The notes under the pieces were generated by a model, which was not told the DNA's origin, did not search any database, and worked only from the letters and a program-made list of their open reading frames with translations. A stretch of 64,000 nucleotides of DNA from Bacillota bacterium. GTDB taxonomy: Bacteria; Bacillota; Clostridia; Christensenellales; CAG-138. Each line of letters begins with the position of its first letter. The first letter of the stretch is position 1. Shown in pieces: positions 1 through 64,000 of this stretch. The translations under genes and the position numbers were made by a program. The stretch is taken from contig JBCFAY010000016.1 of assembly GCA_038562375.1 (NCBI GenBank), positions 5,516-69,515 on the forward strand, given 5' to 3'.

Positions 1-185
1 ATCCGCTCCACGGCGTTGTAGCCGCGCATCAGGTCCGTTTCGCGCGTGCCGGGCGCCGCCCCGCGCACGTCCACGCCGGCCACCGCCCCGTCCCGGCACA
101 GGACGACGGTGCAGCCGGTGCGGGCCTCAAAGTCCGTCCAGTGCCCAACGCTCAGCCCATCGATATTCAGCGTCGCGGTCCTCAT
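1..185 (-). CDS. P1/DmpA (peptidase S58) family aminopeptidase, 5' part only (runs off window start)
   Basis: Not in the ORF track; my translation from ATG at 185 gives MRTATLNIDGLSVGHWTDFEARTGCTVVLCRDGAVAGVDVRGAAPGTRETDL, with the VGH..TGCTV..VDVRG.APGTRET signature of DmpA/S58 peptidases; AAGGAG RBS upstream. Confidence 0.85.
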   Translation of the reverse strand, partial: MRTATLNIDGLSVGHWTDFEARTGCTVVLCRDGAVAGVDVRGAAPGTRETDLMRGYNAVER

Positions 186-207
186 GCGTTTGCGCTCCTT
201 TGCGTCC

Positions 208-1206
208 TCATGGGTTTGCACTCCTTAAAGATACGTCGCCGGAGTCGATCGTGTGAGCGGAGCCATCCTCCGCTCTTAACAGCAAACGCCCCAACTCGTC
301 GAAGTCCTCCGCGACCCCGGTGTGCGTTTCATTCACGCCCGAGACGCAGACGCGCTGGTTCAGCGTCGACGAGAACGCGCGGTATTCTGCCAGCAAACCT
401 AAGAACCCCTCGTCCGTCTCGCACGATTCAAATACCGGCTCGAGCTCGCTGAGCAGTCTGCCGACGACCTCATAGCGTTTGTTTTCGCGCCCCGCCTGCT
501 CCCGCATCGAGGTCGCGATCGCGGCGACCTCCTCCGGGAACGCGATGTTGTTGATGTTCAGGCCGATTCCGACGACGATGTAATCGACCGATTCCATGCT
601 CGCCCCCATTTCAAGGAGGATGCCGGAAAGTTTTTTGCCTCCGCACAGCAGGTCGTTCGGCCATTTGATGAGAGCGTCGACGCCGAAGCGCTTGAGCATA
701 CGCCTGACGCCCACCGCCGCCGCTATGGTAAACCGCGGCGCGTACTTCGGCGCGATGTGCGTGCGCAGCACGATGCTGACGCACGCGCCGCGCCCGGGTT
801 CGCTGTGCCAGGCGCGCTCTCGCCTGCCGCGCCCCTGCGTCTGCGTGTCCGCGACCACGACGGCGCCGCTCGGGCAGCCCTGCGCCGCTATTTTTTTCGC
901 GACCCGATTGGTCGACTCCGTCTCGTCAAAGCAATGGAGCTTTTTGCCGAGCCAACGGGTGTCGACATGCGGCCCGATCAGTTCGGGGCTTAGGATATCG
1001 CTCAATCCGGTCAGGCGATAGCCTTTGTTCGTCACCGCATCGAACGTCATCCCCTCGCGTTCGAGGAATTTGATGTGCTTCCATACCGCCGCGCGGGTTA
1101 CGCCGAGCATTGAGCTCAACTCCTGGCCGGAAAAAAAGCGGTCCGGATCGGACATCAAAATCTCCAATATCCGCGTGCGTATAGCGTTCTGACTATTGCT
1201 GTGCAT
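208..1206 (-). CDS. birA: Bifunctional biotin--[acetyl-CoA-carboxylase] ligase / biotin repressor
   Basis: N-terminal HTH (SGQELSSMLGVTRAAVWKHI), QTQGRGRR, KWPND and KLSGIL motifs; start moved to ATG 1206 overlapping the recX end. Confidence 0.95.
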   Translation of the reverse strand: MHSNSQNAIRTRILEILMSDPDRFFSGQELSSMLGVTRAAVWKHIKFLEREGMTFDAVTNKGYRLTGLSDILSPELIGPHVDTRWLGKKLHCFDETESTNRVAKKIAAQGCPSGAVVVADTQTQGRGRRERAWHSEPGRGACVSIVLRTHIAPKYAPRFTIAAAVGVRRMLKRFGVDALIKWPNDLLCGGKKLSGILLEMGASMESVDYIVVGIGLNINNIAFPEEVAAIATSMREQAGRENKRYEVVGRLLSELEPVFESCETDEGFLGLLAEYRAFSSTLNQRVCVSGVNETHTGVAEDFDELGRLLLRAEDGSAHTIDSGDVSLRSANP

Positions 1207-1663
1207 ATACGTTTTCCCATGCCCGCTGAGCGGTCTCATATTCAAATCCCCGGGACGAGAGGCGCCTTAAAACGCGTTCCCTGCGCTCCTCGTCCTCTAA
1301 GGAAGACAACTGCCTGTTGAATTTTTCCGCGATTTGATTCGCGTTGTTTTGTTCGATTTCGTCGGTGACGGCAAGGAGCGCGCTCTCGATCGCATCGCGA
1401 TCGATCCGGTGCTCGAGAAGCTGATCGCGCAGTTTTCGCCTGCTGACGGGCTTCGTGGCAAGTCGGGAACGAATGAATTCCCCGGCGTAACGCGCGTCAT
1501 CCAAAAGGCCTAATTCTTTCAGGCGCTCGATCACCTGATAGACTTCGAACTCGCCATAATTCTGTTCGTCCAAATACAGCTCCGTTTCAAGCACCGTCCT
1601 TTGCTTTGGAGCCAAAAAATCAAGCGCCGCGTCCATGGGTGTGTTGCCTGTCTTTTTTCTCAT
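1193..1663 (-). CDS. recX: Regulatory protein RecX
   Basis: ALDFLA..RT..E, LKELGLLDDARYA and LSSRGF RecX repeat motifs; start at ATG 1663. Confidence 0.85.
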   Translation of the reverse strand: MRKKTGNTPMDAALDFLAPKQRTVLETELYLDEQNYGEFEVYQVIERLKELGLLDDARYAGEFIRSRLATKPVSRRKLRDQLLEHRIDRDAIESALLAVTDEIEQNNANQIAEKFNRQLSSLEDEERRERVLRRLSSRGFEYETAQRAWENVYAQQ

Positions 1664-1802
1664 TGTGTCCCCCAAGCAGCGTAATCTTACAAGGAATATT
1701 TTGATTATAACAGCATACGATTCCGAGCGCAAATCGCCAGCGTTTCCGTAATAATCGAGCCCTTAACGAGAGATACTAGAGAAAAAAAGGAGGTATTTCC
1801 CC

Positions 1803-2042
1803 ATGAGCCCTCAACCGTTTAACGCAAGCTCGAGCAGCGGCGACCAAAAGCCGCAAATCGGCTCGCGCGACCTTTCCATCCTGGTGGATCAGATGAATCA
1901 CGAGGCGCTGGCCTATAAGAAATGCAAGGTGTATTCCCAGTATTTCATGGATTCCTCGCTCAAGGATATCGCAAACGCCGCCGCGCAGCACCACAAGCAG
2001 CACTTCGACGCGCTTGAAAACTACCTGAGCACACACCGCTGA
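1803..2042 (+). CDS. Small spore-coat-associated protein (ferritin-like helical)
   Basis: GGAGG RBS; E..AYKKC..Y....D..LK......A..HK.H...L..YL pattern typical of small clostridial proteins paired with Coat F genes. Confidence 0.65.
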   Translation: MSPQPFNASSSSGDQKPQIGSRDLSILVDQMNHEALAYKKCKVYSQYFMDSSLKDIANAAAQHHKQHFDALENYLSTHR

Positions 2043-2056
2043 TTTAGGAGGAAACA

Positions 2057-2341
2057 ATGGATAACAACACGCCCAACATGACGGAAAAAGAGCTTCTGAC
2101 GGATCTTTTGAACCAGGAAAAACAGCTTGTAAAGGACTACGCCGGGAACATCACCGAGGCCTCGTGTATGCATCTGAGGCAGGTTCTCACCGGCAACCTC
2201 TCGGAGTGCTCGCAGGATCAGTTCCAGATTTTTGATCAGATGCGCCAGCGCAACATGTATCCGGTCAAGGACGCGCAGGATCAGGAAGTACAGACCGCGA
2301 AGCAGAACGTCACGCAGCTTAGGCAGCAGACGGGCTTCTGA
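2057..2341 (+). CDS. Spore coat protein, Coat F domain
   Basis: MTEKELLTDLL..EK....Y...ITEASC..LR...IF..M..R..YP pattern; AGGAGG RBS. Confidence 0.8.
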   Translation: MDNNTPNMTEKELLTDLLNQEKQLVKDYAGNITEASCMHLRQVLTGNLSECSQDQFQIFDQMRQRNMYPVKDAQDQEVQTAKQNVTQLRQQTGF

Positions 2342-2377
2342 GCGCACGGAGCAAAACCTTAAAACAAACGGCATCGG

Positions 2378-2415
2378 CATGCGGGGAGCAAACGCTCCCC
2401 GCATGATTGTTTTTT
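2378..2415 (+). terminator. Rho-independent terminator after the coat genes
   Basis: 12 bp perfect stem CATGCGGGGAGC-AAAC-GCTCCCCGCATG followed by a T-rich tract. Confidence 0.8.
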
Positions 2416-2448
2416 AGCACAAAACCGCCGTAAGCCGATCGTTTGCGA

Positions 2449-3327
2449 TCATTCGCCGAAGTGCTTTGAAACGGCGTCGTTGTATCCCTTGGAATTCAAA
2501 TAATCGCTCACATCCTCGGGATATCCGGGCAGGCGGGTCAGCGTGCCTTTGACGATAAAGGAGACGCCGTTGGCGTCGCTGATCTGGAAAATGACCTCGC
2601 GCTGTGTTCCCTGTTCCATCGAATCGGGTTGCACATGCACGACATAGTTCATATCCGTCAAATCGTCCTCGGCGATTTGGGAAAAATCGACCTTCACGCC
2701 CTGGGCGCCGCTCCCTTTTGCCTTGAGATAAACATCCCGCGTGACCACCTCGAAGGCGCCCCTGGCAACGGGCGTATCCCGCGTCAACGGCAGCGGTTTT
2801 CCGTCTTCGCCGGATATCGAATAATTCACCCATGCCTTATCGTCCTGTGCGCTCAGATAAATCCCGAAATTATCGCTCATCGCCTCGCCGGCCCCGGCAA
2901 AATCCAGCTCAAAGGGAACGTCCTTGAGCATATCGTCGATGAACTCATCCGCGTCCAGCTTCACATCCATCCAGAAATATCCCTGGTACGCGCCCGCCAC
3001 GGCGCGGTTGTCGTTCGCGTCGATCTTATGGAGATAGATATCGCACGAGTAGTCCGCGAAATACCCGGGCGCGAGCTCCATGCGATATTCACCCGAAGCT
3101 TGGATCACGAATATGCTCGGATCGTACAGGTCGCTCTTCTTCGGCGGCTGCGTGGACGCCGGCTCGCTGGGCACGGGCGCAGACGGTCCGCCGGGTACGC
3201 CCGAGAATCCGTCCGTGGGCGTTGGCGAAGGGCTTACCGCCGCGCCGGAACCCGCGTTTTCGTTCGCGCACGCAGAGGCGAAGATAAAGATCAGAATAAG
3301 CAAAAAGGACAGCGCTGTTTTCTTCAT
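2449..3327 (-). CDS. Lipoprotein of unknown function
   Basis: MKK + hydrophobic segment + lipobox-like ASAC, Pro/Ser/Thr linker, acidic globular domain. Confidence 0.7.
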   Translation of the reverse strand: MKKTALSFLLILIFIFASACANENAGSGAAVSPSPTPTDGFSGVPGGPSAPVPSEPASTQPPKKSDLYDPSIFVIQASGEYRMELAPGYFADYSCDIYLHKIDANDNRAVAGAYQGYFWMDVKLDADEFIDDMLKDVPFELDFAGAGEAMSDNFGIYLSAQDDKAWVNYSISGEDGKPLPLTRDTPVARGAFEVVTRDVYLKAKGSGAQGVKVDFSQIAEDDLTDMNYVVHVQPDSMEQGTQREVIFQISDANGVSFIVKGTLTRLPGYPEDVSDYLNSKGYNDAVSKHFGE

Positions 3328-3536
3328 TATTCAATCCGCTCCAAACGCAAGTATTTGGTTGACCGGTCTTGGAATAGCTGGAAATCTATGAAAAGTTTAT
3401 CTCAAAAACAAAAATTGCGCAATACAGGAGGCCATTGCCGAAAGCCGAAACATTCCGCTGGAAATTTGCTTATGCTCATAGTAAAATGAGTCGACGCCGG
3501 ATGCTTATTCCAATAAAAGGTTTTGGTGATCTTACC

Positions 3537-3746
3537 GTGAAAGCTGATCCGTCAAACAAAAAGGAATTGAAAGCGCGCTCCTGTTACGGGCATTTGGGCG
3601 GGACTTTGGGGAGCCGGCTATTTGAACAGATGCTGACCTTAGAATGGCTGGAAAAAGACGAGTCCAAATCGACCGTATACAACATAACGCCTCTTGGCAA
3701 GGAACGGCTCGCGGCTTTGGGCGTGGATATTTATGAAAAAAGGTAA
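3537..3746 (+). CDS. Small winged-helix protein resembling the C-terminal domain of long ArsR-family regulators
   Basis: ARSCYGHLGGTLG...W......Y.ITPLG motif; GTG start at 3537 with GGTGA upstream. Confidence 0.6.
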   Translation: MKADPSNKKELKARSCYGHLGGTLGSRLFEQMLTLEWLEKDESKSTVYNITPLGKERLAALGVDIYEKR

Positions 3747-3837
3747 TAGGTTCCGTTTATCTTAATCCTCGGTGCCAAATCTAAACGGATGCCGCCGGGC
3801 GTCCGTTTTTCCGGTTCATTTCGATACCATTCGGGGG

Positions 3838-4047
3838 TCATTGCCCCCATGGATGCTTTTCTTCATCGTCTACGCTTTCCAGCAATTCTTCATAGCCCCG
3901 GCGAAGCTCTTCAATTGAAAGGGGCGGCCGGTCCGTGCCCATGCACGCCGTGCAGCGGTTTGCGCAGTTCGGGCACAAACAGCCGCTTGCAAGGCCGTGC
4001 TCGCTCTGCACCATATATGTTCCACAAGCAGGACAGCCGCAGCGCAT
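3838..4047 (-). CDS. Small Cys-rich (zinc-ribbon-like) hypothetical protein
   Basis: MRCGCPACG...CLCPNCANRCTACMG; GGGGGTGG RBS before ATG 4047. Confidence 0.65.
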   Translation of the reverse strand: MRCGCPACGTYMVQSEHGLASGCLCPNCANRCTACMGTDRPPLSIEELRRGYEELLESVDDEEKHPWGQ

Positions 4048-4127
4048 TCTTCCACCCCCGGCATTCATTATAGCATCGGAGGCGATAAATATGGTATAAT
4101 TTTTAATCATGTCCTAAGGGGGCTCGT

Positions 4128-4916
4128 ATGAGGCGAATACTTGTCTGCTGCCTTACGTTGATTCTGGCGCTCTTTGCGCCGGGGTCCGCGTTCGCCGCGC
4201 CGGACGAAGTACCATCCTGGTCGCTGATCATCCAGGATACGTCGGGTGAAAACGTCGTTCGGGTTCAACTTCGCCTGCGCGAGCTTGGATATCTTAATTT
4301 TAAGCCGACAGGCAACTTCAGGGGCATGTCGGTCAGCGCGGTGCGGCAGTATCAGCAGGTGCAGCTCAAGGACGACGGCACGCCGATGATCGCAGACGGC
4401 ACCGTCGGCGAGGAAACCAGGGATCTGTTGTTTCGTCCCTCGGCGACGCGCGCGGCCATCCCCGCGAGCGTTCACATTCCTTTCGGCCCGGCCGCCGGCT
4501 CGGGCACGACGCCGGTCGCAGGAAAGCTCGTAGCCTGGAGCACGGTCAAAACGCAGCTCGTTGAGGGGATGACCTATTCCGTCACGGATTATAACACCAA
4601 CCAAAACTTTTCCGTCGTCTTCACCGGCGGGGAAAACCATGCGGAGGTCGAATGCGCGACGCCGTCGGACACCGCGACGTTTCTTTCGGTCTTCGGCGGG
4701 GAATTCAACTTCTCCAAGCGCCCCGTAACCGTGATGATCGACGGCACGCGCGTAGCCGCGTCCCTTCAAGGGCAGGCGCACGGCGCGGATACCGTCGCAG
4801 CGAACGAAATGGCGGGATATGCCTGCCTGTTTTTCGACGGCAGCCTTTCCCATGTGGGATCCCTGCCGGATACGGAGCATACCAAGCAGATCTATATCGC
4901 CTCGGGTCATTCTTGA
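4128..4916 (+). CDS. Secreted peptidoglycan-binding domain protein
   Basis: Signal peptide; V..VQ.RL.ELGYL....TG.F...S..AV..YQ...ADG.VG..T PG_binding_1 pattern; C-terminal domain of unknown function. Confidence 0.8.
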   Translation: MRRILVCCLTLILALFAPGSAFAAPDEVPSWSLIIQDTSGENVVRVQLRLRELGYLNFKPTGNFRGMSVSAVRQYQQVQLKDDGTPMIADGTVGEETRDLLFRPSATRAAIPASVHIPFGPAAGSGTTPVAGKLVAWSTVKTQLVEGMTYSVTDYNTNQNFSVVFTGGENHAEVECATPSDTATFLSVFGGEFNFSKRPVTVMIDGTRVAASLQGQAHGADTVAANEMAGYACLFFDGSLSHVGSLPDTEHTKQIYIASGHS

Positions 4917-4984
4917 TCTTAAGCGCGCGGAACGCATTAAAAAATTCAGTTTGGGTCTATAATCGGGCGCGGTCGCGCGCCCGA

Positions 4985-5722
4985 TTATTTCGCCGCTTTT
5001 CTCAGCTTTTGAATGATGCGCGTCTCAAGCCGGGAGATCTGAACCTGGGATACCCCCAGGATCTTCGCGATCTCCCCTTGCGTTTTATCCTGGAAATACC
5101 GCAGCATGATCAGCTGCCGCTCGCGCGGCTCGAGCTGCGTCAAAAGCTCCTTGAGCAGCACGCGGTTGATCAGCGTGCCCTCCTGCGTCGTCTCGGCGGA
5201 CAGTCGATCCGCCATCGAGGTATCCGTTCCGTCGTCGAACAGCGGTTCGTCTATGGACTGGCAGGGGCGCGCGGATTCGAGCGCCATCACGACCTCTTCA
5301 GGCTCCGCGTCGATCGCCTTGGCGACCTCGTGGATACCCGGCTCGCGGCCGTACTGCTTGGACAGAATCTCCTGCATCGCGGCCACTTTGGCGGACAGCT
5401 CCTTAAGCGACCGGCTGACCTTGATCATCCCGTCGTCGCGCAGGTAACGCTTGATCTCGCCCGCGATCATCGGTACGGCATAGGTGGAGAAGCGAACGTT
5501 GTAGGCCTCGTCATAGTTCTTGATGGCCTTGACCAGCCCGAGGCAGCCGATCTGAAAGATGTCGTCAAACTCCACGCCGCGTCCTAGGAACTTCTTGACG
5601 ATGGATTTGACCAACGCCGTATTGTGAACCACCAAGTACTCCTGGGCCTCAACGTCGCCATGCCTCGCCTTCCTCAGCAGCTCAAGCGTCTGCTCATGCG
5701 GCAGGGGCGAGGTATCATTCAT
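4985..5722 (-). CDS. sigF: Forespore sporulation sigma factor SigF
   Basis: DDIFQIGCLGLVKAI, FSTYAVPMIAGEIKRYLRDDG.IKVSRSLK, SQVQISRLE; third gene of the spoIIA operon. Confidence 0.95.
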   Translation of the reverse strand: MNDTSPLPHEQTLELLRKARHGDVEAQEYLVVHNTALVKSIVKKFLGRGVEFDDIFQIGCLGLVKAIKNYDEAYNVRFSTYAVPMIAGEIKRYLRDDGMIKVSRSLKELSAKVAAMQEILSKQYGREPGIHEVAKAIDAEPEEVVMALESARPCQSIDEPLFDDGTDTSMADRLSAETTQEGTLINRVLLKELLTQLEPRERQLIMLRYFQDKTQGEIAKILGVSQVQISRLETRIIQKLRKAAK

Positions 5723-6149
5723 CCGCTACCTCGCGGATGCGCTTTGTCATCCGAACGCTCGTCCCCTTGCCGAGCGTGGATTCGACCTCGAGCGTATCCA
5801 TAAACGCTTCCATCATCGTGAACCCCATGCCGGAGCGCTCCAGATTGGCTTTTGAGGTATAAAAAGGTTGCCGCGCCTGTTCCACGTCGCTCATACCCGC
5901 CCCATCGTCGCGTATGCACGCGCTGAAGACATTCCCCGATAAATAGCAATCCATAGTGACCATGCCTGGGCGGTTTTCATATCCATGGATGATCGCGTTG
6001 GTCACCGCCTCGGAGACGGCCGTCCGAATATCCGTAAGCTCCTCGATCGTCGGGTTGAGCTGCGACGCGAAAGCGCCCGCCACAATCCTCGCAAAGCTCT
6101 CGTTCTGGGAGCAGCTTAAAAAACTCACGTGCATTTCGTTATCGTACAT
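5715..6149 (-). CDS. spoIIAB: Anti-sigma F factor
   Basis: NESFARI, TAVSEAVTNAIIHGY and ERSGMGFT.ME.FMD motifs. Confidence 0.97.
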   Translation of the reverse strand: MYDNEMHVSFLSCSQNESFARIVAGAFASQLNPTIEELTDIRTAVSEAVTNAIIHGYENRPGMVTMDCYLSGNVFSACIRDDGAGMSDVEQARQPFYTSKANLERSGMGFTMMEAFMDTLEVESTLGKGTSVRMTKRIREVADE

Positions 6150-6474
6150 TCCCTTCACCCCCCACACCGCCTACGCGCTGTACGAGCGAATACAAGCCGG
6201 ACATGCGCAAAACCCTGTCCACGCTCGCGCTCGCGTTCCTGATACCGACGTTGCCGCCGCGTTCGGCCATCTTGCGATAGCGGCCTAGGATCACGCCGAG
6301 ACCGGAGCTGTCCATAAACGTCACATTCTTCATATCCAAGATCAATTCCCTGATACCGGGATCGATGAGCAATGCGTCGATTTGAGCGCGTATGATCTCC
6401 GCGCTGTGATGGTCGAGCTCGCCGCTGAGCGCCACGATAAGTGTCTGTTCTTTTCTGAAGCCATTGATCTCCAT
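6139..6474 (-). CDS. spoIIAA: Anti-sigma F factor antagonist
   Basis: STAS domain, GELDHHSA and FMDSSGLGVILGRY motifs. Confidence 0.97.
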   Translation of the reverse strand: MEINGFRKEQTLIVALSGELDHHSAEIIRAQIDALLIDPGIRELILDMKNVTFMDSSGLGVILGRYRKMAERGGNVGIRNASASVDRVLRMSGLYSLVQRVGGVGGEGNVR

Positions 6475-6507
6475 CCTTTTCCCTCCTTTTTTTGAGGACG
6501 CTTATTG

Positions 6508-6560
6508 ATTCTAGATTTGCTTACCTTTGCCTTCAATGAAAATTGTCTTGCTTTGTCGAA
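6508..6560 (-). promoter_or_regulatory. Putative SigH promoter and Spo0A box of the spoIIA operon
   Basis: Minus strand GAAGGCAAA-N12-TAGAAT (6534-6508) fits the SigH consensus RNAGGAWWW-N11/12-RMGAAT with mismatches; perfect 0A box TGTCGAA at 6554-6560 on plus. Confidence 0.65.
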
Positions 6561-6686
6561 TAACGGTTTTGTTTGTAATATGGATAGTATTTCCACAACT
6601 GATTTGAATTATTCGCATGTATTTCAATAAAAATACAATCTATCATAAGAATCGGTTTCCCCATGCATGCGGATATCCTTCCGCAA

Positions 6687-6912
6687 AAAAACCGGCTTTC
6701 GCCGGTTAATGTTTCGCAATAGGGGACTTCTCCTCTTTTGCGATTTTTATCGTGCATTCTTGTTCCCTGGTTCTTCGACCGTCGGCCCGAAAAGCGCTTC
6801 AATGTGTCAAATGTGTCATTTTTTGCACAGCATATATTGCTGCAAAAGAACGGATTGAAAGCCCGCGATAAAAAACAGCCCTGTTTACAACAAAAACCGG
6901 CTTTCGCCGGTT
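6687..6912. mobile_element. Structured repeat element, copy 1 (6708-6891), between exact 21 bp direct repeats of a terminator hairpin
   Basis: AAAAACCGGCTTTCGCCGGTT at 6687-6707 and 6892-6912; the interior aligns with 44350-44510. Confidence 0.7.
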
Positions 6913-6935
6913 CTGCTACAAATATATTTTCGGGA

Positions 6936-7391
6936 CTATAGCTCGAACTTCTCGAGCAGCACGCCCGCCATCTCGAAAATCTTGAGCGCGAACTCGTCCG
7001 GATAGCCCTGGGCATATAAGATGCGCGTGATGCCCGCGTTGACGATCATCTTCGCGCAGATCACGCAGGGCTGGTGCGTGCAGTAAAGCGTCGCCCCTTC
7101 GATGGAAACGCCGAGTTTCGCCGCTTGGATGATCGCGTTCTGCTCGGCATGGATCGCGTAGCAGATTTCCTGCATGGTTCCGGATGGGATGTTGCGCTGG
7201 CGCCTCAGGCACTCCTGCCGCTCCATACAGCTTGTGATGCCCGCGGGCGCCCCGTTATAGCCGGTCGTCACGATGCGCTTGTTGCGCACGATGACGGCGC
7301 CGACCTTGCGGTTTTCCTGAAAGCAGCTCGACCAGTTCGCAATCGAATGCGCAAGCTCCATAAAACGCCGGTCCCACTTATCAAAGGCCAT
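6936..7391 (-). CDS. dCMP deaminase (ComEB-like)
   Basis: TGYNGAP, HAEQNAI and PCVIC zinc deaminase motifs; start at ATG 7391. Confidence 0.9.
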   Translation of the reverse strand: MAFDKWDRRFMELAHSIANWSSCFQENRKVGAVIVRNKRIVTTGYNGAPAGITSCMERQECLRRQRNIPSGTMQEICYAIHAEQNAIIQAAKLGVSIEGATLYCTHQPCVICAKMIVNAGITRILYAQGYPDEFALKIFEMAGVLLEKFEL

Positions 7392-7696
7392 AGAAAACCC
7401 TCTTCTCAGAATTTGATATATTCTATCATATTCTGCCCCGTTAGGCAAAGGGAATCGGGCCGATACGGAAGAAAATGCGCGAATGCACGGCGAAAAGCGC
7501 GCCCGACGACAACGATAAGCCATACGCCGGTCCAATAAATTTTATCGGGGGCCAGAGTTCGACTTCCGGCACATGATTTATAACTGTGATTTTTACTTAT
7601 TTTACGTAAAACGGAGCAATCGGAAGATACCGAGCGATAATATTAAATTTTTCCATTAATACTGAATTTCCGCAAGGATTTCGGGAATCATAAGTG

Positions 7697-7726
7697 TTGC
7701 TACTTGGGTTAAGGGTGCTCTATGAT
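7697..7726 (+). promoter_or_regulatory. SigA-type promoter of groESL
   Basis: TTGCTA-N18-TATGAT immediately upstream of the CIRCE element. Confidence 0.6.
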
Positions 7727-7737
7727 AGGAATGTCGA

Positions 7738-7764
7738 TCAGCACTCATCGTGATCGAGTGCTAA
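7738..7764 (+). promoter_or_regulatory. CIRCE element (HrcA operator)
   Basis: TCAGCACTC-N9-GAGTGCTAA, one mismatch to TTAGCACTC-N9-GAGTGCTAA, upstream of groES. Confidence 0.95.
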
Positions 7765-7786
7765 TAATCAGGAATTAAGAACTTAA

Positions 7787-8092
<306 letters not shown>

Positions 8093-8098
8093 TTTTAG

Positions 8099-9739
<1,641 letters not shown>

Positions 9740-9761
9740 GCCGTACGCAAGTTACATCAAG

Positions 9762-9802
9762 AAGGGGCCGTCTCAGATCAAAGCTGAGACGGCCCCTTTT
9801 CT
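9762..9802 (+). terminator. groESL terminator
   Basis: 15 bp stem AAGGGGCCGTCTCAG/CTGAGACGGCCCCTT plus T tract. Confidence 0.9.
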
Positions 9803-9990
9803 CGATGGAAAGAAGTCAGACCGGAACGAATTATAGGTTCCCTTGTAACCCAAAGTTCTCACATCCAATTTATTGCAAAAACGAGCCTCGGCCTCCGACT
9901 CGGTTTTTTATAGCGCTAGCAAAGCATTCTATGTTTATAGATCAATAATTAAATAATTTAATTTTAATATTAAGTATTTCAATATTTTTA

Positions 9991-10019
9991 TTGACATTAA
10001 AAATAATAGAGTATATGAT
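9991..10019 (+). promoter_or_regulatory. SigA promoter of the DUF2089 operon
   Basis: TTGACA-N17-TATGAT preceded by a very AT-rich tract. Confidence 0.8.
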
Positions 10020-10043
10020 AAGGGCATCAAGGAGGAATACCGC

Positions 10044-10424
10044 ATGCAATACCAACCGCCATCCAAATGTCCGGTCTGCGCGGGGGAACTGCGCATCACG
10101 AAGCTGAGCTGCCCGCAGTGCAAAACCGAGCTGAGCGGGAGCTTCCCGCCGTGCAAATACTGTTCGCTGGATGAAAAGCAGCAGCTGTTTATGGAAGCGT
10201 TTCTTAAATGCAGGGGGAATATCCGGGAGGTCGAGAAGGCCCTCGGCATCTCCTACCCCACCGTCAAGGGTTTGCTGGAAGACTTGCTGAATGCTTTGTT
10301 CCCGGATGAAACGCCGGTCAAGCCGGAAGCGGAAAACGTCTCCGACGTGCTCGACAAGCTGGAAAAAAAAGAAATCACCGCAGCGGAAGCGGCAAAAATA
10401 CTCAAGCAGCTGAAGGGAGAATAA
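10044..10424 (+). CDS. DUF2089 family protein (Zn ribbon + HTH + SHOCT-like tail)
   Basis: CPVC..CPQC, F.KCRGNIREVEK.LGISYPTVK, L.KLEKKEITA.EA. Confidence 0.9.
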   Translation: MQYQPPSKCPVCAGELRITKLSCPQCKTELSGSFPPCKYCSLDEKQQLFMEAFLKCRGNIREVEKALGISYPTVKGLLEDLLNALFPDETPVKPEAENVSDVLDKLEKKEITAAEAAKILKQLKGE

Positions 10425-10428
10425 GAAA

Positions 10429-10854
10429 ATGAACGAATCAAGCAGGGCAAGAATATTGACGCTGCTCAAGGATGGAGCGATCACCGTCGAGGAAGCCGAA
10501 GAACTGCTGCGCTCTCTGGAAACGAAACAGCCGGAGCCGGAGCCCGTTGCGCTCAAGGATACCCGCGGCCGCAAGAACAAAAAGCTGCGCGTACAGGTAA
10601 ATACGGGCGAAAACGAAGGCAAGGCCAAGGTCAACATCAACGTGCCTGTCTCGCTTATCAAAACGCTGGGGCCCATCATAGCCAAGAATATGCCTGCAGA
10701 AGCACAAGCGGAAATGGATAAGGCCGGCGTTAACCTTGCGGCTATTATGGAAAGTATAGAGCAGCTTGTGGACAGCGGGCTGGAAGAGGATATCGTCGAC
10801 GTCGATGTGGGAGAAGGCGCCGATATGGCAAAGGTGCGCGTCTATGTCGAATAA
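10429..10854 (+). CDS. SHOCT-like (YvlB/LiaX N-terminal-type) domain protein
   Basis: R.RIL.LLKDG.IT.EEA.ELL N-terminus, then K.LRV.V...KVNINVP. Confidence 0.75.
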   Translation: MNESSRARILTLLKDGAITVEEAEELLRSLETKQPEPEPVALKDTRGRKNKKLRVQVNTGENEGKAKVNINVPVSLIKTLGPIIAKNMPAEAQAEMDKAGVNLAAIMESIEQLVDSGLEEDIVDVDVGEGADMAKVRVYVE

Positions 10855-11179
10855 GCCGGTGCTGTTGCTTATCCTCAGCGTTGGACTGAAAGGGAAATCC
10901 AAGTTTCGGCTGTTTTTTACGCTGCCTTTGTTTGTAGTGCTGGCCTTGTTGGATGCGCTGGACGATTTGTGCGAGCTCGCCACTGTGTTCTGCCCGCGCG
11001 TAAGCTACCGCGCGGCGAACGGAGAAAAAAGGACTCTCGCGGCCGTGCTGCGGCCCACGTCCGCAGTGCTGACCGGCTGCGTATGGGAGCTCGCGTTTCA
11101 CACAGGCCCGTTGGATATGGTCGATGTCGATGTAAAAGACAAAGGCTCGACGGTAAAAGTCAAAGTGCTTACGCGCTGA
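10844..11179 (+). CDS. Hypothetical membrane-associated protein
   Basis: ATG 10844 overlaps the upstream stop; hydrophobic LPLFVVLALLD segment; C-terminal MVDVDV..VKV resembles the upstream protein's C-terminus. Confidence 0.6.
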   Translation: MSNKPVLLLILSVGLKGKSKFRLFFTLPLFVVLALLDALDDLCELATVFCPRVSYRAANGEKRTLAAVLRPTSAVLTGCVWELAFHTGPLDMVDVDVKDKGSTVKVKVLTR

Positions 11180-11192
11180 GAGGAAAGCGTTT

Positions 11193-11543
11193 ATGAAACT
11201 GATTTTGAAATGGCTTATATGCTTTGGCGCTCTCCTGGCGGCGCAGGCGCTTTTTCCTGCAGAGGTATCCGGGGGCGTATGGCAGTTTGCGGTTGCCGCA
11301 CTTGTGCTGTGGCTGCTGAACCTATTGGTGCGCCCATTGCTGCAGGTATTGTGCCTGCCCGTATCCATGCTTACATTCGGCCTATTTTTCTTTGTGGTCA
11401 ACACATGGATGGTCTCTATTACGGATGCCCTGCTGCCCTTCCTTCGGGTGGATGGGTTTTGGTTGCGCCTGTTCGTTGCGCTGCTCGTATCGGTCGGCAA
11501 CGCGGTGCTGATCGGCGCGCGTCACAGAAGAAGCGAAGCTTAA
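11193..11543 (+). CDS. YvlD-like four-TM membrane protein (phage holin family 4)
   Basis: AALVL.LLN.LVRPLL..L.LP...LTFGLF..VVN motif. Confidence 0.85.
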   Translation: MKLILKWLICFGALLAAQALFPAEVSGGVWQFAVAALVLWLLNLLVRPLLQVLCLPVSMLTFGLFFFVVNTWMVSITDALLPFLRVDGFWLRLFVALLVSVGNAVLIGARHRRSEA

Positions 11544-11570
11544 AAAGCGCGCTGCGGTTTTGAGAATAGT

Positions 11571-11602
11571 AAGGCCGTCCTTTGAACAAGGGCGGCCTTT
11601 CT
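11571..11602 (+). terminator. Terminator of the DUF2089 operon
   Basis: AAGGCCGTCCTT/AAGGGCGGCCTT stem with a short T tract. Confidence 0.7.
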
Positions 11603-11649
11603 GCCGTATCTTTTCGAAAAAGAGTATATCTCTCCGGGCAGCTCCCCTT

Positions 11650-11912
11650 TTTGCCGAATCGCTTGTCCCTTAAGGCGAACGCGAGATTTTAGCGCGGATG
11701 ACAATATTTATATACGTCGTTTTGAAGGCGATCGGATGTGCGCGCCTACATCCTTCCCGGACGAATACCCGAACCTGCCGTTCCGGTGCGGTGCAAAACA
11801 AAACATTATAGCGCAAGTTGGCGCGACAGGCTGCTCGCGAAGCAGCAACCCGAGCACCAACTTGCGCGGCGAACTTCGAAAAAACGGGGGCTTCCGCTTT
11901 TTCGACAAACTG
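11650..11912 (-). mobile_element. Structured repeat element, copy 2 (inverted orientation; left boundary approximate)
   Basis: Reverse complement begins CAGTTTGTCGAAAAAGCGGAAGCCCCCGTTTTTTCGAAGTTCGCCGCGCA versus CAGACTGTCGAAAAAGTGGATCCCTCCACTTTTTCGAAGCTCACCGTGCA at 44350. Confidence 0.65.
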
Positions 11913-12002
11913 CGCGGCTCCCTTCCTCCAAATCCTCGGGACTGCCTCCCTTTTGCCGCGCCACCCCGTAAGGATCGCATCACATCATGATCGGGCGCGG
12001 AT

Positions 12003-12143
12003 TTAGATCAGGCATTTTCCGATCAAAATCAGCGCCGCGCTCACGCCGAAAACCAATATATATTCGGGTACGCACAGCAACAGCAACAGCACGCCCGCCG
12101 CGATGAGCCCTATTCCCAGCCACAGTCGGCTGGACTTTTTCAC
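12003..12143 (-). CDS. Small two-TM membrane protein
   Basis: GTG start after AGGAG; 46 aa, two hydrophobic segments. Confidence 0.5.
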   Translation of the reverse strand: MKKSSRLWLGIGLIAAGVLLLLLCVPEYILVFGVSAALILIGKCLI

Positions 12144-12294
12144 CAGGCGCCTTCTCCTGAATTGGATACTCGCATTGTTCCGAAAGTTATACCCATAGGG
12201 GCCGCACGCGCATCTTGCCATCCCACTCACCCTCCTTCCCTATCATACGCTCCCGCGCCGAAGTATGTTCACGCGCTCCAGCCGGGTGGAATAG

Positions 12295-12477
12295 ATTATG
12301 GGGAAGGGAGTCGAACCCTTTTAAACTTCCATGCTTCCCGCTCTCCAAATGCTTTGATCTCAATGCCGCTGCTGCTTCGGATGCGGTTCGAGGCGCAGGG
12401 AGTCGCAGCGGGGCTGTTCCGGCCGATGCGGCAAAACAGCGGCTTTGAAGCGTATGGGGTCGATCCGCTCCCATAAT
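12295..12477. repeat. Palindromic intergenic repeat, family 2 copy A
   Basis: Imperfect terminal inverted repeats ATTATGGGGAAGGGAGTCGAACCC / GGGGTCGATCCGCTCCCATAAT; shares blocks with 34715-34862 and 47123-47291. Confidence 0.5.
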
Positions 12478-12507
12478 TATTGATTGCATGAATACGGAGG
12501 AATAAGA

Positions 12508-13278
12508 ATGAATGCTCCTATCGTTGAACTCGATCACGTCAGCCTGACCTACCATGAACCGACAGCGGAAACGCTCGCGATAAAAGAGCTTTCCTTCACG
12601 ATAGAATGCGGCGAATTCGTCGCGATCGTCGGGCCTTCGGGCTGCGGAAAGACCAGCGTACTGTCGCTTTTGGCCGGCCTGATGGGGCCTTCCTCCGGGA
12701 GGGTCCGCATCCTCGGCCACGATGTAACCGGAACCAATACGGACGTGGGATACATGCTCCAGCGCGATCATCTGCTCGACTGGCGCACGGTCGAAGGCAA
12801 TATTCTCCTCGGGCTGGAGGTCAAGCGCATCAAACGCCCGGATACCGTGGAGCACGCGTTTGAGCTGCTCGAGACCTACGGGCTCTGCGACTTCCGCCGC
12901 CATTATCCAAGGCAGCTTTCCGGCGGCATGCGCCAGAAGGTCGCCCTGATCCGCACGCTCGCGTTCGGCCCGGATATCCTGCTGCTCGACGAACCGTTCT
13001 CCGCTTTGGATTATCAGACGCGGCTCCACCTCGCGGATGAGGTCCGCGCCATCATTCGAACCGAAAAGAAAACGGCGATCCTCGTTACGCACGATATCGC
13101 GGAGGCCATCTCCATGGCCGACCGGGTACTCGTTTTTTCCACGCGTCCCGCGACGATCAAAAGCGAGCATAAAATTGAGTTCGATTCGGAAGCGGCGCCG
13201 CTCGCGCGCCGCAATCTGCCCGGTTTCAAGGACTATTTCGATTTGATCTGGAAGGAGTTGGATTGGAATGAAGGATAA
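12508..13278 (+). CDS. ABC transporter ATP-binding protein, NitT/TauT family
   Basis: GPSGCGKT, LSGGMRQ, LLLDEPFSALD, VTHD. Confidence 0.92.
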   Translation: MNAPIVELDHVSLTYHEPTAETLAIKELSFTIECGEFVAIVGPSGCGKTSVLSLLAGLMGPSSGRVRILGHDVTGTNTDVGYMLQRDHLLDWRTVEGNILLGLEVKRIKRPDTVEHAFELLETYGLCDFRRHYPRQLSGGMRQKVALIRTLAFGPDILLLDEPFSALDYQTRLHLADEVRAIIRTEKKTAILVTHDIAEAISMADRVLVFSTRPATIKSEHKIEFDSEAAPLARRNLPGFKDYFDLIWKELDWNEG

Positions 13279-14086
13279 TCCCGCCTTATATTCTTTGGAA
13301 CATCAAAAGTATCTCAAGGAGCTTCGCCGCAGGAACGCGTTTATTAGCATCATGCGGTATCTGATACTGTTTGCCTTTATCGGCTTTTGGGAGCTTGCGA
13401 CCCATTACGGCGTTCTCGATCCCTTCATCACCAGCAGCCCTTCCCGCTTTGCCCAAACGATCGGCAACCTGTACGCGAGCGGCGAATTGTTCCGGCATAT
13501 CGGCACAACGCTCTATGAAACCGTGGCGGGATTCGTTTTGGGCACGCTCTTGGGCACGCTCATCGCGATGCTGCTCTGGTGGAGCCCCAACCTCGCGCGC
13601 ATACTCGATCCGTATCTCGTCGTCCTCAACGCGCTCCCCAAGATCGCGCTCGGCCCGATATTGATCGTATGGGTAGGCGCGGGCATCGAATCCGTCATCG
13701 TGATGGCGCTGCTGATTTCCCTGATCGTCACGGTGCTTACGGTGCTTACCGGCTTTAATGAGATCAGCGCGGAAAAGCAGATGCTCATGCGCACGCTCGG
13801 TGCAACCAAGCTGCAGATCTTCACGATGGTCGTATTGCCCGCGAGCGTACCGACGATCGTTTCCGCGGTCAAGATCGGCATGAGCATGAGCTGGGTCGGC
13901 GTGATCGTCGGGGAATACCTGGTGTCGAAGTTCGGGCTTGGATATCTGATCGTCTACGGCGGCCAGGTATTTAAGCTCGACCTTGTCATGGCGAGCATCG
14001 TCGTGCTGTGCGTGCTCGCGGCGCTGATGTACTACGGCGTCTCCTACATCGAGCGCAAGCTCGTGCAGTGGCGCGCGCCGAAGTAA
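13268..14086 (+). CDS. ABC transporter permease, NitT/TauT family
   Basis: PKIALGP, LGA...QIF..V.LP, WVGVIVGE..GLGYLI; multiple TM segments. Confidence 0.92.
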   Translation: MKDNPALYSLEHQKYLKELRRRNAFISIMRYLILFAFIGFWELATHYGVLDPFITSSPSRFAQTIGNLYASGELFRHIGTTLYETVAGFVLGTLLGTLIAMLLWWSPNLARILDPYLVVLNALPKIALGPILIVWVGAGIESVIVMALLISLIVTVLTVLTGFNEISAEKQMLMRTLGATKLQIFTMVVLPASVPTIVSAVKIGMSMSWVGVIVGEYLVSKFGLGYLIVYGGQVFKLDLVMASIVVLCVLAALMYYGVSYIERKLVQWRAPK

Positions 14087-14236
14087 ACATCGCGCCCTTC
14101 ATCGGCGGGCGAAACGTTTTCGCCCGCTTTGTTTTTGTGTTATAGTATCTATAGTGCGAGTTTACGCCAAACGCCCTTGCGCAGCTCGCCGCCAGTGCAT
14201 CGGATCAGAATCGCGCCCATTTTTGCGGAGGCTCTC

Positions 14237-14500
14237 ATGGAAAAAGCATACCGGGTTTACCTTGTCCGCTGCCGCGACGGCACGCTCTATTGCGGGTATA
14301 CGGTGGATATCTCCCGAAGGCTCCGCGCACATAACGCGGGGCTTGGGGCGAAATACACGCGTTCGAGGCTGCCCGTAACGCTCGCATACCTTGAGCAACT
14401 GCCGAGCAAAAGCGCCGCGCTGCGGCGCGAAAACGAGCTGAAGAAGCTCTCCCGCGCCCAAAAAGAGGCTTTGATCGGGGGCTTGTCCGCTCCCGGATAA
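14237..14500 (+). CDS. GIY-YIG nuclease family protein (UPF0213/YazA-like)
   Basis: VYLVRC.DGTLYCGYT...RRL..HN.G.GAKYTR.R.PV motif; GGAGG RBS. Confidence 0.9.
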   Translation: MEKAYRVYLVRCRDGTLYCGYTVDISRRLRAHNAGLGAKYTRSRLPVTLAYLEQLPSKSAALRRENELKKLSRAQKEALIGGLSAPG

Positions 14501-14533
14501 AGAAATTGGCAGGCTTCTAGCCTGCCAGCTTCT

Positions 14534-14857
14534 TTAGCAGCAGCTGTCGCAGCCGCAGCCGTTGCCACAGCCGTTACCGCAGCCGTTGCCGCAGCTCGAT
14601 CCGAAGAACCCGCCACACGCGATCAACAGGATGAGGATACACCACAGGGAGTTGTTGCCGCAGCCGCAGTTGTTGCCGCAGGTGTTGCCGCAGGTATTGC
14701 CACAGGTGTTGCCACAGTTGTTCCCGCAGGTGTCGCCGCAGGTGCTGCCGCAGCCGTTGCCGCATCCACAGCCCGTGTTGCCGAGGCCGCCGCACAGGAG
14801 CAGCAGGATAATGATCCACGAGCAGCTATTGTTATTCCCTACACAGCTATTGCACAT
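14534..14857 (-). CDS. Cys/Gly/Asn-rich repeat protein, probably spore surface
   Basis: AGGAGG RBS, ATG 14857; 107 aa with 24 Cys in CGxx repeats and two hydrophobic W-I/L-rich segments. Confidence 0.7.
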
Positions 14858-14956
14858 AAACCGTTCCTCCTTAAAATTACGCAATCGACGAGCGCACGCC
14901 GCTTGTCGCCAGCTATCTTATAGTACGCGCAAGGCGCAAAACGTGTGCATCCGGTC

Positions 14957-14986
14957 TTGACAAAAAATGCCCCGTTGAACTATGCT
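14957..14986 (+). promoter_or_regulatory. Putative SigA promoter of the glycyl-tRNA ligase gene
   Basis: TTGACA-N18-TATGCT about 50 nt upstream of the start. Confidence 0.5.
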
Positions 14987-15036
14987 TAAAAGGCTTTTAA
15001 TGCGTACCTGATGCGCATAGAAACGGAGGGTTTGCT

Positions 15037-16428
15037 TTGTCGAGTGAAGTGACGATGGATAAAATCGTTTCTCTATGCAAAAATCGCGGGTTTATTTTCG
15101 CCGGGTCCGAAATCTATGGCGGGCTCGCCAACGCGTGGGATTACGGCCCGCTCGGCGTGGAGTTTAAAAACAACATCAAGCGCGCCTGGTGGCGCAAATT
15201 CGTTCAGGAGAGCCCCTATAACGTGGGCATGGATTCGGCGATTTTAATGAACCCCGAGACTTGGGTCGCATCGGGGCACGTGGGCGGCTTCTCCGATCCT
15301 TTAATGGACTGCAAGGCCTGCAAGACGCGCCACCGTGCCGACAAGCTCATAGAAGATCACGCGCAGAAGACCGGCGCCCCGGACGTGCATCCCGACGGCT
15401 GGAACAACGCCAAGATGCAGGAGTATATCCGCGAGAACAACATCGTCTGCCCCGAATGCGGCAAGGCCGATTTTACGCCGATCCGGCAGTTCAACCTGAT
15501 GTTCAAGACCTTTCAGGGCGTCACGGAGGACTCCGCGTCGGAGCTTTACCTTCGCCCCGAGACGGCGCAGGGCATCTTCGTGAATTTCAAGAATGTTCAG
15601 CGCACCACCCGCCGCAAGATCCCCTTCGGCATCGCGCAGATCGGCAAATCCTTCCGCAACGAGATCACGCCCGGCAACTTTACGTTCCGTCTCAGGGAAT
15701 TCGAGCAGATGGAGCTCGAGTTTTTCTGCGAGCCCGGCACGGATCTTCAATGGTATGAATACTGGAGAGCGTTCTGCAAAGACTTCCTGCTCGCCCTCGG
15801 CATGAACCCCGAGCACATGCGCCTGCGCGAGCATGAAAAGGCCGAGCTTTCGCACTACTCCAAGGGCACCACGGACATCGAATTCCTGTTCCCGTTCGGC
15901 TGGGGTGAACTCTGGGGCATCGCGGATCGGACCGACTTCGACCTGCTCGCCCACGCCAAGCATTCCGGCGTGAGCATGGAGTATCAGGATCCGTTCACCA
16001 ACGAGCATTACACGCCGTACTGCATCGAACCGTCGCTCGGCGCGGACCGCGTCGCGCTCGCGTTCCTCTGCGACGCGTACGACGAGGAAACGCTCGAAGG
16101 CGGCGACGTGCGCAACGTTTTGCGCCTTCACCCCGCTCTCGCGCCCTACAAGGCCGCCGTGCTGCCGCTGCAGAAGAAATTAAGCGATAAGGCGCGCGAG
16201 GTCTATGCGCTGCTCTCCAAACGGTTTAACGTGGATTACGACGAGACGGCCGCCATCGGCAGGCGTTACCGCCGCCAGGACGAAATCGGCACGCCTTTCT
16301 GCATCACGATCGACTTCGACACGCTCGAGGACGGTACCGTGACTGTGCGCGAGCGCGACTCGATGGCCCAGATCCGGCTGCCGATCGAAGGGCTTTGCGC
16401 GTATCTGGACGAAAAAGTGGAGTTTTAA
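15037..16428 (+). CDS. glyQS: Glycine--tRNA ligase (alpha2 type)
   Basis: [50 protein letters not shown]. Confidence 0.98.
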
Positions 16429-16440
16429 TCTTGGAGCAAC

Positions 16441-16476
16441 AAAAAAAGGTCGCGGGGATCACCCGCGACCTTTTTT
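16441..16476. terminator. Bidirectional terminator
   Basis: A-tract GGTCGCGGG-GATCA-CCCGCGACC T-tract between convergent genes. Confidence 0.88.
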
Positions 16477-16493
16477 CGTTGGAAACCCCGATC

Positions 16494-16970
16494 CTATTTT
16501 AACGGAATCATCTTCACATCGATGATTCCGTCCCTTATTTCCATCACCGCAATGCCGCGGCGCGATCCGAGACGCGGCTCCGCTGCGCTGCCCGGGTTCA
16601 ACAGCGTAACGCTTCCGTAGCGCTCCAACGTCGGCACGTGCGTATGCCCGAACACCGCGGCGCCGCATTCGAGCTCCAGCGCGCGTAGGGCAAGCCGCAT
16701 CAGGTTGTATTTCACCTGATAATGATGCCCGTGCGAAAGCAGTATCCGGGCTCCGGCAAGCTCCACGACGCGCTCGAGCGGGCCTTCCTTGCTAAAATCG
16801 CAGTTGCCGCACACAGAGTATACCGGCAATCCCGTATTCACGGCAAGCCATTGGGAATCGCGGAAATAGTCCCCCGCGTGCAGCCATGCGTCGACGCGCC
16901 CCGCCGCGTCCAGAGCGGCTTTGAGCGCCTGGATATTGCCGTGGGAATCGCTTATGACGCCGATCCGCAT
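16494..16970 (-). CDS. YfcE/YsnB-family metallophosphoesterase
   Basis: SDSHG, HAGD, GNCD, HGH, GHTH and NPGS motifs. Confidence 0.92.
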   Translation of the reverse strand: MRIGVISDSHGNIQALKAALDAAGRVDAWLHAGDYFRDSQWLAVNTGLPVYSVCGNCDFSKEGPLERVVELAGARILLSHGHHYQVKYNLMRLALRALELECGAAVFGHTHVPTLERYGSVTLLNPGSAAEPRLGSRRGIAVMEIRDGIIDVKMIPLK

Positions 16971-17566
16971 CCGATCCCCGCCGCTTCCAGAGCGGCCTTG
17001 AGCCTTTCAAGCGCGGCCCTGCGGTGCGATACCGAGTTTTTCTCCTCAGCCGTCAGCTGCGCAAAGCTCTTTTGAAACCCTTCGTGAAAGAACAGCGGAT
17101 CATATCCGAAGCCGTTCGAGCCTACCGGCGCCCAGAGCAGCCTTCCCTCGCACTCGCCCCGCACGCAGAATTCACGGCCATCGCGAAAGGCAAGAGCGAC
17201 GGCGCTCACAAAGCGGCAGCCGCGATCCCGGTCCGGCACGTCCACCATCAGCGAAAGCAGCTTGAAATTATTTTTTTCATCGTCGTGCCCCTCGCCCGCA
17301 AAGCGCGCGCTGTAGACGCCGGGAGCGCCGCCGAGCGCGTCCACCGCAAGGCCGCTGTCGTCGGAGAGAGCGGCGTCCGCATCCGAGACTAAGAGCACCT
17401 CACGCGCCTTTTTGAGCGCGTTTCCCTCGAACGAGTCGGCGTCCTCCACGACGTCGACCTCAAGGCCGGCCTCTTTGAGCGTCACCATCCGATCGAAGAA
17501 ACCGTCGAGTATCTGCTTGATTTCGCGCACCTTATGCGCGTTGTTGGACGCGATGATCAGCTTCAT
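16952..17566 (-). CDS. rdgB: Non-canonical purine NTP pyrophosphatase (RdgB/HAM1)
   Basis: ASNNAHK, DDSGL, PGVYSARF, GFGYDPLF, KN.VSHR. Confidence 0.95.
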   Translation of the reverse strand: MKLIIASNNAHKVREIKQILDGFFDRMVTLKEAGLEVDVVEDADSFEGNALKKAREVLLVSDADAALSDDSGLAVDALGGAPGVYSARFAGEGHDDEKNNFKLLSLMVDVPDRDRGCRFVSAVALAFRDGREFCVRGECEGRLLWAPVGSNGFGYDPLFFHEGFQKSFAQLTAEEKNSVSHRRAALERLKAALEAAGIGCGSAS

Positions 17567-17573
17567 CCTTCAC

Positions 17574-19352
17574 CTATTCGAGCGTAATCCCATAGATTTC
17601 GTTGAGCCTGGTGCCTACGACGATCGTGTTATTATATACGGCGGGTGAAGCTTCGATGTTGCCGCCAAGGTTGATCGTGTCGAGAAGCACTCCCGTCAGC
17701 CCGTCGAGCAGGAACATATCCCCCGCCTGATTGCACTGGATGATATATCCCTTGCCGGAAGCGTCGTAGATCGCCACAGGCGAGCTCCAGGGATAGTTTT
17801 CCATCGGAAAACTCCAGCGCTCCTCGTGGGTGTTTTTATCGATCGCCACAAGCACGCCGTCGTTTGTATTGGGATGGCGAGCGATGGGCACGAAGATCAA
17901 ATCCGCCAGGCCCTGCTCGCCCAGCGCAAGCGTGCCCTGCACGCCGCCGGACACATCGGCTACGGTCCTGCAGTCGTACTCGACTTTCCAGACGATCTCT
18001 CCGGTCACCGCGTCGATCTTCCAGATCGGTATGGTTGCGGTCGAGCTTACGGGAGCGCGCCAGCCCCCGTGGAAGGAAGTCGAGGTATAGATGTACGGAT
18101 GATGGTCCGCGCCCTCGAGCGAGAGCACCGGGGTACAGTTCGTGTCGTCGAGCGTGTCCTGCATCCATTTGACCTCATAGGTATTCAGATCCAGGCAGAA
18201 CATATTCCCGCCGTTGTCGGTAAATATCGCGCAGCCGCGCCAGACGACGGCGGAATCCTCGATGCCGAGCCAGTATGGGCTGCTCGAGCCGGTCGAACTG
18301 CGCTCCGTCTTGTAATGCCAGCGCACGACCTCCGACGGGCCGATCGAAAGCGTGCCCGCCGATTCGTCGTATTTGGTGTTGAGCTTCATCGTATAGAGCA
18401 CGCCGTTTTCGCCGGGATAGATCAAAGTATCCGTCTCGGCGTCCACCAGAGCGGAGCTGTCGAAGAAGCTGATGTGGCCTTCCCTGAGCGCAAAATCGTC
18501 GCTGTTGCCGAAGGTGTAATCTACCTTCCCCGTCACGAGGTTGACGATAAAGCTCCGCGCGTACTGGCCGCCGCCCGTGGAGGTATGATCCCCCGCGCCG
18601 ACATACATCAGGGGAATGCCCCTCGGATCGAGCGCGCCCGCGCCCTTGAACGGGAATCCGACATTGATCGGATCGCGCGTCTTTTCGCCGGTATCAAGAT
18701 CGAGGAAGTAGATATGCCCGTCCATCGTGGCGTAGATCACCTCGACGAGCCCTTCCTTGTTCTTTGCAGAGTCGTACATGTTCATGATCTGCTTGGTCGC
18801 GTCCGGCCATTTGACGATCAGCGGCTGGCCTGTCCAGCCGCTGCCCGTCCACGAGCCTTCGCCCGTGCGCTTGGGCAGGCTGCCCGTCTTAACCGTCCAC
18901 GGCTCGGTATCGAACTTTTTTTCCGAGAGCTTCGCCACGCCATAGAACGCGGAGGAGCGGAAGTTGTTGCCGCGGAAGCCGATGATCCCCTCGAGCTTTG
19001 TATAGTTTACGCCCTCGAGGAAATCGATCGGATCGGGGCGTGTATACGAATCGACTTGCTCGCCGTCCACCGATAGTCCGGTGGTAAGCCCGAACGCCTG
19101 CGGCGAGGTGTCCTCGGAAATCGAAGTCGGCGAGAACGCGGGAACCGGAGTCGGGGTGGGAACCGGCGTCGGGCCTTCGGTCGTTCCGGGCTGATTGGGC
19201 CGCCCGGAAGTTATAGGATTGTCATCGTTGGGTGCGATCTGGTCGCGGAAAAGCAAAAAGCCCAGCACGACTGCCGCGAGAAGCAGCAGGAGCAGCACAT
19301 AAAAGCGCAATCCCGGCCTGCGTCTGCGTCTTCTTCTTTTGAGCTGTGACAT
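17574..19352 (-). CDS. Membrane-anchored PQQ-like beta-propeller protein
   Basis: Poly-Arg N-terminus, single TM, PT-rich linker, repeated D..TG...W blade motifs, SSPV and IEASPAV. Confidence 0.8.
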   Translation of the reverse strand: MSQLKRRRRRRRPGLRFYVLLLLLLAAVVLGFLLFRDQIAPNDDNPITSGRPNQPGTTEGPTPVPTPTPVPAFSPTSISEDTSPQAFGLTTGLSVDGEQVDSYTRPDPIDFLEGVNYTKLEGIIGFRGNNFRSSAFYGVAKLSEKKFDTEPWTVKTGSLPKRTGEGSWTGSGWTGQPLIVKWPDATKQIMNMYDSAKNKEGLVEVIYATMDGHIYFLDLDTGEKTRDPINVGFPFKGAGALDPRGIPLMYVGAGDHTSTGGGQYARSFIVNLVTGKVDYTFGNSDDFALREGHISFFDSSALVDAETDTLIYPGENGVLYTMKLNTKYDESAGTLSIGPSEVVRWHYKTERSSTGSSSPYWLGIEDSAVVWRGCAIFTDNGGNMFCLDLNTYEVKWMQDTLDDTNCTPVLSLEGADHHPYIYTSTSFHGGWRAPVSSTATIPIWKIDAVTGEIVWKVEYDCRTVADVSGGVQGTLALGEQGLADLIFVPIARHPNTNDGVLVAIDKNTHEERWSFPMENYPWSSPVAIYDASGKGYIIQCNQAGDMFLLDGLTGVLLDTINLGGNIEASPAVYNNTIVVGTRLNEIYGITLE

Positions 19353-19383
19353 GGATCAATACCTCGCAATTTTCTAGGAATGA

Positions 19384-20568
19384 TTATAACGCTTTGGGGG
19401 CGGGTTTCTCAAGCATTCGCATCAACGCCGCGCTCAATGCCGCGCCGCCTAGGAATATCAGCGGCGCAATCAGCATCGCCATTTGGAGCGAATGCGCTCT
19501 GGCCACGGCGCCCTCCAGGGGGGGAACCACCGCACGCGCGATATTTATCATGATGGACATCACCGTCACCGGCAGCGAAGAGATCCTCGCAAAACGCCGC
19601 CCGCCCTCATGGAAGGTGAGCGGGACGCCGGGTCCCACGCCGAATCCCGCGAGAATGCTCGCGATGAACATCATCAGGCCGTTCTGAAGCAGTATCCCAG
19701 CCGCCAGCGAACCGGCGCTCAGAAGGAAGCAAACTAGCAGGGTCTTCAGCGCCGAAAGCTTCAATTTCGGATACAAGAAGCGCGCGATCACCGACGTCAG
19801 CCAGAACAGCGTAAGCGCGAGCGCCGCAAGATCCGCCCTGTTTAGATCCATGGACATATAGCGCACGATATAATAGACATATCCGTATTGGCCGCCCATA
19901 TTCACAAACATCATCAGAATAAACAGGATGTTCGCCTTGTCGCCCAAATATTCGCGAAGGTCGGCTCCGGTAATCCGCTGCGTCGAATGGGCCACAGCCT
20001 CTGTCTTGGCGTTGCGCGCGAGGAATACGGAAACCGCCATCTGTAAAACGCAGACGGCAAGAAACCCGCTGTAGATAAAATAGACCGTTCTCCACGTATG
20101 CCCGTTCAGAATCCATTGGATGAGTATGGGCGAAACAAGGCTGCCGATGGCGAAACAACCGTGCAGCATGGACATATATTTGGCGCTGTCCTTCCCCTGA
20201 AGATCGATGATGAGCGAGCTCGAATACGAGTCCATGAAGCCAAGGCCCATTCCGTTAAAGGCATAGGCGATCAAAGCCGCTCCGAAGGTTTTTGCGGAAC
20301 CGATCGCAAAAAGCGCGATGGTCATCATCGTCATCGCAAAGATCAGCATCGTCGTCTTCTTTTTTACGCGGCCAACGAGAAAAAAAATCGACAGCAGCGC
20401 CGCCATGGCGCCGACGCTGTTGAACGTGCCGAAATATCCCTGCTGTGCACCCACGAGCGAAAACTCGCTCACAAGGTCCGAAAGCACCATCGAGATGATG
20501 CCCACGGACATGGACATGCCGAGCATCATCAGCAGTACGGATATGACAACCCTTTTGTTTGCCTTCAT
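19384..20568 (-). CDS. MFS transporter
   Basis: 394 aa, about 12 hydrophobic segments, LHG.F..GS...P pattern. Confidence 0.88.
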   Translation of the reverse strand: MKANKRVVISVLLMMLGMSMSVGIISMVLSDLVSEFSLVGAQQGYFGTFNSVGAMAALLSIFFLVGRVKKKTTMLIFAMTMMTIALFAIGSAKTFGAALIAYAFNGMGLGFMDSYSSSLIIDLQGKDSAKYMSMLHGCFAIGSLVSPILIQWILNGHTWRTVYFIYSGFLAVCVLQMAVSVFLARNAKTEAVAHSTQRITGADLREYLGDKANILFILMMFVNMGGQYGYVYYIVRYMSMDLNRADLAALALTLFWLTSVIARFLYPKLKLSALKTLLVCFLLSAGSLAAGILLQNGLMMFIASILAGFGVGPGVPLTFHEGGRRFARISSLPVTVMSIMINIARAVVPPLEGAVARAHSLQMAMLIAPLIFLGGAALSAALMRMLEKPAPKAL

Positions 20569-20653
20569 TCTTCCTCTTCTTTCCGAGCATGGCCGATTCT
20601 GCCGGAAGGAATACTATGGGCAGATCGGAATCCATCTTAAGAAATGGTGCAAA

Positions 20654-21421
20654 ATGCTGTATTATTACGTTCCGTTCGCATACTGGTTCGCGACGCGCCT
20701 GCCGCAAAAGCAGCAGCGGCTGGATTTTTGGGGCCTTTTCTTGCTGCCCCAGGCGTTCGTTTGCCTTTCGCGCGGACAATACTTGGCGCTTGTACCCGCG
20801 CTGATCGTCATCGGATGCGTGCTGGAAATCAGCTTTCTAAAAAAAGATGTTTATCTCGACAAAACGCTCCCGTCGGAATCCACGGCCCCGCTTGAGTTGA
20901 TCCGCGGTCATGCGCGCCCCCTGATGCTCTGGCGCGCCGCGCTGATCCTGGGATCGGGTCTGGCGCTAAAGCAACAGGAAGGGGCGCGGCTGTTCTTCAA
21001 TCCGTTCCTCGTGTGCCTGTTTTTCTGCTGCGTGATACTCGCGTTCCACAACAGCGCAAGAGGCCGGTGGAAACTGCTTACGGGAACGCTGCAAAACGGG
21101 ATCACGTTTACCCTGCTGCCCATGCTGTTTTTGCCCGATCCGCTCGCCTGCATACTGGCCTTTATACTGTGCAATACGATCCCGACGCTCGCGTTTTCCC
21201 TTTTTAAGCTCAATGCGGGGGCGCGACTGCCCGACGTCATACTCGCGGCGCCCACGCGTTTTCTTCTTCGGTATTATTCGACGCTTCTGGTAACAGCGTT
21301 TCTGCTTTCCGCGTTTTTGCCCCAGTATACGGCGTATTTTCTGCCGATCACTTCGTGGTATCTGCTTTACTACCTCGGCGTCTCCCTTTACAACCTCACG
21401 GGCGCGCTGCGAAGGGAATAG
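20654..21421 (+). CDS. Hypothetical polytopic membrane protein
   Basis: 3' part of ORF 20318-21421 from ATG 20654; several TM segments; the upstream part overlaps the antisense MFS gene and was discarded. Confidence 0.6.
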   Translation: MLYYYVPFAYWFATRLPQKQQRLDFWGLFLLPQAFVCLSRGQYLALVPALIVIGCVLEISFLKKDVYLDKTLPSESTAPLELIRGHARPLMLWRAALILGSGLALKQQEGARLFFNPFLVCLFFCCVILAFHNSARGRWKLLTGTLQNGITFTLLPMLFLPDPLACILAFILCNTIPTLAFSLFKLNAGARLPDVILAAPTRFLLRYYSTLLVTAFLLSAFLPQYTAYFLPITSWYLLYYLGVSLYNLTGALRRE

Positions 21422-21454
21422 GCGCCGGACACGCCGGCGCCAGAAGTTGCGTTG

Positions 21455-21991
21455 TTATGCGATGGCTTCCTCGCCCCGTTTTAATGCTTCCCTGTTCAAA
21501 GGAATCAGATGCGCCTTATTCTCGCCGAGCTTTTTCAGGAGCGCCGTAAGCACGCTTTCGATGTCCACGCATTTGGCTTTGGCGATATACGCGCCGAGCA
21601 TCACCATGTTCGCAACCTTGGCGTTGCCGAGCGATTCCGCGATCTCATTGCAGGGCACATAATAGGTTTCGATATCCGTGCGCTTCGACTTTTGGTCGAT
21701 GATCGAGCTGTTGATGAACAACATGCCTCCGGGCTGAACGTTCTTCTCAAACTTCTCGAGCGACGGCCGGTTCATCGCGATCACGGCTGTCGCGGAGGTG
21801 ACGACCGGGGATGCCACCGGCTCGTCCGAGATCACAACGGAGCAGTTCGCCGTTCCGCCGCGCATCTCGGGACCGTAGGAAGGCAGCCACGATACCTCTT
21901 TGCCCTCGAGCATCCCGGCATACGAGAGCAGCTGCCCCATCAAGAGCACGCCCTGTCCGCCGAAGCCCGCGAAAATATTCTGTTCCAGCAT
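21455..21991 (-). CDS. 2-oxoacid:ferredoxin oxidoreductase gamma subunit
   Basis: [29 protein letters not shown]. Confidence 0.95.
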
Positions 21992-21994
21992 CCC

Positions 21995-22729
21995 TCAGAC
22001 CTCCTTCTTCACACCCAGCGGATAGTATGGAATCATGTTCTCCTCGAGCCATTCCATCGCTTCCACAGGGTTCTTGCCCCAGTTGGTCGGGCAGGTGGAA
22101 AGCACCTCTACCATCGAAAAGCCCTTTTTGGCGATCTGCGCTTCGAACGCTTTCCTGATCGCCTTTTTGGCGCGGATGATATTGGCGTTGTTGTTGAGGG
22201 CCACGCGTTCGATGAACGCCGCGCCATCGATCGTCGCGAGCATTTCGCTCACGCGGATCGGGCTGCCGCAGTGATCCTTATCCCTTCCGTAAGGGGAAGT
22301 CGTCGTCTTCTGACCGACGAGCGTGGTCGGCGCCATCTGGCCGCCCGTCATCCCGTAGATCGCGTTGTTGATGAATATCGCCGTAATCTTTTCCCCGCGA
22401 TGCGCCGCCTGCACGATTTCGCCCGTGCCGATGGACGCGAGGTCCCCGTCTCCCTGATAGGTGAATACGACGCTGTCGGGGAGCGCGCGCTTGATGCCGG
22501 TCGCCACCGCGGGCGCACGGCCGTGCGCGGCCTGCTGCATGTCGATATTGAAATAGTTGTACGCGAACACCGCGCAGCCGACCGGCGCGATGCCGATCGC
22601 ATGGTCGCCCACGCCCAGCTCTTCGAGCACTTCGGCCACAAGCCGATGCACGATGCCGTGCGTGCAGCCGGGGCAGTAATGCATCACAGCATCCGTCAAA
22701 AGAGGGGTTTTCTTAAATACCGTCGTCAT
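21995..22729 (-). CDS. 2-oxoacid:ferredoxin oxidoreductase beta (TPP-binding) subunit, VOR-type
   Basis: HYCPGCTHG, GDGD, NNAIYGMTGGQ, STCPTNW. Confidence 0.95.
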   Translation of the reverse strand: MTTVFKKTPLLTDAVMHYCPGCTHGIVHRLVAEVLEELGVGDHAIGIAPVGCAVFAYNYFNIDMQQAAHGRAPAVATGIKRALPDSVVFTYQGDGDLASIGTGEIVQAAHRGEKITAIFINNAIYGMTGGQMAPTTLVGQKTTTSPYGRDKDHCGSPIRVSEMLATIDGAAFIERVALNNNANIIRAKKAIRKAFEAQIAKKGFSMVEVLSTCPTNWGKNPVEAMEWLEENMIPYYPLGVKKEV

Positions 22730-22732
22730 CTG

Positions 22733-23803
22733 TTACGCCCTCCTCATGTTCATGATCTTCTCGCAGATTTCCTCGGCCGTCGGAACATAGCTGCCCGGCC
22801 TTCCAAGGAACTCCACGGGCTTCGCGCCGTTCACCGCGAGGCGGACATCCTCCACCATCTGCCCAGCGCTGATCTCAACCGCCAGCGCGGCCTTGACGCT
22901 CGGGCGCAGCACGGCGTCAAGCACGGCTTTCTCCGGGAACGGCCAGATCGTAATCGGCCGCACCAGTCCGACCTTAACGCCTTTCTTCTCGCAAAGAGCG
23001 ATGGCGCTCTTGCAGATTCGGGCGATCGTGCCGTACGCGACGATGATAATCTCCGCGCCGTCGAGCTTGTACTCCTCGGCGCGAACCTCGTTTTCGCGGA
23101 TCGCCTTGTACCTTGACTGCAGGCGCTGGTTGAGCTCGTCGAGCGCCTCAAACTCGATGTATAGCGAATTGACCACCGCGCGCGGCCGTGCGCTTTTCGG
23201 CGACCAGCCGGTCGTCGCCCAGTCCTTGGGCGGCAGCTCGCGCTTTTTGGCGGTTTCAGGGAACTGCACCGGCTCCATCATCTGGCCGATGATGCCGTCT
23301 GCGATCATCATCACCGGCGTGCGGTATTGATCGGCAAGATCGAACGCATCCTGCATCAGGTCGATCGTTTCCTGTACGGACGCGGGGGCAAACGCGATCA
23401 CATGATAATCGCCGTGGCCGCCGCCGCGGGTTGCCTGGAAATAGTCGCCCTGGGAAGCTTGGATCGAACCGAGCCCCGGGCCGCCGCGAACCACGTTGAC
23501 GACCACGCAGGGAAGCTCCGCGCCCACGCAATAGGAAATACCCTCCATCTTCAGGCTGATGCCCGGGCTCGAAGAAGAAGTCATCACGCGCGCGCCCGCT
23601 CCGGCTGCGCCGTACACCATATTGATCGCGGCGATTTCGCTTTCCGCCTGAAGGAAGCATCCGCCGACCTTGGGGAGCTTCGCCGCCATATATTCGGGAA
23701 TATCGTTCTGCGGAGTGATCGGATACCCAAAAAAATACCGACATCCGGCGCGGATGGCAGCTTCAGCAATCGCTTCGCAGCCTTTCATCAATTGTTTTTC
23801 CAT
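22733..23803 (-). CDS. vorB: 2-oxoacid:ferredoxin oxidoreductase alpha subunit (3-methyl-2-oxobutanoate dehydrogenase VorB-type)
   Basis: FGYPITPQ, QAESE, TSSSSPG, RGGPGLGSIQ..Q.DY, GGGHGDY. Confidence 0.9.
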   Translation of the reverse strand: MEKQLMKGCEAIAEAAIRAGCRYFFGYPITPQNDIPEYMAAKLPKVGGCFLQAESEIAAINMVYGAAGAGARVMTSSSSPGISLKMEGISYCVGAELPCVVVNVVRGGPGLGSIQASQGDYFQATRGGGHGDYHVIAFAPASVQETIDLMQDAFDLADQYRTPVMMIADGIIGQMMEPVQFPETAKKRELPPKDWATTGWSPKSARPRAVVNSLYIEFEALDELNQRLQSRYKAIRENEVRAEEYKLDGAEIIIVAYGTIARICKSAIALCEKKGVKVGLVRPITIWPFPEKAVLDAVLRPSVKAALAVEISAGQMVEDVRLAVNGAKPVEFLGRPGSYVPTAEEICEKIMNMRRA

Positions 23804-23818
23804 GGTTGCAGTCCTTCC

Positions 23819-24025
23819 TTATTTCTCGATCTCAATGGCCATATCCGGACAGGTTCTGGCGCACGCCGCACAGGCGATGCACTCCTCCATGTTCACGACC
23901 TCCGCGGAATGGTACCCCTTGGAATTGAGGTTGCTCTTTGAGATCTGTACGATCTTCTTCGGGCACGCGCGCACGCAAAGCCCGCATCCCTTGCAGCGCT
24001 CTTCGTCGATTATTACTACACCCAT
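23819..24025 (-). CDS. 2x[4Fe-4S] ferredoxin (oxidoreductase delta subunit)
   Basis: CKGCGLCVRACP and CIACAACARTCP. Confidence 0.95.
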   Translation of the reverse strand: MGVVIIDEERCKGCGLCVRACPKKIVQISKSNLNSKGYHSAEVVNMEECIACAACARTCPDMAIEIEK

Positions 24026-24061
24026 TGCCTAGCCTCGCCTTCGTAGAAAAATTAAAAACGT

Positions 24062-24084
24062 TAACAATGATTATATCATTGTTA
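24062..24084. promoter_or_regulatory. Perfect palindrome over a -10 box upstream of the oxidoreductase operon
   Basis: TAACAATGAT-TAT-ATCATTGTTA; minus-strand TATAAT at 24075-24070. Confidence 0.55.
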
Positions 24085-24114
24085 TTTTATAAATACAACT
24101 TTTCGGGTAGGCCG

Positions 24115-24831
24115 TCATATTCCCTTTTCCGTAAACGAATCCCAATCCCGGTGCATATATGTATTGATCTCAAAAGGCTCGCCGATGTATTTCTCCTCCA
24201 GCTTGCGTTCGCGCGCCATCTGCAAAAACGCCCGCAAGGGTTGTGCGCGCCCGCAGGTATAGCGGACGGGGATATTGAGCCGCTCGGATACGGATTTGAC
24301 GATATCATAGCCCTTGATGAGGTCTTCCGCGCTCGCGAGCACCGAGAGGTTCGCGTTGTTGACAAGGCCGGTGACGGCAAGCCGCGCCCGATAGCGGATA
24401 CGCTCGTACAGATCCGTTACCATCTGCGGCTCCGCGGAAAACGGGCGGAACGGATTGATCACGAAGAGCACCTCGAGGCTGCCCTCGGGGAGCGCGTCAA
24501 AATCGCTTTTGTACTGCCCCAATACCGTCGCTCCGGCGGGATCCCCGCCCACGTCGAACACCACGAGTTCATGATCGTCCTGGAACACGGAACGGATCTC
24601 GGGGGGCAAAGAAGGCACGTCGACCGTCGTGAGAGAAAAGTTCGGATGCAGCAGCTTTATCCCGGCGGCGGTCAGCTCCCGTTTGCGTTCCGCGCTGCGG
24701 AAGTAAGGATTGATCACATCGAGATCCACAAGCACCGCTTTATGGCGTTTCACTCCCTCAAAAACGAGGTTCAGCGCGATCTCGGTCTTCCCGCTGCCAA
24801 AATTCCCAATTAAAACCGCTACTTTTTTCAT
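24115..24831 (-). CDS. P-loop ATP-binding protein associated with VOR operons
   Basis: GNFGSGKTE, DLDVINPYFRS, DVGGD..GA; start at ATG 24831. Confidence 0.85.
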   Translation of the reverse strand: MKKVAVLIGNFGSGKTEIALNLVFEGVKRHKAVLVDLDVINPYFRSAERKRELTAAGIKLLHPNFSLTTVDVPSLPPEIRSVFQDDHELVVFDVGGDPAGATVLGQYKSDFDALPEGSLEVLFVINPFRPFSAEPQMVTDLYERIRYRARLAVTGLVNNANLSVLASAEDLIKGYDIVKSVSERLNIPVRYTCGRAQPLRAFLQMARERKLEEKYIGEPFEINTYMHRDWDSFTEKGI

Positions 24832-24914
24832 GCTTTTCTCCCAGCCGCGCCTGATGCGGCGCGAAATCCACATTTGTATTCTATAACCCGCGCATTGCGG
24901 GATTTTATATCAAC

Positions 24915-26516
24915 TCAATCGGGCCGATAGCGCGAGAGTATTTCCTCCGCCGCGCGCAACCCGTCCACCGCCGCGCTGACGATGCCGCCCGCGTAGCCCG
25001 CGCCCTCGCCGACCGGATACAGACCGCCCACCCGCGTCGCTTCCCCCGAAGGGCCGCGGAGGATGCGCACGGGTGAGCTTGTCCGGCTCTCGATCGCGGT
25101 GAGCACCGCGTCCTCATGATCAAAGCCCTTGAGCTGCCGCGCGAACGCGAGGATCCCGAAGCGTACGCCCTCGGCGATAAAATCGGGCAGACATCCGTAG
25201 AGGTCGGCGGCGCGAACGCCCGGGCGGTATGTTGGCTTGATCCCGCCGAAAGCTTTGGGCGCGCAGCGGCGGATAAAATCGCCCACGCGCGATGCGGGAG
25301 CCCGATAATCTCCGCCGCCCGCGAAGAACGCGCGACGCTCGAGCTCCTCCTGAAATCGCATGCCGTCGAGCGCGCCGCGCCCGAAATCCTCCGGGCCGAC
25401 CGATACGACGATCGCCGCGTTCGCGTTGCGCCCGTCGCGCGCGTAATCGCTCATGCCGTTGGTCACGACCTGTTCGCTGCCCGATGAGGAGGCGACCACC
25501 ATGCCGCCCGGACACATGCAGAACGTATAGACTCCGCGCTCTTCCGCCTTCGCGCTCAGATGGTATTCCGCTGCGCCGAGGCGCGGATGCCCGGCGAGCT
25601 CGCCGAACTGCGCACGGTCGATCATACTCTGCTCGTGCTCGATGCGTACGCCCACCGCGAAAGCCTTGGGCGCAAGCTCAAGCCCGCTTCGATCGAGCAT
25701 CCCGTAAGTATCCCTCGCGCCCTGACCCGTCGCCAGCACCAGTACCGAACAGGGCTGCTCGCTTACAATCCCTTGCCGAAGGAGCGTTACGCCGGAAAGG
25801 CTTCCATCCTTTTGGGAGATGCCCGTCAATGTCGTTGAAAACCGGATCTCGCCGCCAAGGCTCTCGATCCGGCGGCGCATATTCGCCACGACGACGCGCA
25901 GCCGATCGGTCCCGATGTGCGGCTTCGCCAGGATGCCTATCGATTCGGGGGCGCCGAATTCTATCAGCGTCCGGATAATCTCATGCGCGCGCGGATCCTT
26001 GATGCGGGTGGTGAGCTTTCCGTCCGAAAACGTCCCCGCCCCGCCCTCGCCGAACATCACGTTGCTCTCTACGTCGAGCGTGCCGCCCGCCCAAAAGCGT
26101 TCGACGTCCAATGCGCGCTCCTCTACGCTCTTGCCCCGCTCCACGACGATGGGCCGGTAGCCGTAGCGCGCGAGCGCATAAGCCGCAAACAGCCCGGCGG
26201 GGCCGAGCCCCGCCACTATGACCGGGCCGGGAAGGCGGCGTGTTCCGACGCAAAGCTCGCGTTTTTCATAGTCCTGCGCCTTGTGCACATTGGGAAGCTT
26301 TTTTTCAAGGACGCGCTTTTCGTCCTTTGGGGAAAGGGTTACCTGTACCGTGCAGAGGAAATGGATGTCGTTCTTCTTTCTCGCGTCCAGCGCGTTGCGT
26401 GAAAGAGTGCAAGACAATACCGCTTCCCGCGGCACTCCGAAGGCCGCCGCACACCGTGCGGCAAGGGACTCCGGATCCGACTGAAGCGGCATTTTCAGGT
26501 TACTGATACAAAGCAT
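24915..26516 (-). CDS. FAD-dependent oxidoreductase (COG2509-type)
   Basis: GLGPAG, FGEGGAGTFSDGKL, YTFCMCPGG, ESRTSSPVRI, GEGAGYAGGI.SAAVDG. Confidence 0.9.
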   Translation of the reverse strand: MLCISNLKMPLQSDPESLAARCAAAFGVPREAVLSCTLSRNALDARKKNDIHFLCTVQVTLSPKDEKRVLEKKLPNVHKAQDYEKRELCVGTRRLPGPVIVAGLGPAGLFAAYALARYGYRPIVVERGKSVEERALDVERFWAGGTLDVESNVMFGEGGAGTFSDGKLTTRIKDPRAHEIIRTLIEFGAPESIGILAKPHIGTDRLRVVVANMRRRIESLGGEIRFSTTLTGISQKDGSLSGVTLLRQGIVSEQPCSVLVLATGQGARDTYGMLDRSGLELAPKAFAVGVRIEHEQSMIDRAQFGELAGHPRLGAAEYHLSAKAEERGVYTFCMCPGGMVVASSSGSEQVVTNGMSDYARDGRNANAAIVVSVGPEDFGRGALDGMRFQEELERRAFFAGGGDYRAPASRVGDFIRRCAPKAFGGIKPTYRPGVRAADLYGCLPDFIAEGVRFGILAFARQLKGFDHEDAVLTAIESRTSSPVRILRGPSGEATRVGGLYPVGEGAGYAGGIVSAAVDGLRAAEEILSRYRPD

Positions 26517-26552
26517 AGTCTGTGGCTAACGTTCCTGACGGCGCAGATACCG

Positions 26553-27839
26553 TCAATCCCTCTCAATTCTTACAATGATGTCGTTTGCCGAAAGCGTATG
26601 TTCAAGTTCGTTGAGCGTATCCGCATTTTTGATCTCCACCGTTACAGGCAGCGTGTACGTTCCCGTGTTCAGCCCCGTCACATCGATCTTCAGCTTGATG
26701 TCGGTGTTCTTGAGCGAGGATACGAGGCTTATGCGGCCCTTGATAAGAACATCCACCAGTTCCGGATTCAGCGTCGCCCTCAGGCCTTTGCCGAGGCCGA
26801 CGACCGTCACCGGACGCTGCACGAACGCGCGCTCGAGCGGCTTCTCCTGAATATTGATGAACGCCTCCACGGTCGAACTCCCGATGACCTGCACGCCGTC
26901 GGGCACCTTGATGTCGAGCTGCTCCAGCACGTTCTCCTTGCGTCCGGAAAGATCGATGCTCTCGAGCTCCAGCTTGTCGATCGCGTTCAAAAGCTCCTTC
27001 GGACCGACGATATCGACCGTCTCGGGGTTCGTCTTCTTCTCCACGATCTCATAGTTTACCGGCAGGCTGTCGAGGCCCAGCAGCGCCCCGTCGAGATCGA
27101 GCGGCACGGTTTTCTTGGGCAGAACCGGCAATTTCACCGTCACGGCCGCCGTTTCGCCGATAAACAGACCCGGGTTGACCTCCGCGCCGTCGCGGTCGAG
27201 GAAAACGACGTTGACCGCGTCGTTATAGCTTTGGATGCGATCCGTAAGCGCCACATAGCATACCGCGCGGGATACGCGGTTCACGTCCTGCGTCGCGCCG
27301 CGAATCTCCACCGTATCGCGGCTCAATACCGGCACGCCCGCCCAATAGTTTGCGGGCAGAGTCCCCTCGTACTGCACCTCGACCGGGACGCTCTTGGTCG
27401 CATACGTGTCGATATCCAGATAGACATACTGCGGGCTGACGCTCTGGACGCTGCCCGTGCTCGTATACGGCACCACCTTGACGCGGTACGCATCGTCCGC
27501 CTTATTGATGTCCTTGAGGCTGACGGTGGCCGTCACATCCGATGCGGACAGATCCATATAGTGCGTCAGCTCGATATCGACCTTGACCTCGACGTCGCTT
27601 AAAAGCTCCGAGCGGATGCCTCGCACGATCAGGCCGCGCGCGATCAGATCCGCTTCGCCTTCAAAGCTGACGCTCACGCCCGTGAGCGTCTTGGTACGGA
27701 TCGGATTGATGTCCGTGAGCACATAGCCCCACAAAAGCGTCGCGAACACGAGCGAGAGTATTTTTAAGACCAAATTGCGGCCGAAGAGCCGCAGGAACGT
27801 CTTTTTCAGCAAAGCAAGAAATTTATTCTGTTTTTTCAT
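26553..27839 (-). CDS. cdaR: CdaA regulatory protein CdaR (YbbR repeats)
   Basis: KILSLVFA.LLW.YV TM, repeated P..V.I.G YbbR motifs, overlaps cdaA. Confidence 0.88.
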   Translation of the reverse strand: MKKQNKFLALLKKTFLRLFGRNLVLKILSLVFATLLWGYVLTDINPIRTKTLTGVSVSFEGEADLIARGLIVRGIRSELLSDVEVKVDIELTHYMDLSASDVTATVSLKDINKADDAYRVKVVPYTSTGSVQSVSPQYVYLDIDTYATKSVPVEVQYEGTLPANYWAGVPVLSRDTVEIRGATQDVNRVSRAVCYVALTDRIQSYNDAVNVVFLDRDGAEVNPGLFIGETAAVTVKLPVLPKKTVPLDLDGALLGLDSLPVNYEIVEKKTNPETVDIVGPKELLNAIDKLELESIDLSGRKENVLEQLDIKVPDGVQVIGSSTVEAFINIQEKPLERAFVQRPVTVVGLGKGLRATLNPELVDVLIKGRISLVSSLKNTDIKLKIDVTGLNTGTYTLPVTVEIKNADTLNELEHTLSANDIIVRIERD

Positions 27840-28671
27840 GCTTCACCCTCCGTTTCAGCCAGGCGTGCGCATTGTCCTTCTGCGGAAGAAACGTGGATTC
27901 CAGCAGATCGCGCAAAGCCTTGGAATCGATGTAGCGCACGAGCTTGCCATCCCGCGCCACGCTGACGATTCCGGTTTCCTCGGAGACGACGATCGTGATG
28001 CTGTCCGACACGACGGAGATGCCGAGCGCCGCCCTGTGCCGCGTTCCAAGCTCCCTTGCGAGCATCAGGTCGTCCGAAAGCGGGAGTATGCACGCGGCGG
28101 CGACGATGATCCCGTCCCGAACGATCGCGGCCCCGTCGTGCAGCGGGGTGTTGGGTTCGAAGATGTTCTCGATCAGCGCCGCGGAGAGACGGCCGTCGAT
28201 GCGTGTGCCGGTCGAGATGATATCGCCGAGGCCGGTGCGCTGCTCCAAGACGATCAGGGCGCCCACCCTGCGCTTTGCCATGTTGAGCACCGCGCGGTGG
28301 AGCTCCCCGACCACCTCTTCCGAAGCGGGCGAAATGCTCGTGAACAGACTGCGGTCAAAAAACCTGCCCCTGCCGATCTGCTCGAGCGCGCGGCGGAATT
28401 CGGGCTGAAAGAGTATGACCGCGACGAGTATCCCCGATTTGACGACCGAATCGAGCAGCCAGCTCACCACCGTAAGGCCCAGCAGCTGGCTCGCGGACGC
28501 GGCCAAAAACAGCATACCAAGCCCCTTGAGCACCTGATAGGCGCGGGTCTGCTTGGTCAGCATGATCACGTTATAGAGGATGACGGCAATGATAAGAATA
28601 TCCACAGAATCCAGCAGAGAAAACTGGGAAAATCCACTGGTTATCGCTTTGACGATCACATCAAACGACAT
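27823..28671 (-). CDS. cdaA: Diadenylate cyclase CdaA
   Basis: Three N-terminal TMs, FQPEFRRALE, TPLHDGA, GTRHRAA, VSEETG. Confidence 0.97.
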   Translation of the reverse strand: MSFDVIVKAITSGFSQFSLLDSVDILIIAVILYNVIMLTKQTRAYQVLKGLGMLFLAASASQLLGLTVVSWLLDSVVKSGILVAVILFQPEFRRALEQIGRGRFFDRSLFTSISPASEEVVGELHRAVLNMAKRRVGALIVLEQRTGLGDIISTGTRIDGRLSAALIENIFEPNTPLHDGAAIVRDGIIVAAACILPLSDDLMLARELGTRHRAALGISVVSDSITIVVSEETGIVSVARDGKLVRYIDSKALRDLLESTFLPQKDNAHAWLKRRVKHEKTE

Positions 28672-28755
28672 TCCGCAAACTCCTTACGCTCCGACATGTA
28701 TATTGATTATACCCTATTGGGCTGGAATTTGATAGCAAGCGCGGTTGAAATTCAT

Positions 28756-29847
28756 CTATTGTTTGCAACGCAGCAACAACATACAGATGTCATCCTCGCG
28801 GTCGTCGCGCGCGTAGGAGGACAAAATATCCAAAAACAGCCCGTCTTCTTCCTCATAAAAAAACGTCTTGAGCAATTCGAACGTCAGGCCGCTCGAGCGC
28901 GGGTCGATCAGGCCGTCCGTATACACGAGCAGCCGCGCGCCCGCTTTCATCGCCAAGCGGTGCGTCTGATACTGTATCGACGCGTCCCAGTTGCAGATCG
29001 GGAACGAGGGGGCGAACAGCGCCTCGATTTCGCCGTCATGATACAAAAGCGGCGGCACGCTGTGGCCGGCGTTCGCCCAGTCGAGCGTACCGTTCACAGG
29101 GTCGATCAGACCGACGAGCGCGGTGACATAGAGCTGGATATCGTCGGTAAGCATGCAGAAATATTTCCGCGCGGCGCTCAATATGCCGGCGGGATCGGTC
29201 ATTCCCTGCTGCGCGTAATTGAGGAAAATATTCGAGATCAGCAGCGAAATCATCGCCGCGCTCATGCCGTGGCCTGAGACGTCCGCGATATAAAAGAGCA
29301 CCTTGCCGTTGACACAGGTGCAGCCGAACAAATCTCCGCCCAGGCTTTGGGCGGGCAAATATCGGGAGATGGATTCAACGCCCACGTTATCCGGAATCTC
29401 CGTCGCGAGCAGCTCCCTCTGGAGTTTCGACGCGGTCTGCGCGTCCTGCAGCAGCCTCCTGTTTTGATCCTGAAGCCGCTTTTGCTGCTCGGTCTGCCAT
29501 GTGATATCCCGATACACCTCGACGACGGCCGAGTTCTCCCCGGATTCCGTATATACCGGGGAAGCGCTGATCTGATACACCCGATTGCGATACCGTTTTT
29601 TTGTCTGGCACGTTTCGCGCGTTTCAAGCGCCTTTTTCAGGATGCATTCTCCACATGCGCGATCCGCTTCGTACATTTCGTAGCATACATTGCCCAGTTG
29701 ATTGCCGAAACAACGCACATAGCTTGCGTTCGTCAAAAGAACCCGACCTTGGGGAGAAAGGATGCGAACCATATCATCCATCGCGTCGAGCGCTACGCGC
29801 TCGGGCGTCTCAGCGCGCAGACCGTCGCCGTCTGCCATAGGATCCAT
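28756..29847 (-). CDS. PAS-domain SpoIIE/RsbU-type PP2C phosphatase
   Basis: PAS ending in RDIT, coiled coil, GGD, ADVSGHG, NAGH, YTDG and DD motifs. Confidence 0.88.
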   Translation of the reverse strand: MDPMADGDGLRAETPERVALDAMDDMVRILSPQGRVLLTNASYVRCFGNQLGNVCYEMYEADRACGECILKKALETRETCQTKKRYRNRVYQISASPVYTESGENSAVVEVYRDITWQTEQQKRLQDQNRRLLQDAQTASKLQRELLATEIPDNVGVESISRYLPAQSLGGDLFGCTCVNGKVLFYIADVSGHGMSAAMISLLISNIFLNYAQQGMTDPAGILSAARKYFCMLTDDIQLYVTALVGLIDPVNGTLDWANAGHSVPPLLYHDGEIEALFAPSFPICNWDASIQYQTHRLAMKAGARLLVYTDGLIDPRSSGLTFELLKTFFYEEEDGLFLDILSSYARDDREDDICMLLLRCKQ

Positions 29848-29849
29848 CC

Positions 29850-30056
29850 TTATTCGTTCTCCTTTATGGTAATCTCCATATCCTCATATGCTTGTGCAAG
29901 GTCGTAGAATTCATGCGCCAGTTCGCAAAGCAGCGGATCAGAGAGTTTCCCGGTTTCCTCGTAAAGCTTCAACGCCTTTTGGTTGAGTTCTTTACGCTTA
30001 TCCTCCAACTGTCTACGCATTGACTTGAGCCTTGCATCAATGTCGTGATCGAGCAT
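29850..30056 (-). CDS. Small helical protein, Spo0E-like
   Basis: 68 aa two-helix pattern LE.KRKELN....G.L.DP.L.EL; the SQELD motif is replaced by AHEFY. Confidence 0.45.
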   Translation of the reverse strand: MLDHDIDARLKSMRRQLEDKRKELNQKALKLYEETGKLSDPLLCELAHEFYDLAQAYEDMEITIKENE

Positions 30057-30198
30057 GAAATATCCCCCCGTACGCTTCGCGTACAATCGCTCCATAATGG
30101 CGCTATCAATGCCCCTATTATAAACAAAAACGCATTGATTCGCAACGTCTTGGCGTGTTACGATGAAAAAAACATCAGTATTCTGAGAGGAACAAGCG

Positions 30199-30432
30199 AT
30201 GATGCTCATTATTGACCGCTTTGAACGGAATTCCGCCGTCTGCGAGGCGGAGGACGGAGCAAAGATCGAAATCAGCCGGGATCTGATCCCCGAAGGAGCC
30301 CGTGAAGGCGACGTCCTGATTCAAAGCGAAACGGGAGAGCTTCAAATCGATGCCTCGTGCTCCATGCTTCGTCGGCGGAGGGCGCGCGCCCTGCTGGACG
30401 AGCTGACCAAAGACGATCAGCCGCTGTCCTGA
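30199..30432 (+). CDS. DUF3006 family protein
   Basis: IIDRFE...AVCE.....I....IP..A.EGDVL motif. Confidence 0.85.
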   Translation: MMLIIDRFERNSAVCEAEDGAKIEISRDLIPEGAREGDVLIQSETGELQIDASCSMLRRRRARALLDELTKDDQPLS

Positions 30433-30530
30433 AAGGCGGTTTTCCTTTGAGCTTTGTGCTTGATCCAACACCTATATCGGCATTTTTTCGTAAAATATGA
30501 GTTTATCGCCGATTTTGGGCCGTATATGTA

Positions 30531-33161
30531 TCAGGGAACAAGCGCGTTGACGCGAACGAGCGTCTCGGGAGCGACCGCATCTTTAAGGTCGAGGTAGTAC
30601 TTCGTGATTTCCTCCACGGCAATGGCGCTCGAGGAACCGGAATAGCCGTTGGGCACGCATACGATGATAACGATCTCCGGCTTATCGTTTGGAACAATCG
30701 TTACAAACCACGAGGTGTTTTCGATATCGATCGTGCTCGTGCCGGTCTGCGCCGTTCCCGTCTTTCCGCTGATCCTCGAGGTATAGCCGGCGCTCACAAA
30801 CTCGGGGGAAAACGCTTCCGCCGCCGTGCCGCCGTCCTCGGGGGACACCACTTTATCGAGCCCCTGGTGGATCGCATCCCAATACTCCTGCGGCGCGTCG
30901 ATCTTGTTGTATACGCTCGGTTCGATCACGTTGATCGCCCCGTCGCTGTTGATGATGCGATCGACAATATGCACGTCGAACACCGTTCCGCCGTTTGCGA
31001 TGGCCGCGGCGTAACGCGCGACCGCGATCGGCGTGACCAGCGAAACGCCCTGTCCGAAGCCCGCGCGGATCGTGATGGTGGGCTTCCATTGCAATTCCGT
31101 GAGCGACGATGTGATCTCGTTCGTCCAGTTATAGGATTGCACGACGCCTTCGGGGATCCCGAGCTCCTCGCTGATGATCCGGCGAACCTCGGAACCTTTG
31201 TTCGTCACGCTGCCGTCCTGCAGCTGCAGGAGCTTGGACGCGCATAGTTTGACCGCCTCCTCGTCGACTTCCATGCCGCGCTGCGTCAGATAGCCGCGCA
31301 GCAGCGTCCGGATCTGGTTGTAAACGAGCGTCGGAAGGCTCGTTTTTTGCTGCGTCACAGGCAAAGTGTTGTCATAGAGCACGGACTGTCCGCCCACCAT
31401 GCCGACGCTCTCGCCGGGAAGTTCGATCCCCGTCGCGCTCGTCAGGCCGAGCTTGCCCGCCCAGTCGTTGAGCTTGGTGATGCCCAGGCGATTGGCCACC
31501 TCGCAGAAATAGTAGTTGCAGGAATTCTTCAGCGCCGCGACGATGTTTTGATCCGCATGATCCCGATGGCTCTTCGCAAGGCTCTTTGTCCAGCAGCCCG
31601 GCGCGTCGGTCTCGATCAGTTTGCCGTTCTCATCATGAAGATAATACAGGTACTCGCAGTCGATCCTCGTGTCGAGCGTGATCGCGCCCTCCATCAGCCC
31701 GGCGAGGCCGGTGACCATCTTGAAGATGGAGCCCGGCGCGCTCTTGGCGGAGATCGCCTTGTTGCGCATGGGCGTGGTCGACTCCGCCTCTTCGCTCTCG
31801 AAGATCTCTATCACCTGGTCTTTGCTCAAGCCCGCCACGAACATATTCGGATCGAACGAAGGGGAGGACGCGAGCGCGAGCACCTGCCCGGTCTCCACGT
31901 CCATCACGACGATCGCGCCGGTCTCGGCCTTATTGATGCTGTCGACCCCGCCCGAGCGGTTGGCCGTCGCTTTCGTATAATGGCCGTCCTCGGCTTCCTT
32001 CTCCGCGATGCGGTTTTCTTCCTTCTCCCGGATGCTCTTTATCACATCCTGCAGCGCCTTCTCCGTTACCTGCTGCAGCGAAATATCGATGGTCAGCATC
32101 ACGTCGCTGCCGTCGGTCGGCGATGTGCTGTCAAGCTCGCGGATCATGCTGCCGTATTTGTTGACCTCGATGCTCCGATTGCCCTGTTTATCGCTGGTGG
32201 AGCCCGTCAAATACGCCTCCATGGAGCGCTCTATGCCGGACGCGCCGATCATGTCGTCATTATAGGAATAGCCCATTTTGGCCATATCGACCACCTGCTC
32301 GCCGTCCTTGTTGAGCTCGATAAAGCCTTTGAAATCCTCTTCGGTATAGCCCATCTCCTTGAGCGTCGACAGCGGCACAACCCCGGAACTGCGGCTCAGG
32401 TACCCGAGGATATGCGCGGCGGTCGTCCCGCGCGGATAAACGCGCGACGTGCTCTGCGTCGTCTGCAGGCCGAGAAGCTCGTCCTTGTGCATCTCGATCT
32501 CGGCGACCACGTCCATCCCAACGTCGTAAGCGATGGTGATCGGCTGATAGGCGCGATAATTGTTCAGAAGAACCTCCTGGCGGATCGACATGACCTTGGA
32601 GGCCTCTTCGAACGTCATTTCCTCGGGGATCTGCCAGGCCTTGCGCAGCTGCTTATACGCGTACTCCGCCGTGGGCCACTTGCTCATATCGTCCAGATCC
32701 TCTTCGGCGATTTTAAAGCCCATCGCGTCGCAGAAGTTCTTATAGCGCGCCTTGATCGCCTGTTCGCTCTCCACGCCCCAGCTATAAGCGAGGTTGTGGT
32801 TTTCATCCATGTGGATATAGAACGTATCGATCGTCTTTCCGCCGCCCTTCTCGATGATATCGATCGCGCGGATCAAAGATTCCGTATACAGCGCGCTGTC
32901 GCTCTCGGAGCGGCGTTCGGGATCGCGGAAGAATTCGACGTTGTAGCTTGTATCGCTGTATGCGAGCACCACGCCGTTTCGGTCGAGTATCCTGCCGCGC
33001 GTCCCCTTGAGCTCGACCGTGCGGGTGCTGCGCTCGAGGGCCTGCCGGTTGAAGGATTCGCCGTCCGCTATCGTCAGCGTTCCGAGGCCAATGAGCAGCG
33101 CGGCCATCATGCCGAGCATTCCGACTGCGATAAGTACGAATCTTGAAGTGAGATTTTTCAT
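30531..33161 (-). CDS. mrdA: Class B penicillin-binding protein (PBP2/MrdA-like)
   Basis: RGRILDRNG, RVYP, G.SGIE, SIFK (SxxK), SCN (SxN), KTGTAQ; follows mreCD. Confidence 0.85.
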   Translation of the reverse strand: MKNLTSRFVLIAVGMLGMMAALLIGLGTLTIADGESFNRQALERSTRTVELKGTRGRILDRNGVVLAYSDTSYNVEFFRDPERRSESDSALYTESLIRAIDIIEKGGGKTIDTFYIHMDENHNLAYSWGVESEQAIKARYKNFCDAMGFKIAEEDLDDMSKWPTAEYAYKQLRKAWQIPEEMTFEEASKVMSIRQEVLLNNYRAYQPITIAYDVGMDVVAEIEMHKDELLGLQTTQSTSRVYPRGTTAAHILGYLSRSSGVVPLSTLKEMGYTEEDFKGFIELNKDGEQVVDMAKMGYSYNDDMIGASGIERSMEAYLTGSTSDKQGNRSIEVNKYGSMIRELDSTSPTDGSDVMLTIDISLQQVTEKALQDVIKSIREKEENRIAEKEAEDGHYTKATANRSGGVDSINKAETGAIVVMDVETGQVLALASSPSFDPNMFVAGLSKDQVIEIFESEEAESTTPMRNKAISAKSAPGSIFKMVTGLAGLMEGAITLDTRIDCEYLYYLHDENGKLIETDAPGCWTKSLAKSHRDHADQNIVAALKNSCNYYFCEVANRLGITKLNDWAGKLGLTSATGIELPGESVGMVGGQSVLYDNTLPVTQQKTSLPTLVYNQIRTLLRGYLTQRGMEVDEEAVKLCASKLLQLQDGSVTNKGSEVRRIISEELGIPEGVVQSYNWTNEITSSLTELQWKPTITIRAGFGQGVSLVTPIAVARYAAAIANGGTVFDVHIVDRIINSDGAINVIEPSVYNKIDAPQEYWDAIHQGLDKVVSPEDGGTAAEAFSPEFVSAGYTSRISGKTGTAQTGTSTIDIENTSWFVTIVPNDKPEIVIIVCVPNGYSGSSSAIAVEEITKYYLDLKDAVAPETLVRVNALVP

Positions 33162-33676
33162 TTTCTACCCCCGGCGCCCAGCGCGAATCCCGGACTCTGA
33201 CGGCCGTTGTACACACGCCGAAAGATCACGTGAACCAGCGCGCACCAAAGCGCGCTCAAAAATGCGCACGGCAGGATATACTCCACCAGCAGCAGGAAAA
33301 AGCTGAACTTTACCCCGGTAAGAGCAAGCGCGATCGCCATTACGACCTCCTTGGCTACGCCCGCCACCGCCGCCGCTGCGGAAGGAACGATCAGGTTATC
33401 CGCATAGAACTTCCTGTAGAACAGACCCCCTCCGAACCCCGCCAACAGATAGATCGCCGCGCCGAGCCCCACGAACCTTCCGAAAAAGATATCCGTAAAA
33501 AGCCCGGCCGCCAGGCCGATGAGCCCCGCCGGAAGCCCGCCCATGAGCACCCCGAAGGAAACGATGGTTCCGAGCAAAGCATCCGGGCGAACGCCGTACA
33601 GGCCAAGCCGTGCAAACACGAGGCTGTCCAAGAAAACGCTCAACAGGATTGCGACGATCGTGACCGTCTTACGCAT
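33158..33676 (-). CDS. mreD: Rod shape-determining protein MreD
   Basis: Hydrophobic, GVRPD and GL..D...G..G motifs, between mreC and the PBP gene. Confidence 0.9.
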   Translation of the reverse strand: MRKTVTIVAILLSVFLDSLVFARLGLYGVRPDALLGTIVSFGVLMGGLPAGLIGLAAGLFTDIFFGRFVGLGAAIYLLAGFGGGLFYRKFYADNLIVPSAAAAVAGVAKEVVMAIALALTGVKFSFFLLLVEYILPCAFLSALWCALVHVIFRRVYNGRQSPGFALGAGGRK

Positions 33677-33679
33677 AGG

Positions 33680-34519
33680 CTATTCCCCCTCCGGCTGCCG
33701 GGACACGATGACCATGACTTCTTCAAGCCTGGTAAAATCCACCGCCGGTTCGACCAGCGCGTTGCTGTTTGTCGTATCGCTCTGGCGCGTTACCTCCGTG
33801 ACGGTGCCGGCAACGATCCCTTTGGGGAATACGCCTCCGAGCCCGTTGGTTACGATCGTATCGCCGGGGACCAGATCGCTGCCCGACGGCAGATAATAGA
33901 GCTTCAGCGTATTGATGTTGTTGCCGGCCTCGAGCATTCCGCTGATCATGCCGTTGTCGCGTGTGCGCTCCACCATCACGCTTGCGGAAAAACCGGCGTC
34001 CACAAGCGCGGAAACCTTCGCCCACGTCGCGCCGACGCTGATTACACGGCCTACCAGCCCGTCCGCACAGACGACGGCCTGATCCTTCTGTATGCCGGCG
34101 TTGCGCCCGGCGGAAATCGTGAAGATATCGAACCAGATGCCCTGCCCCTTGCCGATGACCGAAGCGGTGACATATTCCCAGTCCTGCTCCTGCTCGACAT
34201 AGTTCAGCAGGCCTTTGAGCCGCTCGTTCTCCTGTTCGAGCTGGTTCATCTTGGTCAGATTCTGTTCAAGCTGCGCCACGCGCACCTTGAGCTGCTGGTT
34301 CTCCTGGTCTGCGTCCGTCGTATGAAAAAGGTTCTCAAAAAAGCCGATGATCGCGCCCGATACGTTGGCCGCGAACGTCTGTACGGGCTGCGCGACCGAG
34401 CCCACCGCACTCTCCACCCATGTGACCGTCCGTTCGCCCGATGTCGCAAGCGCGAGAACAAGCAGCAGCACAACTGCTGCCGCCGTTATCAAGAGCGGTT
34501 TATTCCGAAAAAACTTCAT
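33680..34519 (-). CDS. mreC: Rod shape-determining protein MreC
   Basis: TM, coiled coil ENERLK.LL, GLVGRV, T.G.GGVFPKGI, P.VDF..LEEV. Confidence 0.95.
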   Translation of the reverse strand: MKFFRNKPLLITAAAVVLLLVLALATSGERTVTWVESAVGSVAQPVQTFAANVSGAIIGFFENLFHTTDADQENQQLKVRVAQLEQNLTKMNQLEQENERLKGLLNYVEQEQDWEYVTASVIGKGQGIWFDIFTISAGRNAGIQKDQAVVCADGLVGRVISVGATWAKVSALVDAGFSASVMVERTRDNGMISGMLEAGNNINTLKLYYLPSGSDLVPGDTIVTNGLGGVFPKGIVAGTVTEVTRQSDTTNSNALVEPAVDFTRLEEVMVIVSRQPEGE

Positions 34520-34569
34520 TGTATTCCTCCGCCTGCGCGTGCATCAGGGCATGATGAACATGTTAATCC

Positions 34570-34597
34570 ATTATAACATAGGCGTATTTTCGCGCAA
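34570..34597 (-). promoter_or_regulatory. Putative SigA promoter of mreCD-PBP
   Basis: TTGCGC-N16-TATAAT with extended TG (TGtTATAAT). Confidence 0.6.
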
Positions 34598-34714
34598 GAA
34601 TCCGGAAGAAAACGTAACAGTATATTTACGCCTGCCGCAATAAATACAAAATTCACCCTAAGGGAAAAGCGGTTGAAGGGCCCTTTACCCGAAGCATCGC
34701 GCGCCTATGAGGGT

Positions 34715-34862
34715 CCGGAAGCCGTATGGCGCGCCGCAGCTTATCGGAGCCGCTTGGGATCCAATCCGCATCCGTTGACCCAGGCGGCTTCGCCCGCTCC
34801 GGCACGCCATATGCTTTTTAAACTTCCGATCTGAGCGCAATGGCGCCGCTGCGGCTCCCTGC
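34715..34862. repeat. Long imperfect hairpin plus shared blocks, family 2 copy C
   Basis: Stems 34724-34740/34796-34812 and 34746-34758/34779-34791; TTTTAAACTTCC and CCGCTGCG(G/A)CTCCCTGC shared with the 12.3 kb element. Confidence 0.5.
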
Positions 34863-34940
34863 CTAAAAGGGCAATCGGGTCCAGGCCGACCAATCGCCAA
34901 AAGTATGCAGTTTCGGCTCGTTCGGATCGATGTGCGATGC

Positions 34941-35987
34941 TTATCCCGGCAGTGTGATCCTTGACCCGCGCTTGTTCGACGAACGATAGTAGCGCAGATT
35001 TTCGACCGCCGTGAGCGCTCCGAGCGCGACGCAGTCGAGAGGATCGTCCGCGAGCGCCACCGGGATGCCCGTCTCATGCGCGATGAGTTTGGTTAGGCCG
35101 CGAAGCTGCGCCGTCCCACCCGAAAGCGTTATGCCGTTTTCAAGCAGATCGCCCGAGATCTCAGGCGGCGTTCTTTCAAGCGTCTCAAGCACGGCGTTGA
35201 CGATTTCGGCGACGGGCTTCTTCATCGCATAGCAGATCTCGCCCGCCGAAAGCTTGATCTCACAGGGGAGGCCGTTTTGCACGTCGCGCCCGCGCACAAG
35301 CGTCGTTTCAGGCTCGCCCGAGAGCGCCGATCCAAGCGTGAGCTTTAAGCGTTCCGCCGTGCTCGCGCCGACGATCAGCCCGTGCTCCTGCCGGATGTAA
35401 TGGATGATGGCCTCGTCCAGATCCGTGCCGCCGACGCGTATCGAGCGGCTTACCACGGTCCCGCCGAGCGCGAGCACGGCTACGTCCGTCGTGCCGCCGC
35501 CGATGTCGACAATCATGACGCCCCTGGCCTGATCGATCTGCAGCCCCGCGCCGATCGCAGCGGCGACGGGCTCATCCATCAGATACGCCTCGCGCGCGCC
35601 CGCGCCCCGGAGCGCCTCCTCGAGCGAACGCCGCTCCACGTCGGACATGCAGCCCGGAACGCAGACCACGGCGCGCACTCCCGCGCCCGGCAAGCGCCGC
35701 CCCACGGCCATGGTGATAAAGCTCTTGAGCATCGTTTCAGCGAGCGTAAAATCCGTGACAACGCCGTTTTTCAATGGATAAACGACCGTGACGCTCCCGG
35801 GCGTGCGCCCGAGCATCGCAATCGCCTCGTTGCCGACGGCGAGCACCTCGTTTTTGCGTCCGGCGGCGACCGCCACCGCGCTGGGCTCGCGCAGAACGAT
35901 TCCCTGCCCCTTGATCGCAATGACGGTATTGACCGTGCCGAGGTCTATCCCGATACAATCGCTGAACAGATTCATTATGCCAAACAT
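34941..35987 (-). CDS. mreB: MreB/Mbl family actin-like protein (divergent)
   Basis: GIDLGT, EP.AAAIGAGL, DIGGGTT, AE.LK, GG...L.G motifs. Confidence 0.85.
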   Translation of the reverse strand: MFGIMNLFSDCIGIDLGTVNTVIAIKGQGIVLREPSAVAVAAGRKNEVLAVGNEAIAMLGRTPGSVTVVYPLKNGVVTDFTLAETMLKSFITMAVGRRLPGAGVRAVVCVPGCMSDVERRSLEEALRGAGAREAYLMDEPVAAAIGAGLQIDQARGVMIVDIGGGTTDVAVLALGGTVVSRSIRVGGTDLDEAIIHYIRQEHGLIVGASTAERLKLTLGSALSGEPETTLVRGRDVQNGLPCEIKLSAGEICYAMKKPVAEIVNAVLETLERTPPEISGDLLENGITLSGGTAQLRGLTKLIAHETGIPVALADDPLDCVALGALTAVENLRYYRSSNKRGSRITLPG

Positions 35988-36112
35988 GTGATTCTCCTTC
36001 CAACATCATCCTTTGCCTTATGGCAACTCCCTAAGTTATGGATATTGTTACCATATTTACATGCTTTATACCTGTGCCCAAAACGCCGTTCACGGGCGTG
36101 CCTCCGCTGCGT

Positions 36113-36141
36113 TTGAACTTGCGCGGGCGTTGTGCTATGAT
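36113..36141 (+). promoter_or_regulatory. SigA promoter of maf (predicted leaderless transcript)
   Basis: TTGAAC-N17-TATGAT with extended TG; ATG 6 nt after the -10 box. Confidence 0.6.
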
Positions 36142-36147
36142 GTTGAA

Positions 36148-36732
36148 ATGGAATTGATTTTAGCGTCTGTCTCCCCGAGAAGGCGGGAACTGTTGGAAAT
36201 GATCGGCCTGGAATTCTCAATCATCCCAAGCGATGTGGACGAGGGAATCGACGAGGCCGATCCGGGGCGCCTCGTCGAGCGCCTTGCGCATTTAAAAGCG
36301 TCCTCCGTCCGGCAAGGGCGCAAGGATTGCTGCGTGATCGGATCGGATACCGTCGTCGTGCTCGACGGGAAAATCATCGGCAAGCCGGGGGATGAACGGG
36401 ATGCGGAGCGCATTTTAAAATTGCTTCGCGGCAGGACGCATACCGTATACACGGGGCTCGCCGTCCTTAGCGATGAATACAGCTTCGTATCGCATGATAA
36501 AACGCTTGTCACGTTCGCCGCGATGACGGATGCACAAATCAACGCCTATGTTGCAAGCGGCGAACCGCTCGACAAGGCGGGAGCTTACGGCATCCAAGGC
36601 GTTGGAGGGGTTTTCGTCGAGCGCGTCGAAGGCTGCTATTTCACCGTCATAGGAATGCCGCTTCCGATGCTCTACCGCGCGCTCACGCCCTTGGGGATAC
36701 TGCCCAAACAGCTTGCGGGACTGAAGAAATAG
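36148..36732 (+). CDS. maf: Maf family nucleoside triphosphate pyrophosphatase
   Basis: LILAS.SPRRRELL, SDT.V, GKP, DKAGAYGIQ, G.P. Confidence 0.95.
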   Translation: MELILASVSPRRRELLEMIGLEFSIIPSDVDEGIDEADPGRLVERLAHLKASSVRQGRKDCCVIGSDTVVVLDGKIIGKPGDERDAERILKLLRGRTHTVYTGLAVLSDEYSFVSHDKTLVTFAAMTDAQINAYVASGEPLDKAGAYGIQGVGGVFVERVEGCYFTVIGMPLPMLYRALTPLGILPKQLAGLKK

Positions 36733-36769
36733 CTGCCGCGCCGGCTTATAAAAAAGGGATCAAGACAAC

Positions 36770-36798
36770 AAAAAGGGAGACGCAAGTCTCCCTTTTTT
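36770..36798. terminator. Bidirectional terminator between maf and the glmU-like gene
   Basis: AAAAAGGGAGAC-GCAA-GTCTCCCTTTTTT. Confidence 0.85.
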
Positions 36799-36898
36799 AG
36801 CCGCAGACATCCTCATATTCGCGATGGCGTGGAATCGTTTATAAACCGGAGGCTGCGCGTCCCGCAAAAGTCGAAAACCCATCCTCGCGACATGCAGT

Positions 36899-37846
36899 CT
36901 ATTCGCCCTTGATGCGCGCGAACGGGCCGACGGTCTCCCCATCGGGGATCACCGCGTCCTCGATCCGGCTCCCCCGGCGGATGATCGCGCCCGCGCCCAC
37001 GCGGGTACGCCCAAGGAGCAAAACCTCTCTCTCGAGCACCGCCCCGCTTCCCACGGTTACGTCCGCCTCGATATACACCTCTTCGGGTTCGGGCAGAATC
37101 GCGCCGTTTCCAATATGCGCGCTATTGATGCGCGCGCAGAGGATACGCTCGCACTCCTTTAGCTGCGCCGGGTCGTTCACGCCCATGCCCTCTTCCGGAT
37201 CCGTACAGAGCGCGGCCACCGCGTAGCCGTCTTTGCCGAGCAGTTCGATGCAATCGGTCAGATAATATTCGCCCTGCGCATTGTCGCTTTTGAGCCGGTC
37301 GAGGCACCCGAGCAGCAGCTTCGCATCGAAGCAATACACCGAGGTGTTGACTTCGTTGACAAGCAACTCCTCCGCGCCCGCGTCCCGATGCTCCACGATG
37401 CGGCGTACATGCCCGTCCCCGCCGCGGACGACGCGGCCGTAGCCCGTCGGATCGCCGAGCTTGCAGGTCAGGACGGACCCCGCGCGGCCTTGAGCAGATT
37501 CCGCCAAAAGGCGGAGCGTGTTCGTGCGAATCAGCGGCATATCGCCCGCCAGGATCAGCACATACCCGTCCATTGCTTTAAGATACTCGCGCGCCATCAT
37601 CACGGCGTGCCCGGTCCCCAGGCGCTGCGCCTGGAGGACGTAGCGCACGCGATCCCCAAAATACGCGCGCATCTGTTCCTCCTTATGGCCGACCACCAAT
37701 ATGGGCGGTTCGGCGCAAAGAGGCTCAACGGCACGGATGACCCATTCCGCGAGCGCAAGGCCGCATGCCTTGTGCAGCGCCTTCGCCGTATCGCTCTTCA
37801 TGCGCTTGCCTTCGCCCGCGGCGAGTATGATCGAAGCGACGCTCAT
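36899..37846 (-). CDS. GlmU-like sugar-phosphate nucleotidyltransferase, C-terminally short (315 aa)
   Basis: LAAGEGKRMKS, Q..RLGTGHAV, GD.PL, GYGRV, N.QGEYYLTD, GVND; ends at VGPFARIKGE. Confidence 0.8.
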   Translation of the reverse strand: MSVASIILAAGEGKRMKSDTAKALHKACGLALAEWVIRAVEPLCAEPPILVVGHKEEQMRAYFGDRVRYVLQAQRLGTGHAVMMAREYLKAMDGYVLILAGDMPLIRTNTLRLLAESAQGRAGSVLTCKLGDPTGYGRVVRGGDGHVRRIVEHRDAGAEELLVNEVNTSVYCFDAKLLLGCLDRLKSDNAQGEYYLTDCIELLGKDGYAVAALCTDPEEGMGVNDPAQLKECERILCARINSAHIGNGAILPEPEEVYIEADVTVGSGAVLEREVLLLGRTRVGAGAIIRRGSRIEDAVIPDGETVGPFARIKGE

Positions 37847-37866
37847 CAAGGGTTCTCCCGATGCGT

Positions 37867-38316
37867 TCATGCCTGCTCCGGCGGAAGCGCGGAGGTGCAA
37901 TGCGGGCAGCGCGTAGCCAGATCGTCGATCTGCGTCCTGCAGTACGGGCAGATGCGCACGGGCTTCTCGGGAGCGGGCTCCTCCTGCTTTTTGTGGAGCT
38001 TGCTCAGGAGCTTTACGAGCAGGAACACGCAGACCGCCATCAGGAAAAAGTCGATCACGGTGGAGATGAACAGGCCGTAGTTCAGCGTGGACGAGCCCGC
38101 CGCCTGAGCGTCGGCGATGGTGAGGTATTTCTTTCCGTCCAGCGCGACAAAGAGCGCGCTCACGTCCATCTTGCCCGTCAGCAGGCTTATAAAGGGCATG
38201 AACAGGTCGTTGACAAGGCTCGATACGATCTTGCCGAACGCGCCGCCGATCATGACGCCGACCGCCAGATCGATCACGTTGCCGCGAAAGGCGAATTTCT
38301 TAAACTCCCGCCACAT
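37867..38316 (-). CDS. mscL: Large-conductance mechanosensitive channel with C-terminal Cys motif
   Basis: EFKKFAFRGNVIDLAVGV.IG.AF..IVSSLV.D; CPYC..CPHC tail. Confidence 0.95.
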   Translation of the reverse strand: MWREFKKFAFRGNVIDLAVGVMIGGAFGKIVSSLVNDLFMPFISLLTGKMDVSALFVALDGKKYLTIADAQAAGSSTLNYGLFISTVIDFFLMAVCVFLLVKLLSKLHKKQEEPAPEKPVRICPYCRTQIDDLATRCPHCTSALPPEQA

Positions 38317-38449
38317 TGCCGTTCCCTCCGATGCGTATTATTTCCTACAAACTATAGCATTTCATCGACGGCATTGCAAGGCGGGCTCCCCCGGCCGCCC
38401 AAAGAAAAAGAGCCGAACCCGTTTGGATTCGACTCTTTGCCTTATTCGT

Positions 38450-39778
38450 TTATTCGTTGCGGATCGCAGCGAGCGCGCTGAGCCGCATCGCCCGCCACGC
38501 CGGATACATGCCGCTCAACAGCGCCACGAAGATCGAAAACACGAGCGCGAAGAGCGCGAGGTAGAGCGGGATCACGCTCATCAGGCCGCTCTGCGTGACC
38601 AAAAGCATATTCAAGATCATGGATAGCCCGTAGCTCAGGCCGAGGCCCAGCGCACCGCCGAACAGGCCGATGAACGCGGCCTCCGCGAGGAACAGCGTCG
38701 CGATGTTGGACATGCGGCAGCCCAAAACCTTGATGATGCCGATCTCCTTGGTGCGCTCATAGATGCTCATCATCATCGTGTTCATGATGCCGATGGCCGC
38801 CACGAACAGCGAGATCGCGCCGATGCCGCCAAGCAGCAATTGAAGCTGGCGCGAGCTTTCCTTGGCCATCTCCAGCGCGTCCATCAGGCTGTAGGTGCCA
38901 AAGCCCATGGATTCGATGGACTCCTTGACATCGAGCACGCTGTCGACGTCGTCGCACTTTACCCAAACCTCGTTGTACTTGCTCGTATCGATGCCCATGA
39001 AGTCCTTGTTCTCTTTTGCGAGCTTCTTGAGCACGCCGATATCGATCAGGCTGTAGTACGCGTAATTGTTGCCCTCCTCCGCGAGGACGCCTACAGGCCG
39101 AACCTTATACATCTTCCCTTTGGGCGTGGTGTTGGGCGTTTCCTGTCCGGGGATCACGCCACCGCTGTTGTTATAGATATTGTTGTAATCGAACGTCAGC
39201 TCAAAGCGGGATCGCTCGAGGTTCACGAGCGGTTCACCCGTGCTGCTGATCGCCTGCTTGTAGTTCTGCGGGTTGTAAAAGTTCGTGAGCACATAGCTGC
39301 CGAACACGATCTCCACGGTGCTCGTCGAGCCCGATTCGGGCATGTGCCCGCTTGCGAGCTTAAAGCCAAACGCCTCGGCATTGGCAAGATCGATGCCCAT
39401 CAGCGTAAGATCCGTGACATATTTACCGCTCTTGCACATCCCCCAGGACTGCACGACCGGCATCACGGCCTCGACCCCGGGGATCGCCTTAAAGCTTTCC
39501 ACGCTGTCGTCGTCGAGCGTGACCTCCGTCGGCGCGCCCATCATGCCGCCGCCGGCTTTTGCTTCCTCGACATAGCGGTAGGAATTGACGGTGATAGTGG
39601 TCAGGCTCCCGAACTGCTCGAGGTTCTGCCGCTGCGCCTCATTGATCCCGATGCCGAGGGAAATCATCACCACGATGGACGCCGTGCCGATCACCATTCC
39701 GAGAACGGTCAGCGCCGCGCGGAGCTTGCGGCGCCAAAGGTTCATAAAGGCCATTCGGAGCAGGTCAGCGATCCTCAT
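38450..39778 (-). CDS. ABC transporter permease (MacB/FtsX family)
   Basis: R..LT.LG..IG, I..ISL.V..IGIMNTM..S..ERTKEIGI.K.LG, YPA.RA..L....A.R.E. Confidence 0.92.
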   Translation of the reverse strand: MRIADLLRMAFMNLWRRKLRAALTVLGMVIGTASIVVMISLGIGINEAQRQNLEQFGSLTTITVNSYRYVEEAKAGGGMMGAPTEVTLDDDSVESFKAIPGVEAVMPVVQSWGMCKSGKYVTDLTLMGIDLANAEAFGFKLASGHMPESGSTSTVEIVFGSYVLTNFYNPQNYKQAISSTGEPLVNLERSRFELTFDYNNIYNNSGGVIPGQETPNTTPKGKMYKVRPVGVLAEEGNNYAYYSLIDIGVLKKLAKENKDFMGIDTSKYNEVWVKCDDVDSVLDVKESIESMGFGTYSLMDALEMAKESSRQLQLLLGGIGAISLFVAAIGIMNTMMMSIYERTKEIGIIKVLGCRMSNIATLFLAEAAFIGLFGGALGLGLSYGLSMILNMLLVTQSGLMSVIPLYLALFALVFSIFVALLSGMYPAWRAMRLSALAAIRNE

Positions 39779-41512
39779 TTAATCCTCCTCCAATTCCCTC
39801 CTGCGACGGGCCTTGCGCACCTGGGTGATCACGATGAGCGCGATGATCGCTACGCCCACGGCGATACCGACGATGAGGAGGATCGGCGCCCCTGCGGGCT
39901 GCGGTTCGGGATTCATCCCTTCCTTGCCCGGGTCGATTTCCTCGGGCACGTAGTTTTCCATCACGTTGAGCTGGAAGGGCACCTTTTCGGTGTACTGTTT
40001 CCCGTAGACGTCCTCGTAGGTCACCACGATATTGGCCGAAATCGTTCCCGCGACGGAAGGAATAACGTTGAAGTCCGCGCCCATGTTCGAACCGGAGGTC
40101 ACGTTGCTGCCGTAATAGGGTTCCTCCATCCTCAGGCCGTCGCCCTCGACGTCCACCATCATGTTATAGACGGTGGATTTGCCCATGTTGTAGAGGCTGA
40201 ACGAAATCGACGCGGGCTGCTCGAGCATGGCGTCGCCATAGATGACAGGCTCGCCGAGCTTGAGGCGGATCGGCTGCGTTATGGGGAGCGAAAGCGTTTC
40301 CACCGCGTCGTAACTCGTGAGCGTCGTGCCGCCCTCGTAGCTGAAGGATACCGTGAGGATATGCGCCTTCGCGGCGATATCCGGCGCGCTCTGGAGGTTG
40401 ATCTCCGTCGTGACGGTGGACTCCTTGTTGATCTTGCTCACATAGAGCGTGTTGCTGCCCGAGGATGCGGGGAGTATGACGCCGTCGTCGTTTTTGACGG
40501 TGATTTTGAGGTTTTTGACCGCTTCGGTCGCGGAGGTGTTCAGTAGCTCCATCGTCAGCTTAAACTGTTGCCCGGCGATCAGCTGCTCGGGATCAAGCTG
40601 ATAGGATTTGATGATCACTTTTGGGACGGAGGTCGCGATCGGTTTGCCGTCCGTGCCGGTCGAGGGCGTCGCGCCCTTGACGACGGTGACGAACACCTTG
40701 AACTGCGTCGTCTCGGCAACGCCGTTTACATAATATACCGCGTTGAACGTAACGGGCTTGATGCCCGAGGTTGCGCTCTTAGAGATCTTGAACTGGTACT
40801 CGATCACTGCTTTGGCCCCCGCTGGAAGGTCCGGCAGGCTGCGCTTATATTCGAGCTCCGTGATCTCGAACGGGAATTCATCAAGATTTGAGGAAAGCTG
40901 CGGCATGATCTCCGCGCCGGTCACATAGGCGGTAGCGCCGGAAAGCGACCCGTTGCCGCGGTTTTTGATCGGCAGGCGGATCGTGATCGTATCACCGGCG
41001 TCGCCGCTGGGCGCAGGAATGACCGCGCCGGTCAGGTCGGTCGAATCGAGCACGAGCGCCGAAAGTTTCGCGCCCTGGTTTTCGTCATCGGAACTTGGGG
41101 CTTCGGTAGCAATGTAAACGGGGAACGACACCGCCTCTTCCTTAAGTGGATCAGTACCGGCATAATAGCAAAAAGTTAATGGTACCCCGGAGCCAGATGC
41201 ATATGCCGCGAATTTAGAAATATCCGTGGCAGTGAGCGTAAATGTCCCGGCAGCCATCTCACCAACATCAACCTCCATAGGCGCGAACTGCACGCTGAAA
41301 TTGTTGTTGGGTGATTTAATCGAAACAAGACTGATCTTACCCGGTCCGGTCATATTATCCAACGTGAAATAGGCGGTTGCACTTTTGGCGGTCACAATGA
41401 TCGGCTGCTGGTTCACAAAATCATCAGCGGCGGCCAACGCCGTCCCAACCGGCAGGCAGGCCAAAATCAGTATCGCCGCAAGCAATGCGCAAAAGAACCG
41501 TTTCCTGTTCAT
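39779..41512 (-). CDS. Secreted, C-terminally anchored Ig-like/COG1361-type protein partnering the ABC exporter
   Basis: Signal peptide, repeated beta-rich domains (PKVII, N.GK...YN), C-terminal TM followed by a basic stretch. Confidence 0.75.
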   Translation of the reverse strand: MNRKRFFCALLAAILILACLPVGTALAAADDFVNQQPIIVTAKSATAYFTLDNMTGPGKISLVSIKSPNNNFSVQFAPMEVDVGEMAAGTFTLTATDISKFAAYASGSGVPLTFCYYAGTDPLKEEAVSFPVYIATEAPSSDDENQGAKLSALVLDSTDLTGAVIPAPSGDAGDTITIRLPIKNRGNGSLSGATAYVTGAEIMPQLSSNLDEFPFEITELEYKRSLPDLPAGAKAVIEYQFKISKSATSGIKPVTFNAVYYVNGVAETTQFKVFVTVVKGATPSTGTDGKPIATSVPKVIIKSYQLDPEQLIAGQQFKLTMELLNTSATEAVKNLKITVKNDDGVILPASSGSNTLYVSKINKESTVTTEINLQSAPDIAAKAHILTVSFSYEGGTTLTSYDAVETLSLPITQPIRLKLGEPVIYGDAMLEQPASISFSLYNMGKSTVYNMMVDVEGDGLRMEEPYYGSNVTSGSNMGADFNVIPSVAGTISANIVVTYEDVYGKQYTEKVPFQLNVMENYVPEEIDPGKEGMNPEPQPAGAPILLIVGIAVGVAIIALIVITQVRKARRRRELEED

Positions 41513-41572
41513 GATACCCCTCCCGGGAGCCGTTGGGCTCCACGCTACTCTAATGTATGATAAAATAACAAT

Positions 41573-42280
41573 TTATGCCGTTTCTATCTGCTGCACCTTG
41601 CCGTCGAGCAGGTTGATGACCACGTCCGCATAGGATGAGATCCCGGGATCGTGCGTTACCATCACCAGCGTGCGCCCCTGGGATTTGACGATGTCCCAGA
41701 TGAGCTTTAATACCTCGTCCGAGGTCTTGGAATCGAGGTTACCGGTCGGCTCGTCCGCGAAGACGATTTCCGGATCGCTCACCAGCGCGCGCGCGATGCC
41801 CACGCGCTGCTGCTGGCCGCCGCTCATCTGCGTGGGCTTGTGGTTTAGGTGCGTTCCAAGGCCGACGGCTTTGAGGATCTCCCTGGCCTTTTTTTCGCGC
41901 TTATATTTTTCTATGCCGCGAAACGCGAGCGGAAGCGCCACGTTTTCAAGCGCGGTGTAATAGGGCATAAGGTTGAAGGATTGAAAGATGAACCCCACAT
42001 GTTGCTGCCTAAATAGGATCAGCTCGCTCTGGGTCATCCTTTCCACATGCATGTTGGCGACGACAATCTCACCGGAGGTTGGTTTTTCGAGCCCCGCGAG
42101 CACGTTCAGGAGCGTTGACTTCCCCGAGCCGGACCGCCCGATGATGCAGCAGCATTCCCCGGCGGGCACACACAGATCCACTCCGTTGAGCGCGTTGATG
42201 CTCACGCTGCCCACGCGATAGATTTTCTTGACGTTGCGCACATCGATCGCGTTTGCGGCGGCCTGCCGAATCGCTTCCAT
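41573..42280 (-). CDS. ABC transporter ATP-binding protein (MacB/LolD type)
   Basis: GRSGSGKST, SGGQQQRV, ADEPTGNLD, VTHD; start at ATG 42280. Confidence 0.93.
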   Translation of the reverse strand: MEAIRQAAANAIDVRNVKKIYRVGSVSINALNGVDLCVPAGECCCIIGRSGSGKSTLLNVLAGLEKPTSGEIVVANMHVERMTQSELILFRQQHVGFIFQSFNLMPYYTALENVALPLAFRGIEKYKREKKAREILKAVGLGTHLNHKPTQMSGGQQQRVGIARALVSDPEIVFADEPTGNLDSKTSDEVLKLIWDIVKSQGRTLVMVTHDPGISSYADVVINLLDGKVQQIETA

Positions 42281-42422
42281 GCCATCCCCCCTTTCAGCCG
42301 CTCTATTATATAACAACCCAAAGAAAAAAGACATATGATATTTGTGTGTTTTATGACAATATAGGGCGATAACAATATAACGTTTTTGCTTTTGTTCTAG
42401 TTGCATCCTATCTTAACGATTT

Positions 42423-42462
42423 TTGTGAAATAATTGACATTGAAGGGCTTTGAGCTTATGAT
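42423..42462 (+). promoter_or_regulatory. hydA promoter with overlapping Rex-like operator
   Basis: TTGACA-N17-TATGAT (42434-42462); TTGTGAAATAATTGACAT (42423-42440) versus the Rex consensus TTGTGAA-N4-TTCACAA. Confidence 0.65.
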
Positions 42463-42538
42463 TGGTTTGGGCTTTCCGTCAAAGCAAACCATAACCATAT
42501 ATTGTATGCCGTAAAATAATCCAAGGAAGGATCAAAAC

Positions 42539-44284
42539 ATGTCTGTTGCAATCAAGATCAACGGAAATGTCGTCCATGCGCAGGAAGGGAGCACCGTGCT
42601 CGACGCCGCGATGGCCGCGGGCATCCGCATCCCGACGCTGTGCAACCTCAAGGACATCAACAACATCGGCGCTTGCAGGATGTGCCTTGTCGAGGACGCA
42701 AAAACGAAGAGGCTTCAGGCGTCCTGCGTGCTTCCCGTCTCGGAAGGCATGGAGGTTATCACCAATTCGCCCCGCGTGCTCCAGGCGCGCAGGGCGGTGC
42801 TCGAATTGCTCCTTTCCGATCACGACCGCTCCTGCCTGACCTGCAAGCGCAATCAGAGCTGCGAGCTTCAGGCGCTCTGCGATGAGCTCGGCATCATCGA
42901 GATCGAGTTCGAAGGCGTGCGCAATATCAAGACCATCGACGAGTATTCCCCCAGCATCGTCCGCGACAACAACAAGTGCATCCTCTGCCGACGCTGCGTC
43001 GCCGCCTGCGACAATATCCAGCGCGTCTATGCGATCGGCATGCAGAACCGCGGATACCGCACTCAGATCGGCTCAAAGTTTGAAAAGAGCCTCAATGACA
43101 TCGCCTGCATCAACTGCGGCCAGTGCATCGCGGCTTGCCCGACCGCCGCCTTGACGGAGAAGGACTCGACAAGGGAGGTTTGGGATGCGCTCGGCGACCC
43201 GAACAAATTCGTCGTATTCCAGCCCGCCCCGGCCGTGCGCGTCGCCATCGGCGAGGAGTTCGGCCTTCCGGTCGGGACGCGCTGCACCGGCAAGCTTGCC
43301 GCCGCGATGCGCAGGCTCGGCGCGGACCGCGTGTTCGACGTGGATTTCGGCGCGGACCTGACGATCATGGAAGAGGGCACGGAGTTGCTCCAGCGCATCA
43401 AAAACGGCGGTGTGCTGCCCATGATCACCTCCTGCAGCCCCGGCTGGGTCAAGTTCTGCGAGCATTTCTATCCGGAGTTTCTGCCGAATCTTTCCACCTG
43501 CAAGAGCCCCAACCAGATGCAGGGCGCGGTCACGAAGACCTGTTTTGCACAGAGGAACGGACTTGATCCGAAGGATGTCTTCGTCGCCGCGGTGATGCCG
43601 TGCACTGCCAAGAAATTCGAGCGCACGCGGCCCGGCATGGGCAGGGACGGCTACAGCGATGTGGATGCGGTGCTGACGACCCGGGAGTTCGCGCGCATGG
43701 TCAAGCAGGCCTCGATCGATTTTGCGAATCTGCCGGATGAGGAATTCGACACCTTCTTCGGCGAATCCACCGGCGCGGCCGTGATATTCGGCGTAACGGG
43801 CGGGGTCATGGAGGCGGCGCTCCGCACGGTGGCCGATCAACTCGCCGGGCAGGATATGGAAAAGCTCGACTATACCGACGTGCGCGGCCTCGAGGGCATC
43901 AAGGAAGCCACGGTGTCCGTCGCGGGCATGGATATCCGTGTTGCGATCGCGCACGGCACCGCAAACGCCGCCCAGCTCCTCGATTGCATCAAGGCAGGCA
44001 AGGCGCAGTATCACTTTATCGAGGTCATGGGTTGCCCCGGCGGCTGCATCACCGGTGGCGGGCAGCCGATCGTGGACGCGCGCGCACGTTACGGGGTGGA
44101 TACGGGCAAAGCGCGCGCCAAGGCGATCTATGATGCCGACGCCGCGATGACGATCCGCAAGTCGCACAAGAACCCCGCGATCCTCAAGCTCTATGAGGAG
44201 TTCCTGGGCGAACCGAACAGCCACAAGGCGCATGAGCTGCTGCACACGACCTATCGCCCGAGGGACAAATACTCGAACGCGTAA
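42539..44284 (+). CDS. hydA: [FeFe] hydrogenase catalytic subunit, group A
   Basis: 2Fe-2S, His-ligated 4Fe-4S (HDRSCLTC), two 4Fe-4S motifs; H-cluster motifs TSCSPGW, MPCTAKKFE, EVMGCPGGC..GGGQP. Confidence 0.95.
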   Translation: MSVAIKINGNVVHAQEGSTVLDAAMAAGIRIPTLCNLKDINNIGACRMCLVEDAKTKRLQASCVLPVSEGMEVITNSPRVLQARRAVLELLLSDHDRSCLTCKRNQSCELQALCDELGIIEIEFEGVRNIKTIDEYSPSIVRDNNKCILCRRCVAACDNIQRVYAIGMQNRGYRTQIGSKFEKSLNDIACINCGQCIAACPTAALTEKDSTREVWDALGDPNKFVVFQPAPAVRVAIGEEFGLPVGTRCTGKLAAAMRRLGADRVFDVDFGADLTIMEEGTELLQRIKNGGVLPMITSCSPGWVKFCEHFYPEFLPNLSTCKSPNQMQGAVTKTCFAQRNGLDPKDVFVAAVMPCTAKKFERTRPGMGRDGYSDVDAVLTTREFARMVKQASIDFANLPDEEFDTFFGESTGAAVIFGVTGGVMEAALRTVADQLAGQDMEKLDYTDVRGLEGIKEATVSVAGMDIRVAIAHGTANAAQLLDCIKAGKAQYHFIEVMGCPGGCITGGGQPIVDARARYGVDTGKARAKAIYDADAAMTIRKSHKNPAILKLYEEFLGEPNSHKAHELLHTTYRPRDKYSNA

Positions 44285-44326
44285 CGCATCGGCCAATCCA
44301 TATTAAAAAGAGAAAGAATCGTACGC

Positions 44327-44588
44327 CCCCGTCCAAAAGACGGGGGCGGCAGACTGTCGAAAAAGTGGATCCCTCCACTTTTTCGAAGCTCACCGTGCAT
44401 TTTCGGTCCTCGGTTCTCGCAGTTGCTTCGAACTGTCGAACCGAAAAGCACTTCAAGGTGTCATTTTGCACCGCACATGTCGCTGCAAAATGACGGATTG
44501 AAAGCCTCTGGCCGCACAAGTAGATCGCACGTCGCTTTTTATGAGGGTTTATTGATAGGCTGGCATCCCCGTCCAAAAGACGGGGGCG
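44327..44588. mobile_element. Structured repeat element, copy 3 (44349-44566), between exact 22 bp direct repeats of a terminator-like hairpin
   Basis: CCCCGTCCAAAAGACGGGGGCG at 44327-44348 and 44567-44588; imperfect inverted ends CAGACTGTCGAAAAA / TTTATTGATAGGCTG. Confidence 0.75.
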
Positions 44589-44694
44589 TATTGTAAAACG
44601 CCTTATCGGCAAACTGAACAAGGCTTTTCCGGCAAAAGGAAAGCGCTCATCCCTTCCCTGTGCTCATGCGTTCGCAGGCGCGCACCTTCGGCGT

Positions 44695-45447
44695 TCAAAC
44701 AAACCATTCCACCGGATTGTGCTCCAGATACGGCAATAAATATGTGCGCATGTTCGTTCCGTCGAATTGCCATGCGCCCGTAGGACAGATCGAACAGCAT
44801 TTTACGCAAACGATGCATCGTTCGGGGTCAACCCGCATGCTTTGCGGATCGATCGCCTCGGTGGGGCATTCGGCCGCGCAAATGCCGCAGTACGTGCAGC
44901 TCGCTTCATCCCATGTTTTTGAAAAGGATCTTAACTGACGTCTTTTCGGCTCCGCCTCGCCGGGCAAAAGCGCCGCCGAATAAGGGGGATTGTCAAGCTT
45001 TTGCATGATTGCCTGCGCAAAGGCGGAAAAGGCGGGCATGTCCTCTTCATCGGGGCGGCCTTTGCCCATTTCCTCCAAATAGCAATGCGGTATGATGCAG
45101 GCGATTCCGCCGAGGCATACGAAGCCCTGCCGTTCGAGCTTTGCCCCAAGCTGCGCGGGCAGATTCTCATACTCGCGGTTTCCGTAGGCCGCCATCACCG
45201 CGCAGGGCGTCCTGTCGCCCATAAGGTTTTCAAACAAGCGCGCGACCATCGGAAGCTGCCCTAAATATACGGGGCAGGCCGCGATCAGCAGCGTATCCGG
45301 CGTAAGGTCATATCGTTGTTCGCGGTTTTCCGGCCTGGTGAGATCAAGATAGGCTGCCGGGAGATCGAACCGATCCGCCAAAAGCTGCGCCGCACGCTTT
45401 GTTCCGCCCGTCGGACTAAAATACGCAATGGTAATGGAAGTTACCAT
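44695..45447 (-). CDS. EFR1-type flavodoxin/ferredoxin fusion protein
   Basis: YFSPTGGT, PVY.G, YGNR.YE, then two CxxCxxCxxxCP motifs. Confidence 0.9.
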   Translation of the reverse strand: MVTSITIAYFSPTGGTKRAAQLLADRFDLPAAYLDLTRPENREQRYDLTPDTLLIAACPVYLGQLPMVARLFENLMGDRTPCAVMAAYGNREYENLPAQLGAKLERQGFVCLGGIACIIPHCYLEEMGKGRPDEEDMPAFSAFAQAIMQKLDNPPYSAALLPGEAEPKRRQLRSFSKTWDEASCTYCGICAAECPTEAIDPQSMRVDPERCIVCVKCCSICPTGAWQFDGTNMRTYLLPYLEHNPVEWFV

Positions 45448-45702
45448 ATGGTTCCTCCTGTACAAAACTTTATAATTATGAGTTAATTTTAATATGCATT
45501 ATGCCAAGATCCGCAATAAGGCCGTGCCGTTATTTATCGTACTCCATTTTATACATAAACGCAAGGCGACAAGGTTTAAGATGCACTGCCTCCGAAACGA
45601 CAGCCAATGCCACTTTTTCGATAGAATCCGCGTTTTTTCTTATGGGACTTGTATCTTTTTTTTAGTTAAGGTAGCATAGTGCTCATGGAGGAGAACGCAT
45701 AT

Positions 45703-47049
45703 ATGGAAAATCACATTGAGGAACATCCGAACAATCCTTCCGGCAAAGCGCCAAAGAAGAAGATGGGCTGGCTCGGAAGGATTCTTATCATAGTCGGGAT
45801 ACTGGTCGTGCTTGCGCTCGCGGCCGTCGCCGTGCTGGGCTTTAATCTTCTGAACCGCCTTTCCCGTCCACAGGTGCCCACGAGCTTTGAACAGGAGGAT
45901 ACCCCGCAGCCGACCGCGTCCCCGACGGCGCAGCCCGGCGCCTCGCCGCTGCCCACGTTTACGCCAGCGCCGACGGAAATGCCGCTCCTCCCGCTCAACG
46001 AGCTCTATGCGCAGACGCAGCTTACCTCCGAGCAGTACGCCGCCATGGACGCGCACAACAAGGATACGTCGAACTACACCAACATTCTTCTACTGGGCGT
46101 CGATCGGCGTTCCTCCACGGGCAACGCGCGGTCGGATACGATGATGATCGCTACGATCGATAAAAAGAACAAGCGCATCAAGCTCACCTCGCTCATGCGC
46201 GATCTTTTGGTGGATATCCCCGGCGTCGGCGAAGGGCGGCTCAACAGCGCGACGACGAAGGGCGGCATCCCGCTTTTGATGCAGACCCTCGAGCACAATC
46301 TGCACATAACGCTCAAGCAGTATATCCTTGTGGATTTCAGGATGTTCCAGAAGATCGTCGACAAGCTTGGCGGCGTAACCGTCCGAATGACGACGGCGGA
46401 AATCAGCGCCGCGAACGACTGCATCGCCGGGCTCAATAAGGAATGGGGCGTCGATTATCTGTGGGACGGGTTCATCTTCGCCAACGCGGGCAACGTCAAG
46501 CTGACCGGGAAGCAGGCGCTCGGCTTCGCGCGCGTCCGCCATATCGACAGCGATTTTTCCCGCACCGACCGGCAGTTTAAGATCTTGAGCGCGATATTCG
46601 CGAAATTCATGACTCGATCGCTCACGCAGAAATACGATATCCTCTATGATCTGATGCCGATGGTGGAAACCAACCTGACCAACGCCGAGATCATCGACGC
46701 GGCCATGGGCGTTCTCGGCACAGGCGTAGACGGGATGCTGCATTACCGCGTACCTGCGGACAATACCTACCGCTCCAGCAGGTACGAAGGCAGCGCCGTG
46801 CTCATAGGCGACCTGTCGCAGAACGCGTGGCTCGCGCACGAGTTTATATTTGAATCGACCGAGGTTCCCGACCCTGCCAAGGTGCTCTCGCCCGGCAAAT
46901 CCAACCCGCCGCGCACCCCGAGCCCTTCGCAGACCCCGATCATCCTCACGCCGGAGCCTATTGACGGCGGCGGCGAACTCGGAACGGGGCTTGCCCCGAT
47001 CGTGACGCCCACGCCGACCCCGACGCCCGCGCTCCCTTCCCCGGGCTAA
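45703..47049 (+). CDS. LCP (LytR-CpsA-Psr) family cell wall glycopolymer ligase
   Basis: TM anchor, NILLLGVD, RSDTMM, S.MRD, G.QAL.FAR.R..DSDF.RT.RQ; PT-rich tail. Confidence 0.92.
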   Translation: MENHIEEHPNNPSGKAPKKKMGWLGRILIIVGILVVLALAAVAVLGFNLLNRLSRPQVPTSFEQEDTPQPTASPTAQPGASPLPTFTPAPTEMPLLPLNELYAQTQLTSEQYAAMDAHNKDTSNYTNILLLGVDRRSSTGNARSDTMMIATIDKKNKRIKLTSLMRDLLVDIPGVGEGRLNSATTKGGIPLLMQTLEHNLHITLKQYILVDFRMFQKIVDKLGGVTVRMTTAEISAANDCIAGLNKEWGVDYLWDGFIFANAGNVKLTGKQALGFARVRHIDSDFSRTDRQFKILSAIFAKFMTRSLTQKYDILYDLMPMVETNLTNAEIIDAAMGVLGTGVDGMLHYRVPADNTYRSSRYEGSAVLIGDLSQNAWLAHEFIFESTEVPDPAKVLSPGKSNPPRTPSPSQTPIILTPEPIDGGGELGTGLAPIVTPTPTPTPALPSPG

Positions 47050-47065
47050 GGCTTCAAACAATTTC

Positions 47066-47088
47066 GCCCCGCGCAAGCGGGGCTTTTT
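47066..47088 (+). terminator. Terminator after the LCP gene
   Basis: GCCCCGC-GCAA-GCGGGGC-TTTTT. Confidence 0.8.
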
Positions 47089-47122
47089 GCTGCACCAACC
47101 CGGGGTGCCGGACATATTCTGT

Positions 47123-47291
47123 TTATGGTAAGGGGAATCAAACCCAAGCGGCTTAGAGAGCGGGAAAAGCATCCCCTGCGTGTCGTCCGCCCTCGCCTTT
47201 GCTCCGCCGCTCCTTTATTCCGCCGCCTTAACCGCCATATTTTTTGCTTTTTAATTCTTGAGGCGCTCGGGTTCGCACCCCTTGCCCTGAA
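47123..47291. repeat. Palindromic intergenic repeat, family 2 copy B
   Basis: Inverted ends GGTAAGGGGAATCAAACCCAAGCG / CGCTCGGGTTCGCACCCCTTGCC resemble the ends of 12295-12477. Confidence 0.5.
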
Positions 47292-47325
47292 CGAAGTCCG
47301 CTGTTCCTATCCTGCGATTGAGGGG

Positions 47326-48000
47326 TTGGCCGCTACGTCCACATTATTCGTCTTTAATCACATGGCCCGACGTTTCGAAAAATATTCAAACGGCGAGCTG
47401 CCGTATGTGCATGAGGGAAGAATCGCGACGGCGCAGTTTTTGGGCGGCGCCAAGCCGCAGCTCGCTTGGACGGATCGGCGCTTGCTCGAAGCGTTCGATC
47501 GGCTGTGCCGCCAATGGGGCGACACGATCAGGATCTCGGGCGCATTCCGAGCGCTCGCCGACCACGTCCACACGGGGCAATCACTGCATTACGCCGGGCT
47601 TGCGCTCGACATCGGATCGGGGCTGCCCGCCGCAGAGCGCGAGGCCCTCCGCCGTCAGTGCGTGCAGAGCGGCGACTGGGATTACGTCGATCCGGCGCAC
47701 ATCGCGCCCACCTGGATCCACGTGCAGATGCAGCTCGAGCCGCCCGCCCAGCCGTACTTCGGGTATCCGAAACTGCAGATGGAAGCGCAGAGCGTCTATG
47801 TCTGCGTGCTGCAGGAGCTCCTGCGGCTAAACGGCAGCTACCGCGGAATGCCCGACGGCGTCTTCGGCCCGATGACGCTGAATGCGTTCAAGGATTTTCA
47901 GATAAAAAGCGGCCTCGCGCCTCAGGAATTCGTAAACGCCACGCTATGGAGGGCGCTGTTCCGGGCGCACAATGAAGCGCGAAAACAGGCGGGCGAATAA
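47326..48000 (+). CDS. M15-like zinc peptidase with C-terminal peptidoglycan-binding domain (start uncertain: TTG 47326 or ATG 47362)
   Basis: R..S.H..G.A.D and W.H zinc-peptidase motif order; V..LQ..L...DG.FG..T..A...FQ...GL PG-binding motif. Confidence 0.7.
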   Translation: MAATSTLFVFNHMARRFEKYSNGELPYVHEGRIATAQFLGGAKPQLAWTDRRLLEAFDRLCRQWGDTIRISGAFRALADHVHTGQSLHYAGLALDIGSGLPAAEREALRRQCVQSGDWDYVDPAHIAPTWIHVQMQLEPPAQPYFGYPKLQMEAQSVYVCVLQELLRLNGSYRGMPDGVFGPMTLNAFKDFQIKSGLAPQEFVNATLWRALFRAHNEARKQAGE

Positions 48001-48094
48001 AAACCGCGCCCGGGAGGTGCGGCCAAACGGTTTGATATCCCAATAAAGATCCTCTTCGAGGCTTCTGCCGCGCCGGGAGCGCAGCCGGAACTTT

Positions 48095-48769
48095 TTACAG
48101 TACGCCGCACTCGGAAAGAGCGCTTTCGATCCTATTAAAAACCTCGTCCTCGGGCAGCAGCGATCCTTGTTCCATGCAATCGACCACCACAATATTCCGG
48201 CATCGCTTCGCGTACTCGAGGTATTTTTCCCGCGCGCGCGCCTGTATGCCGCCGGCTGATTCGTACACGTCGCGCGCTTCGCCGACATATTCTCGGAAGC
48301 CTTTTTTATCGACGTTGCGGCCCGCGTCGTTGGGCTGTACGTCGAGCACAAGATGCACGTCCGGCTCCGGAAGGGCGAGCCTTTTGTATTCAAGCTCGTT
48401 CACCCAATCGAGGATATCCGGCTCCGAAAGATCCCTCTCGCGGATGCTCTGATAGACGGCGTTCGACAGAACATAGCGGTTGATCAGGAGCACGTCGGCG
48501 TTCGAGGTATCCCGATCCTGGAAATCCGCCCAGCGGTCCATCGCAAACCAGAGCGCCATGCTCTTCGCGTCGACCTGATCCGCACGGACTCCCGCCGCCC
48601 CGCTTAAGAGGCTCCCGATCCGTTCGCCGAAGAAGCTTTTGTACGCCGGGAACGAGCGCGTCAGGACGCTTTTGCCCCGCGCCTTCAAAGCGTTTTCCAG
48701 CCGCTGCATCTGCACGGTTTTGCCGCTCCCGTCGATCCCCTCAAACGCGATTACGATCTGCTTTGCCAT
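48095..48769 (-). CDS. tmk: Thymidylate kinase family protein
   Basis: FEGIDGSGKT.Q, FP.Y, DR, RY..SN..YQ, P.PD. Confidence 0.85.
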   Translation of the reverse strand: MAKQIVIAFEGIDGSGKTVQMQRLENALKARGKSVLTRSFPAYKSFFGERIGSLLSGAAGVRADQVDAKSMALWFAMDRWADFQDRDTSNADVLLINRYVLSNAVYQSIRERDLSEPDILDWVNELEYKRLALPEPDVHLVLDVQPNDAGRNVDKKGFREYVGEARDVYESAGGIQARAREKYLEYAKRCRNIVVVDCMEQGSLLPEDEVFNRIESALSECGVL

Positions 48770-48808
48770 CCTCGTCCCCCAATTCCATCATACTCAAATA
48801 TCAGCGTT

Positions 48809-50575
48809 TCAGCCGCGCTTCAGAAGGCTCTCGAGCCGTTTGCGCGTCGCTTCCGAAAGGAGCGCCGCGATCCGCGTACCCGTCTCTTCGTGCGCTTCGG
48901 AGAGGATGCGGCCCTCGGCGCGAATCAGCTGCAGCACCTGATAGCGATCGTACGGGATCAGCAGTTCCACCTCGCACAGGCCGGAGTTCAGCGCCGCCTC
49001 GATGCGCTCGAGGAGCAGCCCGATCCCTTCCCCGGTCTTCGCGCTGATAAGTACGCTGTCCGGCTTTTTTACGGGGCAGGCGTCCGGCTTGTCCTGTTTG
49101 TTGTATACGTTGATGCGCGGCGTGTCGATCGCATGCAGCTCGCTGAGCACATCCTCGACCACGCTCATCTGCACGTCGAAGTAAGACGACGACGCGTCGA
49201 TCACGTGCAGTATCAGGTCGGCGTTTGAGACCTCCTCCAAAGTGGAATGAAACGCCTGGACAAGATCGTGCGGAAGCTTGTTGATAAAGCCTACGGTGTC
49301 CGATAGAAGCGCCTCGGTGCCGCCCGGGAGCGTCACCTGCCTCACCACGGGATCGAGCGTCGCGAAGAGCTTATCCTCCGCGAGCACATCGCTGCCCGAA
49401 AGCGCGTTTAAAAGCGTGGACTTCCCCGCATTGGTGTAGCCTACGAGCGCGACGAGCGGCTGCTCGTTCTTCTGCCTGCGCGCGCGGCGAAGCTCCCGCT
49501 GTTTCTTGATCTCTTCAAGCTCCTGCTCCAATTCGAATATCCTTCGCTTGATGCGGCGGCGGTCGATCTCCAGCTTCTTTTCACCCGGTCCGCGCGTGCC
49601 GATGCCGCCGCCCTGCCGGGAAAGCGCCCCGCCGATGCCCGTCAGCCGCGGAAGCCTGTACTGAAGCTGCGCAAGCTCAACCTGGAGCTTGCCCTCGCGC
49701 GTGTTGGCGCGCGCAGCGAAGATATCGAGGATCAGCGCCGTGCGGTCGATCACGCGCGCGCCTAAGATCTCCTCGAGATTCCTAAGCTGCACCGCGTTGA
49801 GCTCGTCGTCGAAGATATAGAGCTCCGCCTCGAGCTCGCTCCCAAGGAGCGTCAGCTCCTCCGCCTTGCCGCTTCCGATATAGGTGGCGTTATCGACGGT
49901 GCGCCGTTTCTGCACGCTTTTGCCCACGACCTGCGCGCCCGCGGTCGACGCAAGCTCCGCGAGCTCCGCCATCGAGTCGTATCCTTCGTCGTCGTTTAAG
50001 CCCACAAGTATCGCCCGCTCCGGGCGATTTTCCTCAACGGCGCGCGTCGTGCTGAAGAGGCGCTGATCCGCGGCCCGGATCTCCTCCATCAGAGCGCGCT
50101 GCGGAAGCTTTAAGGGATCAAACGGGCCGTAGATCAGCGCCGTCCGCTCCCCGTCCTTCATCTCGCCCATAAACGCGGCGTAAAAAGCCTTGAGGCATCC
50201 CTTATATACGCCGAGCGAGCACATCGCGTCAAGGCGCATACTCCTGAGCGTTCCAAGGTCGACGCCCGAGAGCGTCGCGTCGCCGTTCGGGTGCGTGTGG
50301 ATACAGCGCACACCGCAGAGCCTGTCCTCATTGCGCACGAGGCGCATCTCGGGCATCGCAACCGTCATGCTGTCGCCGATCGAAACGTCGGCCACCCGCC
50401 CGTCCCGCGAAAGGTATACCGACACTTCGCGGCCAAGTAGCCCCGTATATTCGGCCATCCGCTCCAGGAGTTCCCGGGGCGCGAACCCGTCGGCCACAAA
50501 ATCGTAGAGTTCCGCCATTCGTTCAAGCAGCGCAGAGCGGATGCCCTGTACGCTGCCGTTCACCTTTTTTTCCAT
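48809..50575 (-). CDS. hflX: GTPase HflX with long N-terminal extension
   Basis: LILDIFA, EGKLQVELAQ, GTRGPGE, GYTNAGKST, LFATLD, DTVGF, NK.D. Confidence 0.95.
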   Translation of the reverse strand: MEKKVNGSVQGIRSALLERMAELYDFVADGFAPRELLERMAEYTGLLGREVSVYLSRDGRVADVSIGDSMTVAMPEMRLVRNEDRLCGVRCIHTHPNGDATLSGVDLGTLRSMRLDAMCSLGVYKGCLKAFYAAFMGEMKDGERTALIYGPFDPLKLPQRALMEEIRAADQRLFSTTRAVEENRPERAILVGLNDDEGYDSMAELAELASTAGAQVVGKSVQKRRTVDNATYIGSGKAEELTLLGSELEAELYIFDDELNAVQLRNLEEILGARVIDRTALILDIFAARANTREGKLQVELAQLQYRLPRLTGIGGALSRQGGGIGTRGPGEKKLEIDRRRIKRRIFELEQELEEIKKQRELRRARRQKNEQPLVALVGYTNAGKSTLLNALSGSDVLAEDKLFATLDPVVRQVTLPGGTEALLSDTVGFINKLPHDLVQAFHSTLEEVSNADLILHVIDASSSYFDVQMSVVEDVLSELHAIDTPRINVYNKQDKPDACPVKKPDSVLISAKTGEGIGLLLERIEAALNSGLCEVELLIPYDRYQVLQLIRAEGRILSEAHEETGTRIAALLSEATRKRLESLLKRG

Positions 50576-50639
50576 CGTTCCCTCGTCTTTGTCACGATAT
50601 CGTGACAATATTATATCCTGTCCGCGCCCAAAAAGCCAT

Positions 50640-52043
50640 TCAAAACCGGCCGCTGAGTTTGGAGCGTTTTTGATGCTGCCGGATCAGGGAGAACACCGTC
50701 CCCGAAAGGGCCGTCAGTGCGATCAGGTTCGGGATCGCCATGCACGCGTTGAGCAAATCCGCGAGGCTCCATACAAAGCCCACGTCGGCGAGCGCGCCCG
50801 CTACGATCAAGACAACGAAAACGAGCCTGTACCAAAAGGCCGCGCCGTCTCCGAAGAGGAACTCCGCGCAGCGCACGCCGTAGAGCGACCATCCGATCAG
50901 CGTGGAAAAAGCGAAGAACAGAAGCGATACGGCGACGAACGCACCGGAGAAGCCTGGGCCGAACACCGTCCCGAGAGCGCGCACCATTAGGACCGAACCC
51001 GCGGCGTCGGCGGAGCCGTACGGAAGCTCTATCCCCGCGCAAAGCAGCGTAAGGCCGGTGAGCGTGCACATCACAACGGTATCGATGAATACCTCCATGA
51101 CGCCATACATGCCCTGCTCGACCGGATGGCGCGTCTCCGCCGAGGCGTGCGCGATAGGCGCGGAGCCGAGCCCCGCCTCGTTGGAAAATACTCCGCGGGA
51201 CACGCCCATGCGCAGCGCCTCGCGCATGGAAAAACCGACGGCGCCCCCCACCGCCGGGCGGAATCCCTCGAACGCGCCTTTGACGATGGAGGTTACGACG
51301 CCTCCCAGCCGGTCGAAATTGCACGCGACTACGGCGAGCGAAACGATCACAAACGCGACGCTCATGAACGGTATGAGCTTTTCCGTCACCGCGCCGATGC
51401 GCCTTACCCCGCCGATGATCACCACGGCGGTCATGGCGGCGAGCACGATCCCGAACGCGAGCCGCAGGCCCGTTTCCTCCGCGCCGACAAAAGCCGCGCC
51501 CGAAAACGTGCGCGCAGCGTCCACGACCGTTACCGCGACCGTGTTGACCTGCGTCATATTGCCAACGCCGAACGACGCGAGCATCCCGAACAGCGAGAAG
51601 GCGTACGCGAGGAAATGCCAGCGCCTTTTCATGCAGGCCGTGATGTAATACATCGGGCCGCCCACCCGCTCGCCCCTGCCGTTACGGGTGCGGTAGCGGA
51701 CGGCGAGCGTGACCTCAACGAATTTGGTCATCATCCCGAACAGGGCGCTCACGAGCATCCAGAACACCGCGCCCGGCCCGCCCAGCACGATCGCGCCCGC
51801 GACGCCCGCGACGTTGCCCGTGCCGACCGATCCCGCGAGCGCCGTCGTGAGCGCCTGAAAGGGCGTAAATCCCGAGCTTGGCCTGTTCGTTTTTTGAAAC
51901 GCCGATCCCAGCGTGCGCTTGAGGATCGATCCAAAATGCGTCAGCTGGAAGAACTTGCCCCTGACGCTAAGGCCGATCCCCGTCGCCAGAAGCAGCAGCA
52001 TCACCACGCCTTCGAGGGCGCGCTTAAAAGCGGCAAACTCCAT
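50640..52043 (-). CDS. Alanine/glycine:cation symporter (AGCS family)
   Basis: VGTGN.AGVA, GGPGAVFWM, GGPMYY, RGVFSNEAGLGSAP, FIDT. Confidence 0.95.
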   Translation of the reverse strand: MEFAAFKRALEGVVMLLLLATGIGLSVRGKFFQLTHFGSILKRTLGSAFQKTNRPSSGFTPFQALTTALAGSVGTGNVAGVAGAIVLGGPGAVFWMLVSALFGMMTKFVEVTLAVRYRTRNGRGERVGGPMYYITACMKRRWHFLAYAFSLFGMLASFGVGNMTQVNTVAVTVVDAARTFSGAAFVGAEETGLRLAFGIVLAAMTAVVIIGGVRRIGAVTEKLIPFMSVAFVIVSLAVVACNFDRLGGVVTSIVKGAFEGFRPAVGGAVGFSMREALRMGVSRGVFSNEAGLGSAPIAHASAETRHPVEQGMYGVMEVFIDTVVMCTLTGLTLLCAGIELPYGSADAAGSVLMVRALGTVFGPGFSGAFVAVSLLFFAFSTLIGWSLYGVRCAEFLFGDGAAFWYRLVFVVLIVAGALADVGFVWSLADLLNACMAIPNLIALTALSGTVFSLIRQHQKRSKLSGRF

Positions 52044-52060
52044 GTTTCGTCCCCGTTCAT

Positions 52061-52089
52061 GATAAAAACCGGCGGCGCCGGTTTTTATC
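52061..52089. terminator. Terminator-like hairpin between gerM and the symporter gene
   Basis: GATAAAAACCGGC-GGC-GCCGGTTTTTATC perfect 13 bp stem. Confidence 0.65.
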
Positions 52090-52197
52090 CAAGCATGTCG
52101 TATTGTCGTCGCATTTTCCTAAAACACCGCGCATCCATCCGCCCGCGCGCGTCTCGAGGCCCTCCGGGCCCGATCGCCAAGGCGTATACGCGTCCGA

Positions 52198-53145
52198 TTA
52201 CGAGTCAAATTCGTTGGCGAACACCGGGAGGTTCGCGCGCTCGGAGCCAAAATCAAACGCCTTTCCTTCCACCGTGAGCGACAATTCCTCGATGGGCCCA
52301 AACTGCATCGCGGTCAGGCAAAGCGCCTCATACGCAGCGGGCGCGAGCCCCGGCGTATCCGATACCGAGAGGAACTCCTTTGAAAGATCGACCGACGCTT
52401 TCGTATCCTCGATGGAGCAGGACAAAAGCTCGGTGCCCTCGGGGAAGCAGTTGCGGAGCCCGTCGATCGCCGGCCCTTTGATAAGCTCCCCTACGGCAGT
52501 CTCAAACGTTCGGATGTTCTGCACATAGCGCGTCACGGGGACGTTGAGGCTGCAGGACTGATTCGGGAAATAGAGCGTCAGCTTGTTGTACGAGCCGTCG
52601 GCGGAAGTATCGATGTCTTCCTGCTCGCCGTTGAGCGCGACGCCGGTGATGGGCTCCCCGACAAGGGTACCGTTGGGGAGCTTATTTTTGAGCTTGCCGT
52701 CAAACTTGAGCTGGACGGAGTCGATGCTCGGGAATTCCAGCAGCGTGCTCACGACGGCGTCGACCATCGCCTGCTCGCTCACAGCGTCCGGATACTCCGA
52801 AAGATTGATGATATTGAGCGTCGCCAATCCGTCCTTGATGCGAAGTTCCACGCTCACGCCGTCCGGCAGCACGGTATTCAAGCCCATCGGCGCAACGCTC
52901 TTTTGATTTTCTTCCGTTCCGATCAAATAGGAGACCGCAGCCCTGCCGATGCCTTCCTCCCAGGGAATCATCCGCATCACAGGCACCACAAACCCCTCGT
53001 CGCTTCTGTAATAAAGCACCGTTTTACGGAAGCCCGCGTCCGTATCCTCCTGCTCCGACATGGCGGCTTCCTGCTCGGGAGCGCAGCCAACGGCTCCCAC
53101 AAGCAGCACCAGACATAGTACGATGGCAATCGCCATGCGCCACAT
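52198..53145 (-). CDS. gerM: GerM-like lipoprotein with two GerMN domains
   Basis: Lipobox AVGC; duplicated LY..VPV.R...L..G...P.G...TL..F..I..V...G pattern. Confidence 0.8.
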   Translation of the reverse strand: MWRMAIAIVLCLVLLVGAVGCAPEQEAAMSEQEDTDAGFRKTVLYYRSDEGFVVPVMRMIPWEEGIGRAAVSYLIGTEENQKSVAPMGLNTVLPDGVSVELRIKDGLATLNIINLSEYPDAVSEQAMVDAVVSTLLEFPSIDSVQLKFDGKLKNKLPNGTLVGEPITGVALNGEQEDIDTSADGSYNKLTLYFPNQSCSLNVPVTRYVQNIRTFETAVGELIKGPAIDGLRNCFPEGTELLSCSIEDTKASVDLSKEFLSVSDTPGLAPAAYEALCLTAMQFGPIEELSLTVEGKAFDFGSERANLPVFANEFDS

Positions 53146-53209
53146 ATACACTCCTCCTGACAAACAATCGTTGTTAAAATATATAGAGGAGCGCGGGCAA
53201 GTAGAAGGG

Positions 53210-54949
53210 TTATTCGATATTTTTCAGCTTTCCGACGACGGATTCGTCGGGCGTGACGTACGCGGTGCGATTTGTGGTGTAAATCACCATCCCGGGCTTG
53301 GCGCCGGACGGTTTTTTCACGTATTTGCGGGGCGTATAGTCGACCGGCACCAGCGCTCCCCCCCGGGCGCGGCTATAATACGCGGCCAACAGCGCCGCCT
53401 CCTCGATCGTCGACGGCGGGATCGGCCCATCCTTCTTCACGATGACGTGCGAGCCGGCGAAGCCCTTCGCGTGCAGCCACAAGTCCTCCGGCGAAGCGAA
53501 CGAAAGCGTCAGCGCGTCGTTCTGGCGGTTGTTCTTGCCGACATAGATATCCAGCCCGTCCGAGGAAACGTAGTGGAGCGGCTTCGACGGCGGCGTCTTC
53601 TGGCGTTTGCCCCTGGGCGCGGAAGGCCGAAGATACCCTTCCTGCTCCAATTCCGCACGAAGCTCGTCGAGTTCGGCGTCCGTGGTGCACTTTTCGAGAT
53701 TGTCGAGCTGCCCTTCGAGGTACAAAAGCTCTTCCTCGGCCTCGCGAAGCAGCGTTTTCGCCTGCTCGCGCGCCGCGCGGAGCTTCTGGTATTTCTTATA
53801 GTATTTCTGCGCGTTGTCCGCCGGAGAGAGCCTTTCGTCCAGAGGCACGATCCTTTTTTGCGGCGGGTCGCTGTAATAGTCCTCCAAAACCGCCTCCTTC
53901 GCGCCCTTTCGGATCAAATGCAGCGAGGCGAGGATGAGTTCTCCCATCAGGCGGTATTCCTCCATCCGATCCTCGGAAAGGAGCGTTTCCCGGTGCAGCG
54001 CGGCCTTCTTCTCGCAGCGCTCCACGTTGTTGGCAAGGATGTGCGCCAATGATGCCGAGCGCCGCTTATGGCGCTCCCGCATCGCGCGCACGGCGTAGAA
54101 CTCGTCGATCGCCTCGTTCATGGAGGGCATCCGGCGGAGGTTCTCCTCCGGCGCGAACGGCGTGAACGGATAAACGCGCACGGCGCGATCCCCGTCCATG
54201 ATGAGCGTCGGCTCAAACGCCCCGCGTTCGAAGTCCGAGTACAGCTTGTATAAAAAGGCGCTGATCCTGCGCTTATCCGCCTCGGGCATGTCCTCGAGGC
54301 GCTGCGGCTGATCACCGAGCGCGGCCGCGCAGATTTCCTGGGCAACCGCGGGCGCGAGGCCGCTGAAGATTTCGCTGAGGCGCTTGTCCGCTCTGCCTTC
54401 GCCTTTGAGCGCCTCAAAAAAGCGCACTTCGTCCGCCTCGCGCGGATCCTCTTTATCCTGTGCGGGCGGCAAAAGATACTTGACCCCGGGCAAAACGGAG
54501 CGCACGCTCGACATGAAAGGCGACACACGGCGGATCGAATCGACCACGAGCCCCTTGTCGTCCACAAGTATGATGTTCGAATGCTTCCCCATGATCTCGA
54601 CGATCAGCTCGAAAGGCGCGGGGTCGCCGAGCTCGTCGCGCGCCTCGACCACGATGCCCGCGACCCGGTCGAGCCCCCGCTGGCGAACATCCAGCACGCG
54701 CGCGCCCATGAGCCTTCTTCTGAGCAGCATGCAGAACATCGGCGCTTCGGCGGGATTCGGCGGATTCGTATCGGTCAGGTGGACGCGGCACTGATCCGCG
54801 GCGGCGCACAGCAAAAGCCGACGGTTCATGCCGCCGGCGCGTACAGAGAGTATCAGCTCGTCGCGTTCGGGCTGATTGATCTTATCGATTTTTCCATTGA
54901 TGAGACAGGAAAGTTCCTTTACGACCGCATACAGCGAGAGTCCGTCCAT
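53210..54949 (-). CDS. rqcH: Ribosome quality control protein RqcH (FbpA/NFACT)
   Basis: MDG start, P.FCMLLR, EIMGKHSNI, NAQKYYKKY.K, GKNN.QND.LT, H.K...GSHV. Confidence 0.93.
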   Translation of the reverse strand: MDGLSLYAVVKELSCLINGKIDKINQPERDELILSVRAGGMNRRLLLCAAADQCRVHLTDTNPPNPAEAPMFCMLLRRRLMGARVLDVRQRGLDRVAGIVVEARDELGDPAPFELIVEIMGKHSNIILVDDKGLVVDSIRRVSPFMSSVRSVLPGVKYLLPPAQDKEDPREADEVRFFEALKGEGRADKRLSEIFSGLAPAVAQEICAAALGDQPQRLEDMPEADKRRISAFLYKLYSDFERGAFEPTLIMDGDRAVRVYPFTPFAPEENLRRMPSMNEAIDEFYAVRAMRERHKRRSASLAHILANNVERCEKKAALHRETLLSEDRMEEYRLMGELILASLHLIRKGAKEAVLEDYYSDPPQKRIVPLDERLSPADNAQKYYKKYQKLRAAREQAKTLLREAEEELLYLEGQLDNLEKCTTDAELDELRAELEQEGYLRPSAPRGKRQKTPPSKPLHYVSSDGLDIYVGKNNRQNDALTLSFASPEDLWLHAKGFAGSHVIVKKDGPIPPSTIEEAALLAAYYSRARGGALVPVDYTPRKYVKKPSGAKPGMVIYTTNRTAYVTPDESVVGKLKNIE

Positions 54950-54952
54950 CGA

Positions 54953-55261
54953 TCAACCTTCCTTGTTTCGGGCCAATCGGTCCAGCACGAGCTGGTATCC
55001 GCCGGCGCCGTACTCAAGCGACCGGTTGACGCGGCTGATGGTCGCCGTGCTTGCGCCGAGCCTTTCCGAAATGTCGTGATAAGTCACGTTCTTCCGAAGG
55101 AGCTTGGCGACCTCAAGGCGCTGCGAAATGGACTTTAATTCCGCGATCGTGCAGATATCCTCAAAAAAGCGATAGCATTCCTCGCGGCTTCGAAGCGTCA
55201 GCACCGCGTCGAAAAGCGCGTCGTTCTCCTTGCTGCGCAAACGGGACGAAACTTCTTCCAT
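54953..55261 (-). CDS. yerC: YerC/YecD family TrpR-related protein
   Basis: ECYRFFEDICTI.EL....QR..VA, GASTATISRVNRSL.YG..GY. Confidence 0.92.
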   Translation of the reverse strand: MEEVSSRLRSKENDALFDAVLTLRSREECYRFFEDICTIAELKSISQRLEVAKLLRKNVTYHDISERLGASTATISRVNRSLEYGAGGYQLVLDRLARNKEG

Positions 55262-55455
55262 ACCGATTCCTCTCCGAATCACTTGCTGTCGTTTCGATCT
55301 TAAAACCCTGCGCCGGCATACCGTTTTTCGGCGGCCTTCGGGCGAAGGGAGCATGTCCGATCCCGCCGCGTCCGGGCGGTAAGGGCACATACGGCAACTG
55401 TTCTTACTTTCGTATTGTATCATACGAAAGCGGGAAAATACAGAGGGTTTCCTCG

Positions 55456-56067
55456 TTAGAGCAGCTCGATCGACGAGGCGGATACCTCGTAAGCGACGCG
55501 GCTGACGATCTCTGCGTTGATCGATTTTTGGTATTCGCGGCTCTGTATGCGCCCGAGCACGCGCACGCGGCTCCCGACCTCGAGTTCCGAGGCGAACCGC
55601 GCGTTTCTGCCCCAGGCGATGCAGGGAAGATAATCGGATTTATTGTAGCTTCGGTTCACGGCGATCAAAAGATCCGCGATCTCACGTGAAAACGGCGTCA
55701 TCCGATAGACCGGGCGCTTGCAGACATATCCTTCGAGCGCAATCTCGTTGATGCAGGCGCGAAGCCCATCCTCCGCCTCGATCGAGCGGGCGAACACCGT
55801 GATGACGAGGCGATTGCCGCCGTCTACATGCTTGTTGTACGAGCGCAGCTGGCCGTGGATCACCACCGGGAGCTCCGGCTCGATCCTGCAGAGCGACATC
55901 AGCCGATCGGAAAGCGTCACCGGCAGGATATCCTTCGCGCCGCTGAGACGATCGACCAAAAGCGTCGTCGTATAAAAGTTTTCACCGAAAAGATTATGGC
56001 TGAAGATTGGCTTCTGACCGACAACCCCTGAAACGCAGACGCGATTATTTTCATATTGCTGATCCAT
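55456..56067 (-). CDS. ssb: Single-stranded DNA-binding protein, tandem-OB clostridial type
   Basis: V.RLSG..D.LP, GQLRSYN, AVNR.Y.KSDY.PCI.WGRNA, GRIQSREY. Confidence 0.88.
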   Translation of the reverse strand: MDQQYENNRVCVSGVVGQKPIFSHNLFGENFYTTTLLVDRLSGAKDILPVTLSDRLMSLCRIEPELPVVIHGQLRSYNKHVDGGNRLVITVFARSIEAEDGLRACINEIALEGYVCKRPVYRMTPFSREIADLLIAVNRSYNKSDYLPCIAWGRNARFASELEVGSRVRVLGRIQSREYQKSINAEIVSRVAYEVSASSIELL

Positions 56068-56185
56068 AGCTGCCTCCATGCCGTAAGAGATGCTAAAAAA
56101 GTCTATTCTTTGCAGGCAGCGTTTATTCGATATGTACACAAAGGATAAGCTACGTCAAGCGGAGAAAGGTTGATCGGATCGATCG

Positions 56186-56578
56186 CTATTGCGCGGTGTT
56201 CGCGACGTGTTGTTCCTGGGGCAGCAGACCGTTTAAAATGCACAGCAGCGCGCGCAAGGTATTGGGATCGAGTTCTTTGGCGCGGCAGAGCGCGTTGACA
56301 AGCTCGGGGGATTGCTCTTTGAGCTCCGCAAGGCGGATGATCTCGGCGGCGGAGAGCGACGCTTCCTCGGGCCCGGAGTTGAGCACGAGGCGATCCATCG
56401 TCACCCCGTAAAGCTCCGCGAGCGAGCGCAGCACCTCCAGGCTGGGCGTGCGTTTGCCGGACTCGTACTGGGAAAGAGCGGTATTGGAAATACCGAGTTT
56501 CTGCGCGGTCTGCATCTGCGTAAATCCGCTGCCGAGCCGCATTTTCTTCAAGCGCTGCGCAAGTAGCGTTTTGTTCAT
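56186..56578 (-). CDS. XRE-family HTH transcriptional regulator
   Basis: RLK..R...G.TQ...A..LGIS...LS.YE.G.R.P....L..LA..Y.VT.D; AGGAG RBS. Confidence 0.88.
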   Translation of the reverse strand: MNKTLLAQRLKKMRLGSGFTQMQTAQKLGISNTALSQYESGKRTPSLEVLRSLAELYGVTMDRLVLNSGPEEASLSAAEIIRLAELKEQSPELVNALCRAKELDPNTLRALLCILNGLLPQEQHVANTAQ

Positions 56579-56771
56579 GGTTCGTCTGCTCCTTTTGGAC
56601 GCTGGCGATTCCGGCGAATTATCGACCCTTGGATGTGATCCGATGGGATTATTTTAGGCCATCCTTTGACGAAAAACAACCATATTCCTCAAAATACGGC
56701 ATTTTTTTACTTAATGCGCCTTCAAAACGGTTGTGATAAAATAAAAAGAACGATGGTAAAAGGAGCGCGGG

Positions 56772-58994
56772 ATGGAAATCAGCGGCACGATAAAAACGAT
56801 CGTCTATCGCAGCGAAGCGAACGGGTTCACCGTTTTGGAGCTTGTGGATGCATCGGGAGATGAAATCACCGCCGTCGGCACCCTGCCTCTCGCCTGCGTC
56901 GGCGAAAGCGTCGAGCTCAGCGGGGAATGGACGGAGCACCGCGCCTATGGGATGCAGTTTAAGGCCGATTCCTATAAATCCCTTTCACCCGCCACGCTCG
57001 CCGCGCTCAAAAGCTATCTTGCGAGCGGCCTCATCAAGGGCGTCGGGGAAGCGACCGCGCAGAACATCGTCCGGGCCTTCGGACTCGAAACGCTCAGCGT
57101 GCTCGAGAACGAGCCGGAGCGTTTGACCGAGGTTATCGGCATCGGCAAGCTGCGCGCGGAAACCATCGCCGCGTCCTTCCTCTCGCAAAAACAGATGCGC
57201 GATACGGTGATAAAGCTTCAGGAGCTCGGCGTCAGCGCCCCGCACGCGGTGAAGCTGTATAAGCTTCTGGGCGAGTTTTCCCTTCCCCGCATTCAGGAGA
57301 ACCCCTATTCCCTTACCGAATACGTCGATTCAATCGGCTTTAAAACGGCGGACCGCATTGCGTTGAGCATGGGCATCGCCCAGGATTCCCCGTTCCGCGT
57401 GCAGGCGGGTCTCCGCTACGTGCTCTCCTTTGCGCATCGCGAGGGCCATACGTTTCTGCCGCGCGAGCGCCTGATCGCGATCGCGTGCGATGCGCTGAAC
57501 GCAGAGGTTCGCCCCGTGGAAACCGCGCTCGACGACATGATACTCGACCGTCGGCTGCTCTATCGCATGATCGCGGGCGTCGACGCGGTGTTTTTACCCT
57601 TTTCGTTCTTCCAGGAAAACACCTGCGCAAAAGCGCTGTATGAGTTGAGCGCCGCCGAGGCAAAGCTTCCGTTTCATGGGGAAGACGATATTGCCAAGCT
57701 CGAAAAGCAGCTCTGCCTGTCCCTCGCGCCGCAGCAGCTCGACGCGGTGCGCATGGCGCTCAGGAACCCGGTGTTCGTGATCACCGGCGGTCCCGGCACG
57801 GGCAAAACGACCATACTGCGCTTCGTCCACGAACTGCTGGCGAAGCAAGGTTTCGACGTGGAGCTGTGCGCGCCTACGGGGCGCGCGGCCAAGCATATGA
57901 GCGAGGCGACCGGGTGCGAAGCCAAGACCATCCACCGCCTGCTCGAGTACGGCTTCGAAGAGGAGACGTTCGGGCGCAACGCCGAGAACCCGCTGAAGGC
58001 GGATGCCGTCATCGTCGACGAGATGTCCATGGTCGACGTGCCGCTCCTAAGCGCGCTCCTTCGCGCACTCACGCCGCAGACGCGCCTCATCATGGTCGGA
58101 GACGCCGACCAGCTTCCGCCGGTCGGCCCGGGCAACACCTTAAGGGATATCATTGAATCGGGCATAATCCCCGTGATCCGTCTGACCGAAATCTTTCGTC
58201 AGGCGCAGGAGAGCCTGATCGTCACCAACGCCCACCGCATCAACGCGGGCAAGATGCCGGAGCTCGACGCGAAGGACGCGGATTTTCGCTTCGAACAGCT
58301 CGACGATGCGAACGCTCTCTTAGGCAGGCTCGTCTACCTTTGTTCCGGCCGCTCGGGCGCTTTGGGTACCGGGGATCCGTTCAAGGATGTGCAGGTGCTC
58401 GCGCCCATGAAAAAAGGGGCGCTCGGCGTTCACGCGCTCAACGCGCGGCTCCAGGCGGCGCTCAACCCGCCCGCGCGCCACAAAAAAGAGCGCCAATACG
58501 GCGAAGTTTGCTTTCGCGAGGGCGACAAGGTCATGCAGGTCAAAAACAACTACTCGATCCAGTGGTGCAAACGGGTTTCCGGCGGCGTCGAGGACGGCGT
58601 CGGCGTGTACAACGGCGATCTCGGCACCATACTCGCGATCGACCCGGACGAACAAAGCATCCATGTTCTCTTCGATGACGAGCGCGACGTCGAGTACGAT
58701 TTTACGCAGCTCGAGGAATTGAGCCTCGCGTACTGCATGTCCGTACATAAGAGCCAGGGCAGCGAATTTCCCGTCGTCCTGCTCGCGCTCGCGGGCGGAC
58801 CGCCGATGCTTCTAAACCGCAACCTTCTGTACACGGCGATCACGCGCGCGCGAAGCCGGGTCTATATCCTCGGCCGCCGCCAGAGCATTGCGCAGATGGT
58901 CAATAACGCGGAGACCAAAAAGCGTTACAGCGCGCTGAATCATCTGCTCAAGGAGGCTGCAAGCGCCCGATATCCGGGCGAGGAGACGCCATGA
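56772..58994 (+). CDS. recD2: ATP-dependent RecD-like DNA helicase
   Basis: IGFKTAD, GGPGTGKTT, APTGRAAK, DEMSMVD, GDADQL, HKSQGSEF, LYTAITR. Confidence 0.95.
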   Translation: MEISGTIKTIVYRSEANGFTVLELVDASGDEITAVGTLPLACVGESVELSGEWTEHRAYGMQFKADSYKSLSPATLAALKSYLASGLIKGVGEATAQNIVRAFGLETLSVLENEPERLTEVIGIGKLRAETIAASFLSQKQMRDTVIKLQELGVSAPHAVKLYKLLGEFSLPRIQENPYSLTEYVDSIGFKTADRIALSMGIAQDSPFRVQAGLRYVLSFAHREGHTFLPRERLIAIACDALNAEVRPVETALDDMILDRRLLYRMIAGVDAVFLPFSFFQENTCAKALYELSAAEAKLPFHGEDDIAKLEKQLCLSLAPQQLDAVRMALRNPVFVITGGPGTGKTTILRFVHELLAKQGFDVELCAPTGRAAKHMSEATGCEAKTIHRLLEYGFEEETFGRNAENPLKADAVIVDEMSMVDVPLLSALLRALTPQTRLIMVGDADQLPPVGPGNTLRDIIESGIIPVIRLTEIFRQAQESLIVTNAHRINAGKMPELDAKDADFRFEQLDDANALLGRLVYLCSGRSGALGTGDPFKDVQVLAPMKKGALGVHALNARLQAALNPPARHKKERQYGEVCFREGDKVMQVKNNYSIQWCKRVSGGVEDGVGVYNGDLGTILAIDPDEQSIHVLFDDERDVEYDFTQLEELSLAYCMSVHKSQGSEFPVVLLALAGGPPMLLNRNLLYTAITRARSRVYILGRRQSIAQMVNNAETKKRYSALNHLLKEAASARYPGEETP

Positions 58995-59635
58995 ACCGCT
59001 TGCTCGAGGGCGCTCTGAATACCTTCTTCCCCGAGCGCTTCAATTGTTTCATGTGCGATAAGGAAGCGTTTGTCGACGCGGGCGGCTTATGCCCATCCTG
59101 CGCGAAGAAGCTCTGTCGCTGTTCTTCGCCGGCCAACCTCGAGGGTCTCGACGGCATCGCCGCGCGCTGGCGCTTCGACGATCTCACCGCGCAGGCGGTG
59201 CACAGATTGAAATACTCAGGCGCAAAGTACCTGTGCCGCCCTTTCACTTCCGGTATAAAGCTCCCCGAAAACTGGGCGCCCGACGCGATCGTCCCCGTGC
59301 CGCTGCATAAGAAGCGTCAGCGCGCACGCGGGTATAACCAAAGCGCGCTGCTCGCGAAGGAGCTCGGCGCGCTCACAGGCATTCCCGTCAGGGAGGATCT
59401 TTTAAAACGCGTTACGGATTCCAAAAGTCAGACGCGGCTCACCCCCGCCGAGCGCGAAAAGAATATGCGCGGCGCGTTTGCAGCAAGCGCGGACGCGAGC
59501 GGGTTAACGCTTTTGTTGCTCGACGACGTGCTCACCACAGGCTGCACCGTCAAGGCCTGTGCGCGCGCGTTAAAATCGGCGGGCGCGCGAGGGGTCTACG
59601 CATATTGCATATTCATTCATCCGATTCTTATGTGA
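58991..59635 (+). CDS. comF: ComF family protein (Zn ribbon + PRTase domain)
   Basis: CxxC..CxxC, PVPLH..R..RGYNQ, DDVLTTG.T. Confidence 0.88.
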   Translation: MNRLLEGALNTFFPERFNCFMCDKEAFVDAGGLCPSCAKKLCRCSSPANLEGLDGIAARWRFDDLTAQAVHRLKYSGAKYLCRPFTSGIKLPENWAPDAIVPVPLHKKRQRARGYNQSALLAKELGALTGIPVREDLLKRVTDSKSQTRLTPAEREKNMRGAFAASADASGLTLLLLDDVLTTGCTVKACARALKSAGARGVYAYCIFIHPILM

Positions 59636-59651
59636 ATCCCTATGCGGATGC

Positions 59652-59906
59652 TTATGTAAGCGCTCCCTTGTATTTCCGGTACGTCGCCATCCCGCCGCGG
59701 ATATGCCGCTCCGCCTTATTGTGCTCGAGCACCTGGTGCACCTGCCGATAAAGCGATGAATTCATTCTGGGAAGGCGGTCGCTCATATCCTTGTGAACTG
59801 TAGACTTGCTGATCTTAAACACCTTCGCCGCCTCGCGAACCGTAGCGCCCTTATCGATAATGTATTGCGCCGTTTCAAGCACGCGCTCCTCAATGTAATC
59901 CTGCAA
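59652..59906 (-). CDS. spoIIID: Sporulation transcriptional regulator SpoIIID
   Basis: DYIEERV, TVR..AK.F..SKSTVHKD...RL, NKAERHIRGG.AT; TTG start. Confidence 0.97.
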   Translation of the reverse strand: MQDYIEERVLETAQYIIDKGATVREAAKVFKISKSTVHKDMSDRLPRMNSSLYRQVHQVLEHNKAERHIRGGMATYRKYKGALT

Positions 59907-59936
59907 ATCAATACCCCCCTCGAACAAGCTTTGTAC

Positions 59937-59966
59937 AGCTTATGTCGGGGAGGGCTGTGTTTATGC
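59937..59966 (-). promoter_or_regulatory. Putative SigE promoter of spoIIID
   Basis: GCATAAA-N15-CATAAGCT fits the SigE consensus; spoIIID is SigE-dependent in Bacillus subtilis. Confidence 0.65.
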
Positions 59967-60055
59967 TACCGCTATGAAGATGCCGCGGTCAGTCCCGCGT
60001 TGCTATCCGCAAGCGCGGCGAATATCTGAAAGGCCAATCGTCCCGCACGTTCCCG

Positions 60056-61135
60056 CTACTCCAGGAAATCCTTGAGCTTCTTGCTGCGGCTCGGATGACG
60101 GAGCTTCCTGAGCGCTTTCGCCTCGATCTGGCGGATGCGCTCGCGCGTGACGTTGAACTCCTTGCCGACTTCCTCGAGCGTACGAGCTTTGCCGTCGTCC
60201 AGGCCAAAGCGCAGCCTCAGCACCTTTTCCTCGCGCGCGGTCAGCGTGTCGAGCACGCCCATGAGCTGCTCCTTGAGCAGCGTGAACGCCGCGACCTCCG
60301 CGGGCGCGGGCGCGTCGTCGTCGGGGATAAAGTCGCCGAGGTGGCTGTCCTCCTCCTCGCCGATCGGCGTCTCGAGCGATACGGGCTCCTGCGCGATCTT
60401 GATGATCTCGCGCACTTTTTCTTCCGAAATGCCCATATCCTTCGCGATCTCGTCCGGGCGCGGCTCCCTGCCGTATTCCTGGAGCAGCTGGCGGTTCACG
60501 CGGATGAGCTTATTGATGGTCTCCACCATATGCACCGGGATGCGGATCGTACGGGCCTGATCCGCGATCGCGCGCGTGATCGCCTGGCGGATCCACCACG
60601 TCGCATACGTCGAGAACTTATAGCCCTTGCGGTAATCGAACTTTTCGACCGCCTTGATGAGGCCGAGATTCCCTTCCTGGATCAGATCCAAAAACAACAT
60701 TCCCCGGCCGACGTAACGCTTCGCGATGGAGACGACGAGCCTCAGGTTCGCCTCCGCGAGCTGCTGCTTGGCTTCCTGATCCCCTGCGGCCATACGCTGC
60801 GCGATCTCGATCTCCTCGTTGGCGGAAAGAAGCGGAACCTTGCCGATTTCCTTGAGATACATGCGCACCGGATCGTCGATATTGACGCCTTCGACCGCAA
60901 CGATCTCGCTTTCGATGGCGGCAATATCCTCGTTGATATCCTCGGGAATATCGATCTCCTCCACGACGTCGATGCTCAGCGCCTCGAGCTTATCGTAGAT
61001 GCGCTCGATCTGATCCGGATCAAGCTCCATTTCCTCCAAAGCGTCCATGATCTCCTTATAGGTCAGAACGCCGCGGTTCTTACCCTTTTCAAGAAGATCC
61101 TCAATTTTTTGCATGTGGGGATCCTTTATTTCCAA
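60056..61135 (-). CDS. rpoD: Primary RNA polymerase sigma factor RpoD/SigA
   Basis: [46 protein letters not shown]; TTG start with AAGGAGG RBS. Confidence 0.98.
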
Positions 61136-61167
61136 GGTATGCCCCTCCTTCGATAAAAATGGTCCGT

Positions 61168-62958
61168 TTACTGCTCCTCCCGATCGGAAAGCTCCCGCAT
61201 ATTTGCCGTGAGCTTGGCGATCTCTGCCGCCAGCTCCAGCCTTCGATCGGCCGATATCTCCTCGCGCTCCGCCTCCCGGTTGAGCGCGCGTATTCTCTCT
61301 ACCAAATCCATACGCTCGATCGCCCGGATACAATCCAACGCGATCGTTTTTGTGTTCTCGCCCGACTCCCGCGCGACCAGCGCGCCGGCGATGAGCTCCG
61401 CGTCCTCGGCGCTTAGGGCGCTGAGGATCAACTGGAGGTTCGGCGACTTCGTCTGCGCATACGCGCACAAGAGTTCCGCGCTGAAGCGCTCAAACGCCGG
61501 TACGCTCCAAAAATCGCCCTCGATGCTCCGCATCGCTTCCATCGCCGCGTCATAGTTCCCGGCGATGCACCCGAGCAGCATCCTCTCGAACTGCTGCCTC
61601 CGGGGTCCGCCGTGCCCCGGTTTTTTTTCTCTAGTATTCCGAAATTTTACAGCTCTATTCTCTTCGCCCGGTTTTGCGCCCGCTCCCTGCCGCTTCAGCG
61701 CATTAACGGCGATCCCCGTCTTGCGCGCGACGAGTGTAAAATAGCGATCCTGCTCTACCGGCTGGAGCGTCGCGATCAGCGTGCACGCCTCCATGGCGTA
61801 GGCCTCGCGCCCATCCTCGCTCGCAAGATCATGGCGGGACGCCATATGCTCGAGCCGGAACGCCGGACCGGTCAAAGCGCTGTCCTTGAGCGATTCAAAA
61901 GCCTCTTTACCGAATTTCTTGACATAATCGTCGGGATCCATACCGTTTGGGATAACAATGACCCTTACAGACAAGCTCTGAGCCGCGATCACATCCAGCG
62001 CGCGCAGCGTCGCGTTCTGGCCTGCCGAGTCGCCGTCATAACACAGATATACCCTGGGGACATAACGCTTTAACAGTCGCGCCTGAGAGGCTGTAAGGGC
62101 CGTTCCGAGAGACGCGACCGCGTTGACGACCCCGGCCTGATGGAGGCTGATCACGTCCATGTACCCTTCGACGATGACGGCGTCGGAAAAGCGTTTCCCT
62201 TTAAACGTGTTCAGGGCGTAAAGGTTGTCCCTCTTATTGAATATAGGCGTATCGCCGGTGTTGAGGTACTTCGGCTGCTCGTCGCCCATCGCGCGCGCGC
62301 CGAAGCCCAGTACCTTCGCGTTCGTGCCGATGATCGGGAAAATCACCCTGTTCCTGTAGGCGTCGTAACAGGATTGATCCGCCCGCGTGCCCTTGATGGC
62401 AAGCCCGGCGTCGATAAGCTCCGACTCCCGGTAGCCCATTGCCGTAAGGTGCTTGCACAGGTTCTCCCAGCCGGGCTTTGCGTACCCGAGCCCAAACTTG
62501 CGGACGGTCGCGGCGCTGAGGCTCCTTTTCCCGAGATACGCGCGGGCGTCCTTGCCGTCCTCGCCCAGAAGCTGCTCATGGTAGTACTTCGCCGCCTCCT
62601 TGCAGGAAGCGTACAGCCGTTCCCGGCGCGCGCGCTCCTGGCGCACCCGCACGTCGTCGCTCTGCTCGGGCAGTTCCATCCCCGCGCGCTGCGCGAGGAG
62701 CTTTACCGCCTCGGCGAAAGGAAGCTTCTCCAGCTCCATCACGAAATGGATAACGTTGCCGCCCGCATGGCATCCGAAGCAATAGTAGAGCTGCTTGTCC
62801 GCCGTTACGGAAAAGGACGCCGTTTTCTCCCCATGGAACGGACAGAGGCCCCAAAGCCGCTGACCTTTCGGAACAAGCTTCGTATACTCTGAAACCACGG
62901 AGACGATATCCGACCGGGTCAGAAGTTCGTTCATCCATGCATCGGGGAACATCGGCAT
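61168..62958 (-). CDS. dnaG: DNA primase
   Basis: CPFH.EKT.SF..CFGC, FGAR, KYLN, EGYMD, YDGD.AG, DPD. Confidence 0.98.
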
Positions 62959-63028
62959 GTGATACGACTCCTTTCCGCTTGCTTAACATTCGCCAGCCGT
63001 ACGAAATATCCTGCTTGTTCGATCAATT

Positions 63029-64000
63029 TTATGACCATTCCTTGGGCACGAACAGGTTCTGATAATCCGTGATCGCGTAGCGGTCGGTCATGCAGGCGAT
63101 ATAGTCCGCCGCGACGCGTTCGGCGCCGTCGGATTGAATGTTTTTATAGAACTCCTCCGGCAAAAGGTCGAGATGTTCAAGGTAATAACGGTACAGCGTG
63201 CGTATGACATGCGTCGCTTTCTGCTCCTCCCGCTTCGCCTCGGGATTGAGATAGACGTTCCGGAACATGAATTTCCGGAGCTCCTCGAACGCCTCGCCGA
63301 TGCGCTCGCTCATGCGGATCGTCCGGCTGTCGGCGCTCGTCACGATCACGTCCAGTATCAAAGTATTGATGCGTTCGCCGTGCGTAGCGCCAAGCTCCCC
63401 GATACAGGAACGAGGCAACTCCGCGGCATCGAGCACGCCCGCGCGCACCGCGTCGTCGATGTCGTGATTCAGGTATGCGATCCGGTCGGATATACTGACG
63501 ACCTGCCCCTCCACGGTACAGGGCAAACCGTTCTTTTTGTGGTTGAGTATCCCGTCGCGCACCTCGAAGGTGAGGTTCAGCCCCTTGCCGTTCTCGAGCT
63601 TCTCCACGACGCGAAGGCTCTGGACGTTGTGTTCAAATCCGCCCGGAACCAGCAGGTTCAGCGTTTCCTCGCCCGTGTGACCGAAAGGCGTGTGCCCAAG
63701 GTCGTGCCCGAGCGATATCGCCTCCACGAGATCCTCGTTGAGCCGAAGCCCGCGCGCGATCGAGCGCGCGATCTGGCTGACCTCGAGCGTATGGGTCAGC
63801 CGCGTGCGGTAATGATCCCCCGCAGGCGAAAGGAATACCTGCGTTTTATGCTTGAGCCGCCGGAAGGATTTGCAGTGGATGATGCGGTCGCGATCGCGCA
63901 CAAACTCGGTGCGCAACGGGCAGGGCGCAATGGAATATTCCCTCCCGCGCGTCTCGCTCGAAAGCATGGCGTATGGCGAGAGAAGCTTGCGCTCCAATTC
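63029..64000 (-). CDS. dgt: Deoxyguanosinetriphosphate triphosphohydrolase-like protein (true start probably just outside the window)
   Basis: RDRDRI.H..SFRRL..KTQVF, RTRLTH, HDLGH.PFGH.GE, D.IAY..HD..D. Confidence 0.93.
   Translation of the reverse strand, partial: ELERKLLSPYAMLSSETRGREYSIAPCPLRTEFVRDRDRIIHCKSFRRLKHKTQVFLSPAGDHYRTRLTHTLEVSQIARSIARGLRLNEDLVEAISLGHDLGHTPFGHTGEETLNLLVPGGFEHNVQSLRVVEKLENGKGLNLTFEVRDGILNHKKNGLPCTVEGQVVSISDRIAYLNHDIDDAVRAGVLDAAELPRSCIGELGATHGERINTLILDVIVTSADSRTIRMSERIGEAFEELRKFMFRNVYLNPEAKREEQKATHVIRTLYRYYLEHLDLLPEEFYKNIQSDGAERVAADYIACMTDRYAITDYQNLFVPKEWS

Follow-up and report, generated by a model that had tools for sequence, protein, structure and literature searches.

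The window, the whole 64,000-nucleotide stretch of DNA that was analyzed, contains an open reading frame (ORF) coding for an iron-only hydrogenase (hydA), beyond whose stop codon lie a hairpin, an insert of 218 bp, and the greater part of the same hairpin once more. The flanking repeats are formed by a 22-mer, CCCCGTCCAAAAGACGGGGGCG, of which two exact copies (44327-44348 and 44567-44588) stand 218 bp apart; this 22-mer spans seven of the ten pairs of the hairpin at 44324-44348 on its 5' arm together with the entire 3' arm. The preliminary description of this DNA had already proposed a 218-bp insert bracketed by an exact 22-bp duplication, and our repeat search bore this out. The features of the locus, and the two further copies of the insert in the window, are as follows:

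44282-44284: TAA stop codon of hydA (upstream ORF, iron-only hydrogenase, Pfam Fe_hyd_lg_C)
44324-44348, plus strand: host hairpin 3' of hydA with a 10-bp stem, the upstream copy of the target
44327-44348, plus strand: first copy of the exact 22-bp direct repeat
44349-44566, plus strand: copy 1 of the predicted MITE, 218 bp, in the same orientation as hydA (153.8 bits)
44350-44369, plus strand: gene-proximal terminal repeat CAGACTGTCGAAAAAGTGGA, assigned by comparison with insertion sequence (IS) left ends
44357-44386, plus strand: hairpin 1, in which the inner part of the terminal repeat pairs with its own inverted copy, as seen from covariation
44395-44451, plus strand: hairpin 2, with the inner stem GGTTC/GAACT (helices 2 and 3 of the covariation count)
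44452-44502, plus strand: hairpin 3, with the outer stem TTCAAGG/GGATTGAA and the inner stem GTCATTTTGCA/TGCAAAATGAC (helices 4 to 7)
44503-44566, plus strand: A/T-rich, weakly conserved tail that terminates in the inverted terminal repeat
44548-44566, plus strand: inverted terminal repeat TTTATTGATAGGCTGGCAT, which on the opposite strand reads as the IS left end TGGYCAGRCTGTC
44567-44588, plus strand: second copy of the exact 22-bp direct repeat (duplicated host hairpin)
6708-6891, plus strand: copy 2 of the predicted MITE (6687-6912 with its duplications; 110.1 bits)
approximately 11700-11905, minus strand: copy 3, of the long form, whose hairpin 3 loop holds an additional module of two hairpins (47.6 bits; distal boundary approximate)

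The stem of hairpin 1, TCGAAAAAGTGGA/TCCACTTTTTCGA (44357-44369/44374-44386), is complementary at 13 of 13 positions, and the arms of the hairpin 3 stem lie at 44452-44473 and 44481-44502. Folded as RNA, copy 1 (44349-44566) reaches -80.7 kcal/mol, with a z score of -5.3 against 200 shuffles, so that the three stems of the preliminary description are present and form a stable fold. Seven ORFs of at least 20 aa overlap the region of copy 1, all of them short or antisense, and the longest (145 aa) runs antisense over the end of hydA. The preliminary description saw no credible ORF in the element, and the indels between copies favor a noncoding nature. Both homologs listed in that description proved real. 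Copy 2 carries its own exact 21-bp hairpin duplication (6687-6707 and 6892-6912), and the compensatory changes cited for stem 1 are found as described, with A-T or C-G at pair 4 and T-A, G.T, or C-G at pair 10. Beyond the second hairpin copy behind hydA, a further motif at 44601-44616, CCTTATCGGCAAACTG, resembles the distal end of other copies (tttatagataaactg in locus L039) and may be what remains of an earlier insertion.

Distribution of the element

In the 3.2-Mb source genome (G000; other genomes are designated by further G numbers and loci by L numbers), iterated nhmmer searches recovered about 25 copies sharing a core of about 150 nt, and a covariance model built from 14 copies agrees, which places the number at 21 to 25 and upholds the expectation that the element would be numerous genome-wide. 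The size of the element is roughly 185 to 220 bp. A first sample searched with the covariance model yielded it in 10 of 24 other genera and in none of 16 other families of the same order. A larger sample covered 120 other genomes of the family, of which 43 carry it; this corresponds to 22 of 50 genera when the source genome is included, and the counts in three of these genomes (G007, G060, and G070) are at least 26 each. In G019, copies lie at many contig ends (C74, C77, C103, C123, and C142; L033 to L037), with inverted pairs at both ends of C77; since the element thus breaks the G019 assembly, its copy number there is underestimated. We considered whether two copies might form a composite or autonomous version in G007 and G019 and regard this as unlikely, as the inverted pairs enclose ordinary-looking ORFs or sit at contig ends. 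No Rfam 15 family matches the window at the gathering score, and a search with five copies yielded no more than two hits, both at chance level (E = 0.3 and 0.61); a catalogued Rfam family, which the preliminary description had named as an outcome that would remove its novelty, is thus not what the element represents.

The loci of rplL, tsf, and prs bear on the mobility of the family. Of 13 such loci in five relatives that belong to other genera and themselves have the element, none carries it behind the gene, and all 13 consist of a stop codon, a short spacer, and a terminator. The sole above-chance match to the model at these loci (L170) lies about 1.3 kb from rplL. Behind tsf, the sequence TAATTTT is common to the source genome and G003, and the start of the element corresponds approximately to the start of the terminator in the relatives. 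Three sequencing runs that hold parts of the stretch yielded no same-species empty site in the form of a joint skipping the element: contigs of run X1, possibly the source sample, break inside the repeat, run X2 has a 181-nt contig identical to 44341-44521, and RNA run X3 covers only 43900-44024 in the hydA coding sequence.

Insertion sites and a probable IS1182-family partner

A scan of 20 genes lying upstream of copies revealed unrelated housekeeping functions, among them rplL (ribosomal protein L7/L12), tsf (EF-Ts), prs (phosphoribosylpyrophosphate synthetase), a glnS-like class I Glu/Gln tRNA synthetase, type III glutamine synthetase (GSIII), rnc (RNase III), YebC, HtrA, an SDR protein, and hydA itself. 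This lack of a functional link rules out a cis-regulatory RNA of a single pathway. In at least 38 of 50 callable flanks, the element and the upstream gene share one orientation, a lower bound because the open-frame test behind the count is crude and miscalls hydA, and the hairpin 1 end of the element always faces the upstream gene. Two arrangements recur. In the first, seen in at least 19 copies, the element begins 0 to 10 nt past the stop codon of a same-strand gene, and in the copies inspected a locus-specific terminator is found only on the distal side. In the second, a hairpin precedes the element by 0 to 10 nt (by 18 nt in a single copy) and is found again on the distal side; this arrangement is significant in 13 of 54 copies, which have a flanking repeat of 15 to 33 nt over a hairpin, with a score that none of 200 shuffles reached. 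The other 41 copies have no significant flanking direct repeat, and inspection by eye of those next to stop codons revealed no obvious short target duplications (2 to 8 nt). Some of the duplicated hairpins have since diverged while retaining their pairing (L067). By the same kind of visual reading, the hairpin-duplicating copies of G007 form a homogeneous young subfamily, and those adjacent to stop codons are more diverged.

The preliminary description had called for a transposase gene with matching ends, and an IS of the IS1182 family is indeed present in the source genome. Its transposase, on contig C37, scores 268.7 bits against NF033551 despite truncation at the contig end; the cutoff of that model is 270, and a full-length relative (L122), 82% identical to the C37 protein, scores 292 bits. 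Both proteins have the DUF772 and DDE_Tnp_1 domains. Further left ends of this IS at the ends of contigs C17, C23, and C28 bring the number of its copies to at least four and indicate that it, too, is multicopy and breaks the assembly; its right end is unassembled because of the contig break. The four left ends read GG(T/C)CAGGCTGTCCGGAAAG, and three of them directly follow a hairpin and T-run. Among 46 related public loci, the left end was located in 30 of the 33 examined as TGGY followed by CAGACTGTCCGAAAAGT(GG), almost always after a hairpin.

Comparison of these ends with the element ties the two together. The gene-proximal tip of copy 1, CAGACTGTCGAAAAAGTGGA, is identical at 18 of 20 positions to the left end of the IS1182-family element at L130 and at 13 of 20 to that of the coresident IS, and the matching tip sits exactly at the boundary of the duplicated hairpin. 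The right ends of well-kept copies, when reverse complemented, read TGGTCAGGCCATC (L064), TCAGGCTGTCAATAAAC (L067), and CCAGCCTATCAATAAAC (copy 1), with TGGTCAGGCC and TCAGGCTGTC as further renderings, and the distal tip is, as judged from these alignments, the same IS end in inverted orientation. Thus, both tips carry the IS terminal repeat, TGGY-CAGRCTGTC..., and the imperfect inverted repeats of the preliminary description, weak within copy 1 alone (11 of 15 positions), are upheld by the other copies and by the IS ends. In most copies, the outermost 5 to 7 nt of the gene-proximal end (CAGRCTG) are missing or degenerate, and the family alignment begins at TCG, the foot of hairpin 1; this suggests that many copies are possibly immobile or that this end is processed differently. 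The right end of full-length IS relatives has the form CCGAAAA-variable-loop-variable-TTTTCGG followed by ACAAAATG, with an inner stem that varies by compensatory change, and hairpin 1 is, by its sequence, such a structure, namely, a transposon end that pairs with an inverted copy of itself. Neither the IS relatives nor their flanks are detectably similar to the core of the element (hairpins 2 and 3).

Most full-length IS copies have a hairpin and T-run flanking the left end. Among 23 full-length relatives, the only repeat is the 4-nt TGGY, and hairpin duplication was found in none. We observed that 13 of these 23 copies (L121 to L163) have an opposite-strand tRNA gene (12 copies) or tmRNA gene (1 copy, L133) exactly one base past the right end, and that TGGY on both sides of the tRNA-adjacent copies is an apparent 4-bp duplication of the RCCA end of the tRNA. 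The parent IS group thus seems to insert precisely between the 3' end of a tRNA and its terminator, behaving like the first of the two arrangements above. Its polarity is also that of the short element, with the hairpin-bearing end toward the upstream gene (the tRNA in the case of the IS), so that the orientation bias of the latter needs no RNA function.

On the basis of these observations, we propose, with a probability of about 0.8, that the element is a nonautonomous MITE of approximately 185 to 220 bp that derives from, and is most likely mobilized in trans by, an IS1182-family DDE transposase and that inserts at the feet of hairpins. The terminator-targeting nonautonomous element of IS1182 type envisaged in the preliminary description is thereby substantiated by the 13 hairpin duplications among 54 copies and by the copies, at least 19 in number, that lie between stop codon and terminator. 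The IS of the source genome would be the probable provider of the transposase there. NF033551 has no match in four copy-rich genomes (G007, G060, G046, and G134), and a search with the G000 transposase as the query matched 7 of 120 genomes of the family, only 2 of which have the element; these absences come from draft assemblies, where repeats often drop out. The absence of the transposase from most copy-rich genomes counts against current mobilization in them. Two other candidate partners were rejected: the IS of G070 has ends different from those of the element, and the IS1182-like element of G003 has 34-bp repeats (ACTTCGGGCC...), with ends that are unlike those of the MITE. As a separate observation, positions 30241-30393 of contig C28 in the source genome hold an IS with an internal deletion, in which a 32-nt left end is fused to transposase codons that lie about 270 nt deeper inside; this copy could represent an intermediate toward a shorter derivative or an artifact of the assembly graph.

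A mechanism can be conceived by analogy with IS1272, a member of the IS1182 family that targets stem-loops. In the model outlined for it, a stem-loop is extruded and the transposon ends attack it at its feet, and the outcome (deletion or replacement, a second copy of the entire stem-loop, or duplication of the loop) depends on which feet are attacked (PMC5678879). For palindrome targeting within this family the same source refers to Siguier et al., and for TnSha1/TnSha2 to Furi et al. In an equivalent scheme for the MITE, which borrows the cruciform from the IS1272 model, the transposase would recognize a DNA hairpin or cruciform, in practice the rho-independent terminator behind a gene, and the element would be joined at the feet of this target. 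Strand transfers straddling the hairpin, followed by gap repair, would duplicate it entirely, as may have happened at copy 1, copy 2, and 11 other sites, and two transfers at the 5' foot would leave the element between the stop codon and a single terminator. Both arrangements could be accommodated by such an IS1272-type scheme, and the asymmetry of the target would account for the fixed orientation of the element.

Conservation of the three hairpins

Among 70 distinct copies, drawn from G000 and eight relatives (nine genomes in all), all 45 base pairs of the three hairpins show changes on both sides, including 13 of 13 in hairpin 1 (helix 1). Pairing holds in 93.7% of 3,009 cells, versus 75.7% when partners are shuffled and 37 to 47% when they are slid by one to three columns, in an alignment that had been fitted to the structure of the covariance model. 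A MAFFT alignment of 14 copies has compensatory changes in 18 of the 45 pairs. To compare the two strands, G.U was counted against A.C. The totals are 217 and 106 but include two positions that are fixed as G.U (in 47 and 46 of about 68 sequences), and without these they become 124 and 104. G.U exceeds A.C at 20 pairs, and the reverse holds at 16; in hairpin 1, the sign is reversed, with A.C at 26 and G.U at 10. The counts without the fixed positions point to a weak strand signal, with both strands folding about equally well. Ten young copies of G007 differ from their consensus at 0.044 per paired column versus 0.12 per unpaired column, a 2.7-fold difference in which poorly aligned loop columns inflate the unpaired rate and preinsertion variants also cloud the result; of the 34 pairs hit in these copies, 11 are broken and 8 are wobble pairs, with another 9 restored on one side and 6 altered on both.

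For the retention of the inner hairpins, we consider two explanations, both of them tentative. The better of the two, which we nevertheless regard as improbable at present, is that the hairpins are kept as DNA, i.e., as cruciforms or single-strand hairpins that a structure-reading transposase might use as binding sites or target mimics. The near balance of G.T and A.C mismatches means that either strand can fold, the right-end hairpin of the parent IS has an inner stem that likewise covaries, cruciforms are invoked by the IS1272 model as outlined in PMC5678879, and other small modules have landed within hairpin loops of the element. Against this, the interior hairpins are different in a sister family that shares the end, and nothing in the full-length IS corresponds to hairpins 2 and 3.

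Slightly less probable still is that the three-hairpin core is kept as RNA, as a cotranscribed 3' untranslated region (UTR) module that might, for example, block exonucleases or substitute for a terminator. Such a mobile RNA module would go beyond selfish DNA and would supplement, rather than replace, the MITE interpretation. The high pairing frequency and the two-sided changes at every pair can be read in its favor, although the alignment behind the pair counts had the model structure built into it. The same is true of the overall excess of G.U and the two fixed G.U positions, an excess that shrinks without those positions and is inverted in hairpin 1. The shared orientation with the upstream gene (at least 38 of 50 flanks) would suit a transcribed module but is explained by the target and recurs in the polarity of the parent IS; further, the associated genes have no common function. 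The lower divergence of paired columns in the young G007 copies is also consistent with RNA-level constraint, with the misalignment of loops working against it. Finally, the second family in the source genome, with the same end and another interior, suggests that hairpins 2 and 3 are seemingly unneeded for the ends as such. The preliminary description had taken the conserved fold to suggest function as RNA or single-stranded DNA (ssDNA); as stated, this is not supported and is at most a tentative reading, with a ratio of 124 to 104 once the fixed positions are left out. Hairpin 1 is simply a paired transposon end.

A broader formulation, in which the core is a selected portable structure carried on IS1182-type ends, be it a 3'-UTR RNA module or a set of DNA cruciforms, is similarly doubtful. 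If it were true, each insertion between gene and terminator would bring one and the same folded unit to genes that are unrelated and in many cases highly expressed, with the hairpin-duplicating insertions representing a young stage and the order stop codon, element, terminator representing a retained one. Movement of a palindromic element as ssDNA by a Y1 transposase (IS200/IS605 or RAYT), or by an IS110-type recombinase, with a merely coincidental likeness to IS1182 ends, would fit the subterminal hairpins and the 41 of 54 copies that have no flanking duplication, but it is highly improbable, given that Y1_Tnp (PF01797) is absent from G000, G007, G060, and G019 and matches only in G070, that the long duplications flanking 13 of 54 copies are not a product of Y1 transposition, and that the 18-of-20 match of the tip to IS1182-family ends is far beyond chance.

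Relationship to known elements and nested variants

The preliminary description regarded the element as its best candidate for an undescribed system, a view that has to be given up, as stem-loop targeting with duplication or replacement has already been modeled for IS1272 and the IS1182 family (PMC5678879). As outlined there, IS1272 and TnSha1/TnSha2 of staphylococci, whose transposases belong to the same NCBIfam DDE family, likewise target stem-loops behind genes, with outcomes that include loss or duplication of the stem-loop, and have ends that can themselves form a stem-loop (PMC5678879); they are autonomous and 1.9 kb long, and their new insertions replaced the hairpin. In contrast, the element described here is 0.2 kb long, gene-less, and found in uncultured Clostridia, with the hairpin duplicated in 13 of 54 copies, and its parent group leaves only a 4-nt repeat. 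Class C bacterial group II introns are retroelements that also insert just past intrinsic terminators in the direction of transcription. Unlike them, the element has no ribozyme, reverse transcriptase, or Rfam match, and it has flanking duplications and DDE-type terminal repeats. Structured bacterial MITEs such as Correia/CREE, ERIC, RUP, BOX, and SPRITE are cotranscribed with neighboring genes, have short target duplications of fixed length, and fold mainly via their long terminal repeats. The element resembles them in being small, intergenic, multicopy, and gene-less, in the stable stem-loops that its transcript would form, and in nesting; it differs in that its three local hairpins are maintained through covariation and its target is set by DNA shape. 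RUP, BOX, and SPRITE are named among the structured bacterial MITEs in PMC10969869, and the literature searched, which was of limited extent and included MITE papers, makes no mention of IS1182-derived MITEs in the parts covered. Identity with PATE or REP-RAYT elements is rejected on the absence of PF01797 from G000 and the presence of long duplications (13 of 54 copies).

The element makes up a new family of a kind that is already known; it is widespread within a single family of uncultured Clostridia and opens no new class of system. Its interest lies in a well-documented case of target choice by DNA shape that is tied to a coresident IS1182-family element, with about 25 copies in this genome and dozens in relatives. 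A single family can give rise to three footprints, namely, duplication of a whole hairpin, plain insertion at a hairpin foot, and the 4-nt repeat of the parent IS, and annotators expecting target duplications of fixed length would overlook the first two. As a folded segment of 200 nt in the 3' UTRs of rplL, tsf, prs, and hydA, the element could also affect termination or mRNA stability.

Several variants accompany the family. A second MITE-like family in the source genome, with about five or six copies (C22:42105-42520, C25:21090-21289, C4:61110-61333, C19:5874-6144, and C18:22135-22233), has the same terminal repeat and hairpin 1 (CAGCCTGTCGAAAAAGTACC...GGTACTTTTTCGA) joined to a different hairpin-rich interior. 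The long-form copies carry in the loop of hairpin 3 a module of about 65 to 85 nt with two hairpins (CCCGAATGGnACATTCGGG ... GTGCGG..CCGCAC), which is seen in the window at approximately 11712-11789 (minus strand), elsewhere in the source genome at C9:10852-10936 and C27:12619-12698, and in G007 at L042, L074, L076, L090, L069, and L082; it lies outside hairpin 3 in L069 and is inverted in L082. Possibly, this module is a very small mobile unit in its own right, one that inserts into hairpin loops. Two further inserts were observed: one of about 45 nt, itself a hairpin, within the hairpin 2 loop of one copy in the source genome (C6:44033-44229), and an additional module, about 80 nt long, that separates hairpins 2 and 3 at L038 and L080 of G007.
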